64,000 nt of DNA. It comes from a virus. The notes below the pieces were generated by a model. The model was not told the DNA's origin, did not search any database, and worked only from the letters and a program-made list of their open reading frames with translations. The translations under genes and the position numbers were made by a program. Below are positions 1 to 64,000 of the stretch, piece after piece; within the stretch, counting starts at the first letter, position 1; each line of letters starts with the position of its first letter. The DNA lies in IMG/VR virus record IMGVR_UViG_2842357229_000002, positions 300 to 64,299 of that record. One strand, 5' to 3'.

Positions 1-448
1 AGAGAGTCCACATGGCGCTAAGTAATGTCGCCTCATCTGCCGATAGTTGCCTGACGATCTGAGAGAAAGCGGGATGCGCATTATGAACGCGCGTCTGGTC
101 CATGCTACTGCTCAGAAGCTGTGAGAACATCTCAGATATCGGGCTATCCTCGGGTTCATACCGTATTCCTTCAAGGACCGGTCCTAACACCTGCGGAGGA
201 GGTGGAAGTCGGTTATCTTCTGGAACGCGGCGAACGGACTTATCGAGGAAGTTTCTATATCGGTCCTGCAGCGCGGCGGCATACTGTATAGGCGCGAGGG
301 TAAGAAGAACTGTCTTCGTAATATCCTCTACAATATTTCCGACCTGCCGAGCACCGGGTTTTACTGCATCGTCATAGGCGTCTTTGACTGGAATCTGCTT
401 TGCAACTTCGACAGCTACCGCTGTAGCCAGGTCAACCTCTTCTGCCAT
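1..448 (-). CDS. DUF4393/Abi-alpha-like protein, partial (runs off the left edge; absent from the ORF track)
   Basis: Open frame from ATG 448: MAEEVDLATAVAVEVAKQIPVKDAYDDAVKPGARQVG...EMFSQLLSSSMDQTRVHNAHPAFSQIVRQLSADEATLL; the AHPAF..I..QLS.DEA..L motif is typical of DUF4393. Confidence 0.7.
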   Translation of the reverse strand, partial: MAEEVDLATAVAVEVAKQIPVKDAYDDAVKPGARQVGNIVEDITKTVLLTLAPIQYAAALQDRYRNFLDKSVRRVPEDNRLPPPPQVLGPVLEGIRYEPEDSPISEMFSQLLSSSMDQTRVHNAHPAFSQIVRQLSADEATLLSAMWTL

Positions 449-502
449 CGCCGTCTACCCTGAACGCGGATTGAGTTATTGTAGCAATAAGCCTGCCGAT
501 CT

Positions 503-850
503 TCATCGACGAAGGTCATCTCGCATTGATTCTATCAGTCCGCTGAACGCCGACTCCCGTTCAGACCGTGGCCTATCGTTTGTTTCCACGATGGCCTGGG
601 CGAAACGCGCTGCGTCCGGCGACCCGAAAAGCTGGCAGCGGGTTTGCCAAAGAGCAAAATCCTTTGAGTTTTCGTCTGAAGGTTGCACCGCTGCTTTATG
701 GAGCGCTCCGAGAAGTCCTAGATAGGCTTCCCGCTTCTCCTGATACAGGCGGTCTTTCATCACTGCCCTGCGACTATTGAAATTGTCGATAACCGACTTC
801 AGTAGCGATCCGATACCAAGGCCACCGATTAGCGGCAAAACCCAATCCAT
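503..850 (-). CDS. Hypothetical protein with N-terminal membrane anchor
   Basis: MDWVLPLIGGLGIGSLLKSVID followed by a charged helical region; co-oriented with neighbours. Confidence 0.6.
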   Translation of the reverse strand: MDWVLPLIGGLGIGSLLKSVIDNFNSRRAVMKDRLYQEKREAYLGLLGALHKAAVQPSDENSKDFALWQTRCQLFGSPDAARFAQAIVETNDRPRSERESAFSGLIESMRDDLRR

Positions 851-860
851 GCTCAGTGCC

Positions 861-1588
861 TCACCAAATTTTTGACCATCGTTTGAAGGCAGCAACGTCA
901 GCCTTCGTCAGCTTGAACCATTCCCCACGTGTCCGCTTCGCGGCAAAGCGTTTATGCCAATACGCTTCAATGCCTGCCGGATCGTCGGTTAAGATCGAAT
1001 GGACAAGCTCGATTTCCTGAGGAAGCTCGATCTGGATTTGCCGACCGCGCTTATTGAGTGAGGTCGTGAAGCCGATCTTGTAATCCGTGCCGTGGCGCTG
1101 CATGTAGACGTAGCCGACTAAAGTGGCCGCATTGTCACGGTCGTAGTCGACGTTCTGACGGCGCGGAATGTATGCCCGCGCGAACGAAGCGACCTCTACC
1201 TCACCAGCTCGGTCAGCGTGCTCTGCAAGGGCTGTCGCCAATTCGGCCACGCCCCAACGTTTCAACAAGGTTTTCCGATCGGGACTGTTAGGACGGTGAT
1301 GAAATTCAAAATCGAGGTCGGAAGTCGTCGGGAAGCGGCCTAGTGCTTTAGCAATGTCCATCACCAGCTCCAAGAGAGCGTCTTCGCTCCATGCGACCTG
1401 AAGTTCATTCGGTGCCAGTCCTGCCTCAGCAACGGCATCACTCCAGTTTCGCCAAATCTTTCCCTGCCACTCGTGACGCTTAATTCCCGTCTCCGCTTCG
1501 AACTTCGCATGCCCGGCGATTTGCCGCCGTTATCAGCCGCAACTTGCCGGATCTTAAGAAGTATGTCCTGCTTCTTGTAATCGCTCAC
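861..1588 (-). pseudogene. GIY-YIG (T5orf172/MUG113-like) nuclease with N-terminal helical domain, split by a one-base frameshift near 1502
   Basis: GTG 1588 MSDYKKQDILLKIRQVAADNGGKSPGMR continues in the shifted frame as FEAETGIKRHEWQGKIWRNWSDAVAEAGL...; C-terminus GYVYMQRHGTDYKIGFT...RGEWF. Confidence 0.7.
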
Positions 1589-1784
1589 TCGGCTGATTCC
1601 CGTTGTGGGCGTATTTTGCTCACGACTACACAAAAAGAAAAGCCCGCCGAGTATCCGACCTGATATCCTCTCGCGATGGCGAAGATTGACTCGGAAAGAT
1701 CGTACGCATTGCCCGTCAAACCGGCAGCACCCATCGGGGACATTGCTGCGCGAAGGAACTTAGACACTCCCTCAGAAAAATTCC

Positions 1785-2519
1785 TCAGTTTGACGACGAG
1801 CCTCGTTTCACTGGACCTAGATTTCGCCGATAACTGTATGGATCGGGCGCAGGAAGGCCCTTTGGCATAGCAACCTCTAAGCAGTAACGTGTATGCGCTT
1901 CGGCCGCCCGCGCCACCTCCGCATCAAGCTTCGTGACAGTGTCCCAGAACGCTTGCGGCCCTTCTGGTCGGGTTTCATCAGCTGCATTGAGTACAGTTGG
2001 AGCCCAAAGGCGAAGAAGTTGGAGCAAGGGTAGAAGTGGATAGCGATACCCATCTACCGTCACACCGGCAGAGAGATCGCCTGCATGCCCTCCCCTTCCT
2101 ACAACGAAAAAGCCAAAGCCATCTCTTTCATGACCAGACCAGATTTGCTGGCCAAGCTCCAGTTGATGTTCTAACACCGACGGTGCACCCAATGTAGGCC
2201 GCCAAGAAACACCCGCATCACCACCATCACCACCAATTGCCATTCCATCGCCAGCAACATTCGCGCTACCACCATTACCCCCGCCGCCGTGCAAGCCTCC
2301 CCGACCTCCTCGGCCGCCAATTGCTGAACCATCGCCGCTAACGCTTGCGTTGCCCCCTTGACCTCCACGTCCAAGCGGCATTTCGTCGTGCGATTTTCGT
2401 CGCAAGCGGATTACCCAAGCAACCGAACCACCAATAGCCGTAATGGCTGCAACCACAGCGCTAACGCCGCCAGAATATGTATTAATGGCGATCCACGTGT
2501 CTCCCAGCAATTCAAGCAT
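1785..2519 (-). CDS. Membrane-anchored protein with glycine-rich GGxGG repeats
   Basis: Hydrophobic GGVSAVVAAITAIGGSVAWVI then GRGGQGGNA, GGRGGRGG, GGNGGSA, GGDGGDA repeats; start placed at ATG 2519. Confidence 0.6.
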   Translation of the reverse strand: MLELLGDTWIAINTYSGGVSAVVAAITAIGGSVAWVIRLRRKSHDEMPLGRGGQGGNASVSGDGSAIGGRGGRGGLHGGGGNGGSANVAGDGMAIGGDGGDAGVSWRPTLGAPSVLEHQLELGQQIWSGHERDGFGFFVVGRGGHAGDLSAGVTVDGYRYPLLPLLQLLRLWAPTVLNAADETRPEGPQAFWDTVTKLDAEVARAAEAHTRYCLEVAMPKGLPAPDPYSYRRNLGPVKRGSSSN

Positions 2520-2956
2520 TGTAATGGCCCAATCTTGTAAAATCTCGCCAAGATTTAGTGATTGTCGTGCGATCCGGCAACGGCTTTGGGTCAAACCGAG
2601 GACGCAATCCCCTTTGCTTGTTTTGTACGTCACATATTTTTGAGCTGGTTTATGCAACACAATAGAAGCGTTGTGTGCCATCCCGCACGCCTGACACCAA
2701 ATCATCAAGCATAAGTCGAGCGTCGGCCTATTGTGACAATCAGACACCCTTGAGGCGAGTACGAACCAAACGCAGATGCCTCGGAATTACCCTCTCGGAA
2801 GAGGGCACACCAAATCGCCGTCCCAGACCACGGTTATCCACAGGTTTAAGTCTTCAGATGTCGAAAGGAACAGAAAAGGAACAACTATCAATATGCTCCT
2901 GCGATGTGATACAATCGTGATCTACCGGTAGCTGCGTGATTTCGCAACTAACATCG

Positions 2957-2991
2957 AAAACCTCTTATGCCATTGGAATAAAAGAGGTTTT
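2957..2991. terminator. Inverted repeat immediately 3' of the tRNA fragment
   Basis: AAAACCTCTT (2957-2966) / AAGAGGTTTT (2982-2991). Confidence 0.5.
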
Positions 2992-3042
<51 letters not shown>

Positions 3043-3566
3043 CTTTATTCAATGAATTTCAATTACTTGATTTCAAACTAGCTTAAATTTGGCATACCAG
3101 AATTCAACAAGTTAAAGCCCGTTTGCAAACTGAAAAGATTGTGGCAAACGGGCTATTTTTGTGTCCGGCACAATCTTCGCATCCTAATTATATCTCATGC
3201 CCTCCGCACACATTTGTCACTTCTTCACAACATACATCTAACGCAAGGGCACCCTCATAAATTAACGTATTGCGCGATAGCCCGTTTTACTTATTAATCA
3301 ACCTTGGGCTTAGACACCCTGATCATCGCTAGGCTCGCACAAGTTTGTGAGCCGAACTACTGCGCAGCTTAGCGGCTGGCGCATTCACCTGGCCTTTGCG
3401 GGCCGGGGGCAATGCGTCGCGCGTGCGTAACAGCACGTGCACAGCGCGTGCTTCGGCGCGCGCATATGTCCAAGGCTCGCCTAAAGGCGCATTGGCTGGT
3501 CGCGATGACTGGTGTCTAACCCCCGGCTCGGCGCCGACAGCCGCCTTGGGGGGTTCATAAGAAAAA

Positions 3567-3785
3567 ATGTCACTAGCAATGGACGATGGGAGAAACGCCA
3601 GAGTTAGAGTTTTCAATAAAGAGTGGAAATTTCGAATCGGGCAAATTGTTTCATTTGGGAATTTATCGGCGATCGTTATGTCGCGGCAGTGTTCCGCCAT
3701 GGGGCGACAGATCTACTATCTGTGGATTGTCGACTGTGAGGACGGGTGGAAACTGCGCTGGGTTCTGGCCGACTGTATTGAATGA
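3567..3785 (+). CDS. Hypothetical protein
   Basis: 72-aa ORF followed directly by a terminator hairpin. Confidence 0.45.
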   Translation: MSLAMDDGRNARVRVFNKEWKFRIGQIVSFGNLSAIVMSRQCSAMGRQIYYLWIVDCEDGWKLRWVLADCIE

Positions 3786-3812
3786 AAAAACCCGCCTTGT
3801 GAGGGCGGGTTT
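3785..3812. terminator. Bidirectional intrinsic terminator
   Basis: AAAAAA CCCGCC ttgtgag GGCGGG TTT between convergent genes. Confidence 0.65.
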
Positions 3813-3847
3813 GGTTGTTACTATCGCGTGTTTGAGATGCGGGAAAG

Positions 3848-4447
3848 TTACGCCGTCACCTTCAGCCGCTCAATCGCCTCGCTGGCCGACGCGCACTTCG
3901 GCCGATCGTCAACCAACCGACCGCTGGCCTGCGCATCGAGCAGGATAGCCATGCACGCCCTGACGTGCGCCAGGTGCGACGCGCCGCTCTCCTGATCAAC
4001 ATCCTCACCAGAGAACCATTGCAGCAAGTGGCGGATAGCCGCGCTGTAATAGGTGGTCGCATCAATCGGCTCGTCCTGCCAATTGAACGCACCGTACTTG
4101 GCAGCGCCTAGCGCCATCACGACGCTCTCCTCGATGATTGCCACGGGCGGGATGAACTGCGCCGACGGCTTGCGAACACCGAACGCGCGCTTGGGGTTGG
4201 TTGATGGTAGTTTGGTAATCTCCATGACTCGGTTGAACATGCTGCCGTTGTCGTTGGCCTCCGAGGCAGCAAGCGTAGCATGCACCCTTGGAAAGCGGTT
4301 CGCAGCCTTGTCGATCATGCCGTCATAGTCCACCTTCCCTATTGCCGCGCCAAGCGCGCGCAATTCGGAAGGGACGTTATTGTCATTGGCGCTACGCGAA
4401 GGTGCGGCGATGAGGTCGCCGTCGAGGTTGAATAGCGGGTTGTTCAT
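3848..4447 (-). CDS. dATP/dGTP diphosphohydrolase domain protein (DUF5664)
   Basis: KPSAQFIPP...VMALGAAKYGAFNW...YYSAAIRHL...DQESGASHLAHVRAC. Confidence 0.85.
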   Translation of the reverse strand: MNNPLFNLDGDLIAAPSRSANDNNVPSELRALGAAIGKVDYDGMIDKAANRFPRVHATLAASEANDNGSMFNRVMEITKLPSTNPKRAFGVRKPSAQFIPPVAIIEESVVMALGAAKYGAFNWQDEPIDATTYYSAAIRHLLQWFSGEDVDQESGASHLAHVRACMAILLDAQASGRLVDDRPKCASASEAIERLKVTA

Positions 4448-4845
4448 ACGGTCTCCTCCAATTCTGCCAATGCTCGCTCGTACTTCTCGCGAAGGTGCGC
4501 AGCGCCAGGGCGAAGGTTGTCTTTGATGTCGGCGATCTTGACTCGCCGCGAGATCGGGTTGGCCTTTGCGCGTTCGATGAACGCCTCGTACGGCTCGTGC
4601 TTGCGCCGCGTTAGTGCGCCCACCGCATATGTGACTTCAGGAGCGAAGCCAGCCATAGCCAGATCCGTAAGATCACATTCGCAGTCCTCAACGACATCAT
4701 GGAGAACGCCGACTATTTGATCCACTTCGCCACTCAGCGAAAGCATGACGCGAAGTGGGTGGAGGATGTACGGCTGGCCGCTTTTGTCGACTTGTCCATG
4801 GTGCAATTCCGCCGCCATCTGTATTGCTGTGCGTAGGTCGCTCAT
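4444..4845 (-). CDS. Stand-alone HD-domain hydrolase of the RelA/SpoT hydrolase (small alarmone hydrolase) type
   Basis: AAELHHGQVDKSGQPYILHPLRV...VLHDVVED...VKIADIKDN. Confidence 0.8.
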   Translation of the reverse strand: MSDLRTAIQMAAELHHGQVDKSGQPYILHPLRVMLSLSGEVDQIVGVLHDVVEDCECDLTDLAMAGFAPEVTYAVGALTRRKHEPYEAFIERAKANPISRRVKIADIKDNLRPGAAHLREKYERALAELEETV

Positions 4846-5051
4846 TTTCCCTCCTTGAGTGCGGCGTCGATGGCGCGACGCCAAAGTTCCGTGGTCGTGG
4901 CGCCTGCGTTCAGGATTGGATGACCAGCAGGTAGATCACGCATCGCCTCGATTGCGGCGCGGGCGGCAGGTACGCACAATTCCCATTTGCTGTCGGTCGG
5001 CAGTTCGGCAAGGCATATCGCCCGCGCTACCTTCTCAATCATCTCGCTCAA
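4842..5051 (-). CDS. Hypothetical phage protein
   Basis: 69 aa, ATGA-type overlaps with both neighbours. Confidence 0.6.
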   Translation of the reverse strand: MSEMIEKVARAICLAELPTDSKWELCVPAARAAIEAMRDLPAGHPILNAGATTTELWRRAIDAALKEGK

Positions 5052-5833
5052 GCCGCCACCCTCCTATTCGTCAACGCCTCAAACGTAATCAAAAACTCCG
5101 TCTCAGCCGCAGCCGGCGACCAGCAACCTATCCGCACGCCCAACAGCTCGTTATACCGCGCATGCCAAGCCATCGGCGCCATGTTGACGAGCTCGTCGCC
5201 AATGATGCGGTTGTCTGCTTCGTGGACTTCGGCAGGCAATTCGCGCGCCAGTCCGAACCGCGCGGCTATCGCCAGCCAGTTGCGGCTTTCGATATCCTTG
5301 TAGTTCGCTAGGAACGGCTTGAGCGGGCGCGGCACGTCTACGACGTACGCTTCTGTGGCGTCGTGCAGCAAGCCATGCAGCGCCATGGCCGGGCCGTACT
5401 TACGTTGCAGCCAGCGGGCGATATGAACGCTGTGCTCGGCTACGCTGTAAAAGGAAATGGCGTGGCCGGCGTAGCGGCATTGCAGGGACAGGCTGTGGGC
5501 GATGTCTTCGATGAAGACTTCTTCGGCGCGCGGATCGCAAGGCCAATATTTGCCGCCGCGGTAAGTCTGCATGAAGTCGCCTTCACGACGAGCGAGCCCA
5601 ATATACCCACCAACCGCAAATCCAGCCGACGCGCCGGATTCGTCAACGACTAGGCCGCCCGTTTCGCCGTACCGCTTAGCGCCAGTAAAGGCGTCATTCG
5701 CCGCCACATACTTCTCGGGCGGCACGGGTTGCGCGCCGTAGCCGGGGATCATAAGCAGTTCGTTATAAGGTTGTGGCGAAACATTATAACCATCGCCGTC
5801 CTCGTTGGGGATTCTTCCGCCGAATAGGGTCAT
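5048..5833 (-). CDS. HD-domain 5'-deoxynucleotidase-like protein (YfbR/YfdR type)
   Basis: IEDIAHSLSLQCRYAGH...YSVAEHSV...LLHDATEAYVVDVPRPLK. Confidence 0.8.
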   Translation of the reverse strand: MTLFGGRIPNEDGDGYNVSPQPYNELLMIPGYGAQPVPPEKYVAANDAFTGAKRYGETGGLVVDESGASAGFAVGGYIGLARREGDFMQTYRGGKYWPCDPRAEEVFIEDIAHSLSLQCRYAGHAISFYSVAEHSVHIARWLQRKYGPAMALHGLLHDATEAYVVDVPRPLKPFLANYKDIESRNWLAIAARFGLARELPAEVHEADNRIIGDELVNMAPMAWHARYNELLGVRIGCWSPAAAETEFLITFEALTNRRVAA

Positions 5834-6009
5834 TGTGCGGCCTCCTTCTCTTCCCAAAAACGGCAATACTTGGCGCCGATGCCGGCCTCCTTTTCGGGGT
5901 AGCCATCGCGCACTAGCGTGTCTTCAAGGGTTTCGCCTGGATGGGGGTTATAGACGCGCGGGAAGCCGTGACGCCAGCCGCCTGGCGGGTCGTAAATGGT
6001 GGTGGTCAT
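5830..6009 (-). CDS. Hypothetical 59-aa protein (not in ORF track)
   Basis: MTTTIYDPPGGWRHGFPRVYNP...RFWEEKEAAQ; GAGGAGAC RBS; ATGA overlap with the next gene. Confidence 0.6.
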   Translation of the reverse strand: MTTTIYDPPGGWRHGFPRVYNPHPGETLEDTLVRDGYPEKEAGIGAKYCRFWEEKEAAQ

Positions 6010-6061
6010 GAAGTCTCCTCTTCTGTGGTGTGATTGCCGATTGGTGGTCGGCGGGTGGTGG

Positions 6062-6232
6062 TTATTTCAGACGGATTGCACCGGGCATCTTCCCGCCTCC
6101 CCAATGCCGGGTGCACGCCTCATAATTGTGATCGCGCCCGCCGCAATACGTGCAGCGCAGATTGCTTGCCGTGCCGTTAGACGGGCAGCATGTGTAAGGG
6201 TGCCCGTCTTTGCCGCAGTAGCCGCACCGCAT
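6062..6232 (-). CDS. Small protein with two CCHC zinc knuckles
   Basis: CGYCGKDGHPYTCC and CTYCGGRDHNYEAC both fit CX2CX4HX4C; TGATG coupling to the upstream gene. Confidence 0.7.
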   Translation of the reverse strand: MRCGYCGKDGHPYTCCPSNGTASNLRCTYCGGRDHNYEACTRHWGGGKMPGAIRLK

Positions 6233-6444
6233 CAGACGCTCCATCCCATGAACTTCTTGAGGGTGTCACCTATGCGCGCAGCGACACCACAATGCTCTTG
6301 CGTCCGTCCGTAGGTAGTCATGTGCTCGCCGTGCGGCTCGGGGGAGTCATGGCATCGGCGAGCGTAGATGACGACTTGGTCGTAACCATAGTTCTTGGCG
6401 ATCATTTCCGCCGTGCTGATGGGGATGTCACGCATCGTACTCAC
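6232..6444 (-). CDS. Hypothetical phage protein
   Basis: 70 aa, coupled to neighbours. Confidence 0.6.
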   Translation of the reverse strand: MSTMRDIPISTAEMIAKNYGYDQVVIYARRCHDSPEPHGEHMTTYGRTQEHCGVAARIGDTLKKFMGWSV

Positions 6445-6599
6445 GCCACCCTCCTCTGCTCTGCCGGCACGTTGTCGTTTGCATTTGCGTAAAGCTCCGC
6501 CTGACGGATAACATCCAACTCCTGAACCTCATCAGACTGCGCCGCCACCCACGCATCAAATTCAACAATGGCCAGTTCAACTATTTCGTTGCCGGTCAC
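6441..6599 (-). CDS. Hypothetical 52-aa protein (not in ORF track)
   Basis: GTG start overlapping the upstream stop; MTGNEIVELAIVEFDAW...ANANDNVPAEQRRVA. Confidence 0.55.
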   Translation of the reverse strand: MTGNEIVELAIVEFDAWVAAQSDEVQELDVIRQAELYANANDNVPAEQRRVA

Positions 6600-7843
6600 G
6601 CCGCAGCCCTCAATGGAGCGTTGTCGTTTGCTGCATCAAGCATCGCGACACGAACACGCGAAATCTCGCCGTACTCCCTGTGGTAGGTGATCGTCTGCAG
6701 CGAACGGCCAGACAGGAAGCCGGAGCCGAAATGCCAAGCATCCTGCGGTATCGGTGCTTGGTGTGATTCCATAATCACGCCACCACCCTCCGTCGCAAGC
6801 TTAGACTTGTGGTGGACGTGGAATCCGTGGGCGTACCTGAACTTTGACGCTCCCCAGTCCTCGGCTCTGCGGTGCGCCATTATTCCCGGCATGTCCTGCA
6901 GCTTGGCCTCGTGGCCGTGTGTCGCAGAAATCATCACCTTGTCATAGCGACGATGGAAGAAGAGCGATTTGTCGAGATCTACGATGACACGAGGCTCGTT
7001 GCGATACCAAGCGTGCAGGAACCACGCGATTGCCGGCGCCGTCTCCTCGTCGTGGTTGCCCTTGAGATTGCGAACCTCAACGACAGCATTGCGTCTTAGC
7101 GCAGCGTCAATGGTGCGGACTAGAAGCCTGCCCGCAGTCTCCGTGACCTTGGTGTGCCTGCCGTCGACATCGAGGACGTTCTTGGATCTCGATGTCCTGT
7201 TCTCGTTGTTGTCTGCGTGTGTTAGGTCGCCTCCACCAAGAACGATTGCCACCCCGCTTGCCGGTGATCTGGCGACAGCCTCCTCAATACCGCGACCAAT
7301 GACGCGTTCCGCTATTTTCAGATCCCAGTTTTCGTCTGTCTCCTGGCTCCACGCGAACATTCCGACGTGCCAGTCATTGCATGGAATGAGCGTAACGAGC
7401 TCTTCTTGGACGTGTTCCGGCGCGGGCGTCGGGATGGCTGCCGGCTCATAGTTGGAGAATGCCGCCTTCAACGTTTCGGCGATGTCGATCGCCGACGGCT
7501 CTTCCCTCGTCTTCACCCACTTAAGGACTTCCCGCCCCTCTTCGTCGACGAGGGCCGAGACGCCTTTTATCGTATGGCCAGCCGGTACTTCAAATTCGGC
7601 GCCATGCTCGCGTCGCTGTTTGATATAGTCGCCGTTCGGCGTGTTGCTGACCTGCGCAATACGAAAACCCGGCAGCACTGGCTTCGTTCCCAACATCCCC
7701 CGCTCCGATGCAATCTTCAAGCGCGACTGAAAAGTAGTGCGGGACAGATGCAGAAAATCGGCCGCCGCTTGCTGCGAGCCAAGCGCGATGAACGCGTCGG
7801 CGGCTTCCTTGGCTAGTTCGTCTGATAATGGGCGAGTGGGCAA
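6596..7843 (-). CDS. Calcineurin-like metallophosphoesterase with N-terminal HTH
   Basis: NDWHVG, GGGDLTHAD, KGNHD, THGH, HGFHVHH motifs. Confidence 0.8.
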   Translation of the reverse strand: MPTRPLSDELAKEAADAFIALGSQQAAADFLHLSRTTFQSRLKIASERGMLGTKPVLPGFRIAQVSNTPNGDYIKQRREHGAEFEVPAGHTIKGVSALVDEEGREVLKWVKTREEPSAIDIAETLKAAFSNYEPAAIPTPAPEHVQEELVTLIPCNDWHVGMFAWSQETDENWDLKIAERVIGRGIEEAVARSPASGVAIVLGGGDLTHADNNENRTSRSKNVLDVDGRHTKVTETAGRLLVRTIDAALRRNAVVEVRNLKGNHDEETAPAIAWFLHAWYRNEPRVIVDLDKSLFFHRRYDKVMISATHGHEAKLQDMPGIMAHRRAEDWGASKFRYAHGFHVHHKSKLATEGGGVIMESHQAPIPQDAWHFGSGFLSGRSLQTITYHREYGEISRVRVAMLDAANDNAPLRAAA

Positions 7844-7845
7844 GA

Positions 7846-8085
7846 TTAGGATTCCTTCTTTCTTGCGGCGAGCATGGCGTCGGCATAGGCGTAAGAATCA
7901 TGTGCCAATCGCGCTGGCTCGAGATGTGATCCTGGCTCGCCAGCAAGAGCGCCGGCCATTGCCTTTATTGCCGCGTAATCGCGCAGCGACATGCCGCTAT
8001 TCAGGTGAACTGTTGTTCTGCCGTAGAAATCTTTAGTTTCGTGCGCACGCGGAAACGCAGCCCCGCCGTCATCAATCTTCACCAT
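7846..8085 (-). CDS. Conserved hypothetical phage protein
   Basis: DDGGAAFP...GMSLRDYAAIKAMAGALA pattern common in phage early proteins. Confidence 0.65.
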   Translation of the reverse strand: MVKIDDGGAAFPRAHETKDFYGRTTVHLNSGMSLRDYAAIKAMAGALAGEPGSHLEPARLAHDSYAYADAMLAARKKES

Positions 8086-8747
8086 CACGCCCGCCCCATC
8101 AGCATACAAACAGTCGAAGACGGCACGACCATACCAAAGCCGGCAAGCGACGGCGTAGCGCCAATAATGCCGCCGGGGAGGCTGGCAGACGCAACGCCTA
8201 CCGTGATACCAACCACGCGCCCATCAGGCTCGAATACCGGCCCGCCACTGGCGCCCATGACGATCGTAATGTCGGTAATCAACACCTGACGCCACGGTCC
8301 GAGCGCGCGAACGTCGCCAGCGATGCGACCGAAGGAAGAAACGAATTCAAGGTCCATAGGATTGCCTGCGGCCTGAATTTCTTCGCCAGCCTTCGCGGTT
8401 CGGCAATCAAGCGCGCTTCCGACGGCGGGCAGACCGACGGCGCGCAACAACGCGATATCGTATTCTTTGTTTACCCAGAGTACGTCGGCATCCATCTCGC
8501 GACCGTCGTTCGTCTTGAGCTTCACCTTTGCGTTGCCATCAGCAACGTGGCCGGCCGTGATGACGTAGCCATTGCCGATGTTGACGCCGGAACCGTGGCC
8601 GTCTTTCTCGGTGACCTTGACGACGGATGCTTCGGAAATCGTGCGCGGCGCTGACGTCTGCGCCGGGGCGGTGGCATAGGTGATGCCGCTGAATAGAAGT
8701 GCGGTAAGCGCTAGAACAAAGACTGCGGCATATCTGTAGTATCTCAT
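8085..8747 (-). CDS. Exported trypsin-like (S1) serine protease
   Basis: Signal-peptide-like N-terminus; catalytic motifs TAGHV, YDIALL, GASGGP. Confidence 0.85.
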   Translation of the reverse strand: MRYYRYAAVFVLALTALLFSGITYATAPAQTSAPRTISEASVVKVTEKDGHGSGVNIGNGYVITAGHVADGNAKVKLKTNDGREMDADVLWVNKEYDIALLRAVGLPAVGSALDCRTAKAGEEIQAAGNPMDLEFVSSFGRIAGDVRALGPWRQVLITDITIVMGASGGPVFEPDGRVVGITVGVASASLPGGIIGATPSLAGFGMVVPSSTVCMLMGRA

Positions 8748-8805
8748 GGCTGTCTCCTCTCGTGGTGTGGTGGGTGGTCGAGGCTGGTTGGTTGCCAGTT
8801 TTATT

Positions 8806-8834
8806 ACATTGCTGTAAACTTACAAATTTGTCAA
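8806..8834 (-). promoter_or_regulatory. Sigma70-type promoter with embedded ACAAATTTGT operator
   Basis: TTGACA at 8834-8829 overlapping the palindrome at 8822-8831. Confidence 0.7.
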
Positions 8835-8853
8835 GGATGGCAAGAGTAGAAAC

Positions 8854-8888
8854 AAAAAATGCCGCCTCCCCGGTTAAGGAGAGGCGGC
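8854..8888 (-). terminator. Terminator at the end of the late operon
   Basis: GCCGCCTC...GAGGCGGC stem followed by ATTTTTT on the minus strand. Confidence 0.7.
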
Positions 8889-8915
8889 TGGGTGAATTTT
8901 GCTGAGAATGTCACG

Positions 8916-10544
8916 TTAAAGCTCCACATCTAGGATGAGGAAGTCTTTCACGCCGAAGTAGATGGATCCTGAAGTAAAACCTGTCCCGCCCATATTAATA
9001 TAGCCTGCATTGGGTGTGACTGATGTGGGAGTGATCGTGGCTGCGGTTTCAGACCCGCCGCCAATCCTGATCATGCCGCTACTGCCAGAGGAGGGAATCA
9101 CACTTGGATTCGGCGTGCCACGCATCGTTCCAGTGTAATACGCCAAGGTGATCTGCGTAGTACTGAAGGCTTGGCCGACAGCGCCCGCACCGGCTTTTCG
9201 GCAATACCGTTCACACAGCGCCAGGTCCTGCTCGATATGCCGCGGCGCGTACGGCCATGTCTCACTCGATGCATCACCGCGCACCAACCCCCACACCATA
9301 TCGAGCATGACGTTCTGAGCCGCCGTCTGATCCGTCCACATGAAGACGATGAGGTTGTTGCATGAAGAGCTGATCGTCGCCTGAAGCGACCACGGCGTTA
9401 TGGTATTCGCTGTCGGGGTGATGGAGCCAACTGCGGCCACCGTTAGGCCGGACGCAAGGAAGAAGTTGCCTGCAGTGAACGTGCCGCTCGCCCAGTTGTT
9501 TACCACATCCGATGTGACGGTATCTGCGGTTCCGGTCCACTCAAGGATAGCGTAGCGAATGGTCTGGCTTGCTGAGCAACGCACAAACCCGCCTAGCGTC
9601 ACCGGCTTGCCGCGGACACGTTTGGCGGCGTATGCTTCTACGATCTGTGCATTGCCCATGCGCTGCGCGCTGGCCTGTGACTGCGTCAACCGCATCATGT
9701 ATGGCAGCCCATCGGCTACGTCCGTGATGACTGTCGGCGTGATGGATGCCGTTTGCACCAGCGCATAGTGCCGGTCGCACCAGTAAACGTCGTCCCCGCC
9801 GTACGCGACGGCGTTGATCCGCGTGTTGATCGCACCATCACCATTAATGAGCACATCGCGCATGCCGCCGAGCGGGCCGCCATTAAGGCTCGCCAGCGCC
9901 GAAATAGCTTGGCTTCCCATGTTTAGCGGGCCGGTCATCGTCCCGCCGGCCTTGTCCAACTTTCCGGCAACCGTGGTGGTTAAATCGGTGATCTGCTTTT
10001 GCAGTTTACCGAGCGCAGACAATATATTATCAGTCGTGCTTATAACCGCATTCGTCGCCGTACTAAGCCCTGTCAACACGGTGGCGAGGACGCGCGCCGC
10101 TGTGAAATATAGGTTCGTTGAGCCTTCCGTTACCGAATCCGTCGAGCTTGGAGACGGCGAAATTTCTACGTACGAGCTACCGGACCAACGATAGATTTTT
10201 CCCGTATCGTCGGCGACGTAGATTATGCCTGTGCTGCCTGTGCCAGGGAACGCCGCAAGATTGGCGTATTCCAGCACGTCATCCACGTATGATGGCAGTT
10301 GAGCGGCCGGAACCTTGCCGCCGCTATCAAGGCCGGCATAGCCGTTCGCCATGCCCTTATTCGCCGAATGTTCGGCGTCGGTAATGCCATACCCGGTCAG
10401 CGTTGTTGGCTTACCGGTTATGTCAGCCCATGCATTACTGCCGGGCGGTCCCTGAATTCCCTGCGGACCAGTTGGACCCTGCGGGCCAATGACAGCCACC
10501 TCCACGACGTTCGTGGACACTTCCAGAACTGTAACCTGATCCAT
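8916..10544 (-). CDS. Fibre/receptor-binding-like protein with a short collagen repeat
   Basis: GPQGPTGPQGIQGPPG, WADITGKPTTLTGYGITDA and KVPAAQLPSYVDDVLEY fibre-type motifs; beta-rich C-terminus. Confidence 0.65.
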   Translation of the reverse strand: MDQVTVLEVSTNVVEVAVIGPQGPTGPQGIQGPPGSNAWADITGKPTTLTGYGITDAEHSANKGMANGYAGLDSGGKVPAAQLPSYVDDVLEYANLAAFPGTGSTGIIYVADDTGKIYRWSGSSYVEISPSPSSTDSVTEGSTNLYFTAARVLATVLTGLSTATNAVISTTDNILSALGKLQKQITDLTTTVAGKLDKAGGTMTGPLNMGSQAISALASLNGGPLGGMRDVLINGDGAINTRINAVAYGGDDVYWCDRHYALVQTASITPTVITDVADGLPYMMRLTQSQASAQRMGNAQIVEAYAAKRVRGKPVTLGGFVRCSASQTIRYAILEWTGTADTVTSDVVNNWASGTFTAGNFFLASGLTVAAVGSITPTANTITPWSLQATISSSCNNLIVFMWTDQTAAQNVMLDMVWGLVRGDASSETWPYAPRHIEQDLALCERYCRKAGAGAVGQAFSTTQITLAYYTGTMRGTPNPSVIPSSGSSGMIRIGGGSETAATITPTSVTPNAGYINMGGTGFTSGSIYFGVKDFLILDVEL

Positions 10545-10906
10545 TACGCCGCCTCAAATTGATTTTTATAAATCGTCATGGTGCCGCTAAGAATTGTGGT
10601 GACGCATCCGTCCAAGTCGGTGATGCGGATCTGGTAGTCAGCGGTCGAAACCTTCGGCAACTCGTCGGTTTGTGTTGCGGTCGCGTGAAAGGAAATAGTG
10701 CCATCTGCGCCTACAATCGTGCCGGCGAGCACGAGGACGTCCGTCACCTTCACGCGGCCAAGACCGCGTTCGTAGGTGTACTGAATGGCCATTTCTGCCG
10801 TGTAGCCGGTAAGGTCGACGACCACACCGGCCGCCTTATAGGTTAGCGAGAAATCGAAGCAGTCGCCCTTGATGAGATAGGTGTCATATCGAGGCCGTGT
10901 CGGCAT
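10544..10906 (-). CDS. BppU-like Ig-fold adaptor protein
   Basis: KGDCFDFSLTY...VDLTGYTAEM...YQIRITD...TILSGTMTI pattern; coupled to the fibre gene. Confidence 0.55.
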   Translation of the reverse strand: MPTRPRYDTYLIKGDCFDFSLTYKAAGVVVDLTGYTAEMAIQYTYERGLGRVKVTDVLVLAGTIVGADGTISFHATATQTDELPKVSTADYQIRITDLDGCVTTILSGTMTIYKNQFEAA

Positions 10907-10909
10907 ATC

Positions 10910-11212
10910 TTATCCTGCTCTGGTGGTGCGCGTACGCTCAAAGGCGCGATCAAGGCGCTCGTGCAGACCGTCAATTCGGTTGCCTACACCTTCGATGGCG
11001 CGCAGAAGCTGCGCGGTCTGTTCCTGCATGCCGGCTTTGGTGGCGAATGTTTCCGCGGCGTGGAGTTTGTGGGCGGCAAGGTCTGCTTCCGCTTTTTCAG
11101 CTTTATCTCGAGCTGCATCAATCTTGCCCTCAACACGCCACCAAATGGTGAGAATTAGGCCGATTACGGGAACCATCGGCCCGACGGCCGCGATCAAATC
11201 AGCACCACTCAT
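10910..11212 (-). CDS. Single-TM coiled-coil protein of the lysis region
   Basis: One hydrophobic segment followed by a coiled coil; directly after the spanins. Confidence 0.6.
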   Translation of the reverse strand: MSGADLIAAVGPMVPVIGLILTIWWRVEGKIDAARDKAEKAEADLAAHKLHAAETFATKAGMQEQTAQLLRAIEGVGNRIDGLHERLDRAFERTRTTRAG

Positions 11213-11502
11213 TTACCACCAGCCAGTCTCTTGTCGCGATCCGCGTAGAAGTCGCGCAGCGCAGCATGACGCCGGCGGCACTCGATCAGCGCCTTACGAT
11301 CGGGTATCCAGAAGTTTTCGGTCTGCTCCTGCGTAAGCTGCTTGTCGCCGATGTTTACCGGCGCATCGCAATCCTTCGTCAAAGCTGAGTCTGGCTGCGC
11401 CAACTGCGGCGCCGGAGGCGGACTAACGTATCTTGTTGATGCGCTGCACGCTGGAAGCGCCAAGAGCAGGCTTGCCAGCGTCAGGGTCTTGATGAGCTTC
11501 AC
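11209..11502 (-). CDS. o-spanin (Rz1-like lipoprotein)
   Basis: Lipobox-like LLALPACS, Pro-rich, overlapping the i-spanin. Confidence 0.7.
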   Translation of the reverse strand: MKLIKTLTLASLLLALPACSASTRYVSPPPAPQLAQPDSALTKDCDAPVNIGDKQLTQEQTENFWIPDRKALIECRRRHAALRDFYADRDKRLAGGK

Positions 11503-11794
11503 GCTGGAGCTCCTCTATCTGGTTTTGAAGTGTGGTGGCGTCAGCCTGCATCTGTGCTATGCGTGCGGCCTCTGCCTGCTTTGCGGCGTTGTTGGCCGCG
11601 TCCTGGCGCTCGATCTCATTGGCGCGGGCTGTAGCTGCGTCAGCTTTTAGCTGTGCAATCTGCGCCGTGTAGTGCAGCTCTGCCTGTGCATATCCTGAGT
11701 GGTGCGCGTAGACATAGACGCCTACCGCCAGCAATACGACAGCCAGCGCGCCAGCCAGCCACCTGCCAACAGGAGTTGCTAGAAACGCCATCAT
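11423..11794 (-). CDS. i-spanin (Rz-like)
   Basis: N-terminal TM followed by an Ala/Gln coiled coil; after the endolysin. Confidence 0.7.
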   Translation of the reverse strand: MMAFLATPVGRWLAGALAVVLLAVGVYVYAHHSGYAQAELHYTAQIAQLKADAATARANEIERQDAANNAAKQAEAARIAQMQADATTLQNQIEELQREAHQDPDAGKPALGASSVQRINKIR

Positions 11795-12393
11795 GACGGC
11801 AGCCCCGAAATGCAGAGCTCAGCCTCGCCAATGCGCTGCGCATCGCCCATCTCGCGGCGCTTCACCAACCCAGACACAACCTGCCCGCCTGCCCGATTAA
11901 AGCGCGTCTGCATTTCGCAGGCTAGGCGATAGTTGCCCTTTCCAGCCTCGCGCACGGCGCTAGAGCGAACAAGCGCGCCAACGCCGAAATTATACGCGCC
12001 CGAAAGTTCTGAAGCCTGCACGCCAACAGGGAACGACGTGAAGCCCGGAATCTGCTTCACCAAAGGCAGGTAATAATCCTTGTAGACGCGCGCCTCTAGG
12101 ATCGCCTCGCATTGCTCCTTAGTGAAGCTCATGCCAGCCGCCACCGGCTTGCCATTGATTTCAGTTTCGCCGTAGCAGATGTCGTAAATCTTGGCGTAAG
12201 GATCCCAATGCGATTTGAGAGCAAGCCCTTCCCACGGCTTTATCAGGCTGTCGGTTGCCAGCACTACTGCAGGCGGGTGAACCGTCGGAGACGTATCGCC
12301 TACCGCATGCCAACCACCAGCAGCAGCCGCGATAATTGCAGCCACAATTGCAGCCTTGCCGCGCTTGGTGGCGACAATCTTATTTATCGGCAT
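11791..12393 (-). CDS. GH24 lysozyme endolysin, probably SAR type
   Basis: EGLALKSHWDP...DICYGET (E-x8-D-x5-T); Ala/Gly-rich N-terminal anchor KRGKAAIVAAIIAAAAGG. Confidence 0.85.
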   Translation of the reverse strand: MPINKIVATKRGKAAIVAAIIAAAAGGWHAVGDTSPTVHPPAVVLATDSLIKPWEGLALKSHWDPYAKIYDICYGETEINGKPVAAGMSFTKEQCEAILEARVYKDYYLPLVKQIPGFTSFPVGVQASELSGAYNFGVGALVRSSAVREAGKGNYRLACEMQTRFNRAGGQVVSGLVKRREMGDAQRIGEAELCISGLPS

Positions 12394-12583
12394 CAATGCC
12401 TCCTTGATCGATGATACGTCCCAGCGGCGAAAGCAGGAGAACCGCAATCGAAAGCCAACGCGGCAAATAGCCGTCTAGGTACGGGACGATATACGGAATG
12501 ATTTCGAGCGCGCCCGCGAGATAGACGAGCCGCATTGCATGCGAGCGCGCGAGAACGCGCCGCCAGTGCGGTACGAGTTTCAT
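12380..12583 (-). CDS. Putative holin
   Basis: 67 aa with two hydrophobic segments, MKLVPHWRRVL start, upstream of the endolysin. Confidence 0.65.
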   Translation of the reverse strand: MKLVPHWRRVLARSHAMRLVYLAGALEIIPYIVPYLDGYLPRWLSIAVLLLSPLGRIIDQGGIDADK

Positions 12584-12723
12584 GAGTTTGGGTGTCCTTA
12601 TGGATGGCGCGCTGAAGCGCCGTCAACAATATGCACGGCCATCGATCCTGAGAATATGGTCGATTAATGCGGCGTGGGTGACGTATCGCCACCCACAGGG
12701 GGACGCGGCCAAGAAATTCCGCA

Positions 12724-12752
12724 TTGAAAATTGCCTGGCTATGGACCTATAT
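12724..12752 (+). promoter_or_regulatory. Probable constitutive promoter of the RgpF moron
   Basis: TTGAAA-N17-CTATAT, close to the rhizobial RpoD consensus. Confidence 0.5.
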
Positions 12753-12778
12753 GGTTTTTACAACCGTTGGGGATACAA

Positions 12779-13792
12779 ATGACCGAGGAATTGCCAGAAG
12801 ATTTTGATCCAGCCCTCTACCTACTTCACAACAAGGATGTTGCCGATGCTGGCATCGACCCGAAATGGCACTACCTTACACACGGCAAAGCAGAGGGCAG
12901 GCCATACAGAGGCAATCAACTTTTGGCTAAACAAATCGCCATTGAATTGCCCCTTGGATACACCCCACATCCACACCGGATGAAGATCGCAATAATTTGC
13001 CACCTCTTCTATTGCAACTTTATCGACCATCTTTTGTCGCGCTTCGCCGATTTCCCAGAAGGCACGGACATATACATATCAACAGACACTGAAGCCAAAA
13101 GAGACGAGATCGGCAGGGCCTTTTCCTCGTGGAGAAGAGGCAACGTCTACGTCGTAATAACCCCAAACAAGGGCAGAGACATAGCGCCTAAACTGATAGC
13201 TTTCCGCGATGTATATTCAAAATATGACTTGGTCGTTCATGTACACACGAAAAAATCGCCGCATGAGGGGAACTTAAAGAATTGGGGAACATTTCTTCAT
13301 GACAACTTGATGGGCTCGAAAGAAATCATCGACGGCTATATCGAGTGCTTCCGAGCCAATCCAGAATTGGGAATTGCTGGTCCTCAACACATCGAGTTTA
13401 TTCGCAATTGGGTGCATTGGGGGCCGAACTACCCTGCGGCTCGCCCTTTAATCAGGTCAATGGGACTTAAGCTTTTGGAATCCGACGCCATTGACTTTAT
13501 TACAGGGTCAATGTTCTGGGCTAGGCCAAAAGCACTGAAGCCAATTCTTGACCTGGACCTTTCGTTTGATGACTTCCCTGCCGAAAGTGGGCAAGTAGAT
13601 GGAACCTTAGCTCATGCGATCGAGCGCTTGTATTTATATGTCTGTGAGAAGGCAGGCTATAAATGGGTGAAGGTTGCGACCCCAGGCAACTTTACCAGCC
13701 TGACGAACGTCATAAAAATAGGATCCGACGACGAATTGGTTTCGTTCATTAGAGGCGAGCCTTTGTGGGTGGGGATGGCATATAACAAATAA
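12779..13792 (+). CDS. Rhamnan synthesis F (RgpF) family protein, moron
   Basis: FDPALYL...DPKWHYLTHGKAEGR N-terminus; NKGRDIAP, HVHTKKSPH, GSMFWARP, DGTLAHAIER; low GC and opposite strand. Confidence 0.8.
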   Translation: MTEELPEDFDPALYLLHNKDVADAGIDPKWHYLTHGKAEGRPYRGNQLLAKQIAIELPLGYTPHPHRMKIAIICHLFYCNFIDHLLSRFADFPEGTDIYISTDTEAKRDEIGRAFSSWRRGNVYVVITPNKGRDIAPKLIAFRDVYSKYDLVVHVHTKKSPHEGNLKNWGTFLHDNLMGSKEIIDGYIECFRANPELGIAGPQHIEFIRNWVHWGPNYPAARPLIRSMGLKLLESDAIDFITGSMFWARPKALKPILDLDLSFDDFPAESGQVDGTLAHAIERLYLYVCEKAGYKWVKVATPGNFTSLTNVIKIGSDDELVSFIRGEPLWVGMAYNK

Positions 13793-13825
13793 CTGACAAA
13801 AGGTTGCGGCGTCACACTTGAACAT

Positions 13826-13855
13826 GCGGTGGCGGTCAAATTCACCCGCCACCGC
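13826..13855. terminator. Hairpin between convergent moron and tailspike genes
   Basis: GCGGTGGCGG...CCGCCACCGC. Confidence 0.55.
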
Positions 13856-13873
13856 GTTGCTGACTGTTGCTCG

Positions 13874-16093
13874 CTAGAACGTATTGGTTGTGTTGCGTCT
13901 CGTCCACGACGCAGCGCTACCTGTGAGTGATAGACTGTAGCCGGACGGGATGAAGTTGCCAGAGGTATCGAAGATCATGCTCGTAGTACCTGCTGCAAAC
14001 GCCATGCCCTTGGAACTGGTGTCCGTATCCACCAACACCGCAGTATTATCACGCACTGTCAACTTACCGGTGAAATACAATTCAGACCAATCGATTGCCC
14101 ACGACGTCGTATTGAATATATAGTTGCCGGACACTAAAATATTAGCGCAGCCATTACCTGAGCCGGTACTGAACCCTTGTATGCCGGCACCGCCGATGTC
14201 TTGGATCGAGTTATTTCTGATGCGGATATTCGACAGACCATAACCCGCGGTGTCAGAGGTCATAAATAGACCTGAACGATACGGGTTTGGACTTACGTTG
14301 CTGACCATGATAGTATTATCTGACACGTCGATGTTTGAACCGCCGTCGAGATAAACCCCATGCCCATGGCCTTTGTTCGTAGCATAGCTGACACCATCAG
14401 GATCGACCAATGCTAGGCCAACATTTGAAATGTAGTTGCCCGTAACCTTGAGACGCTGACAATACTGCTGCAATATTGCTGGACGCGAACCCCAACCTGC
14501 TGAATACGTATGGATTGAAACACCATTACCTTTGATGTTGGTCATGATATTGTCAGCCACAAGCACATCATCGGAGTTATACAAGGCTACCCCATTGCCG
14601 CACGTACCAGCACCATTATCTAGCAGGTTGCCTGTTATGATGATATTATTCGTACGTACAGTAGTGTTACCTCCCGTAGCATCTGTTGTACAGGCGATCA
14701 TATCATCACCAGTCGACTGCACTGTATTATCCGTTACCTCGCAGAATACTGAACCGCCCGCAAGGTGGATACCATCACCCCATGCTTGCTTAATATAGTT
14801 CTTGCGAATATTCGTGTACTTGGCGTTGTTCAGCCAGATTGTCTCTGCGAAGCCTGAAAACGTGCAATTTTCAATCAGACACTTTGTACCACTCGTGGCG
14901 AAACCAATCGCTTGGTTAGCAGTCAGTCGGCTGGTAGCGTTAAGGTTCCTAAAATTGATATTACGGATCGTGAGCCCGGTTATGGCTGGATTGAAGTGCA
15001 GAAGCCATGCAGTCGGTGCCGTAGATATCTCGACAAAGCCGCAACCATTCTTACCTTCAATCAGCACATTATCAGGCCACGTTCCTATGAAGTGCCCGCC
15101 ACTGATAACGATGTCTCGGTCAACCACAATATGCTTGTTACCGTAACCGGCAATGAGCATGTTGATCATGCCTTGCCATGCAACGCTGTAGTCAACCGTC
15201 GTATTGCCGGCAGGGATACCGAACATTCCCGGAGTCAAGTATGGGGGGGAGACGCGGACATAGGCTTTCGTCGTGGGGTCGGAAACAAGGGGAACGATGA
15301 TACCCTGCGTCGGGTCGTCTGTGCCGGCAGTAGAAAAATCACCCGTAGTCAGCTTAAAAAGCCCCTCACGCCCTGCCTCTGTGAGGTACGAATACGTCAC
15401 AGTGGACGGCTGCGCCGCCATTGCGGTTCGTGTCGGCGGGAATGAATTAGGTACGGCGCCAAGCGCAGCGTCGCGTGCGGCTTCGGCGGCGGCAGCAGCC
15501 GCCTCTGCGGCAGCCTGAACGGCAGACGCAACCTGATCGTTAATGCAGCGAAAATTCGAACCCTGAATAAACCCGAACAGGATAAGACCCGAGACAAGAC
15601 CGCCGACTGAAATATCATTGCCGGAGTTCGTCTTCAGCGTGAGCGCCACTCCTCCGTTGAATGCAACAGTAACCGGGCTCGATGCATTCGTGGCAGTGAT
15701 GTTCAGCACAACCAGGGCAGAAGCGCTAACCGGTATACTGGTCGTGGCAATAATCGCATTGCCCGTTCCTGCGCCAGAATTGCTTGCGACTATAAAGCTA
15801 TACGGAAGGTCGGAGATCCGCAACCAAGACCCAGAACCGGATGCGCCAACCTTTGTATAAACGCCGTTGTAGGCGACTGTCGAGTCGCCAATCACCCACG
15901 CGGACGTGTTGGCGACATGGGCGAGGTCCGCATAAAGGAGCGCTCTTGATGCGTAAACTAGACCGCCATTTGATGTGAACGCGTTTACGATTCCTTCCAG
16001 CCATGTGCCCCAATCACGAATGTCGGACTTGGGTGGCTCGTAGGGGTCAAGCGCTGGACCGTCGGCCCAAATATTTGCTGCAAGCTGAACCAT
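13874..16093 (-). CDS. Tailspike with parallel beta-helix (pectin-lyase-like) domain
   Basis: Repeats GDGIHL, GDDMIA, GNGVAL, GNGVSI, GHGVYL with NiiiigN turns; lower-GC C-terminal part. Confidence 0.8.
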   Translation of the reverse strand: MVQLAANIWADGPALDPYEPPKSDIRDWGTWLEGIVNAFTSNGGLVYASRALLYADLAHVANTSAWVIGDSTVAYNGVYTKVGASGSGSWLRISDLPYSFIVASNSGAGTGNAIIATTSIPVSASALVVLNITATNASSPVTVAFNGGVALTLKTNSGNDISVGGLVSGLILFGFIQGSNFRCINDQVASAVQAAAEAAAAAAEAARDAALGAVPNSFPPTRTAMAAQPSTVTYSYLTEAGREGLFKLTTGDFSTAGTDDPTQGIIVPLVSDPTTKAYVRVSPPYLTPGMFGIPAGNTTVDYSVAWQGMINMLIAGYGNKHIVVDRDIVISGGHFIGTWPDNVLIEGKNGCGFVEISTAPTAWLLHFNPAITGLTIRNINFRNLNATSRLTANQAIGFATSGTKCLIENCTFSGFAETIWLNNAKYTNIRKNYIKQAWGDGIHLAGGSVFCEVTDNTVQSTGDDMIACTTDATGGNTTVRTNNIIITGNLLDNGAGTCGNGVALYNSDDVLVADNIMTNIKGNGVSIHTYSAGWGSRPAILQQYCQRLKVTGNYISNVGLALVDPDGVSYATNKGHGHGVYLDGGSNIDVSDNTIMVSNVSPNPYRSGLFMTSDTAGYGLSNIRIRNNSIQDIGGAGIQGFSTGSGNGCANILVSGNYIFNTTSWAIDWSELYFTGKLTVRDNTAVLVDTDTSSKGMAFAAGTTSMIFDTSGNFIPSGYSLSLTGSAASWTRRNTTNTF

Positions 16094-16178
16094 GCGGCTC
16101 CTCTTTGAAATGAAGAGGCCAGCACAAGGCGGGCCGTGGTTTTTATGGGGGTGGGCGGTGCGTCGTTGCGTGGCGTCG

Positions 16179-18377
16179 TCAGCTAACCGTGAATGCGCCT
16201 GTCGCTACTTCCGTGCCGCCAATACCGGAGCGGTTCAGCGCGACGATCCAGCCGTACTTAACTCCAGCGCTAAGGCCGGTAACGACATGGCTATCCGGCA
16301 AGCCCGGAGCGCCCTGCTCAGTCGGGCTTACTGCAGTAGCCGTCGCGAAGTTGTTGACCGTGTTCCAATACAGGCGAGACGCGGCATAGTTTGAGCTATT
16401 AGGAGCAGTCCAATTGTACGTTGCCTGCCCAGAGCCGCCAGTTGCGCTTGCCCCGGTCACCACGCCAGGGGGCGTAGGATCAGATGTAGAAACAATGCTT
16501 TCGATCGGCGACCATTCGCCATAGGAATCATTTGACCCTATAAAAGCAGCCTCGACGTCAAGTGTGGTGTCAGCCGGAACCGAACTCGTGTTCATGTTGA
16601 TATAGCCGCCAGACGGCGGCGCATCAGGAAACTGCTGCTCTACCCACGCACCAGCAACGCCTGAACCAATGTCCTGCACGCGATAGCGCACAACTGGCGT
16701 CAGGCTGTCATCTGCCGGGTCGATAACAACCACGCGCAGATAAACCGAACCATTGCTGGTCAGCGCCTGAATCAGATTTATTACTGGCGTTGGTATGGCG
16801 TCGGGATCTGGCGAGGCCGGAACTGGTGGCTGCATCCCTTCGTCGACGGATGGATTCCAGTCTTCGATATTTTCGGGATGCTGGTTGATTTCCATCGAAA
16901 AGCCGCCCTTCATCAGGGAGAGCAGCGCGCGACGGTTTTCGATGAGCTTGCCGTTGAGTCGCGGCAGTCGAATAGGCGTGTCTAGGCGTATCCATCGGCT
17001 GTAAATGGCATTGATGCCGGACAGCCGAACGTCAATCGAGCCTTTGACTTTCTGCTGAATACGCAGCCAGTCGCGCTTGCCAAGACGGCGAGCCTGCCGC
17101 CACTGATGGCACCAGCCGTAATCCCCCTCTTGCGCGAGGACGCGACCGGCCGAAAGTTGCGCCGCCGTGTCTTCGAAAAAGTCGGTATCGCACGTCGAGT
17201 AGTCCGTCGCCGGATAGGTGAATTTCGGAATGAGGCGGTTGCACTCATCCTCGAAAAGCACATCGTATTGGATCTGGTGGCCGATGATGTCGGCGTCGGT
17301 AAGCGTGCCGACTCGCGTCTCGCGAAACTTTCCGACCGTGAGCAATAACGCCCCGTCGCCACGTTCCGCCATCCACCCGTCGCAGGTAGCCAGGATTGCG
17401 TTGGTGCCAACCTTGGGGCTATTTTCGGTCGTGTCCCAGCCGTTGCACTGGTAGCGCTTTTCTGTGCCGCCGCCGGCCAACGGCACGTCTTCGTCGCAGA
17501 TGTCCGCTTCCTCGATCCACATATCGAGAACGGGAAGGATGGCCTTGCGATAGTCGCGTCTGGATCCGAATTCGTTGAAGCACTCGTGCCAAGCAAGAAT
17601 GAGCGCGCTGTTGCGCGTCCAGCCCCACGTCGCGGGATTGTTAGGGTCTTGTGCCGGGTCGCGATAATCCCAGCAAAGAGCGCCATCAACCTCAACCGAC
17701 AGAGACGGCGGCCCGAATGGGAAGCGCTTCTGCTGGTTCTTGGCTTCTGTCGACTCCGCAATCATCATGACGGACGCCTGTCCGTCGCCGCGGTGATTAT
17801 TGGTCCAGATGCCGGATGCGCCTAGTTCAGCTACGAGCGGCGCGTAAGCCGTCTCGGTAGGTGCGCCGATGCGCGACTGAATTCTGACGTTGTTGCCGTA
17901 TCGGCCGCCATCGTCGTTGGTCGTGAAGCCGTTGGCGTCGATCTCGACTTCATCATCGTGAAGCCAATAACGGTTGACCGATTTGATGCGGTGGCCTGCG
18001 ATTGCTTGTACGGCAAAAAGATTCTTGCCGCTTGCCTCCCAGAGCATGTAGGAACCGGCAAGCCGCATGCGCCCGACCGTCCAAATGCGATACGGCACGC
18101 CTTGCGACTTTGGCGCCTTGCCGTCTTCTGGCTTCGGCGGCTTTGGCGCGAGCGCCATTTGAATGCCGATAGAAATTGCCGTGGTGACAATCGCGGTCGT
18201 CAAGCTGCTGGCTATGCCTGCGGTTGATACGCCGAAAATCGTACCGGTTAGACCGATTGATGTGAAAAACGACGTAAGCGGCAGGGTTAGGAGCGGGGCG
18301 AATACGACTTGGCTATAAAGCGATGTGGTGCAGGACAGGTTATAGCGCTGCAGCATGCGCTGGTGGTGCATACTCAT
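16179..18377 (-). CDS. Tail tip / central fibre (gpJ-like) protein with C-terminal FnIII domain
   Basis: Tail-tip position, RYQCNG..D, DYSTCD, terminal TYNWTAP...Y..WIVA FnIII-like segment; ATGA overlap at 18377. Confidence 0.7.
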   Translation of the reverse strand: MSMHHQRMLQRYNLSCTTSLYSQVVFAPLLTLPLTSFFTSIGLTGTIFGVSTAGIASSLTTAIVTTAISIGIQMALAPKPPKPEDGKAPKSQGVPYRIWTVGRMRLAGSYMLWEASGKNLFAVQAIAGHRIKSVNRYWLHDDEVEIDANGFTTNDDGGRYGNNVRIQSRIGAPTETAYAPLVAELGASGIWTNNHRGDGQASVMMIAESTEAKNQQKRFPFGPPSLSVEVDGALCWDYRDPAQDPNNPATWGWTRNSALILAWHECFNEFGSRRDYRKAILPVLDMWIEEADICDEDVPLAGGGTEKRYQCNGWDTTENSPKVGTNAILATCDGWMAERGDGALLLTVGKFRETRVGTLTDADIIGHQIQYDVLFEDECNRLIPKFTYPATDYSTCDTDFFEDTAAQLSAGRVLAQEGDYGWCHQWRQARRLGKRDWLRIQQKVKGSIDVRLSGINAIYSRWIRLDTPIRLPRLNGKLIENRRALLSLMKGGFSMEINQHPENIEDWNPSVDEGMQPPVPASPDPDAIPTPVINLIQALTSNGSVYLRVVVIDPADDSLTPVVRYRVQDIGSGVAGAWVEQQFPDAPPSGGYINMNTSSVPADTTLDVEAAFIGSNDSYGEWSPIESIVSTSDPTPPGVVTGASATGGSGQATYNWTAPNSSNYAASRLYWNTVNNFATATAVSPTEQGAPGLPDSHVVTGLSAGVKYGWIVALNRSGIGGTEVATGAFTVS

Positions 18378-18781
18378 CCAGCGAACCTCCACGCAGCGAC
18401 GAAATCTAATTTCTTGCCCTTGGCCCCATCCGGCCCAAGCGCCAACCAAAGCGGCCCAAAGCGAATGGCGCCGATCTCTTTGGTTTCGCCACTGAGGCCA
18501 ACGGGAGCGTCAATGACGCCAACGTCGCCGTCCGCAGGCGCGTCAGTGCGAATGAAGCCTATCGGCTCCAGATGCGACGCCATGAACGGAACGAGGCCGC
18601 CCGCCGCGTCCAGCAGTGCGTGCGCGCCCTCTTCTGTGCGGTATGTTCCACGCAAGTGGGCGGCAGGGTCGATGCCAATCTGTTCGGAAATCCACGTGGC
18701 GCAAAATGTCGTGCAGTCGTCACCGCCTACCCCGCCCCACCGAAAACGGTGCGGGAGCGCCAAAAATTCGTGTAGGGTCAT
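18374..18781 (-). CDS. NlpC/P60-like tail assembly protein (DUF6950-like)
   Basis: FRWGGVGGDDCTTFCATWI; position between hub and tip genes. Confidence 0.6.
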   Translation of the reverse strand: MTLHEFLALPHRFRWGGVGGDDCTTFCATWISEQIGIDPAAHLRGTYRTEEGAHALLDAAGGLVPFMASHLEPIGFIRTDAPADGDVGVIDAPVGLSGETKEIGAIRFGPLWLALGPDGAKGKKLDFVAAWRFAG

Positions 18782-18800
18782 GATTTCTCCGCCGATGGCG

Positions 18801-19400
18801 TCAGTAATTCGGCCAAACCGGCTGCACGCCGCGCGCCAAGCGTTGGACTTGCTTGCAAAAGTCATCAGTCGGTGACAAAGACTTCTGCATGGCGTCAGAC
18901 CACAGCACGCGGGCGGGTCGTGAGCGCGTTGACTCGCCGGTTACGACGGACAAGGCGAGCGTGAGAGTTGGCGAACTTTCGCCCTGCGCCGCCTCGCTGG
19001 CCTCGTTCACGTGTGAAGCTGTGCCCGCCCAAATCGGCACGACTGCGCCCATTGGTTGGAAATAGTCGTCAAGCGTCGTCAGGCCCATTTGAACGGCGGC
19101 GCCGCGAATATCCGGAATGCTGTCGAGCATCTTGGCGCCGGTTTGCGGGTCAACGCCCGAAACCGTGAAATCAACGCTATCCGCCGTCCCGTTTACTAGA
19201 ACCTCGAGCGTCGGCACGCCAATAAGCTTGCCGCCGCCCACATAGACGGTTCCGTCAGGATCGATGCTGTCGAAGCCGGCGGGGATATCGTTGACGCCAA
19301 ACCACACACGCAACACCGGATCTGTATCTACGCGCAGGAAGATGCCGAGTTGATGGCTACCGCGCATCGCCTCGATAATGTTGGGTGGAATCCAGTCCAT
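18801..19400 (-). CDS. Minor tail / hub-like protein
   Basis: Position in the tail module; YVGGGKL, WSDAMQKSLSPTDDFC pattern. Confidence 0.6.
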   Translation of the reverse strand: MDWIPPNIIEAMRGSHQLGIFLRVDTDPVLRVWFGVNDIPAGFDSIDPDGTVYVGGGKLIGVPTLEVLVNGTADSVDFTVSGVDPQTGAKMLDSIPDIRGAAVQMGLTTLDDYFQPMGAVVPIWAGTASHVNEASEAAQGESSPTLTLALSVVTGESTRSRPARVLWSDAMQKSLSPTDDFCKQVQRLARGVQPVWPNY

Positions 19401-19416
19401 GCGCTCTCCGCCGGGG

Positions 19417-20145
19417 CTAGAACGCCTCCGAAAACTGAATGGTCTGCTGCGTCACGAAGAACGCCTCGACGACAGACGGAAGGGTGAAATCGCCGCGGAA
19501 CTTGGCGACGAAGCGAGGGCGAGCGAACTCGACGCGCGTACCGACGGTCACCGCCTCACGAAGGGGCGGCGCGAGTGCGAGTGTATAGACTGGGTTCTCT
19601 TCGTCGGTGACGCCGAGAACGTCCCAATAGCGGTAGGCTCGCCAGCCCTTCGTCGGGTGGTAAATCGAAAACCAATCAGACCAGCGCAGCGGCCTAGCAA
19701 GCCCGTAGACGCGCATCGAGACGATGCCGGCATTCAGGCTAGCCGCTTCGGTGATCTCGCCCCAGACGGTTGCCTGGCTGTATCCTGTGCCATCCGAAAA
19801 CAACGATCCGTCCGAGTGCGGAATTGGCCGCATGATTGGCGTCGGTATGTTGGCAACCTTGGGGAACGGCCCAAACCAATCGGTGATGATCGGGACATTC
19901 AGAAAGCGGAAACCGCCGTTAAAGCGGGCACCGAGCCAATTGACGTATTCGTATTGTTCCGGCTGGACAATTTTGCAGTCTTCGTAAGTGGCGGTGACAA
20001 GGCCGCCGCCACTCATTTCGATTGTCTGACTTTCACCCGTGCCGTTGCGCCCGCCGTCTATACTTGAGCCGGCGACGTCAAACGTGGTCTTCGCCGGCCC
20101 AAGAAAGTTTGCGGCCAGCGTCGGTAGGCTTGTATAATTGGCCAA
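19417..20145 (-). CDS. Distal-tail-like protein
   Basis: Immediately after the tape measure; LAPPLREAV...VEF..PRF motif. Confidence 0.6.
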   Translation of the reverse strand: MANYTSLPTLAANFLGPAKTTFDVAGSSIDGGRNGTGESQTIEMSGGGLVTATYEDCKIVQPEQYEYVNWLGARFNGGFRFLNVPIITDWFGPFPKVANIPTPIMRPIPHSDGSLFSDGTGYSQATVWGEITEAASLNAGIVSMRVYGLARPLRWSDWFSIYHPTKGWRAYRYWDVLGVTDEENPVYTLALAPPLREAVTVGTRVEFARPRFVAKFRGDFTLPSVVEAFFVTQQTIQFSEAF

Positions 20146-20249
20146 AATAATGCTCCGGGCGGTTGTATTTCGTCGGCGGAAACGCTAGATAGAAGATGAG
20201 CGGTGCGGCCATTCGGCAGCCGTAAACCTTTTTGGTTTCGCTGCACCCC

Positions 20250-23200
20250 TCAACTCTTCCTCGCATTCCACTTGTTCTGGTTTGACCCAAACCCGCCGCG
20301 GACTTGCGAATCGTTGTACTGGCCAAGGCCCTCAGACACGCCTTGCTTCACCAGGCTACGAACATGGTCATCGCCGTTCGCGCCATTGATGTGCACGTTC
20401 AGGACTCCCGGTTCGCCACCGCCAGAGCCAGTCGTTGCCATCCGTGGCGTCAACGATGGCGCACGCGGAGCGGAAACCAATGCAGGCGTTACTAGGCCGC
20501 CCGAGGCAAAGTGAGCGCCCTTGCCGCCATTGATGGCCTCGAGCAGCTTCTTGTTCTTTTTCGTAGCCGAAGCGTTGACGACAAACTCGCCGTTGGAAAG
20601 CCATGCAGGAACGCTATCGCTTGTGCCTGAACCGGGGCCAGAGACGTGGCCGCCGTCTGCGAAGAGGCCGACGCCGCCAGAAGCCAATGCGCCCGCAAAT
20701 TGCGGTGAGGCCGCCGCGACCGAAGAGCCGTAGCTCGTCAGGCCGCCACCAAAGAGGCGCGAGAACAGCCCGCCAATGCCGGCGGATGGTGCGGCAGGGA
20801 AAGCGCCGCCGGCCGCGCCTAGCTGTTGGCCAAGCGTCCCCAACCCATTGCCGAACGTGCCGACATTCTTCGATGCGCCGTCTAGGGCATTGTTGAACTT
20901 GGTGACGTACTGAGGCGTGGTGTTGAAGCCATCGCTTGCAAGGCCAGCCTTGGCCAACGGTCGACCGGAGAACCAAACGCTTGCCGCATCCTGCGGGTTG
21001 CCGAACTTGGAAACGGACGCACCGAAGTTCTTGTTAAAGACAGCATCCTGCGCGCTCGGATTCGACAAGAAGGCGCTTGGCGTCATCGCCGTTCCGGTCG
21101 CGGCTTTTGTCCACGACGGAATGTTTGAACCCATCACCTGATAGGCGCCATAAGCACGGTCGCCACTCTTCATGAGCGGGCCAAGTGCGCTATAGTTCCC
21201 GCCGCTCTCGATCGACTTGATCGCAGATGCGTAGGCAGACATATTGCCGGCAGCTATAGGGTTGCTGCTCGTTGCTGACGAGCCGCTGAACACCTTAGCA
21301 GCAGCCGCGGCACCAGCTACGCCTATCCCCGCACCAGCCCCGCCAGCAGCGTTGCCGCTAGGCAGGAATGCGTTCACCAGCGAGTTAGTCAGCCGCTGGA
21401 TAGCGGCATCACTCGCCTTGGTGAGTGCGCTAAGCAGCGAAGTCTTGATAGCGTCGCCGAGCGCCTTACCGATATTACCGCCATTGCTGACGACGTTATC
21501 GCGGATGCTCGTGAAGAAGCCGTTCACCGTATCCTGCATCTCTGCAATCTGCAGGTTTTGCCTGATGCTCTTCGCTTCTGGCGAATTTGCATCAACTGGC
21601 AGCCCCGCGCCCTGAAGGCGAGACGCGACTTGCTGCTCTTGCGGAGTCCTAAATAGCTGATCTCTCTCGAAAGACAGATCCTTTTTCAGGTTCGCCTTGT
21701 TATAGGCGTCGGTAAGTTGGCCGAGCTCTTGCGACTTCTGCTTGATCAGATCGAGTTCTTTTTGGTCGACCTGCGTACCGTTCTTCGCGGCATCAATCCG
21801 AAGCTGGCTTGTGAGCTCGTATTCTTTCCGAAGCGCCGCAGTCTCGCCGGCCGTCTTGCCGATGAGCGATACTTCAAGCTTTTGGTCTTCGACCGTCTTG
21901 TTGAGTGCTACCGCTCGATCGCGCTGCGCCTCAGTTAGGTCATGCTGAATTTGGATTTCAACAAGCATACCGGCTTGCTGAATACGCTGCTTTCGCGCGT
22001 CCGGCGTTTCGTCATTGTTAAACTGCGCCGCAGCCGACTGACGTGCCGCTTGGGCGCGCTCGAATGGCGATCGGGCGTTGATGCCCGCTTGCTGCGCCGC
22101 GAGCGCTTGGTTGGCCCTAGATGCGGCGATGCGCTGCTGCGTCTGAAACGCGGCATAGTCGCCCATATCGTCGGTGTTCGTCTTGCCTTGCGACAGCAGT
22201 TGGCCGTTTGGCCCAACATTGTTGAACAACAACGCCTTGCGAGCGTCCAGTTCCTTCAACTGAATATTCAGGTTAAGCAGTTCACGGCCAAGGATAATAA
22301 CTTGGTCTGCTACTCTCCCAAGGCCGCTGCTTTTGCCAATCTGCTCGATGTCAGTATTGAACTGAGATAGATCAGGGTGGCCGTCGGCGATGCCAACTTT
22401 CAACCGGTCAATTGCAGCCTGGAACGGCGCGAGAGACTGGCTTGTTTCCTTGCCGTCCTCGCCAAGAACCTTGATGGTGCTGCTGACGGTTAGGGCATTT
22501 TCGCCAAGCGCCTTTACAGCGTCGGCGGTTGCCTGAAGGGCTTGCGGGTTGTCCGAAGATCCAGATAGAATTTGCAGCGTCTTGTCGACGCTCTTGTTGA
22601 ACGTGTCGAGGTCCGGCGCACCATTGCGGGCGCTCTGCAAGAGTGCATCAACGGCAGGCTGGAACTGCGCCTGATCGCCAGGCAACTTCATCAGGCTCTT
22701 GATCGACGTGCCGGTATTGCCGGTAAGAGTCGACGCCCAAGTGTTGTTGCCAGTCAGCGTAGACGAAAACTTATCAGTCTGCTGGCGCGCAACGGCGCGC
22801 ATAACGACTTCGTTGGTACGAAGAATCGCATCAACGCCGCTATTGCCACCAAGGCTCAGCGAAACCTTAATTTCATCGCCGAGCTGGTGATATGCTTCTT
22901 TCAGCAGATCAACGCTGTCAGTGTGCGCCTTTAGCGCGTCGTCCATCGTCTTGAGCGTTTTGGTGGACGACTGGAAATATTGAATAAGCGCGGCGGCGCC
23001 GGCAACCAAGCCGACAGTTACTAACTGAACCGGGCTAACCAGCGAGGCGAACCCGGCGGCGATCCCCTTTATCGCATCCTTGCCGCCACCGAACGTTTGC
23101 AGTGAATCAGCAAGCTGCATACCTTGCTGGAAGCCTACCGTTAATGGTTTTTGGCCACCCAATGCGGATACAAATGTATCCTGAAATTGCGCCGTAATAT

Positions 23201-23699
23201 TAGCCGTTTGCCACGGCCTGGCAGACCGCTCATTTTGCCCAGGCCGTCCCGCCTGCTCAACGGCAGCATTGCGCCCCTTGATTGCGGCAATACTTGCGAG
23301 GGTTGCCTGCCGTTCGCGCGACTGTGCCGCGGTGAATTCTGCCGAACTAATGGCGCCGATCGCGTAAGCGCGCTTCAGGTCTGCCAAGTTCGATTTGTAC
23401 TGATTGATAGTCGAGAACAGCGGATTGTACTTGGCGCGGAGCGCGTCAAGCTGCTTGCCTTGATCGGCAAGCGCGCCGTTCCATTCGTTAGTGGCCTTTG
23501 CGCCAATCCCGACCATGGCGTCGATGCGAGACTGCAGCGCAGTCGTCATCGATCGATCCATGTTCTTGCCGGCGCTATCGAATTTCTTCGATATTTGATC
23601 CGACGCCGTGCCGACGTCGCCGACCAGCTTGGTAAGGGCGCGCTTGACGGTCGTTAAGTCTGTGCTGATCGAAATAATCAGGTCGTCTTGATCAGCCAT
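20250..23699 (-). CDS. Tape measure protein with C-terminal lysozyme-like domain
   Basis: 1149 aa Ala/Gln-rich; QFQD...GQKPLTVGFQQG N-terminal motif; IESGGNY...AYGAYQ; FADGGHVSGPGSGTSDSVPAWLSNGEFVV. Confidence 0.9.
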   Translation of the reverse strand: MADQDDLIISISTDLTTVKRALTKLVGDVGTASDQISKKFDSAGKNMDRSMTTALQSRIDAMVGIGAKATNEWNGALADQGKQLDALRAKYNPLFSTINQYKSNLADLKRAYAIGAISSAEFTAAQSRERQATLASIAAIKGRNAAVEQAGRPGQNERSARPWQTANITAQFQDTFVSALGGQKPLTVGFQQGMQLADSLQTFGGGKDAIKGIAAGFASLVSPVQLVTVGLVAGAAALIQYFQSSTKTLKTMDDALKAHTDSVDLLKEAYHQLGDEIKVSLSLGGNSGVDAILRTNEVVMRAVARQQTDKFSSTLTGNNTWASTLTGNTGTSIKSLMKLPGDQAQFQPAVDALLQSARNGAPDLDTFNKSVDKTLQILSGSSDNPQALQATADAVKALGENALTVSSTIKVLGEDGKETSQSLAPFQAAIDRLKVGIADGHPDLSQFNTDIEQIGKSSGLGRVADQVIILGRELLNLNIQLKELDARKALLFNNVGPNGQLLSQGKTNTDDMGDYAAFQTQQRIAASRANQALAAQQAGINARSPFERAQAARQSAAAQFNNDETPDARKQRIQQAGMLVEIQIQHDLTEAQRDRAVALNKTVEDQKLEVSLIGKTAGETAALRKEYELTSQLRIDAAKNGTQVDQKELDLIKQKSQELGQLTDAYNKANLKKDLSFERDQLFRTPQEQQVASRLQGAGLPVDANSPEAKSIRQNLQIAEMQDTVNGFFTSIRDNVVSNGGNIGKALGDAIKTSLLSALTKASDAAIQRLTNSLVNAFLPSGNAAGGAGAGIGVAGAAAAAKVFSGSSATSSNPIAAGNMSAYASAIKSIESGGNYSALGPLMKSGDRAYGAYQVMGSNIPSWTKAATGTAMTPSAFLSNPSAQDAVFNKNFGASVSKFGNPQDAASVWFSGRPLAKAGLASDGFNTTPQYVTKFNNALDGASKNVGTFGNGLGTLGQQLGAAGGAFPAAPSAGIGGLFSRLFGGGLTSYGSSVAAASPQFAGALASGGVGLFADGGHVSGPGSGTSDSVPAWLSNGEFVVNASATKKNKKLLEAINGGKGAHFASGGLVTPALVSAPRAPSLTPRMATTGSGGGEPGVLNVHINGANGDDHVRSLVKQGVSEGLGQYNDSQVRGGFGSNQNKWNARKS

Positions 23700-23717
23700 A
23701 TAAACTCATCCTATAAT

Positions 23718-23741
23718 AGAAAAGCCCGCGCTAGGCGGGCT
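23718..23741 (-). terminator. Terminator-like hairpin directly upstream of the tape measure gene
   Basis: AGCCCGC ctagc GCGGGCT TTTCT on the minus strand. Confidence 0.5.
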
Positions 23742-23754
23742 CTCCGAGGGTCTG

Positions 23755-24072
23755 ATGAAAACGGGTATGATTTTGTTTGCGGCGCTGATTGCCGGCACCG
23801 CGCACGCTCAACAGATCGTTGATGCGTCTGGGAAGGCCATCGACGAGAAGGTGACCAAGGCCATGTTCTCGGCGCTGACATCTGAAGCGAAAGACCCGCT
23901 TTCAGCACAATTTATTGATTTGAGGTTCGCCAAAAGCCGACCGGAACTGGTGTGCGGCGAAGTGAACCTCAAAAACTCGTTCGGCGCCTACACTGGTTTC
24001 AAGCCGTTTGGCTTCAACACCGAGTACAATAATCTGCTGATGGACCAGAACTTGTCGGACTGCGCGCAGTAG
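23755..24072 (+). CDS. Small exported protein, moron
   Basis: Signal peptide ending AHA; KDPLSAQF...VCGEVNLKNSFGAYTGFKPF; opposite strand inside the tail operon. Confidence 0.7.
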   Translation: MKTGMILFAALIAGTAHAQQIVDASGKAIDEKVTKAMFSALTSEAKDPLSAQFIDLRFAKSRPELVCGEVNLKNSFGAYTGFKPFGFNTEYNNLLMDQNLSDCAQ

Positions 24073-24077
24073 GCGGC

Positions 24078-24248
24078 CTAACCATATTTCGCAATAATCG
24101 CGGCCATTTCGCCTTGTGATGGGCCTGCCGTCTCTTCCTCGCCGCCTTGCGCCTCGTTATGGCCCTTGATTGCGATGAAGAATTCCGTCAGCGTGGCGTC
24201 CCAAAAGTCAACGGGACGCCAGCCTAAGCCGCCGATCCCTGTTTTCAT
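24078..24248 (-). CDS. Tail assembly chaperone, gpT-like part (not in ORF track)
   Basis: MKTGIGGLGWRPVDFWDATLTEF...; in frame with the -1 product of the upstream chaperone. Confidence 0.75.
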   Translation of the reverse strand: MKTGIGGLGWRPVDFWDATLTEFFIAIKGHNEAQGGEEETAGPSQGEMAAIIAKYG

Positions 24249-24280
24249 CCATTGACGCCATGGGAACGCTTCTTCAGGCT

Positions 24281-24643
24281 CTATGCCGCCGGAGCGGCCA
24301 GATCGTTTCCCTCGTCACCGTCGAAGTGGTGCGAAAGAGCCGCCGTGAACGCAGAGGCGCACGCCAGGAAGTGTTTTAGCTTCAGCTTGGCCAAAGCCTC
24401 TATCGCGTCGCCCTTGACTGTGAGCAGCGCTATGGCGGCCTCAGTCGCGGAGACTTCGACGCCGGAAAGACGTGTGAACAGGTCATTCAGCGACTTGCAC
24501 TGTAGGCGGCTGGAAACAGCAGACAGGCCGCCCAATGTTGCCGCAATTACGAGCTCTACGTCGTCAATGACGAGGCGCACTTCGCCGCGCGCCTCGTTGA
24601 CGGTATGCTTGAAAGCGACCACTTTCTTCTCCTCTTTAGCCAT
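24281..24643 (-). CDS. Tail assembly chaperone, gpG-like
   Basis: Follows the tail tube gene; NEARGEV motif; slippery site near its 3' end. Confidence 0.75.
   Translation of the reverse strand: MAKEEKKVVAFKHTVNEARGEVRLVIDDVELVIAATLGGLSAVSSRLQCKSLNDLFTRLSGVEVSATEAAIALLTVKGDAIEALAKLKLKHFLACASAFTAALSHHFDGDEGNDLAAPAA
24305..24311 (-). promoter_or_regulatory. -1 ribosomal frameshift slippery site G GGA AAC
   Basis: Correct X XXY YYZ phase; the -1 frame is open through RSGRSGGIEPEEAFPWRQWMKT to the stop at 24078. Confidence 0.8.
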
Positions 24644-24645
24644 GA

Positions 24646-25077
24646 TTACGCCTCAGCAACGAACGTCAGGACGTCGGCGGCCGTGAATGTGGCGCTGAAA
24701 TCCATGTTCGGCTCGACATCGCCCGAGAAGTTAAAGCTCGTAACGAAGAATGGACCAGAGAATGTGCCGAGGCCGGGTACAACAACCTGCGCATTGAAGG
24801 CAGTGGCGTTGATGACGTGCGTCATGAAGCCGTCCATCGCTGTGCTCGACACGAACGCGCCAGAACCCGTAAAGGTGCGGCTTGCAATGCCCGGTCGGCT
24901 AGTCTTCTGGACTACGTCGCCGGGATTCGTGCACGACGGGATAGTCGTGTCGATCTCGTTGGTGGACATATCGAAGCTGCGGGTTTTCAGTCCGCACAAA
25001 TTAGAAAAAGTTTCCGGGTCGTCGCCCGCGCCCAATTTAATGAGCAATAGTCTTCCGAGTTGCTGGCCGTCTGCCAT
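24646..25077 (-). CDS. Major tail (tube) protein
   Basis: CGLKTRSF...EIDTT..C...FSGPFFVTSF.FSG...FSATF. Confidence 0.85.
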   Translation of the reverse strand: MADGQQLGRLLLIKLGAGDDPETFSNLCGLKTRSFDMSTNEIDTTIPSCTNPGDVVQKTSRPGIASRTFTGSGAFVSSTAMDGFMTHVINATAFNAQVVVPGLGTFSGPFFVTSFNFSGDVEPNMDFSATFTAADVLTFVAEA

Positions 25078-25151
25078 ATCAGGTCTCCAATAGTGTGGTG
25101 GTGGTTAGCGCGGTTGCGCTTGTTTGCCCTTGGTGGGGCTTGCCGCCCGCG

Positions 25152-25562
25152 CTAAGCAGTCGGCTTCTCGACGTATGCCACCAACTCGATGACCACGTGC
25201 GATGTGAGTCCGTCCGGATCGCGAAAGGCGCGGTTCTGGCGGTGATTTATGGAAATCAATCTGTTGGTCGCCAAGGTTAGTGGCGCTAGATGAAGCGACT
25301 CCGCCACAGCATCAGCCACGCGCTTCGCTTCGGGAAATCCGACTGCGCGCGACCATGCGTGGAGCGTGAGATAAACGGCGCCTGCCGAGATGCATGTTGC
25401 ATCGTCGCGGATGAACTGCGCTTCCCCGAGTGTAACATATGGAAATGCCGCCGGATCGGGTGGCTGGTCATATACGCGGCCCTGAACTAGCGTAGTTAGC
25501 GTGGCATCAGCCTTAAGGCGCGCGACCATGGCGGCCTGGAGCTCTAGATCTGGACTGGCCAT
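25152..25562 (-). CDS. Tail terminator (DUF3168)
   Basis: LQAAMVARLKAD..L..LV.GRVYD.PP...FPYVTLG. Confidence 0.85.
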   Translation of the reverse strand: MASPDLELQAAMVARLKADATLTTLVQGRVYDQPPDPAAFPYVTLGEAQFIRDDATCISAGAVYLTLHAWSRAVGFPEAKRVADAVAESLHLAPLTLATNRLISINHRQNRAFRDPDGLTSHVVIELVAYVEKPTA

Positions 25563-25564
25563 GC

Positions 25565-26065
25565 TTACGCTCCGGTCTTATTCATGGCCTCGCGCACGCC
25601 CTTGCGGATGGCTGCCTGAATCTTTTGCTTGGCGGTCTTTTTGTAGGAGCGCCACACAGGAAAAATGTGCGGCTGCGCTTGCGTGCCGGGGTGTTGCGTC
25701 CCGCCGCCAGCCGCATGCGTGGCTTGGCCTAGAGCAGTACCACCGCCCTTTGCTGTGTTGTGCGGTGCGACTCCGAACTCGAGCCAGTTCCACAGAAAAT
25801 CAGCGAATATGCCCGCGGCATCGGGGTCTTTGGTCTGCGTAATGCCTACCTGCTTTGCATTTGGATGATTTTTAAGCAAATCACCGTCAATGCTTTCTGC
25901 ATATTCCAAGGTCGCGCCGCGCGGCGCCGCGGCTCTCATTTTCTCAGCAGCGGCCTCGGCAACCTCGAGTTTTGCAGCGTTGGCGTATTTCGTCGCCGTT
26001 GGCGCCAACTGATCAAGTTTTGCAGTAAGCGCGCCGCGCCCAAGAACCGTAGCCTTCAGCGCCAT
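25565..26065 (-). CDS. HK97 gp10-like neck protein
   Basis: WLEFG...HPGT.AQPHIFP motif. Confidence 0.8.
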   Translation of the reverse strand: MALKATVLGRGALTAKLDQLAPTATKYANAAKLEVAEAAAEKMRAAAPRGATLEYAESIDGDLLKNHPNAKQVGITQTKDPDAAGIFADFLWNWLEFGVAPHNTAKGGGTALGQATHAAGGGTQHPGTQAQPHIFPVWRSYKKTAKQKIQAAIRKGVREAMNKTGA

Positions 26066-26424
26066 TAGGTCGCCACTCCCTGCGTGGCCATCATATCGAT
26101 GTACGCATTCTTTTCGTCTACGTTGGCCGCTGACGTGATGTTGAAGATCCGCGCCTCATTGCGCGCATCAACTGCCCGCCACGCCGTGGCGACCGCCCTT
26201 GCGGCGACGTGGCTGCGAACGCGAATGATGTACGGCTGCACGCCAGTAAGGCGGGCCGCAATCGCGGGCTCGGATCCAGTCAACGGAATGAGCTCTGCTG
26301 CGGCTGTGAATTGGGTGGCGAAATCGCCAGAGACTTCGTTTCCGAATCCATCGTCGACGAGCGCGCGCACTTGAAAGTGTAGCTTCTCGCGGAGTCTTGG
26401 GATGCCTGGTCTTATCGGCGCCAT
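26065..26424 (-). CDS. Head closure / head-tail adaptor
   Basis: LREKLHFQ...DDGFGN...IFNITSAA. Confidence 0.8.
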   Translation of the reverse strand: MAPIRPGIPRLREKLHFQVRALVDDGFGNEVSGDFATQFTAAAELIPLTGSEPAIAARLTGVQPYIIRVRSHVAARAVATAWRAVDARNEARIFNITSAANVDEKNAYIDMMATQGVAT

Positions 26425-26603
26425 TTCAGCCTCCCCAAACCTTCCGGCCGCTCACACAGCACAGCAACGGAGCCGGCCGCCCTCACACATTCATGCGTAA
26501 CCAGATAGCGGCCATCTTTAAGCGGGCCGCCGTCTGGTTTAAAAACGATAGTGACGGCTGGTGTTGCGTGCCAGTTGAAGCGCTCGGTAAAGCGCGCCCA
26601 CAT
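26412..26603 (-). CDS. Hypothetical virion-region protein
   Basis: 63 aa, tightly packed in the operon. Confidence 0.5.
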   Translation of the reverse strand: MWARFTERFNWHATPAVTIVFKPDGGPLKDGRYLVTHECVRAAGSVAVLCERPEGLGRLKWRR

Positions 26604-26604
26604 G

Positions 26605-27009
26605 TTAGAGAGTCACACCGCTATCTTGGATATCAACGGCAAGCACAGTGGCGCTCTTGGCGAGACCGATCAGGATTGTGTCCATGCCGGTTGCAAGGTC
26701 AGCAACAGGGCAGATACCGCCCGCCGTTGCCGACAAATACAGAGCTGCGCCGGGGGTGAGCGTCCCGCCGATCGTGATGTCGCCAGACTTCAGGATAGAA
26801 ACGGGCTGGTTCAAGCTGGCGCCATTGAGGGCAATGCCGTTGACCTGACGCGTGCCAGTGCCGTTGTTGTCAGAGAGCATCCACCGATTGGTGGCCGCGT
26901 TCAGGAAGATGGCCTTGCCTGCGACTATGGTTTCGCCTGCCGTGCCGATGTCGCGGGTGGCGTTGGTGCCGGCTACGACGTTTGCTGGTACTACAACAAT
27001 ATCCGTCAT
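26605..27009 (-). CDS. Putative capsid decoration / cement-like protein
   Basis: Gly/Ala/Thr beta-rich, AGETIVAGKAIFL...GIALNGA...YLSATAGGI. Confidence 0.55.
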   Translation of the reverse strand: MTDIVVVPANVVAGTNATRDIGTAGETIVAGKAIFLNAATNRWMLSDNNGTGTRQVNGIALNGASLNQPVSILKSGDITIGGTLTPGAALYLSATAGGICPVADLATGMDTILIGLAKSATVLAVDIQDSGVTL

Positions 27010-27012
27010 CTA

Positions 27013-27222
27013 TTAAGCCTTCAGAGCAGCGACAATATCAGCCGCGGTAGAGGCGGCACTTAGAGCGGCAATCTGCGACTTAATCTTGATTGCATTCTGT
27101 GCCGTGGCATCGAGACCGGTAACGGTCGAGCCGGCCTTGATCGTCAGCTTGCCGCCGACATCAACTACGAGTTCGTCAGGGCCGTTGAAATGGACATTGG
27201 CCGAATAATCACCTACGGGCAT
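27013..27222 (-). CDS. Hypothetical head-region protein
   Basis: 69 aa between connector and decoration genes. Confidence 0.55.
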   Translation of the reverse strand: MPVGDYSANVHFNGPDELVVDVGGKLTIKAGSTVTGLDATAQNAIKIKSQIAALSAASTAADIVAALKA

Positions 27223-27237
27223 GCTTGCCTCCTTGCG

Positions 27238-27900
27238 TCACGCGAACCTGCCGACGCGATATTTGTTGAGAATGGTTTCCACGGTAAACGGAACCTCGAC
27301 AGCAACGGCGCGCTCTCCAGCGACAACGTTTTCGCGGTTCTCAAACCAATGGCCGAGAAGAAGCAGAAGCGCCGCCTTCAGATCGGCCGGCGTGGATGCG
27401 AATCCGGCGGTAAAGTCGACCTTCACGGCGCCTAGATAGTTGATCGTTATCGGCCACATGCCGCCATAGAGCGGCGAAATTCTTGCTGGCGTCGATTCGA
27501 TGTCAACGACGTATTGGTCTGCCGGAACGATATGCATGGCGCCAGTGTCGTCGGTGTACGAAACTTGCTCAACCGATGTCGTAGGTCCAAGCGGAATCGA
27601 AATCGCACTATAGATGGCGCCAACGTCGAGATACGCGGCGCCGTAGCCGTAAGCGGGGCTGAAACCGTTGATCAGATTGCGCGAATAGAAGCTGTCCAGC
27701 GATAGGCGCCACTTCTGCGGCGTCAACGCCAACCCAATACCGTTCGGACCCTCTACAAAGGCCGTCACTGCATCAAGCAATAGCTGAATGTGCTCGTCTT
27801 CGTCGTCGTGGTAGATCCGGAGATGTCGCTTGGCTGTATCTAGATCGATCGGTGCGGTTGCTGGACCATCCAGAAGGGTAAGCCTTGACCAATCGGTCAT
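27238..27900 (-). CDS. Head-tail connector (gp6-like)
   Basis: PIDLDTAKRHLRI...DED...LKAALLLLLGHWFENRE. Confidence 0.9.
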   Translation of the reverse strand: MTDWSRLTLLDGPATAPIDLDTAKRHLRIYHDDEDEHIQLLLDAVTAFVEGPNGIGLALTPQKWRLSLDSFYSRNLINGFSPAYGYGAAYLDVGAIYSAISIPLGPTTSVEQVSYTDDTGAMHIVPADQYVVDIESTPARISPLYGGMWPITINYLGAVKVDFTAGFASTPADLKAALLLLLGHWFENRENVVAGERAVAVEVPFTVETILNKYRVGRFA

Positions 27901-28067
27901 TTCTTAGCCCTCCGAGCTGGCTTAGCGGTCTCTTCAGCCACGTCTTCGGCAACGGCTAAGCCGCGCTCAACCAAACGCAATGCGTCGGCATCATCCCACT
28001 CCACGACCTTGCCGGCTTTGTAATGCCTCATGACGCCAGAAAGCGCCGTAAGCAGTCGAATACGCAA
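27897..28067 (-). CDS. Small head-associated protein (not in ORF track)
   Basis: TTG start with GGAGG RBS; MRIRLLTALSG...DADALRLVERGLAV; ATGA overlap with the connector gene. Confidence 0.6.
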   Translation of the reverse strand: MRIRLLTALSGVMRHYKAGKVVEWDDADALRLVERGLAVAEDVAEETAKPARRAKK

Positions 28068-28076
28068 AGGCGCCTC

Positions 28077-28970
28077 CTATGTGGATATTTCATTGGGAAA
28101 GTTGAGGTAGCATTCGGCGCCCCAAGCCGCGAAAGCGGCTTTGTCATAGACGCGCGCGGCCGCCTCTGGGGTGGTGAACCTACCTAAGTTTATTTGCTTT
28201 CCGTCTAATTTTATCCTGGCAAGATATTTTCCGCGGTCTTTGTCAAGATTTACGCCCTTGAAATCACCCTTGGGCATCTCAATCAGTTTCATGTTCGTAA
28301 TCGCAGATAGGTGCTCTGCGCTCAAACTCTTGCCGCGGTGGGCTGCGCCAATCTTTGCGCGCGTTTCGGCGCTAGGATTTTTCTTGGCCTCGCTTAGATT
28401 GGCTCGGTGATCTTCACTAAAGCGCTTTCCTAGATGAGAGACTCGTATCTTTTCCCTAGATTCAACGCTGTGCTTCCTACCTAATTTGGCAGAACTCATT
28501 TTTAGGCGAGTATCATCTCCTGGTTTCCGCCCACTGTTGGCGGCGCTAATCTTAGCGCGCGACACGGCACTGACTGATTTGCCTATCTGCCACGCGCCCA
28601 TCTTTTTGCGGGTTTCCTTACTGGGAGAATGGCCGCTCATGCCTTCGCCGCCGTCTGTAAGGTTTGCCAACACACCAGTGCCGTTATCGCGCCGCCCAAA
28701 AAGCTTGATGTATGCCATCTCTAGGCTAAAGGCGTCACTTTCGCGCAGGCCTTCTTGCCATCGCACGATGCGCGGCTCTTTGCCTTCTTCGCGTATTTTT
28801 GCGACTATGCGCTTGAATATGACGTTGGTCTTAGGAAAGACATCGCGCCTTCCGCATCCTTTGCCAACGTAGAATGGCCTACCATCTGGATAGAGCCAAG
28901 CGTAAACATAAAAACGTAAATAGTCATTGTCATTGTCAGCAGCCGGCGGGCCGCTATCAACATTACGCAT
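28077..28970 (-). CDS. GIY-YIG homing endonuclease with NUMOD3 repeats and AP2 domain
   Basis: FYVYAW...FYVGKG...R; LANLTDGGEG; HS.ETR.KM repeats; FKGV...YLARI...LGRF.TPEAAARVYD. Confidence 0.85.
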   Translation of the reverse strand: MRNVDSGPPAADNDNDYLRFYVYAWLYPDGRPFYVGKGCGRRDVFPKTNVIFKRIVAKIREEGKEPRIVRWQEGLRESDAFSLEMAYIKLFGRRDNGTGVLANLTDGGEGMSGHSPSKETRKKMGAWQIGKSVSAVSRAKISAANSGRKPGDDTRLKMSSAKLGRKHSVESREKIRVSHLGKRFSEDHRANLSEAKKNPSAETRAKIGAAHRGKSLSAEHLSAITNMKLIEMPKGDFKGVNLDKDRGKYLARIKLDGKQINLGRFTTPEAAARVYDKAAFAAWGAECYLNFPNEIST

Positions 28971-29090
28971 GCAAGGTGTCCAATCCTGCGTCCAGTTGTG
29001 GTGTTCGGCAGGCGCCTGGACAGACGCTCTTCGGGCTGCAGACCCTAGCCGAACAATGGGCATATAGGCAGCTACCCGCCTATATGCAAC

Positions 29091-30341
29091 TTACGGATGG
29101 GACAGAACCTTAACCGCGTTCTGGTCCAAAAGTTCACCGTCAAAACGGGTGAAGCCGATGAAGCCGGTCTGGTCGAAGTCGGCGTAACGCTCGACGAGGC
29201 GCTTGATCGAGAATTCGTTGACCTTGCGGACAACGTAGCGATTGAACGCGCCGAATGCGATCGTCTTGGCGCCGGTTGCAATGGAAGCAACTGCCTGGTT
29301 GACCGAGTACGGCATATTCAGAATGGTGTCAGGCTGGCCGGTAGTAACGTTGGCCGGCTGCCAGATATATTCGCCCTCACCATTTTTCAATTTTCTCAAC
29401 GCCTTCAGCGTGGAGTCATTGAACATGAAGCGGCAAGACGGATCGGAGCGATAGGCAGGGTCAACGCTGTGATAGGTCTCAATCAAATCGTCAAAACTGA
29501 TCGCAGTCGCACTGCCGGCAGTAAAGCCGGCGCCGGCAGCGGCGATAATGCCGTGCGGCTTGGACGAACCATCACCCGTGGTCAGGTGGGTGTTGGCGAT
29601 GCGGCCGATACGCTCAGCCATGGCGTCGCGAACGATTGCCTCGACGTCGAGAACGGCGTCCTGCAGAAGTTCGCTCGAAACCAGAACGACGCCAGAGGTG
29701 TACTTGTACGCCTCAAGGGTCTTGGTGCCGAAAGCCATTTCAGCGAGAGCGACCTGCGTGTTTTCCGCAATGAGCGCGCCGGTATTCGACGTGTCGTCCA
29801 TGGTCGGCCACGGAATGGTATTGCCGGTAGCCGTATTCAGGACGCGGGTAACACCCGGATCAAGCATCGGACCCCAAGCCTTCAGGCTCTTGACGAGCTC
29901 TGCCATGAAGCCCTGCGGAACGAGGTAGCCGCCGTCGGCGCCAGGAGCGGTGGCCTGCGGGCCGGCGCGAAGTTCGCGAACAATCTGGCGCTGCTCAGGC
30001 GAAAGGCCCTCAAGACCGTGACGCAGATAGCCGTTGAAGGCTTCGGCACGCCGTTCGTCGAGCGGGCGCTCGTCAGCCTTCACAACCTTGGCCTGGCGGG
30101 TTTCGCCGAGCGGGCGACGGTCACCCTCGATGGAATTCAGTTCAGCTTCGCGGGCCTCAAGGGCCTCTTCGCGGGCGATGGTGGCGCCGACGCGGTCATA
30201 TTCTGCCATGGCCTTATCATGAGCGGCGTCAATTTCAGCAACGCGGGCTTCCGTGGTGCTGTCGTTGATTTCGTCGCGAAGGGCGCGGGCATCTGCAACA
30301 AGCTTCAACTGCTTTTCGCGCAGTTCGGTAATTTTAGACAA
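29091..30341 (-). CDS. HK97-fold major capsid protein
   Basis: N-terminal coiled-coil delta domain, DGGYLVP, ELLQDA, GDGSSKPHG, RFDG; start moved to TTG 30341 behind a GGAGA RBS. Confidence 0.95.
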   Translation of the reverse strand: MSKITELREKQLKLVADARALRDEINDSTTEARVAEIDAAHDKAMAEYDRVGATIAREEALEAREAELNSIEGDRRPLGETRQAKVVKADERPLDERRAEAFNGYLRHGLEGLSPEQRQIVRELRAGPQATAPGADGGYLVPQGFMAELVKSLKAWGPMLDPGVTRVLNTATGNTIPWPTMDDTSNTGALIAENTQVALAEMAFGTKTLEAYKYTSGVVLVSSELLQDAVLDVEAIVRDAMAERIGRIANTHLTTGDGSSKPHGIIAAAGAGFTAGSATAISFDDLIETYHSVDPAYRSDPSCRFMFNDSTLKALRKLKNGEGEYIWQPANVTTGQPDTILNMPYSVNQAVASIATGAKTIAFGAFNRYVVRKVNEFSIKRLVERYADFDQTGFIGFTRFDGELLDQNAVKVLSHP

Positions 30342-30356
30342 TGCAGTCTCCAATGC

Positions 30357-30381
30357 AAAAAGCCCCGCGCGGCGAGGCTTT
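30357..30381 (-). terminator. Terminator-like hairpin between protease and capsid genes
   Basis: AAAGCCTCGC cgc GCGGGGCTTT TT on the minus strand. Confidence 0.45.
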
Positions 30382-30415
30382 GTTTGTGGTGGTTTTGGTG
30401 GGTGACAGCGCCTGG

Positions 30416-31033
30416 TCAGCGCGTGCTGCGGACCTTTATGTCAAGGTCCATCTTGAGCCGCGCCTTAATGGCGTCGACTCGTATTACCGGCGCTGCCGCC
30501 GGATCGGTAATTTCTGGTGTGGGAGCGTTGGCGGAGCGCCACTCCTCAAGCGATCGAACGCCAATGGTGGTGTCGTCGTAGGCGGGGAATGCGCAGGGCG
30601 AAATCTCAAACAGGTCAACCTGCTTGATCGTCCTAACGGCTGGCTCGACGCTCTCGTCCCAACTTTGATTTGTGACACAAAATCCGAAACTGACCCCCGA
30701 AATATCGCCTCTGGAAACCAGTTCCCAAAGATCATTTCCATCACTGGTGTTTGGGAGGTCAAGTTCGAATCGCAAACCTTGGGCATCTTCTGAAAGGCGA
30801 AGAGTGCCGCTGCGCGTGCGACCAACAACGCGGCCTGTATCATGATTGATCAGTGCCCGAACATCATTAGAGAGCGACTTGGTGAACGCGCCAGGTTCGA
30901 TGCGCTCAACCCAATACCCACCGATGTCTGCGTCGCTGTTAAACACGGCGGCCAGCCCCGTCAAGGTGCGCTTATCGCCCTCTGCGCGGGTCTCTACGCC
31001 AAGCGTTCCGCCGCGCTTTTCTACGTTGGTCAT
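30416..31033 (-). CDS. HK97 prohead protease
   Basis: GLAAVFNS, ERIEPGAF, ALINHD, SFGF, LFEIS...FPAY. Confidence 0.95.
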   Translation of the reverse strand: MTNVEKRGGTLGVETRAEGDKRTLTGLAAVFNSDADIGGYWVERIEPGAFTKSLSNDVRALINHDTGRVVGRTRSGTLRLSEDAQGLRFELDLPNTSDGNDLWELVSRGDISGVSFGFCVTNQSWDESVEPAVRTIKQVDLFEISPCAFPAYDDTTIGVRSLEEWRSANAPTPEITDPAAAPVIRVDAIKARLKMDLDIKVRSTR

Positions 31034-31869
31034 TTGGCGTTCGCCTCTAAAAAATGTTGATTGTCATTGTCTGGCCGCCACTTGGCGCCCTTGGCTATGT
31101 TGTCGGCGGCCCACAGAGGCTGCAGATTTGAAAGCGCCCACGCTAACTTGAATTCTGGATCGTCTGGCGTTTCGTAATCAAATGACGCCAATGGTCGGAT
31201 GTGATCGATGTGCCAGTCGCCATAGTTATCAAATGACATTCCAGGCAAAAACTTGGACTCGAGATGATGCATTAGATCTGCAATCGAGAATTCCAGCAGA
31301 TCAATTGTCCGCCGATCTCCCTTGCTTCCTGATGTAATCCCGCTCCAAATGCGGCATCGCATAGCGCTCTCAATGCGAAATTTTAGCGACTCTCGGCGAC
31401 GGGAACTATATTCGCTGTGCTTGCCGGGGTTGGCGTCGTACCATCCGCGCATATAATCACGCCGTTTTGGTGCATTATCAGCAGCCCAAGACGCATAATC
31501 AGCCTTCAGCCTGTCAGCATTTTCAGCGTAATATGACCTGTTGTATGATGTTACTTTATCTGGATTTTCTAGCTTCCATGATCGAGCCCTATCAAGTGAA
31601 CGATCATGATTTTCGTAGTGCCAATTCATCGAGCGCTCTCGATGTTTGGCCGGGCCTTCCGCGTACAGCGCACGCTTCTGCGCATTTATGACATCACGCT
31701 TCCGCTCGTACCGCAGCAAGGATGCCGACGATTCGCATGACTTGCACACAGACCTGCGCCCGCTCTTTACCGTCTTTTGGACAGAGAAATCGCTTGTGTT
31801 CTTGAGGTCTTCGCACTTTGTGCACGCCTTGAAAAGGCCGGCGTCGCCCGCATATATAACCTCAGCCAC
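31030..31869 (-). CDS. HNH homing endonuclease
   Basis: CTKC..CKSC N-terminus; WHIDHIRPL...LSNLQPLWAADNIAKG. Confidence 0.85.
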   Translation of the reverse strand: MAEVIYAGDAGLFKACTKCEDLKNTSDFSVQKTVKSGRRSVCKSCESSASLLRYERKRDVINAQKRALYAEGPAKHRERSMNWHYENHDRSLDRARSWKLENPDKVTSYNRSYYAENADRLKADYASWAADNAPKRRDYMRGWYDANPGKHSEYSSRRRESLKFRIESAMRCRIWSGITSGSKGDRRTIDLLEFSIADLMHHLESKFLPGMSFDNYGDWHIDHIRPLASFDYETPDDPEFKLAWALSNLQPLWAADNIAKGAKWRPDNDNQHFLEANAK

Positions 31870-31962
31870 TCGATGCTCCTTAACAGCTTCGTACGGTTAG
31901 ATACCGGCTAGCGCGCCAACGCTTTCCGGTATCGCCTTATGTAGTTATACGCGCTAGTATAT

Positions 31963-33240
31963 TCAAGCTGCAGTTGCGTCTTTGCTTTCGTTGTCATTGG
32001 CCGCGCCGCCATTTTGGACGGGCTTCGTCGCAGACATGTTCTGCATCCCTAGAGGGACCGTGGCGCCTTGGATGTATAACTTGTCTGCCTCACCACCCTC
32101 TGCTGGCCAATTTTCAAGCCCACGTATCTCATCAGGCTTCAAAATAGCGTTCTGAACGGCAGTCGCATAACCAGTCATGCGGGCGACAAAATCGCCGCGG
32201 AGCAATGAATCTTGGTTGAAAGACACGAAGTTCTTCGTATTGCGGGCAGTGAATAGCTTAAGATTTAGTTCCTGCTCCCAAGCAACGAGCCATTGCATTA
32301 GTGTATGTTTGGTGAAGTTTAGATCTTGTTGCTCTACATTGCTGAAAGTTCCATGCGTCAAATCTTGCAGAAACGCTGGCGGAAGATTAAAAATCCGCGC
32401 TACTTCCTCGATCTGGTAACGCCTCGCATCAATCATCTGAGACTTGTCAGGATCGATACCTACCGCCTTTAGCTCATGCCCTGCCGGCATGATCAGGACG
32501 TTTCGGCGCTCCGCATTAGCATCTCGAATGGCCTTGGTTACGTCAGTGGCCGCCCTCGATGCAGCTGCAGGCGACCCGACCGGGCCGTATAGGGCCAGAG
32601 GCGGCACGCCGCCATTCAAGAACAGCTTCTCGGCGTAGGATTCAAGCGCTATCGCAAGGCCGACCGCCTTGGCAAGTCGCTGTATTGGTGCGACATGACA
32701 CAGGCCGTCAGGTTCAAGCATGAACGGCACATCGATGATTTCCGACGCCGCATATTCTATTTTGCGCGCGCCTTCGTCGTAGATGTAAAACTTCCTGCCG
32801 CCGCGCCGCTCAACCGTCACCAGCAAGGGATTCAGCGGCCAAAGGTTCGTCACCCTGCCCGCTTTGTTCCGCTCAATGAAAGTGAACGCGCGCCCCAAGG
32901 TCAGAATATTGACCATGGAGTATTTGCGCCAAGCAAACGACGTCCATTCCGGGTTGGGCGCATCCTGAAGGATGGCGTAAAGCGGGTTTGCTTCCGCCGC
33001 TTCCCTGCCCGCATCGTTCTTCACGAAGAGCTCGAGCGGCAATGACGCCAGCGTGCCGGCGAGGAAGTTGACGGCGCACCATACAGCCGGGACGCCAAGG
33101 GCGGTCTCGACGGTCACAGGCACGCCGCTGGCCGCGTTCCACGTCTCGAACATCGAGCGCCACGCGCCGACGTCGGATAGCGGCACGCTTGGATTTTCCA
33201 AGCTAGCGCGCGCTTCCGTCTTCTTGTCAAAAGGCCACAT
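31963..33240 (-). CDS. Portal protein (HK97 family)
   Basis: VPAVWCAVNFLA, PNPEWT, IARIFNLPP, TFSNVEQ, LKPDEIR.LEN. Confidence 0.95.
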   Translation of the reverse strand: MWPFDKKTEARASLENPSVPLSDVGAWRSMFETWNAASGVPVTVETALGVPAVWCAVNFLAGTLASLPLELFVKNDAGREAAEANPLYAILQDAPNPEWTSFAWRKYSMVNILTLGRAFTFIERNKAGRVTNLWPLNPLLVTVERRGGRKFYIYDEGARKIEYAASEIIDVPFMLEPDGLCHVAPIQRLAKAVGLAIALESYAEKLFLNGGVPPLALYGPVGSPAAASRAATDVTKAIRDANAERRNVLIMPAGHELKAVGIDPDKSQMIDARRYQIEEVARIFNLPPAFLQDLTHGTFSNVEQQDLNFTKHTLMQWLVAWEQELNLKLFTARNTKNFVSFNQDSLLRGDFVARMTGYATAVQNAILKPDEIRGLENWPAEGGEADKLYIQGATVPLGMQNMSATKPVQNGGAANDNESKDATAA

Positions 33241-33258
33241 TAAAACACCTTGCCGCCG

Positions 33259-35229
33259 TCATACGACGGCAATCTGAAATTCCGGATCTTCCCAAGGGCT
33301 CGCCGCAGGTTTGATCTCGACGAAACCATCAACCGCGGCGCCAACGGCCATCGCGCTCGCGACAGCAGGATCTATCCTCACCGTTGACTTCTTCTTCGAA
33401 AACCACTGGTTGCCCATAAGAGGATCAGTTTCGATCGATACGCCCATTAGCGCGCCAAGCAGAACTGGCGACTTACGCAACCGAATCCGCTCTTCGAGGA
33501 TAAGCGTTTCCAAAGAAGCAACGCTGCCAGGCATCCAAAGCCCTAGAGGAGGCTCAAGGCCGGCGTCTTTCGCCGCCTGCACCTTCTCTTCGTCTGGCTT
33601 TGCACGTTTCTTGCCGCCCTGCGGGTGCGCTACGGTCTTGATATCGACACCGTATTCGTCGAGCTCTTGTTCGAACTTGTCGAATGCATAGCGGTCGAAC
33701 GCCAGAACGTTGATGCCGTGCTCGGTATTCAGGCGAGCAAACAATGCTGCCACATGGTCATATCGAATGCGCTGGCCTTCGGGAGCATGGATATATGGCT
33801 GCGTCGTTCCGGGGTGGAACGTCTCGTTCCACAGCCGATAGGGCACGTTGTCTTGTTTAGACCGCTCATCCATCGTGTCGCGCGGCGTCCAAGCCTCAAT
33901 CCAAAGATCGTAGGTGGGCAACTCCGCTTCCGTTCCGTCCTCGCGCTCCACGCGCTTGGTGCCGGTTTCAATCGCGAATGCAGCGGCCGTCAAATCCTTC
34001 GCGCCGGACAAATCGAGGCCGGCCGCGGTGATCTTCTTGCCCTTGTGCTCGACATACGGGTCGAAGTCGACCATCACTTTTTCAAGGATCGGCCGCGGTA
34101 TCCATGCCGTGTCGGCCTCAGTCCAGACGCAAAAGTGCAACCGCAGAATGCCGTTGCGCTTCGAAGGAATGTCCTTCGCCTGGTTGACGACGCCAGCAAG
34201 ATAATCGTGCTTGAGCGTCACGCCGAAAAGCGGGTTTGCCTTCTGCCAGCAAGTCGGATCCGTAAAAGGATCGTCGTCTTTGTCGAGCGCGCAAACATAC
34301 GAAAACGTCGTGTCGTCGACGACTTCACCAACATAGGTAAAATCATCGTCTGGCGTCTGCGTGCCGGCGGCAACCTTAACTGCGTGCTGGTGCTCATCCC
34401 AGCAGATTGAATTCCTATCCGAGCCGCTGTTCGTGATCATGAACAGGAGCGGCTGGCGACGGAACTTAAAACCGCGCTCCAGCATCTCGATGACTTTGCC
34501 ATCTGGATGCTCGTGGATTTCGTCGCAGAGCGCGATATACGGACGCGGGCCGCTATGGGCACCTTCACGCGAGATCGGCCGGAAGAAAGATCGCTTCTTG
34601 AGGTACGAAAGATTCCAAACCGGGTTGCCGCCAGATGGCGTCAGCTTCGACTTGAGCGACGGCGACTGCTCGTACATAGCCACGGCATCGCGGAACAGAA
34701 CGAAAGCCTGATCCTTGTTGGCTGCGGCCGCATAGATTTCAGCCGCCGCCTCGCCGTCAGACGTTAAGCAGTAATGCCCGATGCCTGCAGCCAGCGGCGA
34801 CTTGCCGTTGCCTTTGCCCTCTTCGATATACGCGCGTCGAAAGCGTCGCAGGATTGCGCCGTCCGATTCAACGCGCTTCCATCCGAAGATAGAGCCAATC
34901 TTGAACTGCTGCGAAATATGCGGGTTGAAAGGCCTACTTTCGAACTGGCCGCCGTTTAGGCGAAGCACAGCCGGGAAGAAGCGCAGAACACGGCCAGCAG
35001 CTTCTGGATCCCAATGCACTCCTCGCGCCGGGCCATTCTTGCGATCGTCACGATGGCGACGGCAGGCGTTGCGCACATGCGGGCCAGCGACGATGTCGCC
35101 CTTGATTACTGCTTCTGCATATTCGTCTACAGGACCAGTCGGATACGGTGGATTGAAGTGGGCCGGAAGTTCAACGCCAGCCGAAACGCTAGTCGAAGAA
35201 CTCGTCGGCCGGATCCGTCTTTTCGCCAT
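33259..35229 (-). CDS. terL: Terminase large subunit
   Basis: GKGNGKS Walker A, LCDEIHE Walker B, GLDLS and RIDPAVA nuclease motifs. Confidence 0.95.
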   Translation of the reverse strand: MAKRRIRPTSSSTSVSAGVELPAHFNPPYPTGPVDEYAEAVIKGDIVAGPHVRNACRRHRDDRKNGPARGVHWDPEAAGRVLRFFPAVLRLNGGQFESRPFNPHISQQFKIGSIFGWKRVESDGAILRRFRRAYIEEGKGNGKSPLAAGIGHYCLTSDGEAAAEIYAAAANKDQAFVLFRDAVAMYEQSPSLKSKLTPSGGNPVWNLSYLKKRSFFRPISREGAHSGPRPYIALCDEIHEHPDGKVIEMLERGFKFRRQPLLFMITNSGSDRNSICWDEHQHAVKVAAGTQTPDDDFTYVGEVVDDTTFSYVCALDKDDDPFTDPTCWQKANPLFGVTLKHDYLAGVVNQAKDIPSKRNGILRLHFCVWTEADTAWIPRPILEKVMVDFDPYVEHKGKKITAAGLDLSGAKDLTAAAFAIETGTKRVEREDGTEAELPTYDLWIEAWTPRDTMDERSKQDNVPYRLWNETFHPGTTQPYIHAPEGQRIRYDHVAALFARLNTEHGINVLAFDRYAFDKFEQELDEYGVDIKTVAHPQGGKKRAKPDEEKVQAAKDAGLEPPLGLWMPGSVASLETLILEERIRLRKSPVLLGALMGVSIETDPLMGNQWFSKKKSTVRIDPAVASAMAVGAAVDGFVEIKPAASPWEDPEFQIAVV

Positions 35230-35572
35230 CTGGTTTCGCTCCCGCCTTCGAAGCATCAGCCGGCGTCGCGCCCATTTGCCCGTAGCACTGACGTAGAAGG
35301 TTCATGGCTTGCACGCCAACGTCGTCGCCCTTCATCATCCTGCCGCGAATATTAGCGGCGATCGCCAGGTGTCCGCGGTGGCTCCAATTGAGCCAAGGCA
35401 CCTCAGATGCAATTTCGCGCCATGCCTGTTGCGCGTGTTCACTTAGCCATTCAAACGGCTCTCCGACAGTCTCGATGACGGTCGGTTCGTTGCGGCTTTC
35501 AAATTTGGTTTTTTGCTTGTCGGCGTAGCCGGTGAGCTCGGCCTTGGCCTTTGGTGTTCTCGGCCTAGCCAT
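35189..35572 (-). CDS. terS: Terminase small subunit (P27-like)
   Basis: MARPRTP...GATPADASK...DPADEFF; upstream of terL. Confidence 0.8.
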   Translation of the reverse strand: MARPRTPKAKAELTGYADKQKTKFESRNEPTVIETVGEPFEWLSEHAQQAWREIASEVPWLNWSHRGHLAIAANIRGRMMKGDDVGVQAMNLLRQCYGQMGATPADASKAGAKPDGEKTDPADEFFD

Positions 35573-35764
35573 GCAAAAACCTCAACATTTCAATCGAAAA
35601 ACTGTGTACAAATGCCCATCGCCGTTTCCCCAGTTTGGCCGACCCGGCGATCCGAGGCACCCCTCCCTGGCAAACCTTCCATCATATCACGCCTCAATCG
35701 AGGCGTCAAGCACAAAATTCAATAAAATCATCGATTTATCGATCTTTTTTCATCTATTTTGTCA

Positions 35765-36058
35765 TCACAATGGCCACCCATCCGCTCCGTATACCACCAC
35801 CGTCTTGCCATTGTCCTCAAGCTGGCCGCGAGAGGAGTGGCACGGCTTGCACGTGCTTATGAATGGTCCGCTCCAGAACAGATCAAGGTCGCCCTTGTGA
35901 GCGACCTTGTGGTGAACCTCATTGGCTGCCGTGATCTCTTCCCGCTCTAAGCACCATTCGCATAGGGGATGGATAGATAGTTGTGCGTGCCTAATAGCGC
36001 GCCAGCGTGCCGTTTTATATAGGTGAACCCAAGGCGTATTGGCGCGATACTTTGTCAT
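35765..36058 (-). CDS. Packaging-associated HNH endonuclease (HK97 gp74-like)
   Basis: YKTARWRAIR...PLCEWC...VHH...CKPCHS. Confidence 0.85.
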   Translation of the reverse strand: MTKYRANTPWVHLYKTARWRAIRHAQLSIHPLCEWCLEREEITAANEVHHKVAHKGDLDLFWSGPFISTCKPCHSSRGQLEDNGKTVVVYGADGWPL

Positions 36059-37137
36059 GCCACCATCGCAAAAAGATTTGGTTGAGCAGGAGGCGTATCG
36101 CTCTTATGAGCGTTGCACTTACGACAGGCACATTGCGTATTAAAGTAGCTATGCGCTCCACCTAATGCTAGGGGCATGATGTGGTCCAACTCAGGAGCCT
36201 TGTCGTCAAGCGTGCCGCGCAGTTTTCGTGGCGTCTTCACACCGCATATCTGGCACTTCCACTTATCGCGGTCGAATACCTTAATCGGGTCTACGTTCTC
36301 CACATATGCAGCCCTAAGCATAGCTTCACGCTTCAACTTGCCGGTGCGCCGCCCGTTCCTTTTTGAACACTTGCCGCCACAGAACTTTCTGATTTTCTCC
36401 CCGTATGATGGCGAGAATACCGATCCGCACTCGGCGCATGGCCTTGGAGATCTATCAACGTTGTCGTTGGCTGCGTATCTGGCCCTGGCTTTGTCGCTGG
36501 CAATTGCCGCACGACATTCGTTCGAGCAGAACTTTGCCGTTGCGCCGTTTGCCGTAAAGGGCTTGTCACACACTGCGCAGCGTGGCCTAAATACCGTGAA
36601 CTTTGCAACCTTAACAAGGTCTGCAGAAGCGCGAAGATATTCGTGGCCACAATCTCGAGAGCAGAATAATGCTTTATCCTTTGCATTTGGATTGCGCTTG
36701 AAAGTTGCGCTACACCATTTGCATTCTCGCTCTTGTGCGTTCCTGTGCCTGTCGCGTCCCTGCTCTCCATATCTCCTTGCGCAATTCTTGCTGCAAAAAA
36801 TCTTTCCAGGCACACCAGTGAACTCGCCACCGCAACGAAGGCAGTTGCCGCTGATTAACTGTCGTTCCGGTTTCTGACGTAAGAGTTTTGGTTGTCGTGG
36901 CTTTTTGCGGCTATCGTCACGGCAGGTAGAGTCACAGAACTTGCGCCTTCGACCAGTGATTTCTTTTTCGCAATGAGCGCATTTCCAATCAGTAAACACG
37001 GGCGGATGCTTGCATGCATCGCATCGACTTGGCTTTGGCCCGCGCTTCGACGATGGTGCTATATTGCCACCGCACTCTATGCACTTCCTAAAATTATCAT
37101 TGGCGGCAACTGGCCCGCCGAATAGCGTATCAAACAA
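36055..37137 (-). CDS. HNH endonuclease with tandem zinc-finger repeats
   Basis: Five CxxC...FCxxxC repeats, then CQICG...ELDHIMPLALGG.H...N..CACRKCN..K. Confidence 0.85.
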   Translation of the reverse strand: MFDTLFGGPVAANDNFRKCIECGGNIAPSSKRGPKPSRCDACKHPPVFTDWKCAHCEKEITGRRRKFCDSTCRDDSRKKPRQPKLLRQKPERQLISGNCLRCGGEFTGVPGKIFCSKNCARRYGEQGRDRHRNAQERECKWCSATFKRNPNAKDKALFCSRDCGHEYLRASADLVKVAKFTVFRPRCAVCDKPFTANGATAKFCSNECRAAIASDKARARYAANDNVDRSPRPCAECGSVFSPSYGEKIRKFCGGKCSKRNGRRTGKLKREAMLRAAYVENVDPIKVFDRDKWKCQICGVKTPRKLRGTLDDKAPELDHIMPLALGGAHSYFNTQCACRKCNAHKSDTPPAQPNLFAMVA

Positions 37138-37166
37138 GGTCTCGACCTCCTTGCCGACCTCATGTG

Positions 37167-37196
37167 AAAAACGGGTGAGCCGAAGCCCACCCGTTT
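37167..37196 (-). terminator. Intrinsic terminator with cUUCGg loop
   Basis: AAACGGGTGGGC TTCG GCTCACCCGTTTTT. Confidence 0.75.
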
Positions 37197-37740
37197 AGAT
37201 CAGCGCAAGAGGTCGAGAATTGCGCCGATGCATAAAAGCGAAAGCGCCAGGGAGCCGCACGGTTTATCTATCCGTGCGCTCTACCTGGCGCATGATTACC
37301 GCTTCGCGGAGGAGGCGCGCTGCGGCAATGGGTATTCAGTATCGCGGCGCCTCCTCTGTGGGTTGCGAGATTAGCGAGGCCGCAATACTGAATGCATTAC
37401 CGTGGGCGCATACCAGAAGGCAGAGGTGAGGCCACGGTGTACGAAAAGGCAGGCGGCTCCCATACGGTGGGCCTTTGGTTATCGGGGCTCAATGCGTCCG
37501 CAGCCCGACCTGCAATGTGTGGGTGCGGCAACCGTCATGACAAAGCATGCTGCCGTTGTTATCCGCACCCGACGGCAACTGGTTTACAACGCCAGTTCCG
37601 CAGATAATGCCCGTTTTCGCAGAAGCAGCCACGGTGCACGGCCAGGGTAGTTACCCGCAACGTTCAGCGGCTGCACTAAATGCAGCATGACGGCGGGGCG
37701 GTCGTAACCGCAACTCTTTGGGGATGTTTCCATCCCTCTC
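37167..37740 (-). ncRNA. Candidate ~570-nt structured late-leader RNA
   Basis: No credible ORF; at least eight helices, GAAA/UACG/UUCG tetraloops and G-U pairs that fit only the minus strand. Confidence 0.55.
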
Positions 37741-37770
37741 ATAAGAGTACGCAGCAACGACACACGAAAA

Positions 37771-38712
37771 TTATGCGTACATCGGTTTTTTTCTATCCCT
37801 TATAGCAACTAGGATTTCAGCCAGATCGACTAGCGCTTCCTTGCCGGCCGCTATCGCAGATCCTTCGTTGTGACCTAGCAAAAGGCCGATCGACTTGAGA
37901 GTGCCGCGAGCCGCAACCTCTTCGATAACGGCGGTAGCGCTGCTCGTAGGCGCATCAGGCTGCTCCCACATGACTGCGCCACTGGACGAGTTGCCGGATG
38001 GGTTGGTTACTCCACCAAGGAAGCCGGCGCCTTCGGCTACGGCTTGCGGGCAGAAGGTGACGCCATTGATCTTGGCCGCTGGCACGCTGCCATCGACGCC
38101 AAGATAGCAAAGTATGGCTCTTGCCGCCTCCACACCGGGAAGAGGATCGTACATCGACGACAAGGCAGGCTCGCCAGACAGCGGTCGATGGTAGTGCTCT
38201 GCGGCCATGGGCGAAGGCGTGGTGGCCTTTGTGGCAAGGTAGAAGAGCGGCGAGCGAGTCTTGTTCTCTTTGCTTTCCGTGCTTCGCGGCCTGTCTGTCG
38301 GCTTGAGCTTCTTGCCCTTCTTGGTCGTTCCCCATTCGATTAGGCGACCACTCAGGAACCGCAGTGCGCCGATTGATACGCGGCGCTCGGTTTCATAACT
38401 TGGCGGTACCGGGTTGCCGTCCGCATCGTGTGATGCCTTCATCAGTTCGCCGATGGTAGGGCGAATCTCTTGCCGTGTCGGTTCGACGTCTACGAACCAG
38501 TTAGCTGGCTGGCGTGGCAGTGCGTCGGCGAACGCTTGCGCCAGATCGGGGCGGTTGTCCCATAGCCACCGCAGTGCGGGAAGCGTGCCGCGGTAATGTG
38601 GCTCTCTCGGCTTGCGTTGCGGATTGTTACGTTGCGGGTTGTTGTCGTTTGCGGCGATTGGCCGCTCTTTGATGGCGATTAGCTGCTCGGCAAGCGACCC
38701 ATGTCTGGCCAT
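37771..38712 (-). CDS. Hypothetical protein in the late-regulator position
   Basis: 313 aa immediately upstream of the late leader; own operator-promoter at 38766-38794. Confidence 0.7.
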   Translation of the reverse strand: MARHGSLAEQLIAIKERPIAANDNNPQRNNPQRKPREPHYRGTLPALRWLWDNRPDLAQAFADALPRQPANWFVDVEPTRQEIRPTIGELMKASHDADGNPVPPSYETERRVSIGALRFLSGRLIEWGTTKKGKKLKPTDRPRSTESKENKTRSPLFYLATKATTPSPMAAEHYHRPLSGEPALSSMYDPLPGVEAARAILCYLGVDGSVPAAKINGVTFCPQAVAEGAGFLGGVTNPSGNSSSGAVMWEQPDAPTSSATAVIEEVAARGTLKSIGLLLGHNEGSAIAAGKEALVDLAEILVAIRDRKKPMYA

Positions 38713-38765
38713 TTCGTCCCCTCGACTGTGGTGGTGTGGCGCGTAGCGCCGTGGTGGTATCGTAG

Positions 38766-38794
38766 ATATTGCTGTAAAGTTACAAATTTGTCAA
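38766..38794 (-). promoter_or_regulatory. Promoter with ACAAATTTGT operator
   Basis: TTGACA-N17-CAATAT; palindrome at 38782-38791. Confidence 0.7.
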
Positions 38795-38800
38795 GGCGCG

Positions 38801-38836
38801 AAAAAGGCCGCACTAGCGGGGTAGCTAGGCGGCCTT
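38801..38836 (-). terminator. Intrinsic terminator
   Basis: AAGGCCGC...GCGGCCTTTTT. Confidence 0.6.
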
Positions 38837-38865
38837 GGTGGGCGGGTGGGGGTTGGTTGGAGCAA

Positions 38866-39063
38866 TTAAAGGATTTCGATCTGGTTGCGCGGCACTTCTG
38901 AAAGAGAAGTAAGTGCCTCTTTCATCGTGTCGAATCCCTCGCAGGAAAAACAATCGTTGTTCTCGTCCAGAATAAGGACGGTGAAGGGCTTATCGAAAAG
39001 GGTGTCCCGAAAAGCATATTCTGCTTCCGTTGCTTCCGATGCGCCTACGATAAAGCGTTCCAT
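38866..39063 (-). CDS. Small acidic protein in its own transcription unit
   Basis: GAGGAGAC RBS, upstream operator-promoter, downstream terminator. Confidence 0.6.
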   Translation of the reverse strand: MERFIVGASEATEAEYAFRDTLFDKPFTVLILDENNDCFSCEGFDTMKEALTSLSEVPRNQIEIL

Positions 39064-39102
39064 CTCTCGTCTCCTCAGTGTGGTGCGTTTCGGTATATTG
39101 GC

Positions 39103-39131
39103 TTTCTACGTGCATTCAACAAATTTGTCAA
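39103..39131 (-). promoter_or_regulatory. Promoter with ACAAATTTGT operator
   Basis: TTGACA-N17-TAGAAA; palindrome at 39119-39128. Confidence 0.65.
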
Positions 39132-39181
39132 CACCCAGAAGGAAAATGCCCGCAAACTTGCGAATGCGGGCAATCCGTAAT

Positions 39182-40216
39182 TTATGCCAGCATCCATACA
39201 TTGCCGATGGCGGAGAACACCTCTTTGAATTTCTGCGGATTGTCGCCGAAGTAAAAGAACGATTGGCCCATAGCCGGGCTGTTTCCTTGCCGCGTGGGCG
39301 ACTCGAAGCGAATGCGTCCCGTTGTCGTGCACATGCGGGTGCATGCGTCCTGCATTGATCTGTGCCAGCCGGTGTCGGCGCTGTTGTTAGTGAGGACGAT
39401 TGCCTCTGTAACGCGACCTGACCGATACTCGGCTATAACCTTGTCGGCGAACTGCTGCACCTCTGGATTCGAATACGGAGGGTTCATCCAGACCTTGCCA
39501 AGCCATTCCTTGTCGAGACCGTTAGTTTCTTCCGTGTAGTAGGTGCTGGCCCTGACTGTGCGCTGTGCCGTCGGGTTGCTGGCCGGGTCTGTGTCGATGC
39601 TGCCCATAACTTCTCGGGCCATGTCGACGTACCGTGCCGGGGTGTACCACTCGTTGTCGCCAGAGAAGGACGATAGGCGGGTATTGATTTCTCGTGAGAG
39701 CGCGTGGCGTGTTGGCTCCTTGCCGTCCGCTATGATGTCAGCGAGAGCATCCTTTACGGCATACGGATCTTCATTGAGGATATTTCTAAGCTTTCGAGCA
39801 TCATGAACCGCATTTGCACTGAGTCCAGTATCGGTAATCCTTGCCGGCTTAAGTCCGTTATCATCGAAACCGACTTTTGGCCTTCCCGTCCTAACACCGA
39901 CTTCCCCGCGCGCTTGCGCCGCATCCAACTCATCTGCAAAGCGACGCTTCGCCATTGCCTCGATTTCAAGAGCGTCAGCTTGCGCACGATAGACTGCCCC
40001 GATTACGTCGTCATACGCGCCCTTGGCTTTAGCGAAACGCGCGGCTGCCTTGGCTGCATCGTAGGCCAAACCCGCAGACGCCTTCGCCTCCAGCACTTCA
40101 GCAGCAGTCGTGGCCGCCGCCAACTGCGCGGCAGCCTTGCGCACCAATTCAGGCAATCCTGCGATGTCGCCGCTGACCACCACATCGTTCGAAACCCTTA
40201 ACGCAACCGCATTCAT
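39182..40216 (-). CDS. Phage N6-adenine DNA methyltransferase (Dam-like) with N-terminal helical domain
   Basis: NEWYTP, DTDPAS, VWMNPPYS, GRIRF. Confidence 0.85.
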   Translation of the reverse strand: MNAVALRVSNDVVVSGDIAGLPELVRKAAAQLAAATTAAEVLEAKASAGLAYDAAKAAARFAKAKGAYDDVIGAVYRAQADALEIEAMAKRRFADELDAAQARGEVGVRTGRPKVGFDDNGLKPARITDTGLSANAVHDARKLRNILNEDPYAVKDALADIIADGKEPTRHALSREINTRLSSFSGDNEWYTPARYVDMAREVMGSIDTDPASNPTAQRTVRASTYYTEETNGLDKEWLGKVWMNPPYSNPEVQQFADKVIAEYRSGRVTEAIVLTNNSADTGWHRSMQDACTRMCTTTGRIRFESPTRQGNSPAMGQSFFYFGDNPQKFKEVFSAIGNVWMLA

Positions 40217-40635
40217 GCTGCCACCCGCATCAGCCCATCGTTGTCATTCGCCACTTCGAAGAATTTTTCAGCCGACACTTCGGCGCCAGTCTTCTTTTCG
40301 CGAATCCACAGGTTTTCTGGGTTGATATCGAGGTGGTCGCCGTTGAATGGGAATACGTCGTATGCCGCTGGAACGGGACGATGGTATGTTAGGAACAGAC
40401 TGATGCGGTGGGCCATTTTCGATGCGTGAACCCGCGTTGGCTTGGCGAAATTGCTGGTTTCCTTGCTTACCAGTTCGAACTCGCCGTAGAAGTATTTTTC
40501 ACAATCTACGGTGTTGTGATTTGTGTTTTTCTGACCTGTCCAAATCCACTTGCCATCCGGCTGCTTGGAAACGTTCCTCCAGAACGTGCCATCATGTCCC
40601 GATCTCATGTCGATCTGCTTTTGTGTAAGTGGCAT
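40213..40635 (-). CDS. Degenerate HNH-like protein
   Basis: FWRNV..Q.DG.WIWTG...AHRIS...NGDHLDINPENLW; the usual HxC metal ligands are missing. Confidence 0.6.
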   Translation of the reverse strand: MPLTQKQIDMRSGHDGTFWRNVSKQPDGKWIWTGQKNTNHNTVDCEKYFYGEFELVSKETSNFAKPTRVHASKMAHRISLFLTYHRPVPAAYDVFPFNGDHLDINPENLWIREKKTGAEVSAEKFFEVANDNDGLMRVAA

Positions 40636-40673
40636 CTAAGTCTCCTCTTGTGGTGTGGTGATTTGGTAGACGG

Positions 40674-40702
40674 ACCTTGGTGTAAACATACAAATTTGTC
40701 AA
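40674..40702 (-). promoter_or_regulatory. Promoter with ACAAATTTGT operator
   Basis: TTGACA at 40702-40697; palindrome at 40690-40699. Confidence 0.65.
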
Positions 40703-40845
40703 GACTGATCGCGCAACTGTTCCTTGAGGCGCTTTATGATCTCCAACTGATCGGACCAGAACCGACGGTCAACTGCCCGCCGGGCGTGATAATGGAAGGC
40801 ACGCTGACAGACCTTTTCGATTTCGGCGAGTTGTTCTGGCGTCAT
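40699..40845 (-). CDS. Hypothetical 48-aa protein
   Basis: ATGA overlap with VRR-NUC; MTPEQLAEIEKVC. Confidence 0.5.
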   Translation of the reverse strand: MTPEQLAEIEKVCQRAFHYHARRAVDRRFWSDQLEIIKRLKEQLRDQS

Positions 40846-41306
40846 TGGTTCAGCCAGGCGCGTACAAGCTTCACAGCGCTGATGGCCGCTTCGGCGCATG
40901 CGTCTGCCCGTACGACTTCGATTGCGTGCCCTAGCCGCGCCAGGGCGGCGTGGCGGTCGATCTGCGCCGGCGACAGCCTGCCTTTGCCCACCTTGTTCTC
41001 GATCATGCGCAGCTGGCCGCCAGCGAGGTAAATCCGGAGATCGGCTTCTCCTGGCGTCATGCCGGCAGCCGTGGCTTCCATCTGGGCGCGTGGGCCGCGC
41101 TTGGCGCTGTTCTGGTCGCCAGCCAGCAGGAACTGCTTGCCGTACTCAGGCATGGCTCGCAGGGCGCGCACCTGGGCCGCCTGCAATTCCCATTCCTTCG
41201 GGGCGGCATCGGTCACCTTCACGCTCGTGCCGGTCGCCGTAACGCGGGCGACGATGCGAACGCGCTTTCCTGCAATGCGGGTGGTCTGTGTGTTGGTCTT
41301 GGCCAT
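40842..41306 (-). CDS. VRR-NUC domain nuclease
   Basis: GMTPGEADL...IENKVGKGRLSPAQ..RH..L..LGH. Confidence 0.85.
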   Translation of the reverse strand: MAKTNTQTTRIAGKRVRIVARVTATGTSVKVTDAAPKEWELQAAQVRALRAMPEYGKQFLLAGDQNSAKRGPRAQMEATAAGMTPGEADLRIYLAGGQLRMIENKVGKGRLSPAQIDRHAALARLGHAIEVVRADACAEAAISAVKLVRAWLNQ

Positions 41307-41366
41307 GTCGGTCTCCTGTGGTGGTGTGGTGGTGGGTTTCTCTATTTTCTCTACAAATCACTTCAA

Positions 41367-41747
41367 GGACAAAACACCGGGACAACACCCACCCCTAAAG
41401 GGGTGTGGGGTTTTTGTCCCGCTAGATGTTCGGTTAAATAATTAGCGGGACAAAGCGGGACAAGCGGGACAAAACACCTTGTAAGTCATTGATTTTGCTA
41501 TGGGACAAAATGGGACAAAAAATAAATCTTGTCCCGCTGCCTATTTTTTAGCCGGACAAAACGCCGGGACAAGCCGATATTTTTCGTCCTTCTTGTCCTT
41601 ATAGGTTGTAACAACCTATGCACGCGAAGTTTTTGTCCCGCTGTTTTGTCCCGCTTGTCCTTTTCGGCACTTAAACCATTGATAAATAACCGGGACAAAA
41701 TGGGACAAGCGGGACAAAACGAAAATAAGGCAATTTCTTGCCTTATT
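41367..41747. repeat. Iteron-like GGGACAA array, probable phage replication origin
   Basis: 14 exact GGGACAA/TTGTCCC copies in both orientations, AT-rich spacers and two long palindromes, directly 3' of the primase-helicase. Confidence 0.7.
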
Positions 41748-41760
41748 GTATCAGGTTGTA

Positions 41761-43890
41761 CTACGATGGCCAAAACCAGAGGCCAATGTTGTTCACATGG
41801 CCGTCCTCGACGAGCGCTTTTGGCGCGCGCTGGAACTGCTTCCGTGCGGTCTCGGCGGCGCCGGTATTCGCCATGTCACGGCTGGCGTAGAACTCATTGC
41901 GCCACGTCTGCTCGTCGACCACGAGAATATCTTCGGGGAAAGCGCTGCCGCCCGGCTCAATCCCGTTCTTCTCTAGTGCGCTACGCAATGCCTTGAGCAC
42001 GTCACCCTTGAACCCCTTTAGCGTTCCACTTGTCATCTTCACGTCCTCGGCCGGCACCACGACAGGCGCCGTAGTGGGCTCGCCGTCCTCATCCGTGCCA
42101 ATCTGTACCGACTTCATGGTGAAGGCCAGAACGTCGCCTTCCTCGCCGTCGTTGGTGCCGTCGCAGACAAGTCTGTGCTTGTTGCCGTCCTTCTTGACCA
42201 TGAAGGATGCGTCGACCGCGCCATCAAGATCGATCGCGCCCTTGCCTCGCTCGCCGCTCCAGGCGCTATGGTGAATGGCTGTGACGTGCGCTTTCGTCTC
42301 CGCCAGGATCTCGTCGCACGACTGCACAAAGCGCGTCATATCCTTGCTGGCGTTCTGGTCGCCGCCACCGAAGACGCGCGTTAGTGTATCGATGATCACC
42401 CACACGCATTTCATCTCGGTTATGGTCTCGGCCTCACGGATGGCCGCAATCAGGTCGCGCGCGTCCTTTAGATCGCGAGTGAAGTCCAGCCGGCCGCCCA
42501 CCACCAAGAGCGGGACGTTGTGCACGTCATGATGCTTGCGGAAAGCCATCATACGCCGCTCCGTTAGCTTCTTGCGCTCGGCTGCAACGTAGACCACCAA
42601 ACCTTGCTTCACCTTCTTGCCGTGCCAATCCATGCCAGCGGCAATGTGGCATGCAATGTCCGTGACGATGACGCTCTTGCCTGTGCCTGGCAGACCGGAA
42701 ATCGTGGTGAATTCGCCCTCGCCGAGCCAGCCCTTGAGGATCGTCTCTTTAGGCTTTCCTTCCTCGATGGCATCAAACCACGTTAGTTCGAAACGCTCGC
42801 GTTTTTTGGGCTGGTCTGGGTGTGGCGGCTCGCTGACTGTTTCCGTTTCGGTTGCGGCGGCAGCCTTCTTGGCCTTCATATTATCGACCATCCTGGCCAC
42901 GGCCTCCGGATCGACAACAGTCGTATTGTCGTTGTCGTGGTCACGTTCCGGTATTTGCCGCGGCGAATTGGCCGTCTTGTCAAGGCCGCGCTTAATCTTG
43001 TCGAGGCACTTTCGCTCGCCATCGGTGGCGGCAAGCCCATTCGCTCGAGCGGCGTCAATAAGGCCAGCTTCCGCGTCGCTGCGGTGGATGTGGCCGGCGG
43101 CAACCAGTTCACCAATGGAACATGCGCTGGCGAACAACTGCTGGCCGCGCTGGCCTTTTGGTGCACCTGCTAGCTTATCGAGCTCCATTTCCATGGCGCG
43201 CGACGCGTACCGCGCGGATCCGGATTCCTCTGGCTGGTAGGTGTATTCGCGCTGTGTAGGAGTGACGGGTGGCGCTTCTTTTGTTTTGACAAGATCCAAA
43301 AGCCAGCCAGGTGCATCGGCAAATTCCGGCATTCCGTCGCCATCGTGGTCGATCCATTGGTAGCGCCGGCCGTCTGCCATGACGCTGCCAGGCGCCAGGA
43401 CGTAGCCCCCTTCGCCGCGGGTGTCCACGCCCGGCGCGATAGCTGCGCGATTGCGAACGCCGTCGACGTGTTTGAAAAATACGTGCGTCCCGCCATTGGC
43501 AGTCGTAGCGCGGGCTGTTTGCGGCAATGTGCCGTGAATCGCCTCCATTTCAGCAAGCCATGTATGGCCGTCTCTGTCACCGTGCCGGTCCAGATCGAGA
43601 ACCCATGCATTGAGTTTGGATCCCGTCGGTATGCCGATCGCCGCCGCCGAATAGCGTTCGCCGAACCAGATATCAATAATGCGGCTGGAGCGGGTTGCGC
43701 CCTTTAGCCCATCTGGAGTCCATGGCGCTTTTTCGACGAATTCTATGATCTCGCCGGTGGCGTGGTCGACGCCTTCACTGTTGGCTTCTCGGCACGGGAA
43801 AACGGCAACGCCCGCCGCTATGAAACCGCGGGCAACGTCTAGAGGAGAGCGTGTGGTGGGTGTTGGCACCTTGAAGTTGATTTTGGCCAT
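41761..43890 (-). CDS. Bifunctional primase/polymerase (PrimPol) fused to an AAA_25 RepA-like helicase
   Basis: VFPC, VLDLDRH, GGTHVFF, DTRGEGGYVLAPGS; GLPGTGKS, IIDTL, IHH.....RG. Confidence 0.9.
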   Translation of the reverse strand: MAKINFKVPTPTTRSPLDVARGFIAAGVAVFPCREANSEGVDHATGEIIEFVEKAPWTPDGLKGATRSSRIIDIWFGERYSAAAIGIPTGSKLNAWVLDLDRHGDRDGHTWLAEMEAIHGTLPQTARATTANGGTHVFFKHVDGVRNRAAIAPGVDTRGEGGYVLAPGSVMADGRRYQWIDHDGDGMPEFADAPGWLLDLVKTKEAPPVTPTQREYTYQPEESGSARYASRAMEMELDKLAGAPKGQRGQQLFASACSIGELVAAGHIHRSDAEAGLIDAARANGLAATDGERKCLDKIKRGLDKTANSPRQIPERDHDNDNTTVVDPEAVARMVDNMKAKKAAAATETETVSEPPHPDQPKKRERFELTWFDAIEEGKPKETILKGWLGEGEFTTISGLPGTGKSVIVTDIACHIAAGMDWHGKKVKQGLVVYVAAERKKLTERRMMAFRKHHDVHNVPLLVVGGRLDFTRDLKDARDLIAAIREAETITEMKCVWVIIDTLTRVFGGGDQNASKDMTRFVQSCDEILAETKAHVTAIHHSAWSGERGKGAIDLDGAVDASFMVKKDGNKHRLVCDGTNDGEEGDVLAFTMKSVQIGTDEDGEPTTAPVVVPAEDVKMTSGTLKGFKGDVLKALRSALEKNGIEPGGSAFPEDILVVDEQTWRNEFYASRDMANTGAAETARKQFQRAPKALVEDGHVNNIGLWFWPS

Positions 43891-44519
43891 TATGCTGCAT
43901 TCCTGATCGTCGAAATGATGAATTCGATTGCCTCGTCTGGCTCGATGGCAAACCATTCGCCGTTTCTGCGGTAGTCTCCGAAATGCGAATGCGCGGCTCT
44001 TTCGACCGCGCTTGCGTTGTTCGCATATCTCGCCATCTCCAACCGCAACGCATGCGGGCTGCCCGTCGACAACTGCGTCAGGCGCTTCTCTGGTGAGTTG
44101 GCGATTCCTATCTTACAGAGTGGCGGGTCGTTGTCGTTTGCGGAGATGACGTAGACGAAGCGACCTGCATCGTGTTTGTCACCACGCGGTGACGTCGTGG
44201 TGTGCGCCGGTTCTGGCGTTGTCTTGGAGGCGGCAATGGACGCCACCTTGTCCCACGCCCAACGATGCAGCGTCTTGGAAACGAAATCATCTGGAGTATC
44301 GATATCCATCATGCCGAGCTCGCCGAGAAGGTAATGAAGCGCGCTCTGCCCTTGCAAGTTTTTGTGGTAGTCATTGTCCAATGCGCGGATTTCCATACGG
44401 AGAATTTCGCCACCGTCATCGGCGCATAGAAAAAATGTGCTGCCTGTTTGGTCTTCAGCCACCCTAGCTTCCACAATTTCAACGCTAAGCGGGCGCCTAT
44501 TCACTTCAAGCGGCTTCAT
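43890..44519 (-). CDS. GIY-YIG (T5orf172-like) domain protein
   Basis: FVYVI...CKIGIA..PEKRL.QL.TGSP...ERAAH..F...R.NGEWF. Confidence 0.8.
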   Translation of the reverse strand: MKPLEVNRRPLSVEIVEARVAEDQTGSTFFLCADDGGEILRMEIRALDNDYHKNLQGQSALHYLLGELGMMDIDTPDDFVSKTLHRWAWDKVASIAASKTTPEPAHTTTSPRGDKHDAGRFVYVISANDNDPPLCKIGIANSPEKRLTQLSTGSPHALRLEMARYANNASAVERAAHSHFGDYRRNGEWFAIEPDEAIEFIISTIRNAA

Positions 44520-44549
44520 GCTTACACTCCTTGTTGTCGTTATCGTGTC

Positions 44550-44774
44550 TCATTGTGCCAACTCCAATCCCTTACGCACGACGATCGCCGTCTTCGTGTA
44601 GTAGACGTAGAAGTTTGGATCGCGGCCCATTAGGTCGACGAATGCAACTCCCCGCCGCACTCCTGTGTGTTCATCCGGCCCGTACTTGCCACGGAACTGA
44701 CCGGCGATATGCAGGGCATGCTGCCATTCACTGGCCGGCACGTTTACGAGTTTCAGGTCCATCAAATCCCCCAT
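44550..44774 (-). CDS. Hypothetical protein
   Basis: TGATG coupling at 44774. Confidence 0.55.
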   Translation of the reverse strand: MGDLMDLKLVNVPASEWQHALHIAGQFRGKYGPDEHTGVRRGVAFVDLMGRDPNFYVYYTKTAIVVRKGLELAQ

Positions 44775-45154
44775 CAAAACGGCGCCTCGCTTAACGCGGC
44801 ACGAAGCCCCCGCGCGCACCCTTCCCACGCCGCCTTGACCAACATGCGCTGGTCGAGCTCGTCGTAGAGTGAGAGGTCGGCGCCAAGTCCGCGTTGCACT
44901 ATCCACTCGCCCACCGCATCAACTCCAGCATCGAGGGCGGCAAGCTCGTAGTCGTCGAGCCGGCGGATTTTCTTGTAATCGTCGATCGCCACGATGCACC
45001 TCTTGCATAAATACGACGGATCTGATTTCGGGTTGCGCGAGATACCCAAGGCTTGCGCCCTCATCCCACAGACATGGCAGCAGGTTGGGTCTCCGGCGGC
45101 GTCTGCAGTCGGGGCAAAGGGAATGATTGGCTTTCCTGTCGGGATCTTCGTCAC
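44774..45154 (-). CDS. Hypothetical Cys-containing phage protein
   Basis: CHVCG...LCKRC; GTG start overlapping the upstream stop. Confidence 0.65.
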   Translation of the reverse strand: MTKIPTGKPIIPFAPTADAAGDPTCCHVCGMRAQALGISRNPKSDPSYLCKRCIVAIDDYKKIRRLDDYELAALDAGVDAVGEWIVQRGLGADLSLYDELDQRMLVKAAWEGCARGLRAALSEAPF

Positions 45155-45972
45155 GAATCTGCTCCAGCCCTTGACTTTGGGAAGTTCAAGTAACAGCGAT
45201 CTCCCCATGTTTCGTATGCTGCGGCGTCGTACGCAAAGGCGGCTTCCTCTGGCGTTAAGAACACACCAAGATGGCGCTGTTTCCTTTCATGCCTTATTGT
45301 CGCGCGCCATTTTCCGTTTCTTCCGTAAGGGCTAACTCCCTTGAAGGCACCTAGCGACGGCTTCATATGTTGGGCTTCTATGTTGCTTCGCAGGGCTGGA
45401 GGCGCCTCTGGCGCCACATCTGGAAAATTCAGATAGCAACCAACTCCCCACCACGCAAAAGCGGCAGAGTCATAGGCGCGCGCAGCCAACTCTTCCGTTT
45501 CAAAATACCCCAGATGGCGCAACTTCCCATCTATGCTGATATGCGCAATCCACTTTCCATTCCTACCGACGTATGAAACTCCCTTGTACGGTCCTTTCTT
45601 CGGCGGTGACTTACGGCTAGACGCGCTCATTTTAGCCCTACTAGAGTCTGAATACACAAAACCGCTGGACCCCTCCCCGCCCTCGGTTAAATTTACCAGT
45701 AAGCCGCCAAATTCTCGGCGCCCGTATTTAGCGATTTCGCTACGCTCAATCTCAAATGCCTCGATCTCCGTGAGACCCTCATGGAGTTTTACTATCGTCG
45801 GCTCCAATCCATCGCGCTTAATCTTGGCTACGATATTCTTGAAAATAATGCCCCTCTTCATCCTAGCGGCGCGCTTCCCCCTCCCCTTCCCGATATAGAA
45901 CGGAGTGCCACACGGCCGAAGCCAGGCGTAGACATAGAAGTCCCCAGAGATTGTGGGTGATGATTCGCTCAT
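45151..45972 (-). CDS. GIY-YIG homing endonuclease with two AP2 domains
   Basis: FYVYAW...FYIGKG..R; LVNLTEGGEG; two KGVS...W.A.I...HLG.F...AA.AYD repeats. Confidence 0.85.
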   Translation of the reverse strand: MSESSPTISGDFYVYAWLRPCGTPFYIGKGRGKRAARMKRGIIFKNIVAKIKRDGLEPTIVKLHEGLTEIEAFEIERSEIAKYGRREFGGLLVNLTEGGEGSSGFVYSDSSRAKMSASSRKSPPKKGPYKGVSYVGRNGKWIAHISIDGKLRHLGYFETEELAARAYDSAAFAWWGVGCYLNFPDVAPEAPPALRSNIEAQHMKPSLGAFKGVSPYGRNGKWRATIRHERKQRHLGVFLTPEEAAFAYDAAAYETWGDRCYLNFPKSRAGADS

Positions 45973-46547
45973 GCAGCAGCCCTCGCCATGTCATCGGCCG
46001 GTGAGTTGTCATTCGCCGCAACAAACCTATCCGTCTGATTGCCCCAAGCCGACCACCCCGGCCAACCCTGGCGCGCGAACAATTCGAGATACGGCCCGCC
46101 GACTAGCCGCTCAATACGGCCGTACTGCTCGTCAGGCTTTCGGCTATGTTCACGGCGCGGTGCGCGGATAAGCTGGCGCACACCCTTGCCGATACGAGGC
46201 GGCTTGCCGCGCTTGAACAGATGGCAGATCTCGACTTCCTGGCGCGTCCAGTAGCCCATGCCCATGCGGCCCTTGTCCCAGACGAAGGCGATAGATACCG
46301 GCGCGAAGCCCCATGCCGCAGCCACTTCGAAGGCAGGCTGCTGGAGATGCGACACCGTCCACATGAACAGAACGCAGTCGTGCGCCGCAACGTCGGAGAC
46401 GGGCAGCGCCTTGATGTCGGCTAAGCTCATGACGGAATAGGGTTGTGCGCCTCTGGCGGGGGCTACGTCTTGCTTGCCGTAGGTTCTGAACGACCATGGC
46501 GGGTCTGCCAAGACGGCGCCGAAGCGCCCATCCGGTAACGGGTTCAT
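45969..46547 (-). CDS. MT-A70 family adenine methyltransferase
   Basis: VLADPPW, LFMW, GMGYWTR, HSRKP, YLELFAR. Confidence 0.9.
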   Translation of the reverse strand: MNPLPDGRFGAVLADPPWSFRTYGKQDVAPARGAQPYSVMSLADIKALPVSDVAAHDCVLFMWTVSHLQQPAFEVAAAWGFAPVSIAFVWDKGRMGMGYWTRQEVEICHLFKRGKPPRIGKGVRQLIRAPRREHSRKPDEQYGRIERLVGGPYLELFARQGWPGWSAWGNQTDRFVAANDNSPADDMARAAA

Positions 46548-46688
46548 ATCTGTCTCCTCTTATGGTGTTTCCCTGCCGAAGCAGGACCGCGCGTTGGTGG
46601 CGCGCGGTCGTGGTGATATAGAATGCTGAACGGGACGGCGCTGGTTATGCGCTATCCTGTGTCAACTGCGCGCTAGGGCGCTGTGGGG

Positions 46689-47024
46689 TTAGGTGCGGAT
46701 GGGCGGAAAGCTGGATGGCACCTTACAAAGCCAGTGCGTCGGCTCGCCGTAGAACTTCCGGCGAGTCTGCATCCAGAAGGAGATGAACGGCGACTTTTCG
46801 CATATTTCAGTAAGGCCACCAAACATCCCGAAGCGTGCCGCAATGACTTCAATCCCCGGCTCTGTCGGGGCGCTGTCCATTGTCTTCCATACAGTATCCC
46901 CGCCGCCTTGTTGCTCGGCAACAATCGGGCGGTCGAAATATGGCCCATGGTCATCGCCAGTCAGGGCAGCAAGCTTCTCGCCGTCCGCAAGCAGGGCGGC
47001 TTGCATCTCTTGGTCTAAGGTCAT
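46689..47024 (-). CDS. Hypothetical protein
   Basis: 111 aa with overlap coupling; PTHW motif. Confidence 0.6.
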   Translation of the reverse strand: MTLDQEMQAALLADGEKLAALTGDDHGPYFDRPIVAEQQGGGDTVWKTMDSAPTEPGIEVIAARFGMFGGLTEICEKSPFISFWMQTRRKFYGEPTHWLCKVPSSFPPIRT

Positions 47025-47299
47025 GGCAGGTACTCCCGCAGGTCGACATGGTCGAGCTTTGAGTTGAATACCCCGCCATCTGAGTCCGTAAACGTGATGG
47101 CTTCGAGCACGTCTTGCCGTCCGCGCGCGTAAGCCAGTCGCGCAACAGCGGCCACTTCGGAAATGAGATCCTGCTTTTCAGCGGACACGTACGACAGCCC
47201 CATGCTGCGCTGGCGAGCATCTGCGGTCGCTGTGTATTTGGACGAGATGAAAGCATCCGCCATGTGGTGAAACTGGTCTTCGATCTTCCTAGCCATCAC
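47021..47299 (-). CDS. Hypothetical protein
   Basis: 92 aa with overlap coupling. Confidence 0.55.
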   Translation of the reverse strand: MMARKIEDQFHHMADAFISSKYTATADARQRSMGLSYVSAEKQDLISEVAAVARLAYARGRQDVLEAITFTDSDGGVFNSKLDHVDLREYLP

Positions 47300-48033
47300 G
47301 CAGCCCTCTTCTCTTCAACCACAGAAAACCCCGGAATCTTCCTAACACCAAAGCGCACATCGCTTGCGGCAAGCTCGCGCACCAGATCCTCAAATGCCCC
47401 TTGATGCGAACCCCAGTAGTGGTCCAACGCCTCATTGATGTCGACAAGATCGGCGCGGTAGGTTGTGCGCAGTCCGGTGCCAGTCGTTGCCGCCTTGAAG
47501 GTGCGGGTGGCGGTCTTTTCCAGGCGCTTGGCGTCTTGCAATAAGGATTCGGCTTCTTCGCGTGCCGCAAGGTTGCCGCTACTGGCGCGGATGGCCTCGG
47601 TAGCAGCAACCCTAGCCGCCTCTGCCGCAGCGGCCACCCTAGCCGCCTCTGCGGCCTTCTCCTGCGCAACCTTCGTGCGCCAAGGGGTGAGCAACGTGTC
47701 GAGCGTAGACTTGGCCAAATCGACCTTGCCGCGCTTCGGCTGGATGTAGACGTTGTAGCGATCTTGTATCGCCTTCACCTGCTCATCCAGCGGGCGCTTC
47801 TCCTCGACGCGCAAAGCATCGGCGCGCTTGCCAGCCTCATGAATTCCGTCGCGCAGTTTCTCGATGGCGTCATGCATTTCGGGCGACGTGATAGGCTCGC
47901 CGTCCGCCCAATGCTTGGCTTCTTCGAAGAGGTCGTTGATTTCTTGGCTGATGGCCTCGAAGGGGGGCTGATTATGGCCGATGGTGGCGATTGGCGTTGA
48001 GCCGGAAAGCTCGAGTGGATTGAAGGTGCTCAC
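47296..48033 (-). CDS. Conserved coiled-coil phage protein
   Basis: IGHNQPP N-terminus, long helix, C-terminal TGLRT...VRKIPGF.V.EE. Confidence 0.7.
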   Translation of the reverse strand: MSTFNPLELSGSTPIATIGHNQPPFEAISQEINDLFEEAKHWADGEPITSPEMHDAIEKLRDGIHEAGKRADALRVEEKRPLDEQVKAIQDRYNVYIQPKRGKVDLAKSTLDTLLTPWRTKVAQEKAAEAARVAAAAEAARVAATEAIRASSGNLAAREEAESLLQDAKRLEKTATRTFKAATTGTGLRTTYRADLVDINEALDHYWGSHQGAFEDLVRELAASDVRFGVRKIPGFSVVEEKRAA

Positions 48034-48494
48034 GACAGCGCCTCCACACCACTAACCAATTGACCACCAACCAATACAGCCGAAGGCGCGAACCCGCCGT
48101 TGGCGATACGCAGCCACGCCTCGTAACTTGCCGTCTGGCCGGCGAACGAGCTTGCGCTGGTCGCCACGAGCCATGTTGCCAACTCTTCCGGCGTTGCAAA
48201 GGCTGGCGAAATGGGTGTGCCTTCCGATGTATCTTCGTACATCATGAAGTGCGTACGCTGCTCATCTGGCCACGATGGCATATAGCCCTCGCGCTTTGGC
48301 GGGTCGCCGTAATAATCGATCGCCGCCTCCAGGCTTTCGTCGTTGGCCTTTTCCAACCAATCCTTTGCGGCCTCAGCATAGCTGCCGTTGAGCAACGGAA
48401 TGTAGCGCCCCACCGCGCGAGCGTGTGGCGCATTCTCTTCTGTGTATTTCGGATGCTGCCAATCAGCAGGCACTCTTCTGACTTCACGTCCCAT
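48030..48494 (-). CDS. Conserved hypothetical phage protein
   Basis: MGREVRRVPADWQHPK...YEDTSEGTPISP.FATPEELA; GAGGAGAC RBS. Confidence 0.7.
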   Translation of the reverse strand: MGREVRRVPADWQHPKYTEENAPHARAVGRYIPLLNGSYAEAAKDWLEKANDESLEAAIDYYGDPPKREGYMPSWPDEQRTHFMMYEDTSEGTPISPAFATPEELATWLVATSASSFAGQTASYEAWLRIANGGFAPSAVLVGGQLVSGVEALS

Positions 48495-48531
48495 AATCGT
48501 CTCCTCTATGTGGTGGTGCATTGGTGTTTCA

Positions 48532-48560
48532 AACTTGCTGTAAAGTTACAAATTTGTCAA
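48532..48560 (-). promoter_or_regulatory. Promoter with ACAAATTTGT operator
   Basis: TTGACA at 48560-48555; palindrome at 48548-48557. Confidence 0.7.
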
Positions 48561-48563
48561 GCC

Positions 48564-50252
48564 TCAATACGGAATTTCGTCCCGCTCCCAATCGGCGAGG
48601 TTATCATTCGCGGGTGGCGGTGCGTTGTCGTTGGCTGGTTCTAACTGGTGGTCGCCGACACGGTGAGCCATGACGTCGGGGTATTTAGGATTGCGGCTAT
48701 AATCTAGCTGCACTTCCGCGGTTTCCGCGACTTCGTGCTGGCGCTCGAGGAATTCAATGACATCCTTCGGAAACGGACGCCTGCCGCCATGCGCCAACCA
48801 CCATCGATCGGCTTTCGTTTTCGGGTAGCCAGTATGAGCGCAGCAAAGCCATTCGTTGACAGATTTTAGACCCACCATGTAGCTGACCTTCACGCTGTCT
48901 GGCTTACCCTCCTTGCCGGGATGATGCCGAAACGTCCTCTGCGAAACCGGATACCAAGGCTTTTCCGTAGACAGAACCGGAGCATCTGCCGCCTTGGCGG
49001 TAAGCTTTTCCTCCTCATTTGGCGTAAATTCATAGCCGCAGCACGTGCACTTCATCACCGAGATCAAAAGAATTTCATCGCAACCGAAATTGCCGTTTGC
49101 ATCCTTCTTGTCGGTAGGGCAAATCTTCTGAGGTGGTGTGCCGTCACCAGATCCAGGCGGCTTAGGCCGAATAAGATCGATCGGCCCGAATCGACTTAAA
49201 TTGTTCCCATGATCAAGCACCAGTCCGTCCGTCTTGCCCTCGCAAAGGCGGGTAACTCGCCCGATGATCTGGACGATAAGACCGGCGCTTTTCGTGCTTC
49301 GATAGATGGAGATCATATCAACGAACGGGTAATTCGCGCCGGTCGTCAGCATATTCACCGAAACCAATCCCCACACCTTACCGGAACGAAAGTCGGCAAT
49401 AATCCTGTCGTGCTCGCCGGGATTCTGGCTGGTCAGCAGTTCGCAAGTCTTGCCGTGGCGCCGCACCTCGCGACACACTTTCTCAGCATTTTCCTGGCTG
49501 ACGCAGAAGAACATGGCGGCGCGACGATTGCCGCCCTTGGCGATATCTTCAGCAACGCCATCGACAATGATCTTGTCGGCGGCATTAGACACATCCCCCG
49601 GCACGTACTCGCCGGCTCGCGTATGCATGCCTTTCAGGTCGATGACAGAATTGACGCTCTTGGTTGAGATCGGCGACAGATATCCTTTTTCGATTAGCTC
49701 GCCGATACCGATCTCGTAAACCACGTCGTCGAATAGCTTGCCCTCGCCCTCGGTAAGGCGACCAGAATCGGTGCGATAATCCGTGGCCGTCAGGCCGCAG
49801 ACACGGCTATCTGGATTGCGCTCCTTCACGCCAGCAAAGAACTTGCCGTAGAGAGTGTCGGCGTTCCTTGAAATCGCGTGGGCTTCATCCACGATTACAA
49901 GGTCAATGTCGCCGAGTTGGTCCGTCTTGTTGGCGACAGACTGAATGCCGCAAAACAGGACTTGCGCTCTAGCATCACGACGCCCAAGGCCGGCAGAGTA
50001 AATTCCTGCAGGAGCAAATGGCGACAAGCCAATGAATTCTTTGAAGTTCTGAGCTACCAGAGTTTTCGAATGAGTAATATTCAGGATGCGAATATCAGGA
50101 TAATCGGCAATCAACTCTTCTATTATTTTAGAAATAACTAATGCCTTGCCCGCCCCTGTCGGAAGCACGATAAGACCATTGCCGCCACCTTCCGCCCAAT
50201 ATTTATAGAGCGCGTCGATAGCGGATCGTTGATAATCTCGGAGCTCAAGCAC
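48564..50252 (-). CDS. SF2 DEAD/DEAH helicase (RadD/UvsW-like) with C-terminal Zn ribbon
   Basis: LRDYQ, PTGAGK, DEAH, GLTAT, QIIGRVTR, CTCCG. Confidence 0.9.
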   Translation of the reverse strand: MLELRDYQRSAIDALYKYWAEGGGNGLIVLPTGAGKALVISKIIEELIADYPDIRILNITHSKTLVAQNFKEFIGLSPFAPAGIYSAGLGRRDARAQVLFCGIQSVANKTDQLGDIDLVIVDEAHAISRNADTLYGKFFAGVKERNPDSRVCGLTATDYRTDSGRLTEGEGKLFDDVVYEIGIGELIEKGYLSPISTKSVNSVIDLKGMHTRAGEYVPGDVSNAADKIIVDGVAEDIAKGGNRRAAMFFCVSQENAEKVCREVRRHGKTCELLTSQNPGEHDRIIADFRSGKVWGLVSVNMLTTGANYPFVDMISIYRSTKSAGLIVQIIGRVTRLCEGKTDGLVLDHGNNLSRFGPIDLIRPKPPGSGDGTPPQKICPTDKKDANGNFGCDEILLISVMKCTCCGYEFTPNEEEKLTAKAADAPVLSTEKPWYPVSQRTFRHHPGKEGKPDSVKVSYMVGLKSVNEWLCCAHTGYPKTKADRWWLAHGGRRPFPKDVIEFLERQHEVAETAEVQLDYSRNPKYPDVMAHRVGDHQLEPANDNAPPPANDNLADWERDEIPY

Positions 50253-50595
50253 GAGACACCTCCTCAAACGGAATGCCGGCATCGGCCAGCCTACGCCGCA
50301 TGTCAGCCGTGCCCGTGCCACCAGGAAACACGAGACCGTAATCGGGCTTGCCGTCATCAATCATCCATTGATTGCGGATGCTGCCCGCAGATTTGCCGAG
50401 GTTGTCCCAATCCGCTGGATATTTATCAACGGTCACGCCGCGACGAAACGCCCAATGGGCGGCTCGCTTATCCAGCCCGCTTGCCTCGCCCTCAATCAAA
50501 ACAGAGATTGGGCGGCGCGCATGCAACTCGTCGAGTGCCGCGAAGATGCGTGCCATGTCCGTGTAGTCGCGTCCACCCGTTACAACTAATCGCAT
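50245..50595 (-). CDS. DUF2493 / YspA-like SLOG family protein
   Basis: MRLVVTGGRDY...GEASGLD...ADW..GKSAG.IRN..M...FPGGTGTADM. Confidence 0.85.
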   Translation of the reverse strand: MRLVVTGGRDYTDMARIFAALDELHARRPISVLIEGEASGLDKRAAHWAFRRGVTVDKYPADWDNLGKSAGSIRNQWMIDDGKPDYGLVFPGGTGTADMRRRLADAGIPFEEVSRA

Positions 50596-50858
50596 CACCC
50601 ACACTCCCGCTCATACTTCTCCCGCACATCATCGCGCGCCTGCTCGGCCGCCATAGACTGCGCGAGCCGGATTGCATTAGCGCGCACCACAATCCAGCCG
50701 GCGGCACGCAACGCGGCTAGCTGGTCGACCGTGATGATGTCGCGTGGGTGGAGGTTGTCGTTGGCTGGACGTGGTTTGGCACCAGTGCGAGGAGGGGACG
50801 GCCTGCCGACTGACCCAGTTGTTACTGGCGAAAAGCTAATCATCACCGGCCCGCTCAC
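50595..50858 (-). CDS. Hypothetical protein
   Basis: 87 aa, coupled; contains ANDN. Confidence 0.55.
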   Translation of the reverse strand: MSGPVMISFSPVTTGSVGRPSPPRTGAKPRPANDNLHPRDIITVDQLAALRAAGWIVVRANAIRLAQSMAAEQARDDVREKYERECG

Positions 50859-51316
50859 GCCGCCGCCCTCACGTACTCACGACGAAACGCCGTAATCTTC
50901 TGGTGTACGCGCTGCCGGCTCACGCCGTGCATCGTGGCGATTTCCTCGCTCGTGTGGCCCGACGCTACCAGCCGCATGACATCGGCGTGTGGGCTGCCCT
51001 CCACGGCCCGCAGTAAGGCAGACACAACAACGTCGCCTTCCTGCGACGGCTGGATGGCGATGTTATCCATGTCGGCGCCGGTTGCCACCGGTCGGCGCCG
51101 CTCCTCAAACGCAACGTTTCGCATCTGGTAGACAAGCCAGCCGCCGAGGTTCTTTTCAGGGTTGTAGGAACGCCAGTAGCGCAGCCCGCGCTCGATTGTA
51201 GACTGCACGAGGTCTTCTTGCTGGCCGTTAGGCGCGAGGCGGGCAGCTACGTGGCGCAGTCTCGGCATGTAGGCTAGGACGCGCTTGTCGAATTCAGGTG
51301 GGCGGTCGTTGGTCAT
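50855..51316 (-). CDS. ECF-like sigma-70 family factor
   Basis: Region 2 (EDLVQ.T..R......Y.....LGGWL...RN) and region 4 HTH (SEEIATMHGVSRQRVHQ). Confidence 0.8.
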   Translation of the reverse strand: MTNDRPPEFDKRVLAYMPRLRHVAARLAPNGQQEDLVQSTIERGLRYWRSYNPEKNLGGWLVYQMRNVAFEERRRPVATGADMDNIAIQPSQEGDVVVSALLRAVEGSPHADVMRLVASGHTSEEIATMHGVSRQRVHQKITAFRREYVRAAA

Positions 51317-51379
51317 ATTATCTCCTCTTGTGGTGGTTGGCTGGTGAGGCCGAGTCCGAAAAATGTATATAAAAAGTGG

Positions 51380-52315
51380 TCAGTTGGCGTTGGTGGCGCC
51401 GTCAATGAATATGTCACCAGTAGGTGACCGATAAGTAATCGTCTCCTCGGCTTCCGAGCAGTCGATCTGCTCATATCCAACAAGCATCGCCGGGATATAC
51501 AGATGAGCCGGACAACCAGCGTCTTGTTCCGCCAGCGAAAGCGGCTTGCTCCATCTGGAACAATCCCAACCGGCGTGGCCATCAAGCAGGGCGGATGCGT
51601 GGATGCACGTACGACAATGGGCGCGCGGCAGCTCCTCTCCCCAGCAAACCGCAGCCTGTCGGCAGAATGTGCCGCGGAAATCGTCACGCTTGCTGCACAG
51701 ACGCGATGGCGGCTCTGGCATGTTGATAATGCGTTCGATTTTGGCGACCTGGCGGATGGCAAAATCGGCGTCGTAAGGCACGCGCTCGAAATGTAGATCC
51801 TCGTCGTTCTTGTTCGACATCATGTAGTAGACGCGATCGACTCCTGTCCCAAACATATAGAACTGGAACGTCGCATAGTGCTCGGGCTTACCGACCTTGA
51901 CGCCGTGCTTCTTTACCTTCCTGAAGATGTCGTCCTTTGCGCTCTTGCACTCGACGATATGCTCCTTGGTGGGCGCCTCAATGATGCCGAGGGCGCGACC
52001 GTCAATCTTCCCGCGAAGGTGGCCGCCGGCCGCCCTAACGCGGTCTTGCTGGCCCCACACCTGAACGTCGACGAGCCGCAACAGGTCAAGCAGTCGCTCT
52101 TCCTCGATATTGCCTCGCTCGAAGATGCGGCGCTTGCGCCACGTGATTACTTCCGGAACTGACGCGCGCCGGAAGGCAAACCAGATTTGTCGATCGCACT
52201 CGAGGCCGATGTCGCCAGCCGGCACGCCGACGGATTCCCATTCGTCGCCGCTGGCGGCGAGTGCCTCGTGGACGGCGCGGAGCGTGCTTGGCGTTGGGCG
52301 CGGGATTGGTGCCAA
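51380..52315 (-). CDS. Cas4-like PD-(D/E)xK exonuclease
   Basis: ECDRQIW, GKIDG, ECKS, QFYM and C-terminal Cys cluster (FCRQ..VC...CRTC). Confidence 0.8.
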   Translation of the reverse strand: MAPIPRPTPSTLRAVHEALAASGDEWESVGVPAGDIGLECDRQIWFAFRRASVPEVITWRKRRIFERGNIEEERLLDLLRLVDVQVWGQQDRVRAAGGHLRGKIDGRALGIIEAPTKEHIVECKSAKDDIFRKVKKHGVKVGKPEHYATFQFYMFGTGVDRVYYMMSNKNDEDLHFERVPYDADFAIRQVAKIERIINMPEPPSRLCSKRDDFRGTFCRQAAVCWGEELPRAHCRTCIHASALLDGHAGWDCSRWSKPLSLAEQDAGCPAHLYIPAMLVGYEQIDCSEAEETITYRSPTGDIFIDGATNAN

Positions 52316-52316
52316 T

Positions 52317-52580
52317 TTAAAACATCTCCTTGGTAGCCAAGCATCGTGCCGGATTGGCTGAATCTTCCTTGAAAGCTAGGCAGGCCGGCTTGCCTTCGCG
52401 ATAGACCCACTCGTCAACCGGATAGACGGACGCGCGCGAAAGGATGTTGCAGCTACCCTCAACATCATTGCCGAACTCGTCTTCCCAGTTCTCGCCCTTT
52501 TCGTGGATGCAATGAGCACACCAAGAGCGCTCGAATTGAGCGCCCTCAGTTGCGTTTGCTGGGTAGTATTGGCCGGTCAT
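52317..52580 (-). CDS. Hypothetical Cys-rich protein
   Basis: YYPANATEG..F...WCAHC...C. Confidence 0.65.
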   Translation of the reverse strand: MTGQYYPANATEGAQFERSWCAHCIHEKGENWEDEFGNDVEGSCNILSRASVYPVDEWVYREGKPACLAFKEDSANPARCLATKEMF

Positions 52581-52858
52581 GACGCCGCCGAGAACAACGG
52601 CGATGACTGCAGCGCAGACTGGTGGCCGCGAACGTCATCCTTCATGACGTAGGTGGTCCAAAGCTCGCGGCCGCCGCGTGTGACAGGATGCATCTCTTGG
52701 ATGTTGAAGTTCACATCGTCGATACTGTCTGCATCGATGTCGAAGTCGTCGCGGTTCACTTCGGCTTCGACGGTGGCCTCTGCGGCCTCCATCGATTCTG
52801 CTTCGATTGTCCGACAAGACCGGCCTTGAAACGTGTAGTCGACCATGAATTTTGGCAT
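52577..52858 (-). CDS. Hypothetical protein
   Basis: 93 aa, coupled. Confidence 0.6.
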   Translation of the reverse strand: MPKFMVDYTFQGRSCRTIEAESMEAAEATVEAEVNRDDFDIDADSIDDVNFNIQEMHPVTRGGRELWTTYVMKDDVRGHQSALQSSPLFSAAS

Positions 52859-52861
52859 CGC

Positions 52862-53926
52862 CTAGACCCTCATCGGCATCAAGACGGCCAGCAGGTTCTC
52901 GGCCTTCTCAGACGTAAACACGGCCGGAGAACCGCTGTCGGCCAAGGCCAGGGTGATATCGCCGGCCGGGAAGATGCCGATGAGTTCGGCGAGGTAGGCC
53001 GCATTAAAGCCGATCTCGATAGGGTCGCCATCGTAGGAGACGACGATTTCATCCGATGCACTGCCCGAATCCGGATTGCTCACGTCCAGCGTCGCTTTGC
53101 CATCAGCGAACGAGAGTTTGACAGCCCTACCGCGCTCAGAGGAAATGACGCTGACGCGGCCCGATGCCTGGCGCATTTCATCGCTGCCGAAGACAATTTT
53201 CTTATCATTGCCCGTCGGAATGACGCGCTGATAGTCTGGGAACGTGCCATCGATCAGTTTGCTGGTGAGCACGAAGTCGCCGGCAGCAATGCGGATCTTC
53301 GCTTCCGAGACTGACACGTTGACTGTGCCCTTGGGAACGACGCCAACCGCCTTGCGGGGTACGATAACGCCCTTAAAGGCATCCTCACCAGTGTACGGCA
53401 TTTGGTGGCGCGAAAGCCGGTGGCCATCCGTCGATACGGCGCGAATGAACTGGTCTTGGAGGTGGATGAACACGCCGTTCAGATAATAGCGTGTCTCCTC
53501 GGTCGACATGGCGAAAGCAACCGGCGCCAGAAGCGCGGCCAGATCAATGTCGAAGGTGGCGTCGAACTTGCCGCCATCCAGAGAAGGAAAGTCAGCAGCT
53601 GCCAGCGTAGGCAACGCAAACCGGCTACGGCCTGATTTTACGACAAGGCGATCAGCTTCCAGGCTGATTGAGATATCGCCGCCGGCCTTTTTGGAGATGT
53701 CCTGCAGAAGCTTGGCGTCGACGCAGATGCTGCCTGGCTCGCTTACGTCCGCAGGCGCGGTGTCGGTCGCGACGATATCGAGATCCGTGCCCGTGACGCG
53801 CAGCGTGCCGTTGTCGGCATGCAGAAGCACGTTGCCAAGGATCGGGATGGTGTTTCTTGACTCGATGACGCGGCCGACGTTGGTCAGCACGCGCGCGAGG
53901 TCTGATTTGGGGATGGTGAGTTTCAT
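52862..53926 (-). CDS. dnaN: DNA polymerase III beta sliding clamp, phage copy
   Basis: RNTIPILGNVLL, GTDLD, STEETRYYLNG, STDGHRL, LIDGTFPDYQRVIP, IGFNAAYL, VLMPMRV. Confidence 0.95.
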   Translation of the reverse strand: MKLTIPKSDLARVLTNVGRVIESRNTIPILGNVLLHADNGTLRVTGTDLDIVATDTAPADVSEPGSICVDAKLLQDISKKAGGDISISLEADRLVVKSGRSRFALPTLAAADFPSLDGGKFDATFDIDLAALLAPVAFAMSTEETRYYLNGVFIHLQDQFIRAVSTDGHRLSRHQMPYTGEDAFKGVIVPRKAVGVVPKGTVNVSVSEAKIRIAAGDFVLTSKLIDGTFPDYQRVIPTGNDKKIVFGSDEMRQASGRVSVISSERGRAVKLSFADGKATLDVSNPDSGSASDEIVVSYDGDPIEIGFNAAYLAELIGIFPAGDITLALADSGSPAVFTSEKAENLLAVLMPMRV

Positions 53927-54002
53927 GGTGGTGGTCTCCTCTGGTAGTGGATACGCTGGTGGTGGGGTTGCCGCATGGTTGGTGGCCATGCGGCGGTAGG
54001 GG

Positions 54003-54857
54003 TTAGGCGGCGAGGCCGAGCAACGAGAACGGCGAAGACCGATCGCGAGCCGGCGGCTCATAATCTACGGGGTAGCCTAAGCCATCCTCGCCTTCGTCAA
54101 AGCGGCTTGCGTCGAACGCCTCGCCCTTGAGTTCCGCCAATTTCTTCTGCATGCCGATTGCGTAGCTCGGTTGCGCCTCGTTGTCGTTGGCAATGAACGT
54201 GTCGCGACCGTCTTCCGTGACCGTCAGCGCCTCAATGGCTGCGTCGAGCGAGAATTCCTTGTCCTCGCCAGCCAAGACGACCTTTTCGCCATAGGCGCCG
54301 CCGATTTGGTCTTTCAGTTCCTCCCAAGTGTCGATTTTCACTTTGCGGCTGGCCAGTGCAATCTTGAGGATGTCACCCTTGCCGATGGTATAGCCGCGAT
54401 CTTGATATTTCAGAACGCGCGTAGCCGACGCCAGCGGATATCGCGTGCCAGGATGGAAGCGAAGGAAGCGTTGCGAGTTGTGTTTCAGGAAGTCATCATG
54501 GAATGCGAATTCGCCGTTGTCGAAGTCGTAAGCACCCATGACGACCGTGAAGTCGAACGCATCGAAGATGGCCTGCGCAGTCGGGAAGAAGTCGAAGTGC
54601 ATGAACTGGATAGGTGTGCCGCCCCCACTGTTCACGAATGTAACGGCGCGCTTGGTTGTCGACACGCACCACATGCTTTCTTCATAGGCTTGCGCGACTG
54701 CATACTCGAAAGCCTCACGACTCTTGAAATAGACGTCTACATCGTTGATGTCCTTGCCAGCGAACACACTGGTAACCGCTCCGCCGGCTGCGAAAGCGCC
54801 GGGGATCGGGTAGCACTTTTCGGTAATCTTGCGGGCTTCTGCTCTGTAATCGGTCAT
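54003..54857 (-). CDS. Pol-beta-superfamily nucleotidyltransferase (CCA/poly(A) polymerase head-like)
   Basis: AAGGAV...DINDVDVYF; FDFTVVMGAY. Confidence 0.7.
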   Translation of the reverse strand: MTDYRAEARKITEKCYPIPGAFAAGGAVTSVFAGKDINDVDVYFKSREAFEYAVAQAYEESMWCVSTTKRAVTFVNSGGGTPIQFMHFDFFPTAQAIFDAFDFTVVMGAYDFDNGEFAFHDDFLKHNSQRFLRFHPGTRYPLASATRVLKYQDRGYTIGKGDILKIALASRKVKIDTWEELKDQIGGAYGEKVVLAGEDKEFSLDAAIEALTVTEDGRDTFIANDNEAQPSYAIGMQKKLAELKGEAFDASRFDEGEDGLGYPVDYEPPARDRSSPFSLLGLAA

Positions 54858-54916
54858 ATTAGTCTCCTCTTGTGTGGTGAAGTGGCGGGCCGCTGGTGAC
54901 GACCCGCCGGTTTATT

Positions 54917-55507
54917 TTACTTGGAGCCCCATGGGCGGCGACCACTCGGCGCCGCCGCTGCGGCAGCCGGACGTGCAGCCTGGCGGTTGTCGTTTGCTGC
55001 CGGTGCCCGATTGTCGTTTGCTGCGGCAGGCTTCTCGTCGTCAGGCTGGATTGCGTCGATGCCGAGTTCCGGCAACTCCTCGTCTGGGAAGAAGTATCGC
55101 TTGATCTCGGCACGGCCTGGATATTCCTTGCCATCCTTGCCGACCGACGGCTTGCCGCGACCAACCTTGGCGACGAAAGCCATGAAGTGGAGCTCTTCGG
55201 AATCTTCGACCGACGTTACGCCGATGGCGCGGCAAAGGCTGGCGAACTGCTTCTGTCCGATTTCCTGCGCCTGCGGATTTGCATTTTCGAGATTGTAGTT
55301 GTTGTTGAAGATCTTTCGGCCTTTGTATTCCTCCGGCTCGACGACCGTGACCGTCGTTGCCAAGTATGTGCCAGTGCCTTTGCTGGTCGGCTTCACTTCC
55401 GATGCCTCGATCTCAAGGCGAAAGATTCCGTTCGGCAGTTCGCCTGCGAATTCTCTCTGCGTGGTGTCATGCTGCGTAGCGTCAAAAGATGTAGAAAGTT
55501 TAGCCAA
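54917..55507 (-). CDS. DUF669 ssDNA-binding-like protein
   Basis: ELPNG.F...I.ASEVK.T..G.G.YL...GRKIF.N.NL.N...A..IG; start at TTG 55507 behind a GGAGA RBS. Confidence 0.8.
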   Translation of the reverse strand: MAKLSTSFDATQHDTTQREFAGELPNGIFRLEIEASEVKPTSKGTGTYLATTVTVVEPEEYKGRKIFNNNYNLENANPQAQEIGQKQFASLCRAIGVTSVEDSEELHFMAFVAKVGRGKPSVGKDGKEYPGRAEIKRYFFPDEELPELGIDAIQPDDEKPAAANDNRAPAANDNRQAARPAAAAAAPSGRRPWGSK

Positions 55508-55681
55508 TTTTAGTCTCCTTCTGTGGTGGTTAGTTGGTGAGTGCGTAGTAGCGCCAAGCGCCGCTACCGTATGCGGTGTGCGCACATTCGCGCAGCACGT
55601 ATTCAAGCCACGCCCAACGACTGCCGTTGCGCGTTTTGACGACGACGGGATGCCAGGCAAACCATTGCTCTTGGTGGAACA

Positions 55682-55876
55682 TCAGGCGGCCTCCTTCGAA
55701 AGCTCCTTAGCTTTCATTGTTGCCAGCCGCTTGTCTGCGAACTCCAACGGCTTGTTGTCGTTGGTGACGGTTGCCCATAAGCCGCGCTCGACCTCAGCTA
55801 CGAGGGTGAACTTGCCGCCGCTTAGGGCAACTTTGTGCTTGCGGCCTTGGACGGGGTTGCAGGTGAAGGCGGTCAT
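55682..55876 (-). CDS. Hypothetical protein
   Basis: 64 aa, coupled. Confidence 0.55.
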   Translation of the reverse strand: MTAFTCNPVQGRKHKVALSGGKFTLVAEVERGLWATVTNDNKPLEFADKRLATMKAKELSKEAA

Positions 55877-56679
55877 GCGGCTTCGCTTGCGGCTGTAGCC
55901 GTCGTCATCAGGTACTTGGAAAGCTCAGCAAACCCCTGGCCCGCCTTGTAGGGTATTTGAGCCGGCGCGCCTTTGAAGCGGTTCTTCGCCAAGAATCCGG
56001 CGCGCTCGTCGGTGTGAATGATGCGCTCAGAGCCTGACATGCCTTCCGGCTTGCTGGTCTTCTTGCCGCCGAAAGCAGCCTCAACCTGCTTTACGGACGT
56101 GCGGCGATTGATGAAAAGAAGCGCCTTGCAGTTTTCGATGACCAGATCCAATGCTCGCTTTTGTAGCTTGGGCCGGTAGCGATCGTAGGAGTCGACGAGC
56201 GGGTCGTTGAAGTTCTTCGTTTCGCTGTGGAGAATTTGGACGACGTACATACCAGCGCGGGTCAAGGCGCCGACGGCTTCGAAATATTCGCCCCATTCGA
56301 CATCGGCGCCAAGGTAGCCCTTTCCGAAGGATGTCGGAGAGCCCTTGTCGTTGCTGTCGATGACATCCCATCCGTTGCGGGCGCACGTTGCCGCCCACAC
56401 CATCGGCTCAACCTTATCTAGGCTGTCGATGATAACGGTTTGGAATTCGTGTTCCTGCTCAAGCAGGTCGGCGAATGTATCGAGTAGGCCGGCGAAAGAA
56501 GTGATCTGGTCAGACGGCAATTCGACGCCATCCGGCGGCTCTTCGCCCTCAACGAAGAGATAAACGGGATTAGGGAATTCTGCGGCCAGCGAAGTCTTGC
56601 CAACGCCTGGCGTGCCGTAGATGGCGATAGCAGGCGGGTTGACGCGCTTGCTAGATTTCAATCTGTCGAAAACAGACAT
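55873..56679 (-). CDS. AAA_24 (Sak4-like) ATPase
   Basis: IYGTPGVGKT, IIDSLD, FGKGY, AKNR. Confidence 0.85.
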   Translation of the reverse strand: MSVFDRLKSSKRVNPPAIAIYGTPGVGKTSLAAEFPNPVYLFVEGEEPPDGVELPSDQITSFAGLLDTFADLLEQEHEFQTVIIDSLDKVEPMVWAATCARNGWDVIDSNDKGSPTSFGKGYLGADVEWGEYFEAVGALTRAGMYVVQILHSETKNFNDPLVDSYDRYRPKLQKRALDLVIENCKALLFINRRTSVKQVEAAFGGKKTSKPEGMSGSERIIHTDERAGFLAKNRFKGAPAQIPYKAGQGFAELSKYLMTTATAASEAA

Positions 56680-56691
56680 TTCTTCTCCTTC

Positions 56692-56817
56692 CTAGAAATA
56701 AAACGCCGCTGCTATAACCAGCAGAGCGATGACGACCGGCCACCAACTGAACGGGTTGGGCGGCCACATGCGGGTAGCGGTTTGCCGCCGAGGTAGGGGC
56801 GCGCTAATGGTTGTCAT
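56692..56817 (-). CDS. Small membrane peptide (41 aa, not in ORF track)
   Basis: MTTISAP...WWPVVIALLVIAAAFYF. Confidence 0.45.
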   Translation of the reverse strand: MTTISAPLPRRQTATRMWPPNPFSWWPVVIALLVIAAAFYF

Positions 56818-57070
56818 TCTTGGCCTCGTGTTTGTCAGCCAGCTTGCCGCCAGCCCACACAGAGGCCGCCACGACGCCGAGAGCGAGCGCGGTTAGGCCG
56901 ATGGTCGGATATACGAACAACGCGATTGCGGCCGCCGCTATGGTGGCTGCTAGGGCGGCTCGCCGAAGTGCGCGGCGGGGTTTGTGGACTTTGGTGACGG
57001 GCACGTAGTCGCGCGGTGCGCCGGGGAATGGCGCAGGCGTGAACGGTGTGGACCAGGGGGATTTGGTCAT
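56804..57070 (-). CDS. Two-TM hypothetical protein
   Basis: Two hydrophobic segments after a basic stretch. Confidence 0.6.
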   Translation of the reverse strand: MTKSPWSTPFTPAPFPGAPRDYVPVTKVHKPRRALRRAALAATIAAAAIALFVYPTIGLTALALGVVAASVWAGGKLADKHEAKNDNH

Positions 57071-57606
57071 GCTGCCAACCCCTTCGGAGTGTCATCGTTT
57101 TCCGCCAGCACCTTGTAAAGATGACTGGATGCGGTCATGAAAACGATGATGCCTTCCGGCTTCATGAACCCCGGCGCCGCCTGCGATCCGGTCTCCTTGA
57201 GGTTGTCGAGCACCCAATCGACCGTGTCAGTCGCGAACTGGCCGACATAGAGGAGCGGCACGACATCGCAGCATGCGGGGCGTACGGCGGCATCCGACCA
57301 GCGACCCGTATTGAACAGCGAGAAGCGCTTTTCCTTCAAGCCGTAGTTGCGTTGGATGCCATTGCCCCACCACTCGCCGAAGTGCTGGCCTGGTCCGAGC
57401 TTGAGCAGTTCCTCCTTGTTGCGCTCGACCCAACCGGCGAAGCCGTAGTTGTCTGCCTCTGGTGTAATCCAGCGATTGCGGCTGCCGGCGCGGACAGATC
57501 CGTCTTCGCCGACGACAACCTGCGCATTCGTGCCGTCGAGCTTTTCTGTGATGATGCAGCCTCTCTTGAGGCGCGGTATTTTCGGGAACGGGATGAAGTC
57601 GGTCAT
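57067..57606 (-). CDS. Rnl2-like RNA ligase (adenylation domain only)
   Basis: ITEKLDGTN (motif I), FGEWWG, FSLFN, PEGIIV, YKV. Confidence 0.8.
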   Translation of the reverse strand: MTDFIPFPKIPRLKRGCIITEKLDGTNAQVVVGEDGSVRAGSRNRWITPEADNYGFAGWVERNKEELLKLGPGQHFGEWWGNGIQRNYGLKEKRFSLFNTGRWSDAAVRPACCDVVPLLYVGQFATDTVDWVLDNLKETGSQAAPGFMKPEGIIVFMTASSHLYKVLAENDDTPKGLAA

Positions 57607-57770
57607 GCTGCATACCGCGCATTCTGGCGGGCGCTGCTGAACGGGTACGCCTTCCCCTTCGGCTGAACCGGCGCATAGCGGCTGGCCGGGTAGCTGCTGG
57701 GCTGGCGGGCGTTGGCCTTGTCAACCTTGGCTTGGTGGCGCGCCGCAGCGCGTTCTGTCTGTCTGGACAT
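57603..57770 (-). CDS. Basic 55-aa protein (not in ORF track)
   Basis: GAGGAGA RBS; MSRQTERAAARHQAKVDK...ARYAA; ATGA overlap. Confidence 0.55.
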   Translation of the reverse strand: MSRQTERAAARHQAKVDKANARQPSSYPASRYAPVQPKGKAYPFSSARQNARYAA

Positions 57771-57835
57771 AAAGATCTCCTCTTAGCCGTGCGGTTGGTG
57801 GCCGCGCGGCGTTGCTGTGGTGGCAGTTGGTGGTG

Positions 57836-58903
57836 TTAGGCGGCCCGAAGAACCGCCGTCTTGGTGATCACTTCGTCAGCGATCCTGCTATCCGCAAGAA
57901 CGAAGACGCCGAACTCCTGGCCAGGATGCAGCAGCGCGAGGCGGCTGGCCTCGGTAGTTGCCGCTTCCTGGCTGGCGTGGACGACGGGCCGTGTGCTTGG
58001 AAGGGCGACGCCGTTTTCGATCAGGGCGACGATGGCTGGTATGGTGGTGACAAGCGCAGGAAACTGGACTTCTGAAGCTTGAAGCCACCATTCGTTGTCA
58101 TTGGCACCGTGGCCGTCGTCGAAACCTTCGAACCGAACGCGGTACGGCACTTCAGACTTGTCATCATCAATGATGACACCAAAGAGACCTTTGGTTGGGC
58201 CGTCTTCCGCCGACACGACCCGATCACCCACCTTGAACTTGGCCGGCGCCGCGTTGTCGTTGGCAATGGTGGCTGGCTCGTCGACCCATTCGGCGATGAG
58301 GTCGTCTTTGTGGCGGTGGCCGTAAGCCCAACCTGGGCAAGAGAAGCCATCGTTTCGGTAGTAGTGCGTGCCGCTGGCGAGCTTCCACGACCAGTATCCG
58401 CTCTGACCCTGCGCCACGACAATCGGCCCGACCTTCCGACCGTCGCGCGTCTTGTAGTAGCGGCCGGCGGTGATGGTGAGGGGTGCGGGTGCTGGGGCCA
58501 ACTTTAGGCTGGCGCTCGGCATGTAGAAGTTCGTTCTGCCGACCTTATTGCTCAAGCCGATCTGATCGCCGTAGATGCTCGACACGACAAGGGCGCCGTC
58601 GATGATTTCTCCAAACGCGCTACGGAAGCACCCACTCCAATGCCGGAAAATGTCGACGTTGGATTCTGTTGACTGGACTACTCGGTCGCCGACCTTAGGC
58701 TGCCATTCTGCCGGAGCGGCAGTCACGAGTTCCAGATACTGCGCAAAGTTGAACGACGAGTCGCCACTCTTATCGGAGCGCACAAAGCAATCGCCATCAC
58801 TGTCAACTTCAGTCACCGTGCCTGTGTCACCGATGCGCATGTCATCGCAATTGAAAGTGCCGATACGCCGCACTCTATCCCCAACCTTAAACTTCCCCAT
58901 CAC
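57836..58903 (-). CDS. Mosaic protein with three KVGDRV (KOW/SH3-like) modules
   Basis: FKVGDRV, PKVGDRV, FKVGDRV plus a GRYYKTRDGRKV module. Confidence 0.7.
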   Translation of the reverse strand: MMGKFKVGDRVRRIGTFNCDDMRIGDTGTVTEVDSDGDCFVRSDKSGDSSFNFAQYLELVTAAPAEWQPKVGDRVVQSTESNVDIFRHWSGCFRSAFGEIIDGALVVSSIYGDQIGLSNKVGRTNFYMPSASLKLAPAPAPLTITAGRYYKTRDGRKVGPIVVAQGQSGYWSWKLASGTHYYRNDGFSCPGWAYGHRHKDDLIAEWVDEPATIANDNAAPAKFKVGDRVVSAEDGPTKGLFGVIIDDDKSEVPYRVRFEGFDDGHGANDNEWWLQASEVQFPALVTTIPAIVALIENGVALPSTRPVVHASQEAATTEASRLALLHPGQEFGVFVLADSRIADEVITKTAVLRAA

Positions 58904-59193
58904 GCTGCTCCTTCCGTTGTGGTGTTCGGCTTCAGCGGCCGACGCTTGGTGAAGTCGACCGGGATGACGTTGTCGTCCACGGCCTGCTTGGCAGCGACCG
59001 GTGGCGTAGGCATGTCGTCGTCATCGACGAGGTCAAGCTCCCATTCGTGGAACTGCAGAACCTCCAACGTAGGCGCCACACGGATGATGACGATGGTTCC
59101 CATGAAGCCGATGACGATGCCGAAAACGTTGGCGTTCATCTTGTGCTGAACGATGTCGCCGGTGCCGATGCAGTCGCAATCAGGGCAACTCAT
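58900..59193 (-). CDS. Hypothetical protein
   Basis: 97 aa, coupled. Confidence 0.65.
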   Translation of the reverse strand: MSCPDCDCIGTGDIVQHKMNANVFGIVIGFMGTIVIIRVAPTLEVLQFHEWELDLVDDDDMPTPPVAAKQAVDDNVIPVDFTKRRPLKPNTTTEGAA

Positions 59194-59459
59194 GCCGCCA
59201 CCTGCTCTTCCTCGACGTCGGCCGACCGCGCCAGCGAAACCGGCATCAGGCCGGAGGTCGTCGAGCAGCCGCCGTTGTGGGGGATCATCTTGACGAACTT
59301 GTTGTCATTGGCTGCAAGTGGCGGGCCGTCGCGAAGCGGCTTGCGATTGCCGCCGAGGCGATAAAAAACGCCGGGGCCGGTCATATTGAATTTGTCGCCA
59401 ATTTGTCTGAGCGACATGCCTGCTCGATGCAGGGCGCGCATTTCTGCTGTCTGGTCCAT
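59190..59459 (-). CDS. Small HTH protein, Cro-like position
   Basis: RAGMSLRQIGDKFNMTGPGV.YRL; first gene of the leftward operon. Confidence 0.7.
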   Translation of the reverse strand: MDQTAEMRALHRAGMSLRQIGDKFNMTGPGVFYRLGGNRKPLRDGPPLAANDNKFVKMIPHNGGCSTTSGLMPVSLARSADVEEEQVAA

Positions 59460-59514
59460 TTGGTCTCCTCTTGTTGTGGTGGCTTCTTGAAAAGGCGTCC
59501 GGTTTGACGCCGTG

Positions 59515-59524
59515 ACAAATTTGT
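59515..59524. promoter_or_regulatory. ACAAATTTGT operator in the divergent control region
   Basis: Exact palindrome between the Cro-like and repressor-like genes. Confidence 0.7.
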
Positions 59525-59572
59525 ATTACGTCATTGTCTAGTGTTAACACCCCTCCTGTTGCAAGGTGAATT

Positions 59573-60205
59573 ATGACCGGCGGAAAATCCCGCTTTTCTC
59601 AGATGCTGATCGATCGCCAGAAGCAAGCCGGTATGACCGACAAACAGATTGCAGATCGCTACAACTGGATTCAGCAGACCTTTAACCGCTGGAAGATTGC
59701 CAGCCTGCCGCGCAAGAACATGTTCCCATCGATCGCCAACTTTCTTGGCATAACGCCTGAAGAAGTAGAGCGACTCGTTGAAGATGCAGCAACAACGGAA
59801 AACGCCGTTAAAAACGTAAGCATCTTCGGAATGGCAAATATCCACGGCGCGGTTAGCGACCGCAAGACCGGAAAATACAAGTTCCGTCGGCCTGGTCGTC
59901 ACGCAACTGCGATTCCAACTGGCCGCTATGCCATCATGATACAGACGGAAGTCATGATGCCTGCGCTTGTTGCTGGCTCGAAAGCTTGGGTTGATCCTTC
60001 CGTTACACCGCGCCTTGGCAACGATGTTATGGTGCACGCCGATGGCGGAAAGGCGTGGGTTGGACAGTTGCGCGGCGCCGGTAAGCGCGGCGGCACGACG
60101 GAGGTGACGATCACGCAACACGCTGCTGGCACGATGGTTATTCGCGATGTCCAGGCAATACATGTGATCGTCCTATCCGAAAGGGTGTCAAGCTGGTCGG
60201 ACTGA
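59573..60205 (+). CDS. Repressor-like HTH protein with degenerate S24 domain
   Basis: N-terminal HTH; C-terminal YAIMIQTEVMMP...VDPSVTPRLGNDVMV lacks the catalytic Ser and Lys. Confidence 0.75.
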   Translation: MTGGKSRFSQMLIDRQKQAGMTDKQIADRYNWIQQTFNRWKIASLPRKNMFPSIANFLGITPEEVERLVEDAATTENAVKNVSIFGMANIHGAVSDRKTGKYKFRRPGRHATAIPTGRYAIMIQTEVMMPALVAGSKAWVDPSVTPRLGNDVMVHADGGKAWVGQLRGAGKRGGTTEVTITQHAAGTMVIRDVQAIHVIVLSERVSSWSD

Positions 60206-60210
60206 CGGCG

Positions 60211-60240
60211 CTTGACAAATTTGTGGAATGTTTGGTATAC
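60211..60240 (+). promoter_or_regulatory. Promoter with ACAAATTTGT operator
   Basis: CTTGACA...GTATAC; palindrome at 60215-60224. Confidence 0.7.
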
Positions 60241-60241
60241 A

Positions 60242-60452
60242 TTCCGCGCTGATGTGGTGTCAGTATCGAAATCCGGGGTTAACGACGGGCCGCAAGTCAG
60301 TCTCCTCCCCCGAGAAAGTAGGAGCTCCAATCGCAAGCCGATAATCACGTGGTGGTGGCCTTCGGGTCGGCTTGCTGGTTGGGGTGTGCTTATCCATTCC
60401 TTGCGGAAACAGAAAATGCGCCAGCCGGCGGTTAGCCAGCGGCGCTATTTTA
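60242..60452 (+). ncRNA. Candidate small RNA
   Basis: Bounded by a promoter and a terminator (GCGCC...GGCGC TATTTT); several hairpins including cUUCGg; no ORF with an RBS on this strand. Confidence 0.55.
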
Positions 60453-60520
60453 TGTCGGCTTGTCGTCGGTGTGGTTTCTCATGGCGTCCTCCCTAATTGG
60501 TGTTCAGCAAACTGGTGCTT

Positions 60521-60631
60521 CTATAAATAGGAAAGGCCGCCTTCATGGCGGCCTGTTCTTCTTCTGGGAGGACCAGCGCCTTTCGGCGCTACTGCTCTTC
60601 TGGGAGGGTTTTCCTTCTTTGCTCGCCGCAT
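60521..60631 (-). CDS. 36-aa Arg-rich peptide (not in ORF track)
   Basis: AGGAGA RBS, TATAAT at 60674-60669; MRRAKKENPPRRAVAPKGAGPPRRRTGRHEGGLSYL. Confidence 0.5.
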   Translation of the reverse strand: MRRAKKENPPRRAVAPKGAGPPRRRTGRHEGGLSYL

Positions 60632-60853
60632 GCTTGTCTCCTTTAAATCTCGCCTTGATAAATCGTCGATTATAACTTGTGGCCGCGAAGCCTGAAAAAT
60701 GTTCTCGTAAAACTTTTATATTTTGGGCTAGGCGTTTCTGCTTAACCCTACTTACAATTTCACTAGTACCATTTACATATTTGAGTCGTCAATAAGATTG
60801 TTTGTAAATTGTTGCGATAAATGATAAGTAGTTGAAAAATTGAGGACAAAACT

Positions 60854-61576
60854 ATGAGCCGACTTTCCGATACGTTAACCGCGAAGGCCGTGGAGCTTGG
60901 CATCAGCCAGACCGAATTGGCCGAGCGTACCGGCGTACTACAGCAAAGCATCAGCGCGCTTTTCAACGGCGACGTCGCGTCCCCCCGCAAATGGCGAGAG
61001 ATAGCGCGCGAGCTGCAGATCCCCGAAAGCGAGATGCGCGAAATGATGATTGAGGCCAGCCGCGCCACCGGCAAGACGACGAGGCTGCCTCGCACATTCA
61101 AGGTGGAAGAGGCGTTTCACGAGGTGCCCCATAGGGTTCGCGTTGACATGACGGAAATCCCCGCGCCAATACGGCCAGGCAAGCTCATTCCCGTGCTCGG
61201 CGAGGCTGCGGGCGGCGCCGACGGGCGCTATTGGTTCAATGGCAATGTGATTGACTACGTTGCTTGCCCCCCGTCGCTCGACGGCGTGCCGGGGGCGTAC
61301 GCTATCTATGTCGATGGCGAATCCATGTCTCCCCGCTATCGCCCCGGCGAGGTCGTTTGGGTGCATCCACATAAGCCGGCTCGTCGAGGCGATGACGTGA
61401 TTATTCAGATACGACCGAAGGAAGAGGGCGAAACCCCCTACGGCTTCATAAAGGAATATGTTGGCTGGTCTGGCAACCGCCTGACGCTTCGCCAGCACAA
61501 TCCCGAATCACAACTCACCTTCGATCGAGACGAAGTTGTAAGCGTCCATCCGATCGTCTTGGCGGGAAAATACTGA
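60854..61576 (+). CDS. CI-like repressor (HTH plus S24 peptidase)
   Basis: GISQTELAERTGVLQQSISAL; VLGEAAGG cleavage-site region; VDGESMSP and GFIKEY catalytic dyad. Confidence 0.9.
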   Translation: MSRLSDTLTAKAVELGISQTELAERTGVLQQSISALFNGDVASPRKWREIARELQIPESEMREMMIEASRATGKTTRLPRTFKVEEAFHEVPHRVRVDMTEIPAPIRPGKLIPVLGEAAGGADGRYWFNGNVIDYVACPPSLDGVPGAYAIYVDGESMSPRYRPGEVVWVHPHKPARRGDDVIIQIRPKEEGETPYGFIKEYVGWSGNRLTLRQHNPESQLTFDRDEVVSVHPIVLAGKY

Positions 61577-61592
61577 ATGTTACCATTTTCTG

Positions 61593-61621
61593 TTTGACAT
61601 TGTAAAATTGTAGCTCTATGT
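61593..61621 (+). promoter_or_regulatory. Rightward early promoter
   Basis: TTTGAC-N17-CTATGT with TTGTAAAATTGT in the spacer. Confidence 0.65.
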
Positions 61622-61684
61622 TTCTCCTCAGACGCAAACACCAAAGCGTCGCCGCCAAGCGCGGTCACCACCGAGGAGACGACA

Positions 61685-61876
61685 ATGGTCAGAGAATTAG
61701 TAGAAGACGACTACGCGCCCACAGGCTGCGCCGCCGGCAGCGACGAGCCTATGCGCCGCGCTGATTACAAAGCCAAGAAACATCCCCGCCCGCGCAATGT
61801 AGATTGCCGCGGTCGTTTTGCGTTGCGCCACCAGAAGCCGGGGCGTGTGCTGGCGTCGTTGGAAGGGGGTGAGTGA
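61685..61876 (+). CDS. Hypothetical protein
   Basis: CACCACCGAGGAGAC leader. Confidence 0.65.
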   Translation: MVRELVEDDYAPTGCAAGSDEPMRRADYKAKKHPRPRNVDCRGRFALRHQKPGRVLASLEGGE

Positions 61877-62259
61877 TGGGCACACCAAACCCGCTTTGGG
61901 AGCCTGCCCTCCCCTACGATCTCGTCGAGGGCAACGAGAGCCACGGCCCATACGTCACTACAGCATTCGGCACGACCGTGTGCGACTTTTACGCGATGTC
62001 CAACCCAAGTTCGCCGTCTGTACGCAACGGCGGCGCGTCGAAGCCCATCTGGTTCACTGACGCTGCTGAGAATGCCGCATTCATGGTGATGGCAGCTAAC
62101 GCCTATCACGACATCCTGGCTGACTACAGCAACGCCGTGAAGGCGCAAGACGACCTTCTCGCCGGCCTTCGCACAATCATTCAGAAACTGGAATTCGAGC
62201 AGCCAAACGAAGCGCTAAAGCGCGCCCGTTCCCTCCTTGCGAAGCATGGTGGCGCGTGA
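61876..62259 (+). CDS. Hypothetical protein
   Basis: TGATG coupling. Confidence 0.65.
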   Translation: MGTPNPLWEPALPYDLVEGNESHGPYVTTAFGTTVCDFYAMSNPSSPSVRNGGASKPIWFTDAAENAAFMVMAANAYHDILADYSNAVKAQDDLLAGLRTIIQKLEFEQPNEALKRARSLLAKHGGA

Positions 62260-62357
62260 TGACCTACCGCGACCTAATCCAAGACATCTGCGCCGCCCTG
62301 TCGGCTGGCGCGTTCGTCTGCGCAATCACCGTTTGGGCGTCTTACGTTATCCACTAA
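62259..62357 (+). CDS. 32-aa hydrophobic peptide (not in ORF track)
   Basis: TGATG coupling; MTYRDLIQDICAALSAGAFVCAITVWASYVIH. Confidence 0.5.
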   Translation: MTYRDLIQDICAALSAGAFVCAITVWASYVIH

Positions 62358-62448
62358 GCAGCCCATTAAGAGCGCGGCCCGTTGATGGCTGGCTGCAACT
62401 ACCGTTGCGGGCCGCGTTTTTACCAACCACCACAAGAAGGAGACCAAA

Positions 62449-62673
62449 ATGGAAAAGAGAAGACACCAGCCGCCGACGCGGCCCGCCAACACCAACGCGC
62501 CGCTGCTCACGCTCGAGCGCGCAATCGCCGACGGCCTCACGCCAACCTCGTTGAGGCAGGTTGCCGCCGCGAATACGAACTGCGGCTATCGTCGCGAGCG
62601 GCAGGCTGACAATCTGTTTATGATTGCCGATCGGCTGGAATTGTTGGGATATCGTTATGGGAGGGCGGCGTGA
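62449..62673 (+). CDS. Hypothetical protein
   Basis: CCACCACAAGAAGGAGAC leader. Confidence 0.6.
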   Translation: MEKRRHQPPTRPANTNAPLLTLERAIADGLTPTSLRQVAAANTNCGYRRERQADNLFMIADRLELLGYRYGRAA

Positions 62674-63287
62674 TGACGATACCGAAGGAAGCCTTAGAGG
62701 CTGCCGCGTCGACGGTATGGAGCGGCGGAACGCGCGACCTACCTGAGCGCGTATCGCACATCACCAAGATCATCACCGCCTACCTTGCCGCCGCCCCACA
62801 ACCAGACGGGACAGTGGCGCAGGAGCCGGTGGCTTGGCGGTGGCGATATGAGGATGAAGACCAGTGGACGCTCCGGACTGGCAAGCCCCCAGTATTCCTC
62901 GACACTATCGCTGAACCTTTATACGCCTCCCCACCACCCGCAGTAGCGGAAGAGGTGGGGGTGAAGGACTCCCCCTTGACGCTAACGCTGCAGATGGTCG
63001 AAGCCGCCGCCAGGGCGATGGACCCGGAAGTGTTCAGCGATGACCCAGAGGAAGCGCACCGAGCAGCATCACCGCTTATCGTTGAGCGCGTGAGAGATCG
63101 AGTTCGTGAAGCCGCACGAACCGCGCTAACTGCCGCCCTCTCCTCCCCACCAAGCGAGCCCGCGCCGCAGGTGGTGGATAATGAAATCGCGCGATTACGC
63201 CGAAATCTAGAAAGGCGAGATGAATACATCGTCGGTCAAGGTCTCTGGGATGATTTTGTAAGCCGTTTGGAGGCCAGCCGTGATTAA
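62670..63287 (+). CDS. Hypothetical (Eaa-like) phage protein
   Basis: EPVAWRW...PLYA motif; repeated ..AAA..ALTAAL helices. Confidence 0.65.
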   Translation: MMTIPKEALEAAASTVWSGGTRDLPERVSHITKIITAYLAAAPQPDGTVAQEPVAWRWRYEDEDQWTLRTGKPPVFLDTIAEPLYASPPPAVAEEVGVKDSPLTLTLQMVEAAARAMDPEVFSDDPEEAHRAASPLIVERVRDRVREAARTALTAALSSPPSEPAPQVVDNEIARLRRNLERRDEYIVGQGLWDDFVSRLEASRD

Positions 63288-63462
63288 GATCAAACACGAT
63301 GATCTGTGCCCGTGCACGCGCTTCTACACCCAACCTTATTTCTGCACTTGCGGTGCGGCGTCATGCGAAACAGATTTGAATGCCGGCATGAAGCGTTTCG
63401 GCGATCGTCTTCGCGACATCAACCGCCGCGCCGCCATCGCCAGCCAGGAGAAGAAGGGATGA
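63280..63462 (+). CDS. Hypothetical protein
   Basis: 60 aa, coupled. Confidence 0.5.
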   Translation: MIKIKHDDLCPCTRFYTQPYFCTCGAASCETDLNAGMKRFGDRLRDINRRAAIASQEKKG

Positions 63463-63737
63463 AGACGGCGGCGAATGATAACGGGCCACGCCTGATTGGT
63501 CGCAAGGAGGCTGCAGCCTATTGCAGCGTCACGCCGACATGCTTCTCTATGTGGGTGGCGAGCCACAAGATGCCGCCGGCGATACCCGGCACGCGAAAAT
63601 GGGACAAGAGAGCGATCGACGCCAAGCTTGACGAAATAAGCGGTCTGGCTGTGAATGACAACAAGGCCGAAGGCGGCTTAACCGAATGGAGAAGAAAACG
63701 CGATGCGCGCAAAGCTCAAAGGGCTAATGAAGGTTAA
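63459..63737 (+). CDS. Excisionase-like / AlpA-type HTH protein
   Basis: LIGRKEAAAYC.V...F..WV....P......RKWD; directly before the integrase. Confidence 0.75.
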   Translation: MKTAANDNGPRLIGRKEAAAYCSVTPTCFSMWVASHKMPPAIPGTRKWDKRAIDAKLDEISGLAVNDNKAEGGLTEWRRKRDARKAQRANEG

Positions 63738-64000
63738 GAAGACGCTCGCTAACGGCAAGACCATCTATTACTGCTACGCGTGGCGCAAGGGGCCTCTTTT
63801 AAAGCACAAGGACGGATCGCCCATCCAACCCGGCGACCCGTTGCTTCTGCGTGCCTTTACGGAGGCGACCAAAGATCGCTTTGTCGATCCTTCGGAAACG
63901 ATGGGAGAACTTATCACTGAATTCAAGGCGTCGTCTGAGTTCACGGAAAAGTCAGCGAAGACGCGCAAGGCATACGCGCGATACCTTGACATAATCCGCG
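63703..64000 (+). CDS. int: Tyrosine integrase, N-terminal part (truncated by the window edge)
   Basis: MRAKLKGLMKVKK.LA.G....YYYAW-like arm-binding start, then TMGELITEFKAS.EF...TRKAYARYL core-binding helix; pairs with a tRNA att site. Confidence 0.75.
   Translation, partial: MRAKLKGLMKVKKTLANGKTIYYCYAWRKGPLLKHKDGSPIQPGDPLLLRAFTEATKDRFVDPSETMGELITEFKASSEFTEKSAKTRKAYARYLDIIR

Follow-up and report, generated by a model that had tools for sequence, protein, structure and literature searches.

Gene content of the locus

The window analysed here is a stretch of 64,000 nucleotides from a 65 kb provirus record in IMG/VR, and the phage is of the rhizobial temperate phage or prophage type. The minus strand carries a Dam-like methylase, then small ORFs, the gene for a 313-aa protein (p313), a gap, a 360-aa HNH gene, a 97-aa HNH gene, terS, terL and the portal gene (Table 1). 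We take the 97-aa HNH endonuclease to be HK97 gp74-like. The 360-aa HNH gene was found in only part of the relatives. Because the minus-strand gene order runs into the HNH, terS, terL and portal genes, the gap lies at the head of the packaging or late operon. This is the position given in a preliminary description of the same DNA, which had placed one structured RNA at the head of the late operon.

The p313 protein belongs to no family in Pfam or PHROGs, and in the ESM Atlas it falls only in 'hypothetical' clusters, with a model of low confidence. Homologues of p313 are found at the same location in many relatives, as judged by tblastn synteny. The C-terminus of p313 gives the impression of being HTH-like.

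No convincing ORF had been seen in the gap in the preliminary description, and we agree. A PHROGs search with six ORFs inside the gap gave no match. A six-frame tblastn search with peptides from the gap against all loci matched the same patches in several frames. No reading frame is conserved across the motif M1b described below, where the open frame changes, or is interrupted by a stop, from one to another of the 19 homologues. A conserved protein-coding frame, which the preliminary description held to be incompatible with an RNA, was thus looked for among homologues and none is kept. On the basis of PHROGs, the six-frame tblastn search and the comparison of frames in M1b, a protein-coding gene in the gap was ruled out.

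Table 1. Positions of the genes, RNA elements, fold blocks and blastn patches. z, folding of the block against shuffled sequence; q, position in the query.
Feature	Position	Strand	Description
p313 gene	37771..38712	-	313 aa; final protein gene ahead of the putative RNA island
Gap	37138-37770	-	633 nt, gene-free; between the 313-aa ORF and the 360-aa HNH ORF
Fold block	37645-37770		z = -5.9
Hairpin A	37716..37745	-	CUCUU/AAGAG stem around GGGAUG-GAAA-CAUCCC
Motif M1b	37647..37711	-	Two abutting hairpins; model R2, 86.8 bits
Variable middle	37394..37646	-	Chance-level fold; patches common to single relatives
Fold block	37571-37644		z = -0.8
Fold block	37484-37570		z = -0.6
Fold block	37394-37483		z = +0.4
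Middle patch	q163-220		Common to L050
Middle patch	q197-251		Common to L007
'M4' hairpin	37443-37483		Common to L003, L008, L009, L026, L031 and L040
'D' hairpin	37397-37443		Common to L003, L019 and L041
Long 15-bp hairpin	37334..37393	-	GAGGAGGCGC in apical part; z = -5.9 (fold block 37331-37393)
Motif E	37234..37330	-	Two hairpins; z = -4.5 (as fold block); model R1, 85.7 bits
Leader of 360-aa HNH gene	37138..37233	-	z = -8.1 (as fold block)
360-aa HNH gene	36055..37137	-	Cys-rich (CxxC-repeat)/HNH endonuclease; Pfam HNH/HNH_5, PHROG 1271
97-aa HNH gene	35765..36058	-	HNH endonuclease; adjoins terminase genes
terS	35189-35572		After 97-aa HNH gene
terL	33259-35256		After terS
blastn patch	q435-631		Sinorhizobium phage NV1.1.1
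blastn patch	q288-380		Rhizobium phage RHph_X2_25
blastn patch	q~436-492		RHph_Y3_1 and phage 16-3
blastn patch	q58-123		Unverified faecal 'Bacteriophage sp.' contig

Folding of the gap

All helices listed in the preliminary description are present on the minus strand. Those checked by hand are GGGATG-GAAA-CATCCC (37736-37721), GCGGT-TACG-ACCGC (37711-37698), GCGCCAGG/CCTGGCGC (37291-37284/37251-37244) and a cUUCGg terminator (37194-37171, U-run 37170-37166). Folding of the whole gap (631 nt) gave z = -5.4 against shuffled sequence. When the gap was folded block by block, four blocks beat shuffled sequence, namely 37645-37770, 37331-37393, 37234-37330 and 37138-37233. The middle 250 nt are no more structured than shuffles, since the block z-scores there are -0.8, -0.6 and +0.4, and the helices can therefore not be described as one continuous series. 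The 316 nt separating M1b and E in the window gave z = -1.4 in a separate run with its own shuffles, and the equivalent stretches of eleven relatives gave z from +0.15 to -2.9.

The listed helices fare differently among homologues. Covariation supports GCGGT/ACCGC, E hairpin 1 and the GCGCCAGG terminator hairpin, and for the 15-bp helix one relative, L041, lends limited support. By the block-by-block z-scores, the AACTGG/CCAGTT and GGGTGCGG/CCGCACCC helices lie in chance-level blocks. The GCAGCC/GGCTGC helix (37625-37674) competes with a GCUGCA/UGCAGC hairpin that is kept in 19 of 19 homologues, and its 3' partner lies in sequence not common to the relatives. The G-U pairs had been said to work on the minus strand only, and the G-U intermediates among homologues likewise fit this strand only.

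No Rfam 15 family matched the window at the gathering threshold. Searches by E-value with 36900-38000, E and M1b as separate queries gave chance-level matches only, and the GOLLD and ROOL models gave no match. The cmscan search proposed in the preliminary description thus found no family, and its claim of new structured non-coding RNA on the minus strand is borne out for the separate elements, which are absent from Rfam. The only same-strand near-match was ar14 (RF02344), with 9.4 bits (E = 7) and a gathering score of 58.8. E and M1b are new RNA families of a familiar kind, with no Rfam match. They may be contained in a catalogue of 10,006 viral structured-RNA candidates (PMC10690425). We found no literature on rhizobiophage RNAs at the terminase genes or on late transcription of phage 16-3.

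Two further identities, a group I or group II intron and a HEARO/IscB-type guide RNA for the HNH gene, were tried and rejected. No Rfam model matched, the flanks are separate genes, and no further domain is recognised in the HNH protein.

Motif E

Motif E consists of two hairpins. In brief, hairpin 1 is built from an 8-bp stem, a small internal loop and a CGCG stem, and carries CCUCCUC as its apical loop. Hairpin 2 is a 12-bp GC-rich terminator-like stem (GCGCCAGG...CCUGGCGC), with a tip that varies among copies, and is followed by UUUCGCUUUU. A GC-rich hairpin directly before a U-run is the build of an intrinsic (Rho-independent) terminator, and hairpin 2 is predicted to be one; this build is kept, with covariation, in 37 copies. 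Each copy folded alone gave the same two hairpins.

A 17-nt exact pattern from the most widespread patch, which includes the E loop, retrieved 32 IMG/VR loci, with 26 true copies. The copies number about 40 in total. In a MAFFT alignment of 27 sequences (A2), 89% of the cells are paired, compared with 27-61% in slid controls, 11 pairs have double changes, and none of 500 shuffles was as good. An alignment of 37 sequences fitted to the covariance model (A4), which leans towards the modelled structure, has 95.3% paired cells and double changes in 18 of 24 pairs. The covariance model R1 detects a single E copy in the window and copies in all related loci. It also gave matches in prophages of Agrobacterium burrii, Rhizobium panacihumi, Neorhizobium sp. 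and Metarhizobium album, and was positive in 4 of 151 sampled genomes of the host family.

Sequence conservation in E is concentrated in the loop, and the stems covary. Even where copies have diverged most, the loop still resembles CUCCUC, a conservation that is inflated because the first retrieval pattern contained the loop and model R1 rewards it too. Copies obtained from protein synteny and the model keep a C/U-rich loop of the CUCCUC type. The CCUCCUC loop looks like an anti-Shine-Dalgarno sequence, and at gene starts in the window complementarity to it reaches no more than about 6 nt. Tandem E copies are present in L006 and L027. A search by eye for an antiterminator alternative pairing within E gave nothing convincing. 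In phage 16-3, E lies concealed beneath an annotated ORF.

The order of E and the late genes is strict. E is on the same strand as HNH97-terS-terL, and upstream of these, in every locus that holds both. The order holds where TerL is 24% identical to that of the window and where it is 91% identical, and it is also kept in the prophages of Agrobacterium, Rhizobium, Neorhizobium and Metarhizobium. The HNH gene has its ATG 11-12 nt past the U-run of E in at least 11 loci, one of them phage 16-3. A tRNA gene begins 1-6 nt past E in L040, L048, L172 and L173. The leader of the 360-aa gene, with a second terminator, comes directly after E in the window and in six relatives. A consensus scan of 36900-39200 found no sigma-70-like promoter. 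There is no space for a promoter after E, and all downstream genes must therefore be transcribed through E. This obligatory read-through is the main argument for a cis role of E as a conditional terminator.

E could instead be primarily a trans-acting anti-Shine-Dalgarno sRNA, similar to the cuckoo sRNAs (ar14/NfeR1, CcsR), its location before the late genes being incidental. The 3' end of the upstream operon would then be its source, and its CCUCCUC loop would base-pair with the ribosome-binding sites of phage or host mRNAs. A seed-bearing hairpin followed by a Rho-independent terminator is the canonical build of such an sRNA, and a fixed loop on covarying stems suits a purely trans-acting sRNA equally well. 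The tandem copies and the clustering with tRNA genes point the same way, as does ar14 being the sole same-strand near-match in Rfam. However, a free-standing sRNA gene would not need the strict site 5' of HNH, tRNA or terminase genes with no promoter between. The loop also finds only the short complementarity at gene starts given above. We consider this alternative somewhat unlikely.

The members of the cuckoo family have 2-4 adjacent hairpins, each with CCUCCUCCC in a loop of 9-27 nt, and act through anti-Shine-Dalgarno seeds (PMC4615179). E is like cuckoo, ar14 (NfeR1) and CcsR in its host clade, its CCUCCUC-type anti-Shine-Dalgarno loop, its fixed loop on covarying stems and its 3' terminator. 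It has a single motif hairpin with a loop of 7-8 nt (CCUCCUC or CCUCCUCU), whereas the cuckoo hairpins number 2-4 and have loops of at least 9 nt with CCUCCUCCC. Hairpin 2 of E is a terminator without the motif, unlike the cuckoo hairpins, and E is phage-borne and locked in position before HNH or terminase genes. Because of the single hairpin, the short loop and a score of 9.4 bits against a cut-off of 58.8, we do not regard E as a member of cuckoo or ar14. By analogy, it may nevertheless work similarly to cuckoo sRNAs. We found no literature linking CCUCCUCCC sRNAs to prophages.

Motif M1b

Motif M1b consists of hairpin B, which is GCGGU-UACG-ACCGC with a YNCG loop, and a directly abutting long hairpin. 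The long hairpin has a closing helix CCCGC/GCGGG, further short helices and an inner stem GCUGCA/UGCAGC. Its internal loop has the invariant unpaired bases CAU/CNCUGA, and the motif ends in a conserved single-stranded tail, GUAACUAY. In a MAFFT alignment of 11 copies (A3), 97.8% of the cells are paired, compared with 27-47% in slid controls, and 9 pairs have double changes. In an alignment of 19 sequences fitted to model R2 (A5), which like A4 leans towards the modelled structure, 97.4% of the cells are paired, 13 of 21 pairs have double changes and none of 500 shuffles was as good. Invariant unpaired bases combined with covarying stems are, as judged from the alignments, a conservation pattern typical of partner-binding RNAs.

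All 19 copies of M1b are upstream of E on the same strand, and M1b occurs once per genome, adjoining E. A genome-wide pattern scan for M1b matched 120 stretches, and among the 80 loci listed the covariance model confirmed only 5 (E 3e-10 or better) and rated 2 more as marginal, the pattern being too loose. Several E-bearing phages, including 16-3, have no detectable M1b by the covariance model. M1b is therefore not a general partner of E. In L002, L010 and L029, M1b ends 2 nt ahead of a tRNA-Met gene.

The two-hairpin architecture of M1b is reminiscent of a known class of antiterminators. The putL and putR RNAs of phage HK022, and the put-like RNA of HK639, consist of two stem-loops and are cis-acting antiterminators. 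A put RNA acts in cis on RNA polymerase, at the zinc-binding domain of the beta-prime subunit, and no protein factors are needed. It should be noted that the HK022 record carries no annotation of the put sites. M1b is similar by architecture only, and the comparison is an analogy: it has ~65 nt in two abutting stem-loops, with conserved unpaired bases, and stands before terminators.

M1b could accordingly be a put-like cis antiterminator, after which the polymerase would read through E, the cUUCGg terminator and the terminators of the late operon, E being the first of these. The covarying stems and invariant unpaired bases would suit such a role, and two adjacent stem-loops do stand before terminators on one transcript. 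One copy per prophage, always upstream of E on the same strand and at a variable distance, is the layout expected of a processive antiterminator. However, M1b is missing from many E-bearing phages, phage 16-3 among them. It also often abuts a tRNA gene, unlike put, and its end 2 nt ahead of such a gene in three lineages fits a processing or leader role at least equally well. We think a put-like function unlikely. The put-like role that the preliminary description considered would fall, if anywhere, to a sub-element such as M1b or E and not to the whole stretch.

Mosaic organization and other modules

A blastn search of the gap against phage genomes gave patches only (Table 1). Relatives retrieved via the two flanking proteins showed further, different combinations and spacings of the patches. 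The distance from M1b to E, as calculated from hit coordinates, is 91-506 nt, and the intervening content is unrelated and often includes tRNA genes. The 'M4' patch is inverted in relative L009. The final 96 nt of the gap belong to the cassette of the 360-aa HNH gene and are missing from 16-3-like phages. Homology ends sharply at module edges, for example right past GUAACUA.

The gap is thus a chain of separable folded RNA modules that occur piecemeal in relatives, and we are confident of this, as both the modularity and the synteny are well supported. The preliminary description had read 37167-37740 as one ~570-nt RNA, a reading that amounts to one overall fold serving a single function. The z-score of the whole stretch speaks for a single RNA, and so does the constant order of M1b and E at the two ends of the region in ~20 loci, which makes one primary transcript with conserved ends plausible; an RNA-library contig (see below) spans part of M1b and the middle. 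Against it, the middle 250 nt fold at chance level, as do the middles of most relatives. Between the conserved ends both content and length are unrelated among relatives, down to tRNA genes, one patch is inverted, and the 3' 96 nt are part of a separate gene cassette. The long-range pairs of the minimum-energy fold are missing from the centroid, and such pairs cannot be conserved because the region is a mosaic. A single large RNA is very unlikely on these grounds.

Another alternative is that the conserved patches are signals at the DNA level, that is, a cos or pac site, promoter elements, or linker homologies at recombination joints. The sharp breaks in homology would fit, as would the adjoining terminase genes, and TTGCAG ... 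TAACTAT within M1b reads as loosely promoter-like. However, both motifs have compensatory changes with G-U intermediates on one strand only. A cos site was rejected, as phage 16-3 has its annotated cohesive end past the HNH gene, ~340 nt downstream of E. The promoter scan described above was negative, and the final T of the putative -10 element is lost in the window copy. We regard DNA-level signals as highly improbable.

Hairpin A is upstream of M1b. Relatives usually have a hairpin at this site, with a different sequence, and the copy in L050 has two mismatches in the inner stem. The long 15-bp hairpin is present in the window and L041 only, and L019 has an unrelated hairpin there. Between the window and L041 there is one double change, along with two single changes that keep the pairing, and the G-U pairs work on the minus strand only. 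The GAGGAGGCGC segment of this hairpin is complementary to the loop and the 5' stem of E, which is the 10-bp helix of the preliminary description. This pairing competes with E hairpin 1, the conserved fold, and is found in the window only and, in a shorter form, in L041. As far as complementarity can tell, it may be a lineage-specific modulator.

In the leader of the 360-aa HNH gene, the cUUCGg terminator is nested in a 12-bp helix (37207-37218/37140-37151) that buries the AAGGAGG ribosome-binding site ahead of the TTG start at 37137. The leader is ~90% identical in L039-L042 and L050, and it is missing wherever the 360-aa gene is missing, showing that the two form a cassette.

The gap had been described as unlike tRNA or tmRNA, and an ARAGORN scan of the window indeed found no tRNA or tmRNA genes. 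In relatives this gap does contain tRNA genes, mostly tRNA-Met(CAT), on the same strand and either between M1b and E or directly behind E, and L048 has five in a row. We therefore see the gap as a phage RNA-gene slot in which conserved modules surround variable cargo.

One run of a root metatranscriptome contained a 313-nt contig that is 100% identical to 37365-37677, wholly within the gap, and nothing else from 35000-39500. This contig, which is of low depth and unstranded, with DNA carry-over possible, covers part of M1b and the middle and does not include E. Other RNA runs held no more than a trace of gap sequence. The contig suggests that the gap is transcribed, and that its RNA is more abundant than that of the flanking genes.

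Proposed role in late gene expression

We suggest that the gap is a modular non-coding RNA island of a rhizobial temperate phage, lying where the early or replication genes give way to the packaging genes. The island would be read on the minus strand, together with p313 or just after it. Its units would be hairpin A, M1b, filler specific to the lineage (in many relatives tRNA genes, which are absent here), the long hairpin, E and the leader of the HNH gene.

E would be the functional core, and its hairpin 2 and U-run would end the upstream transcript. The downstream elements, namely the HNH gene before the terminase genes, tRNA arrays or the HNH cassette, begin 1-12 nt past E or behind a second terminator, and would therefore be expressed only via read-through of E. 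The late operon, ~28 kb by the size given in the preliminary description, would thereby be kept silent until RNA polymerase is made terminator-resistant. Termination at E, or an RNase P cut at an abutting tRNA, would release an sRNA-like RNA of ~95 nt, and Shine-Dalgarno sequences could be pairing targets of its invariant CCUCCUC loop. M1b is a candidate for a polymerase-modifying element, or else for a processing or stability element. The read-through mechanism is one that we infer, because no antiterminator pairing, protein or promoter was identified. That E is a conditional terminator with an sRNA-like product, in an RNA island at the boundary of early and late genes, is a proposal to which we give about an even chance. 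Termination, control of read-through and any action in trans belong to this proposal, whereas the structures, their covariation, modularity and synteny and the lack of space for a promoter are observed.

A bolder version can be formulated, in which M1b and E together would be an undescribed late switch that is either factor-independent or dependent on a host factor. M1b would be put-like, catalytic or ligand-binding through its internal loop. E would gate the late operon and release a mimic of the host anti-Shine-Dalgarno sRNAs that reprograms host translation. This version is speculative and quite unlikely.

The proposed role of E has a parallel in phage lambda. The lambda terminator tR' is a promoter-proximal late terminator that yields the 6S RNA and is read through by Q-modified polymerase. 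By analogy, E would be a terminator-type element at the head of the late operon, the late genes would need read-through, and a short terminated by-product would be made. Unlike in lambda, no Q-like protein, qut site or late promoter was identified at the E locus, and there is no sequence relationship. E has a conserved structured hairpin with an anti-Shine-Dalgarno loop, whereas the 6S RNA of lambda has none.

Small RNAs beside tRNA genes are also known from other phages. The species 1 and 2 RNAs of T4 are small stable RNAs in the phage tRNA cluster, and GOLLD and ROOL are often found beside tRNAs. The gap modules are similar in being structured non-coding RNAs beside phage tRNA genes that are probably co-transcribed with them. 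They are only ~65-100 nt long, compared with 500-800 nt for GOLLD and ROOL, to which they have no similarity.

Significance

What had seemed one large RNA is a mosaic of small ones, and the annotations of several genomes are corrected as a result. To our knowledge, it is not understood how the late genes of temperate phages of rhizobia and agrobacteria are switched on. A covarying RNA element with a built-in terminator is found at the late switch point of dozens of phages and prophages, including the long-studied phage 16-3, and M1b is a second, unclassified motif. E and M1b, which occur in many rhizobial phages, probably act as a gate for the onset of late gene expression or go along with it, and E is a concrete, testable handle on late-gene control. 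The loop of E copies the seed of the cuckoo sRNAs of the hosts, which hints at cross-talk between phage and host in the control of translation.

Hairpin variants in motif E and the variable middle of the RNA island

Motif E consists of a CCUCCUC-loop hairpin followed by a terminator-like hairpin. Across phages, alignments A2 (MAFFT, 27 sequences) and A4 (model-fitted, 37 sequences) show the distal part of the terminator hairpin (hairpin at window 37244-37291) in two forms that mirror each other. One form has the 5' arm GGUUGAGC and the 3' arm GCUCCC, and the other has the 5' arm GGGCUCCC and the 3' arm GGUUGAGCUC. From the aligned sequences, it looks as if the tip was flipped via recombination between the stem arms, whereby the 2-nt bulge switched sides.

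In the variable middle of the island, a hairpin patch of approximately 35 nt, M4 (window 37443-37483), is reversed in orientation in the related locus L009 (11898-11938). On the plus strand of the window, M4 has the form of a terminator-like hairpin that carries a U-rich tail (37459-37471), and could be either a terminator working in both directions or a small hairpin that is mobile.

Motif E in related loci

Covariance models placed both M1b, the two abutting hairpins upstream of E (81.7 bits, 53-117), and E itself (52.8 bits, 624-705) on L038 (MT839724.1, 'Bacteriophage sp.', human faecal samples), which also carries an HNH gene. This is an unverified 4-kb virome contig, and it more likely derives from a rhizobial phage from soil, plant or reagent than from a gut phage.

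In Rhizobium phage RHph_X2_25 (MW960032.1), the CDS QWY83287.1 (3022-3633) is annotated as 'HNH endonuclease', with a start approximately 340 nt 5' of the first HNH-protein similarity (3364). Both the counterpart of window hairpin D and motif E (3226-3311) fall inside this CDS, the 5' portion of which is probably non-coding RNA. In phage 16-3 (DQ500118.1, region 2801-3326), motif E (3003-3084) is overlapped by the hypothetical ORF p109. The following gene, p110, carries a holin annotation; the 97-aa terminase-associated HNH protein of the window matches p110 with 61% identity (tblastn, locus 3111-3266).

L048 and L172 carry tRNA gene arrays that begin 3-6 nt after E and extend up to the HNH gene.

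tRNA gene arrays located behind motif E
Locus	Position	tRNA genes
L048	4517-4934	five: Ser, Ser, Thr, Pro, Met
L172 (Agrobacterium prophage)	about 1588-1935	at least three: Ser, Tyr, Ala

Genes flanking the RNA island

The 360-aa gene (window 36055-37233 including its leader, minus strand) encodes many CxxC pairs N-terminal to the HNH domain, zinc-ribbon-like by eye. The leader, a terminator and a buried ribosome-binding site, belongs to this gene. Gene and leader are present in only some phages, between E and the terminase-associated HNH gene, and together behave as a mobile cassette.

Upstream of the island, a 313-aa protein (window 37771-38712, minus strand) gave no Pfam or PHROG family. 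The same position is kept in many relatives. Because its C-terminus (the last ~50 residues) looks helix-turn-helix-like by eye, we suggest this protein as a candidate for regulating the late switch.

Follow-up and report, generated by a model that had tools for sequence, protein, structure and literature searches.

Small RNA gene and its homologues

The window analysed in this work, a stretch of 64,000 nucleotides, belongs to a 16-3-like temperate rhizobiophage. On its plus strand, directly downstream of a gene for a cleavage-dead CI-like repressor, lies a gene for a structured RNA of approximately 205 nt, whose ends were deduced from a promoter and a terminator. The features of the locus and the predicted target sites are collected in Table 1.

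Table 1. Features of the small RNA locus and predicted target sites in the window
Feature	Position	Strand	Remarks
210-aa CI-like repressor paralogue gene	59573..60205	+	p070 homologue of phage 16-3; phrog_4, transcriptional repressor
Small RNA promoter	60212..60241	+	-35 TTGACA 60212-60217, 18-nt spacer, -10 TATACA 60236-60241; read from sequence
Palindromic operator ACAAATTTGT	60215..60224	.	overlaps -35 box; also on target-operon promoters
Second inverted repeat GGAATGT-N7-ACATTCC	60226..60245	.	straddles -10 box; phage-specific; one copy in window
Small RNA	60247..60452	+	structure conservation; no Rfam match; no conserved ORF
Hairpin P1	60248..60264	+	invariant loop UGUGGUG 60253-60259, complement of CACCACA
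Middle domain	60272..60315	+	P2 (60272-78 with 60308-15) around small hairpin and internal loop
Anti-Shine-Dalgarno element AGUCUCCUC	60299..60307	+	GUC paired; UCCUC exposed in internal loop
Single-stranded linker AGUAGGA	60317..60323	+	conserved (alignment A2); AGUACGA in other homologues
3' domain	60332..60376	+	helix P4 (60332-39 with 60369-76) bearing hairpins P5 and P6
Hairpin P5	stem 60346-48/60355-57	+	loop GUGGUG 60349-54
Hairpin P6	stem 60358-60/60365-67	+	UUCG loop; near-invariant G.U pair
Bidirectional intrinsic terminator	60412..60452	.	A run, GC stem, U run; RNA fold and minus-strand scan match
Predicted target, cro-like gene cassette	59463..59481	-	start codon 59459
Predicted target cassette	55513..55528	-	
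Predicted target cassette	54862..54879	-	9-nt exact complement to 60299-60307
Predicted target cassette	48499..48518	-	downstream of palindrome promoter
Predicted target cassette	41311..41334	-	
Predicted target cassette	40640..40660	-	downstream of palindrome promoter; 9-nt exact complement
Predicted target cassette	39069..39085	-	downstream of palindrome promoter
Predicted target cassette	25083..25103	-	
Predicted target cassette	8752..8772	-	downstream of palindrome promoter
Predicted target cassette	6013..6030	-	9-nt exact complement
Predicted target cassette	61666..61680	+	rightward gene starting at 61685
Predicted target cassette	62428..62444	+	rightward gene starting at 62449

The folded small RNA of 16-3-like phages is previously undescribed. 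Rfam gave no match above the gathering thresholds in the window or in eight related loci and, at E <= 10 over positions 59900-60900, nothing relevant to the small RNA; a mir-26 match at 60512-60576 was dismissed, since it represents the terminator hairpin adjoining the RNA. The scan for tRNA and tmRNA genes was negative, the homologues share no open reading frame on either strand, and a literature search returned no description of either the small RNA or the leader cassette discussed below. Identity with immX, a genetically defined region of phage 16-3, was rejected, as its annotation in the 16-3 record (18.3-18.9 kb) places it approximately 18 kb away.

In a set of related proviruses that was anchored on the repressor and independent of the RNA motifs, an RNA homologue lies immediately 3' of the CI-like repressor gene in 54 of the 57 readable cases. 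A pattern scan retrieved 46 distinct homologues, every one with the palindrome ahead of it; this set required the motifs and cannot show their conservation, so the analysis was repeated with the protein-anchored set. The RNA is present, unannotated, in phages 16-3, AP-16-3, RHph_TM3_3_14B and RHph_X2_25. RHph_TM3_3_14B was the sole match when the RNA was compared with named phages by blastn, and the copy in 16-3, too diverged for this method, was located via synteny. A locus search of viral contigs with a single protein found nothing; the alignment-based search succeeded. Isolate-genome contigs were scanned with an over-loose pattern, and the matches, from unrelated phyla, resembled chance.

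The ACAAATTTGT palindrome is likely bound by the neighbouring 210-aa repressor, as far as comparative data indicate. Even where protein identity falls to 26-33%, this repressor retains the recognition helix QQxFxxWK, and the divergent promoter of its gene retains a TTnACAAATTTGTnAA site.

Promoter, operators and terminator

An earlier note on this DNA had proposed a promoter with an operator upstream of the RNA, and both boxes and the palindrome are in place, as are the other sequence features that it named. A consensus promoter scan missed this promoter because the final base of its -10 box is A. Among more than 40 homologues, TTGACA and a TAnnnA box are found at a constant distance from hairpin P1. 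The palindrome ACAAATTTGT has seven exact copies in the window (at most ~1.5 expected), five of which are minus-strand promoters located after terminators. The operator stands where the note had it, and differs from that account in also occurring on target promoters. In most lineages the small RNA promoter bears the operator of the target promoters. Its position varies in subfamily 2, where the palindrome falls within the promoter spacer and not at the -35 box, and it is lost or altered at the RNA promoter of the proviruses G001 and G002 and of lineage L262, while the G001 lytic promoters still have it. The second inverted repeat is retained at the -10 position in relatives with a different sequence (e.g. 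a 9/9 repeat in RHph_X2_25).

The terminator, too, was located where it had been expected, with a stem at 60412-60451 followed by a U run. Many subfamily-1 relatives have an equivalent, and in subfamily 2 the 3' end of the RNA is a GC stem followed by UUUUCGUUUU, a clear plus-strand intrinsic terminator. The gene has the organization of a trans-acting base-pairing small RNA, namely an independent transcription unit with a promoter and a Rho-independent terminator, with ends that are predicted.

Conserved structure of the RNA

An unbiased MAFFT alignment of 23 homologues was analyzed with RNAalifold, which recovered helices P1, P4, P5 and P6 with compensatory changes in 14 of 20 predicted pairs. 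Helix P2 was added to this structure by hand. With P2 included, 94.1% of cells are paired versus 80.0 +/- 0.8 in shuffled alignments (0/500), and 19 of 27 pairs show compensatory changes versus 9.9 +/- 1.7 in shuffles; in controls with a slid structure, 33-59% of cells are paired. Covariation backs four of the five helices: compensatory changes affect four of six pairs in P1, in which every cell pairs, five of seven in P2, all eight in P4 and two of three in P5. The tetraloop of P6 is UUCG or GAAA among homologues.

A G.U pair is present in 22-23 of the 23 sequences at each of three positions (5-21, 10-16 and 123-133). Read on the opposite strand, these would become A-C mismatches, and this identifies the plus strand as the RNA strand. 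The hairpin GGCC-TTCG-GGTC, reported before at this locus with a G-U pair that fits the plus strand, lies at 60357-60368, and the G.U pairs of the RNA fit that strand only. Altogether, the alignment and the transcription signals indicate an RNA of the plus strand that is conserved and folded and has a promoter and a terminator to itself.

Three conserved elements of this RNA are predicted to be single-stranded: the P1 loop UGUGGUG, the pentamer UCCUC inside GUCUCCUC, and the P5 loop GUGGUG. In the ensemble, the core of the P1 loop is 0.74-0.94 unpaired and the UCCUC is 0.93-0.99 unpaired. GUCUCC is invariant across the 23 aligned homologues; in the anti-Shine-Dalgarno (anti-SD) element as a whole just 5 nt are predicted to be open, the GUC and the C run being paired. 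Two seed regions had been described in the earlier note, and both are present, AGTCTCCTC at 60299-60307, with 9-nt complements in the cassettes at 6013, 40640 and 54862, and GTGGTGGTGG at 60349-60358. The complementary elements are three in number, as the invariant loop UGUGGUG also matches CACCACA. Two reservations attached to that proposal have lost their basis: the AGGAG onto which the anti-SD segment was thought to fold back is ACG in 13 of the 23 homologues, and the 11-codon ORF read on the minus strand is not conserved among them.

A leader cassette complementary to the RNA

The exposed elements of the RNA are Watson-Crick complements of a cassette, CACCACA-N1-5-GAGGAGAC-N3-6-AUG, which heads the cro-like gene and other early and middle genes in both arms of the genome, at least 12 genes in total. 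It is absent from the start regions of both repressor genes. The arrangement CACCAC-N0-16-GGAGAC occurs 12 times in the window versus 0.06 expected. Among its components, GAGGAGAC has 14 copies on the coding (minus) strand and one on the plus strand, 11 of them ribosome-binding sites; the loop-1 heptamer, counted together with its complement, has 32 occurrences versus 5.6 expected; and a CACCAC-type tract stands within 30 nt upstream of 21 of 76 SD-start sites on the minus strand and of 2 of 33 on the plus strand. The cassette was also found in 16-3 and RHph_TM3, and the cro-like gene carries it in approximately 40 lineages. Six cassette-bearing first genes sit behind ACAAATTTGT-palindrome promoters.

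Modelling of the pairing lends modest thermodynamic support. The median cofold binding energy is -8.35 kcal/mol for 14 cassette leaders versus -5.3 for 95 other starts (p = 0.001), with several sites lacking the cassette among the top ranks. In this GC-rich genome, duplex energies of short oligonucleotides barely separate cassette leaders from others, and full-length RNAduplex predictions gave long meaningless duplexes, on a par with the reversed control. As an alternative to pairing, a CA-rich tract beside a strong SD sequence could be a simple translational enhancer.

Joint change of the RNA and the leaders

In the provirus G001, a distant relative, the exposed pentamer is UCUCC, inside GUCUCUCC, and its structural position is unchanged. 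The coding strand of G001 contains GGAGAGAC 12 times, in 11 gene leaders and in the antisense of the RNA itself (control count, 2), and GAGGAGAC once, while the window has no copy of GGAGAGAC beside its 14 of GAGGAGAC. As read from these counts, the anti-SD element of G001 has changed in step with about a dozen leaders. Another provirus, G002, has an RNA without GUCUCC, in which the 5' arm and loop of P1 (CUUCUGUGGUG) can pair with the CACCACAGGAG leaders of this provirus with one G.U pair. Clean RNA-leader co-variation is seen once, in G001, and G002 is an architectural variant. In lineages L258 and L260, the leaders of the cro-like genes are GAGGAGAGA(C/U), yet the RNA retains GUCUCCUC.

Trans-acting small RNAs have a conserved, accessible seed and show co-variation between seed and targets; here these properties are seen in the G001 change and in the unpaired state of the element in the ensemble. 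The earlier note had described an operator-flanked plus-strand RNA complementary to many leaders, and the helix covariation, the cassette and the co-change in G001 all speak for this description at the sequence level.

A look-up of RNA runs returned none for the provirus of the window. Weak support for expression comes from assembled RNA-seq contigs on a subfamily-2 locus of a relative, which are silent on strand, ends and true levels. In one run, a contig of 39 nt inside the RNA reaches a depth of 1412, with flanks at 27-79; in another run, contig depths are 32 for the C repressor, 28 for the RNA region, 18 for the p070-like gene and 2-6 for the adjacent early lytic genes.

Proposed function and alternative explanations

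We consider it fairly probable that the segment 60247-60452 is the gene of a trans-acting, multi-target anti-Shine-Dalgarno small RNA of the phage, a single RNA with which phage protein synthesis is probably locked. In the proposed mechanism, the RNA loops would nucleate pairing on CACCACA, and the anti-SD element would next mask the Shine-Dalgarno sequence. This masking would stop 30S binding and probably leave the mRNA open to decay, so that many phage operons might be silenced at once by one RNA. The neighbouring repressor most likely binds the ACAAATTTGT palindrome on promoters of cassette genes. Since palindrome promoters and cassette leaders belong to the same genes, the repressor and the RNA would form a transcriptional and translational double lock, with prophage silencing and the blocking of superinfecting relatives as its likely uses. 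Since the RNA promoter carries the repressor operator in most lineages, the repressor would tune the output of the RNA too. An operator common to the RNA and the target promoters also makes co-induction possible, which fits a role in timing or damping as well as one in immunity. Both the repression by the RNA and its timing are what we infer from sequence comparison.

A wider proposal, which is possible and to us somewhat doubtful, is that of a genome-wide RNA immunity code. Each early or middle operon would open with the common operator-promoter, followed by a CACCACA-SD leader, and the repressor-adjacent RNA would read this leader. Leaders and RNA would co-evolve, GAGGAGAC being paired with UCCUC and GGAGAGAC with UCUCC; heteroimmunity between related phages would in that case depend on RNA complementarity as a second determinant, and the release of the lock would be triggered from the promoter that faces the RNA gene and is controlled by the C repressor.

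Several other explanations were weighed against the trans-acting lock. The RNA might mainly be a cis-antisense or convergent element opposing the leftward transcript from the PR equivalent next to the C repressor, either by destroying read-through PR RNA or by being neutralised by PR read-through, with the dispersed leader matches secondary. The RNA gene does oppose a promoter-like site (60698-60669, minus strand) and small minus-strand ORFs, with only the bidirectional terminator between them; the annotated PR of 16-3 is directed at the RNA, and convergent cargo genes in relatives end within ~10 nt of it. However, such an element needs no conserved loops, covarying fold or invariant motifs, the motifs of the RNA are unchanged while the opposite strand varies from no gene to various cargo genes, and the genome-wide cassette and the co-variation in G001 would be left unexplained, which makes this explanation unlikely as the main one. 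Cis-antisense and trans-acting roles are compatible with each other. We judge it equally improbable that the RNA is a protein-binding or sponge RNA, with its two GUGGUG loops and the conserved UAGUACGA linker as docking sites for an RNA chaperone, an RNase or another protein of phage or host; the leader tracts would then compete for this protein or be delivered to it rather than be silenced through pairing alone. RNAs that titrate proteins typically have duplicated loop motifs, and the best-conserved features here are two identical loop motifs and a linker without an obvious target, kept even in G002, which lacks the anti-SD element. Against this, the leaders bear the complement CACCAC and not the loop motif, so that a shared protein would have to bind the sequences of both strands, and the joint change of pentamer and leaders in G001 favours RNA-RNA pairing.

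The RNA could also pair with the leaders and yet activate or protect them in lytic growth, for instance if it opened structures, blocked RNase E or set the timing of translation; it would be co-induced with its targets from promoters with one common operator. Co-regulation is suggested by the palindrome, identical in sequence and position at the RNA and target promoters, and several cassettes lie downstream of CCACCAA-loop hairpins that might be remodelled. We nevertheless give activation little credence: anti-SD small RNAs that cover the core of the SD sequence normally prevent initiation, the gene of the RNA is located in the immunity region and oriented like the repressors, the palindrome is missing or changed at the RNA promoter in the three lineages named above while G001 keeps it on lytic promoters, and the contig depths in the relative weakly suggest that the RNA is expressed while lytic genes are low. 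Finally, the minus strand might be the functional one, with a CACCAC tract and a GAGGAGAC leader followed by the 11-codon ORF, and the plus-strand RNA might not exist. Cassette-like motifs are necessarily present on that strand, followed by a TTG start codon. This is very hard to reconcile with the data, given that neither the ORF nor its spacing is conserved and no frame is open across homologues, that the three near-invariant G.U pairs become A-C mismatches, that subfamily 2 has a plus-strand intrinsic terminator, and that the conserved promoter is directed rightward.

Comparison with known regulatory RNAs

To our knowledge, phage immunity RNAs come from a handful of enterobacterial phages only, and each guards one operon. 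The closest parallels are C4 of P1/P7 and the CI RNA of P4, likewise small folded RNAs encoded by the phage in its immunity region, with exposed loops complementary to ribosome-binding or leader sites of phage lytic-control genes and with two short complementary elements acting together; in the RNA described here, UGUGGUG, GUGGUG and UCCUC are complementary to CACCACA...GAGGAGAC in the ribosome-binding regions of the predicted targets. C4 and CI are processed from the leader of the operon that they control, one operon each; C4 blocks the icd/ant ribosome-binding site, whereas CI causes premature termination. The RNA of the 16-3-like phages differs in having its own conserved promoter and terminator, a different fold and no Rfam C4 match, in following a repressor gene with the next genes convergent or absent, and in having complements at at least 12 gene starts in both arms.

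A second likeness is to ar14/NfeR1, Cuckoo (CcsR/RcsR1) and AbcR1/2, which share the alphaproteobacterial host clade, a C/U-rich anti-SD sequence and the expected repression of many mRNAs. These are chromosomal, stress- or nutrient-regulated RNAs that target host mRNAs through CCUCCUCCC-type motifs repeated in hairpin loops. Unlike ar14/NfeR1 and Cuckoo, the phage RNA has one UCCUC in an internal loop and two GUGGUG loops, its hairpin loops being GUGGUG or tetraloops; it is a viral gene, and its predicted regulon consists of the standardised leaders of the virus itself. The Rfam models of the ar14/NfeR1-Cuckoo group gave no match in the window or the related loci.

P22 sar and lambda OOP are further examples of temperate-phage small RNAs that oppose lytic transcription near the immunity region. 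Both modulate the lysis-lysogeny balance as cis-antisense RNAs, each fully complementary to the one target that it overlaps (ant for sar, cII for OOP). In contrast, the strand opposite the RNA studied here has no conserved ORF and varies in context between relatives, and short seeds match distant sites. Prophage-borne regulatory RNAs such as STnc6030 of BTP1, DicF and AgvB are comparable as well. Some known prophage RNAs are expressed in lysogens and act against an incoming related phage (PMC12197685); among the RNAs listed in that review, none is described as matching leader cassettes repeated over its own genome, and rhizobial phages are not among the sources.

The locus defines a new RNA family, structurally well supported, with approximately 60 members in rhizobial phages and prophages, and unannotated even in 16-3, a long-studied model phage. 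If the proposed function is true, these phages would have a compact two-layer global switch in which an RNA and a repressor act on the same operons, and the pairing of RNA and repressor could explain the two CI-like repressors kept by these phages. The leader and the RNA would be a natural, portable pair for multi-gene translational control in alphaproteobacteria, and the hypothesis is directly testable with the existing genetics of 16-3, including its temperature-sensitive C repressor mutants.

Small RNA gene and immunity region

The window derives from a complete 65-kb provirus akin to Rhizobium phage 16-3, and the small RNA gene lies in its immunity region, between the genes for a p070-like repressor (a cleavage-dead CI-like paralogue) and the C repressor, with rightward genes heading to the integrase beyond the latter (see the table). 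The earlier note had proposed here a promoter with an operator, two seed regions, a UUCG hairpin and a terminator, and every motif that it named was found in its place.

Features of the immunity region and of the proposed regulon (window coordinates)
Feature	Position	Strand	Remark
cro-like gene	59190-59459	-	leftmost in immunity region
210-aa CI-like repressor gene	59573-60205	+	phrog_4 match; homologue of 16-3 p070
Gene-free gap, 650 bp	between p070-like and C repressor genes		holds small RNA
RNA promoter, -35 box	60212-60217		TTGACA
RNA promoter, -10 box	60236-60241		TATACA
Operator palindrome	60215-60224		ACAAATTTGT
Inverted repeat	60226-60245		straddles -10 box
Seed regions	60299-60307, 60349-60358		AGUCUCCUC, GUGGUGGUGG
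UUCG hairpin	60357-60368
Terminator stem	60412-60451		then U run
10-codon ORF	60454-60486	-	MRNHTDDKPT
36-aa ORF	60521-60631	-	arginine-rich
Sigma-70-like promoter	60669-60698	-
C repressor gene	60854-61576	+	HTH_3 and Peptidase_S24 domains
Cassette matches	59463, 55513, 54862, 48499, 41311, 40640, 39069, 25083, 8752, 6013	-
Cassette on two rightward genes	61666, 62428	+
Looser cassette copies	58903, 57770, 53926, 51316, 46547, 38712, 11502
Exact copies of ACAAATTTGT	8822, 38782, 39119, 40690, 48548, 59515, 60215

The 10-codon ORF has a strong GGAGG site, and its end lies at the bidirectional terminator; at its position, 16-3 and the related loci L243, L247, L260 and L044 likewise have an MRN/MRK/MNR start. 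The 36-aa ORF stands behind the sigma-70-like promoter, which is directed leftward from the C repressor with the placement of 16-3 PR and p069; a transcript from this promoter would run head-on towards the small RNA gene. Convergent cargo genes of differing kinds occupy the interval from the RNA to the C repressor in relatives (L004:1880-3973, L006:1354-1887, L008:3713-6119, L311:777-2843). One of these genes has a weak ParB_N match, and the site acts like a slot into which accessory genes insert.

Conservation and fold of the RNA

The element lies directly 3' of the p070-like gene in 16-3, RHph_TM3_3_14B, AP-16-3, RHph_X2_25 and metagenomic relatives, in every case without annotation. A pattern scan of viral contigs yielded 46 distinct copies; since that set is selected by its motifs, a second, motif-independent set was anchored on the alignment of the repressor protein, and there the RNA is present in 54 of 57 readable loci. 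For 23 copies of subfamily 1 (the long form, which includes the window), RNAalifold on a plain MAFFT alignment predicted a 5' hairpin P1, a long helix P4, a small hairpin P5 and a tetraloop hairpin P6 (loop UUCG or GAAA); a middle helix, P2, was spotted by eye and added before pairs were counted. With P2 included, 94.1% of cells are paired (shuffles 80.0 +/- 0.8; 0 of 500 reach this value), and compensatory changes occur in 19 of 27 pairs (shuffles 9.9 +/- 1.7); slid registers, as a control, gave 33-59% pairing. In 22-23 of the 23 sequences three pairs are G.U; on the minus strand these would be A-C mismatches, which places the RNA on the plus strand. There is no conserved ORF, no frame on either strand being open across homologues. 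The comparative evidence argues that the window element is a real, conserved, plus-strand RNA.

In the window, as in many relatives of subfamily 1, a bidirectional terminator lies about 35 nt beyond P4. The shorter subfamily 2 (about 125 nt) carries a single hairpin with a GUGGUG motif in place of the 3' domain; with UUUUCGUUUU behind it, this is a textbook intrinsic terminator. Rfam gave no match for the small RNA. The only sub-threshold match in the region, mir-26 at 60512-60576 (29.7 bits; gathering score 57), was rejected as a microRNA, the sequence being a GC-rich bidirectional terminator hairpin.

The P1 loop UGUGGUG, the linker UAGUA(C/G)GA and the P5 loop GUGGUG are invariant or nearly so across the family, as is GUCUCC, which the RNA of the distant relative provirus G002 lacks; the P5 stem covaries (CAC/GUG, CAG/CUG, CGG/CCG, CGA/UCG). 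Ensemble folding leaves the loop-1 core unpaired at 0.74-0.94, and UCCUC at 0.93-0.99 in an internal loop, its neighbouring GUC and C run being paired.

Leader cassette and predicted targets

Complementarity to many phage ribosome-binding sites, also claimed in the earlier note, proved to be beyond chance by the counts of GAGGAGAC, of a leader cassette and of the loop-1 heptamer. The standard cassette ahead of many phage genes reads CACCACA, 1-5 nt, GAGGAGAC, 3-6 nt, start codon. In the window, the coding strand has 14 copies of GAGGAGAC and the opposite strand one, and 11 copies lie 3-7 nt ahead of a start codon; CACCAC-N0-16-GGAGAC is seen 12 times (0.06 expected), and the loop-1 heptamer with its complement 32 times (5.6 expected), 27 of these reading CACCACA in the mRNA sense. 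The conserved AC beyond the Shine-Dalgarno (SD) core complements the invariant GU of GUCUCC; pairing with the 3' end of 16S rRNA would not account for it. The cassette is absent from both repressor genes, heads the cro-like gene in about 40 lineages, and is common to 16-3 (p061, p072, p089, p104, p106) and RHph_TM3. Cofold binding was stronger for 14 cassette leaders (median -8.35 kcal/mol) than for 95 other start sites (median -5.3; one-sided Mann-Whitney p = 0.001), and several cassette-free sites were among the best ranks; oligo duplex scores discriminated cassette leaders poorly. These simple thermodynamic proxies lend modest support to the predicted RNA-leader pairing.

The repressor of G001, another distant relative provirus, is only 33% identical to that of the window; in its RNA the fold and both GUGGUG loops are intact, yet the anti-SD element reads GUCUCUCC, with UCUCC exposed at the internal-loop position of the window's UCCUC. 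The G001 coding strand holds GGAGAGAC 12 times (2 for the control) and GAGGAGAC once, and the window has no GGAGAGAC. Eleven of the 12 are ribosome-binding sites, mostly with CACCAC ahead, and the twelfth is the RNA's own antisense. The G002 RNA (L299:3060-3230; leaders L307, L308) lacks GUCUCC, and its P1 5' arm and loop read CUUCUGUGGUG, which pairs with the CACCACAGGAG leaders of its own phage with one G.U pair; this variant suggests that the family recognises its targets primarily through loop 1. Two lineages with cro-like leaders GAGGAGAGA(C/U) retain the standard RNA. The co-variation of RNA and leaders consists of one clean event (G001) and one architectural variant (G002), not a statistical series.

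Palindrome regulon

Of the seven copies of ACAAATTTGT, which mark a promoter regulon, five overlap -35 boxes in minus-strand promoters downstream of terminators and upstream of cassette leaders, one lies between the cro-like and p070-like genes, and one on the RNA promoter. In subfamily 2 the palindrome stands in the spacer of the RNA promoter and is therefore a putative binding site, not just part of a -35 box. Down to 26% protein identity, p070-like repressors retain both the recognition helix QQxFxxWK and a TTnACAAATTTGTnAA site in their own divergent promoter, and from this we infer that the cleavage-dead p070-like repressor binds the palindrome. The RNA promoter has lost or altered it in three lineages (G001, G002, L262); the lytic promoters of G001 retain it. 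The inverted repeat at the -10 box varies in sequence among phages with its symmetry kept, being perfect (9/9) in RHph_X2_25 (L311:480-505); it may serve as a phage-specific operator or, within a read-through transcript, form an RNA hairpin.

Expression in a relative

Assembled RNA-seq contigs were mapped to L027, a subfamily-2 locus with the RNA on its minus strand (about 1037 to 905). One run (X17) gave a 39-nt contig of depth 1412 inside the RNA (988-1023), against 27-79 in the flanks, with Illumina adapter as a loose end just past P1, at the conserved AUAU/GGAA linker; this junction may reflect RNA processing or a stop of reverse transcription. Another run had depth 32 on the C repressor, 28 on the RNA region, 18 on the p070-like gene and 2-6 on adjacent early lytic genes. 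Since such contigs are unreliable for strand, ends and levels, these depths only hint at abundance of the RNA and at an immunity region that is expressed while lytic genes are low.

Proposed mode of action

The conserved plus-strand RNA, its accessible motifs complementary to repeated leaders and the one case of joint change support the earlier interpretation of a trans-acting, multi-target RNA. Its loops would nucleate on CACCACA of the leaders, and the anti-SD would then close over the leader SD and block initiation. The promoters of six cassette-bearing first genes carry the probable operator of the syntenic p070-like repressor, with which the RNA would form a double lock for prophage silence and immunity. 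The leftward promoter-like site by the C repressor (60698-60669) points at the RNA gene from the far side of the bidirectional terminator, and read-through from it would, speculatively, give a perfect anti-RNA.

The closest RNAs in function include P1 C4 and P4 CI RNA and the alphaproteobacterial anti-SD RNAs (NfeR1/Cuckoo), but covariance models and defining architecture set the small RNA apart from both groups. Literature searches found no description of it, and a 2025 review of phage small RNAs (PMC12197685) holds nothing comparable and nothing from rhizobial phages. The small RNA defines a new RNA family and is a novel variation on the phage immunity-RNA theme, with a proposed mode of action that would be genome-wide and is testable.
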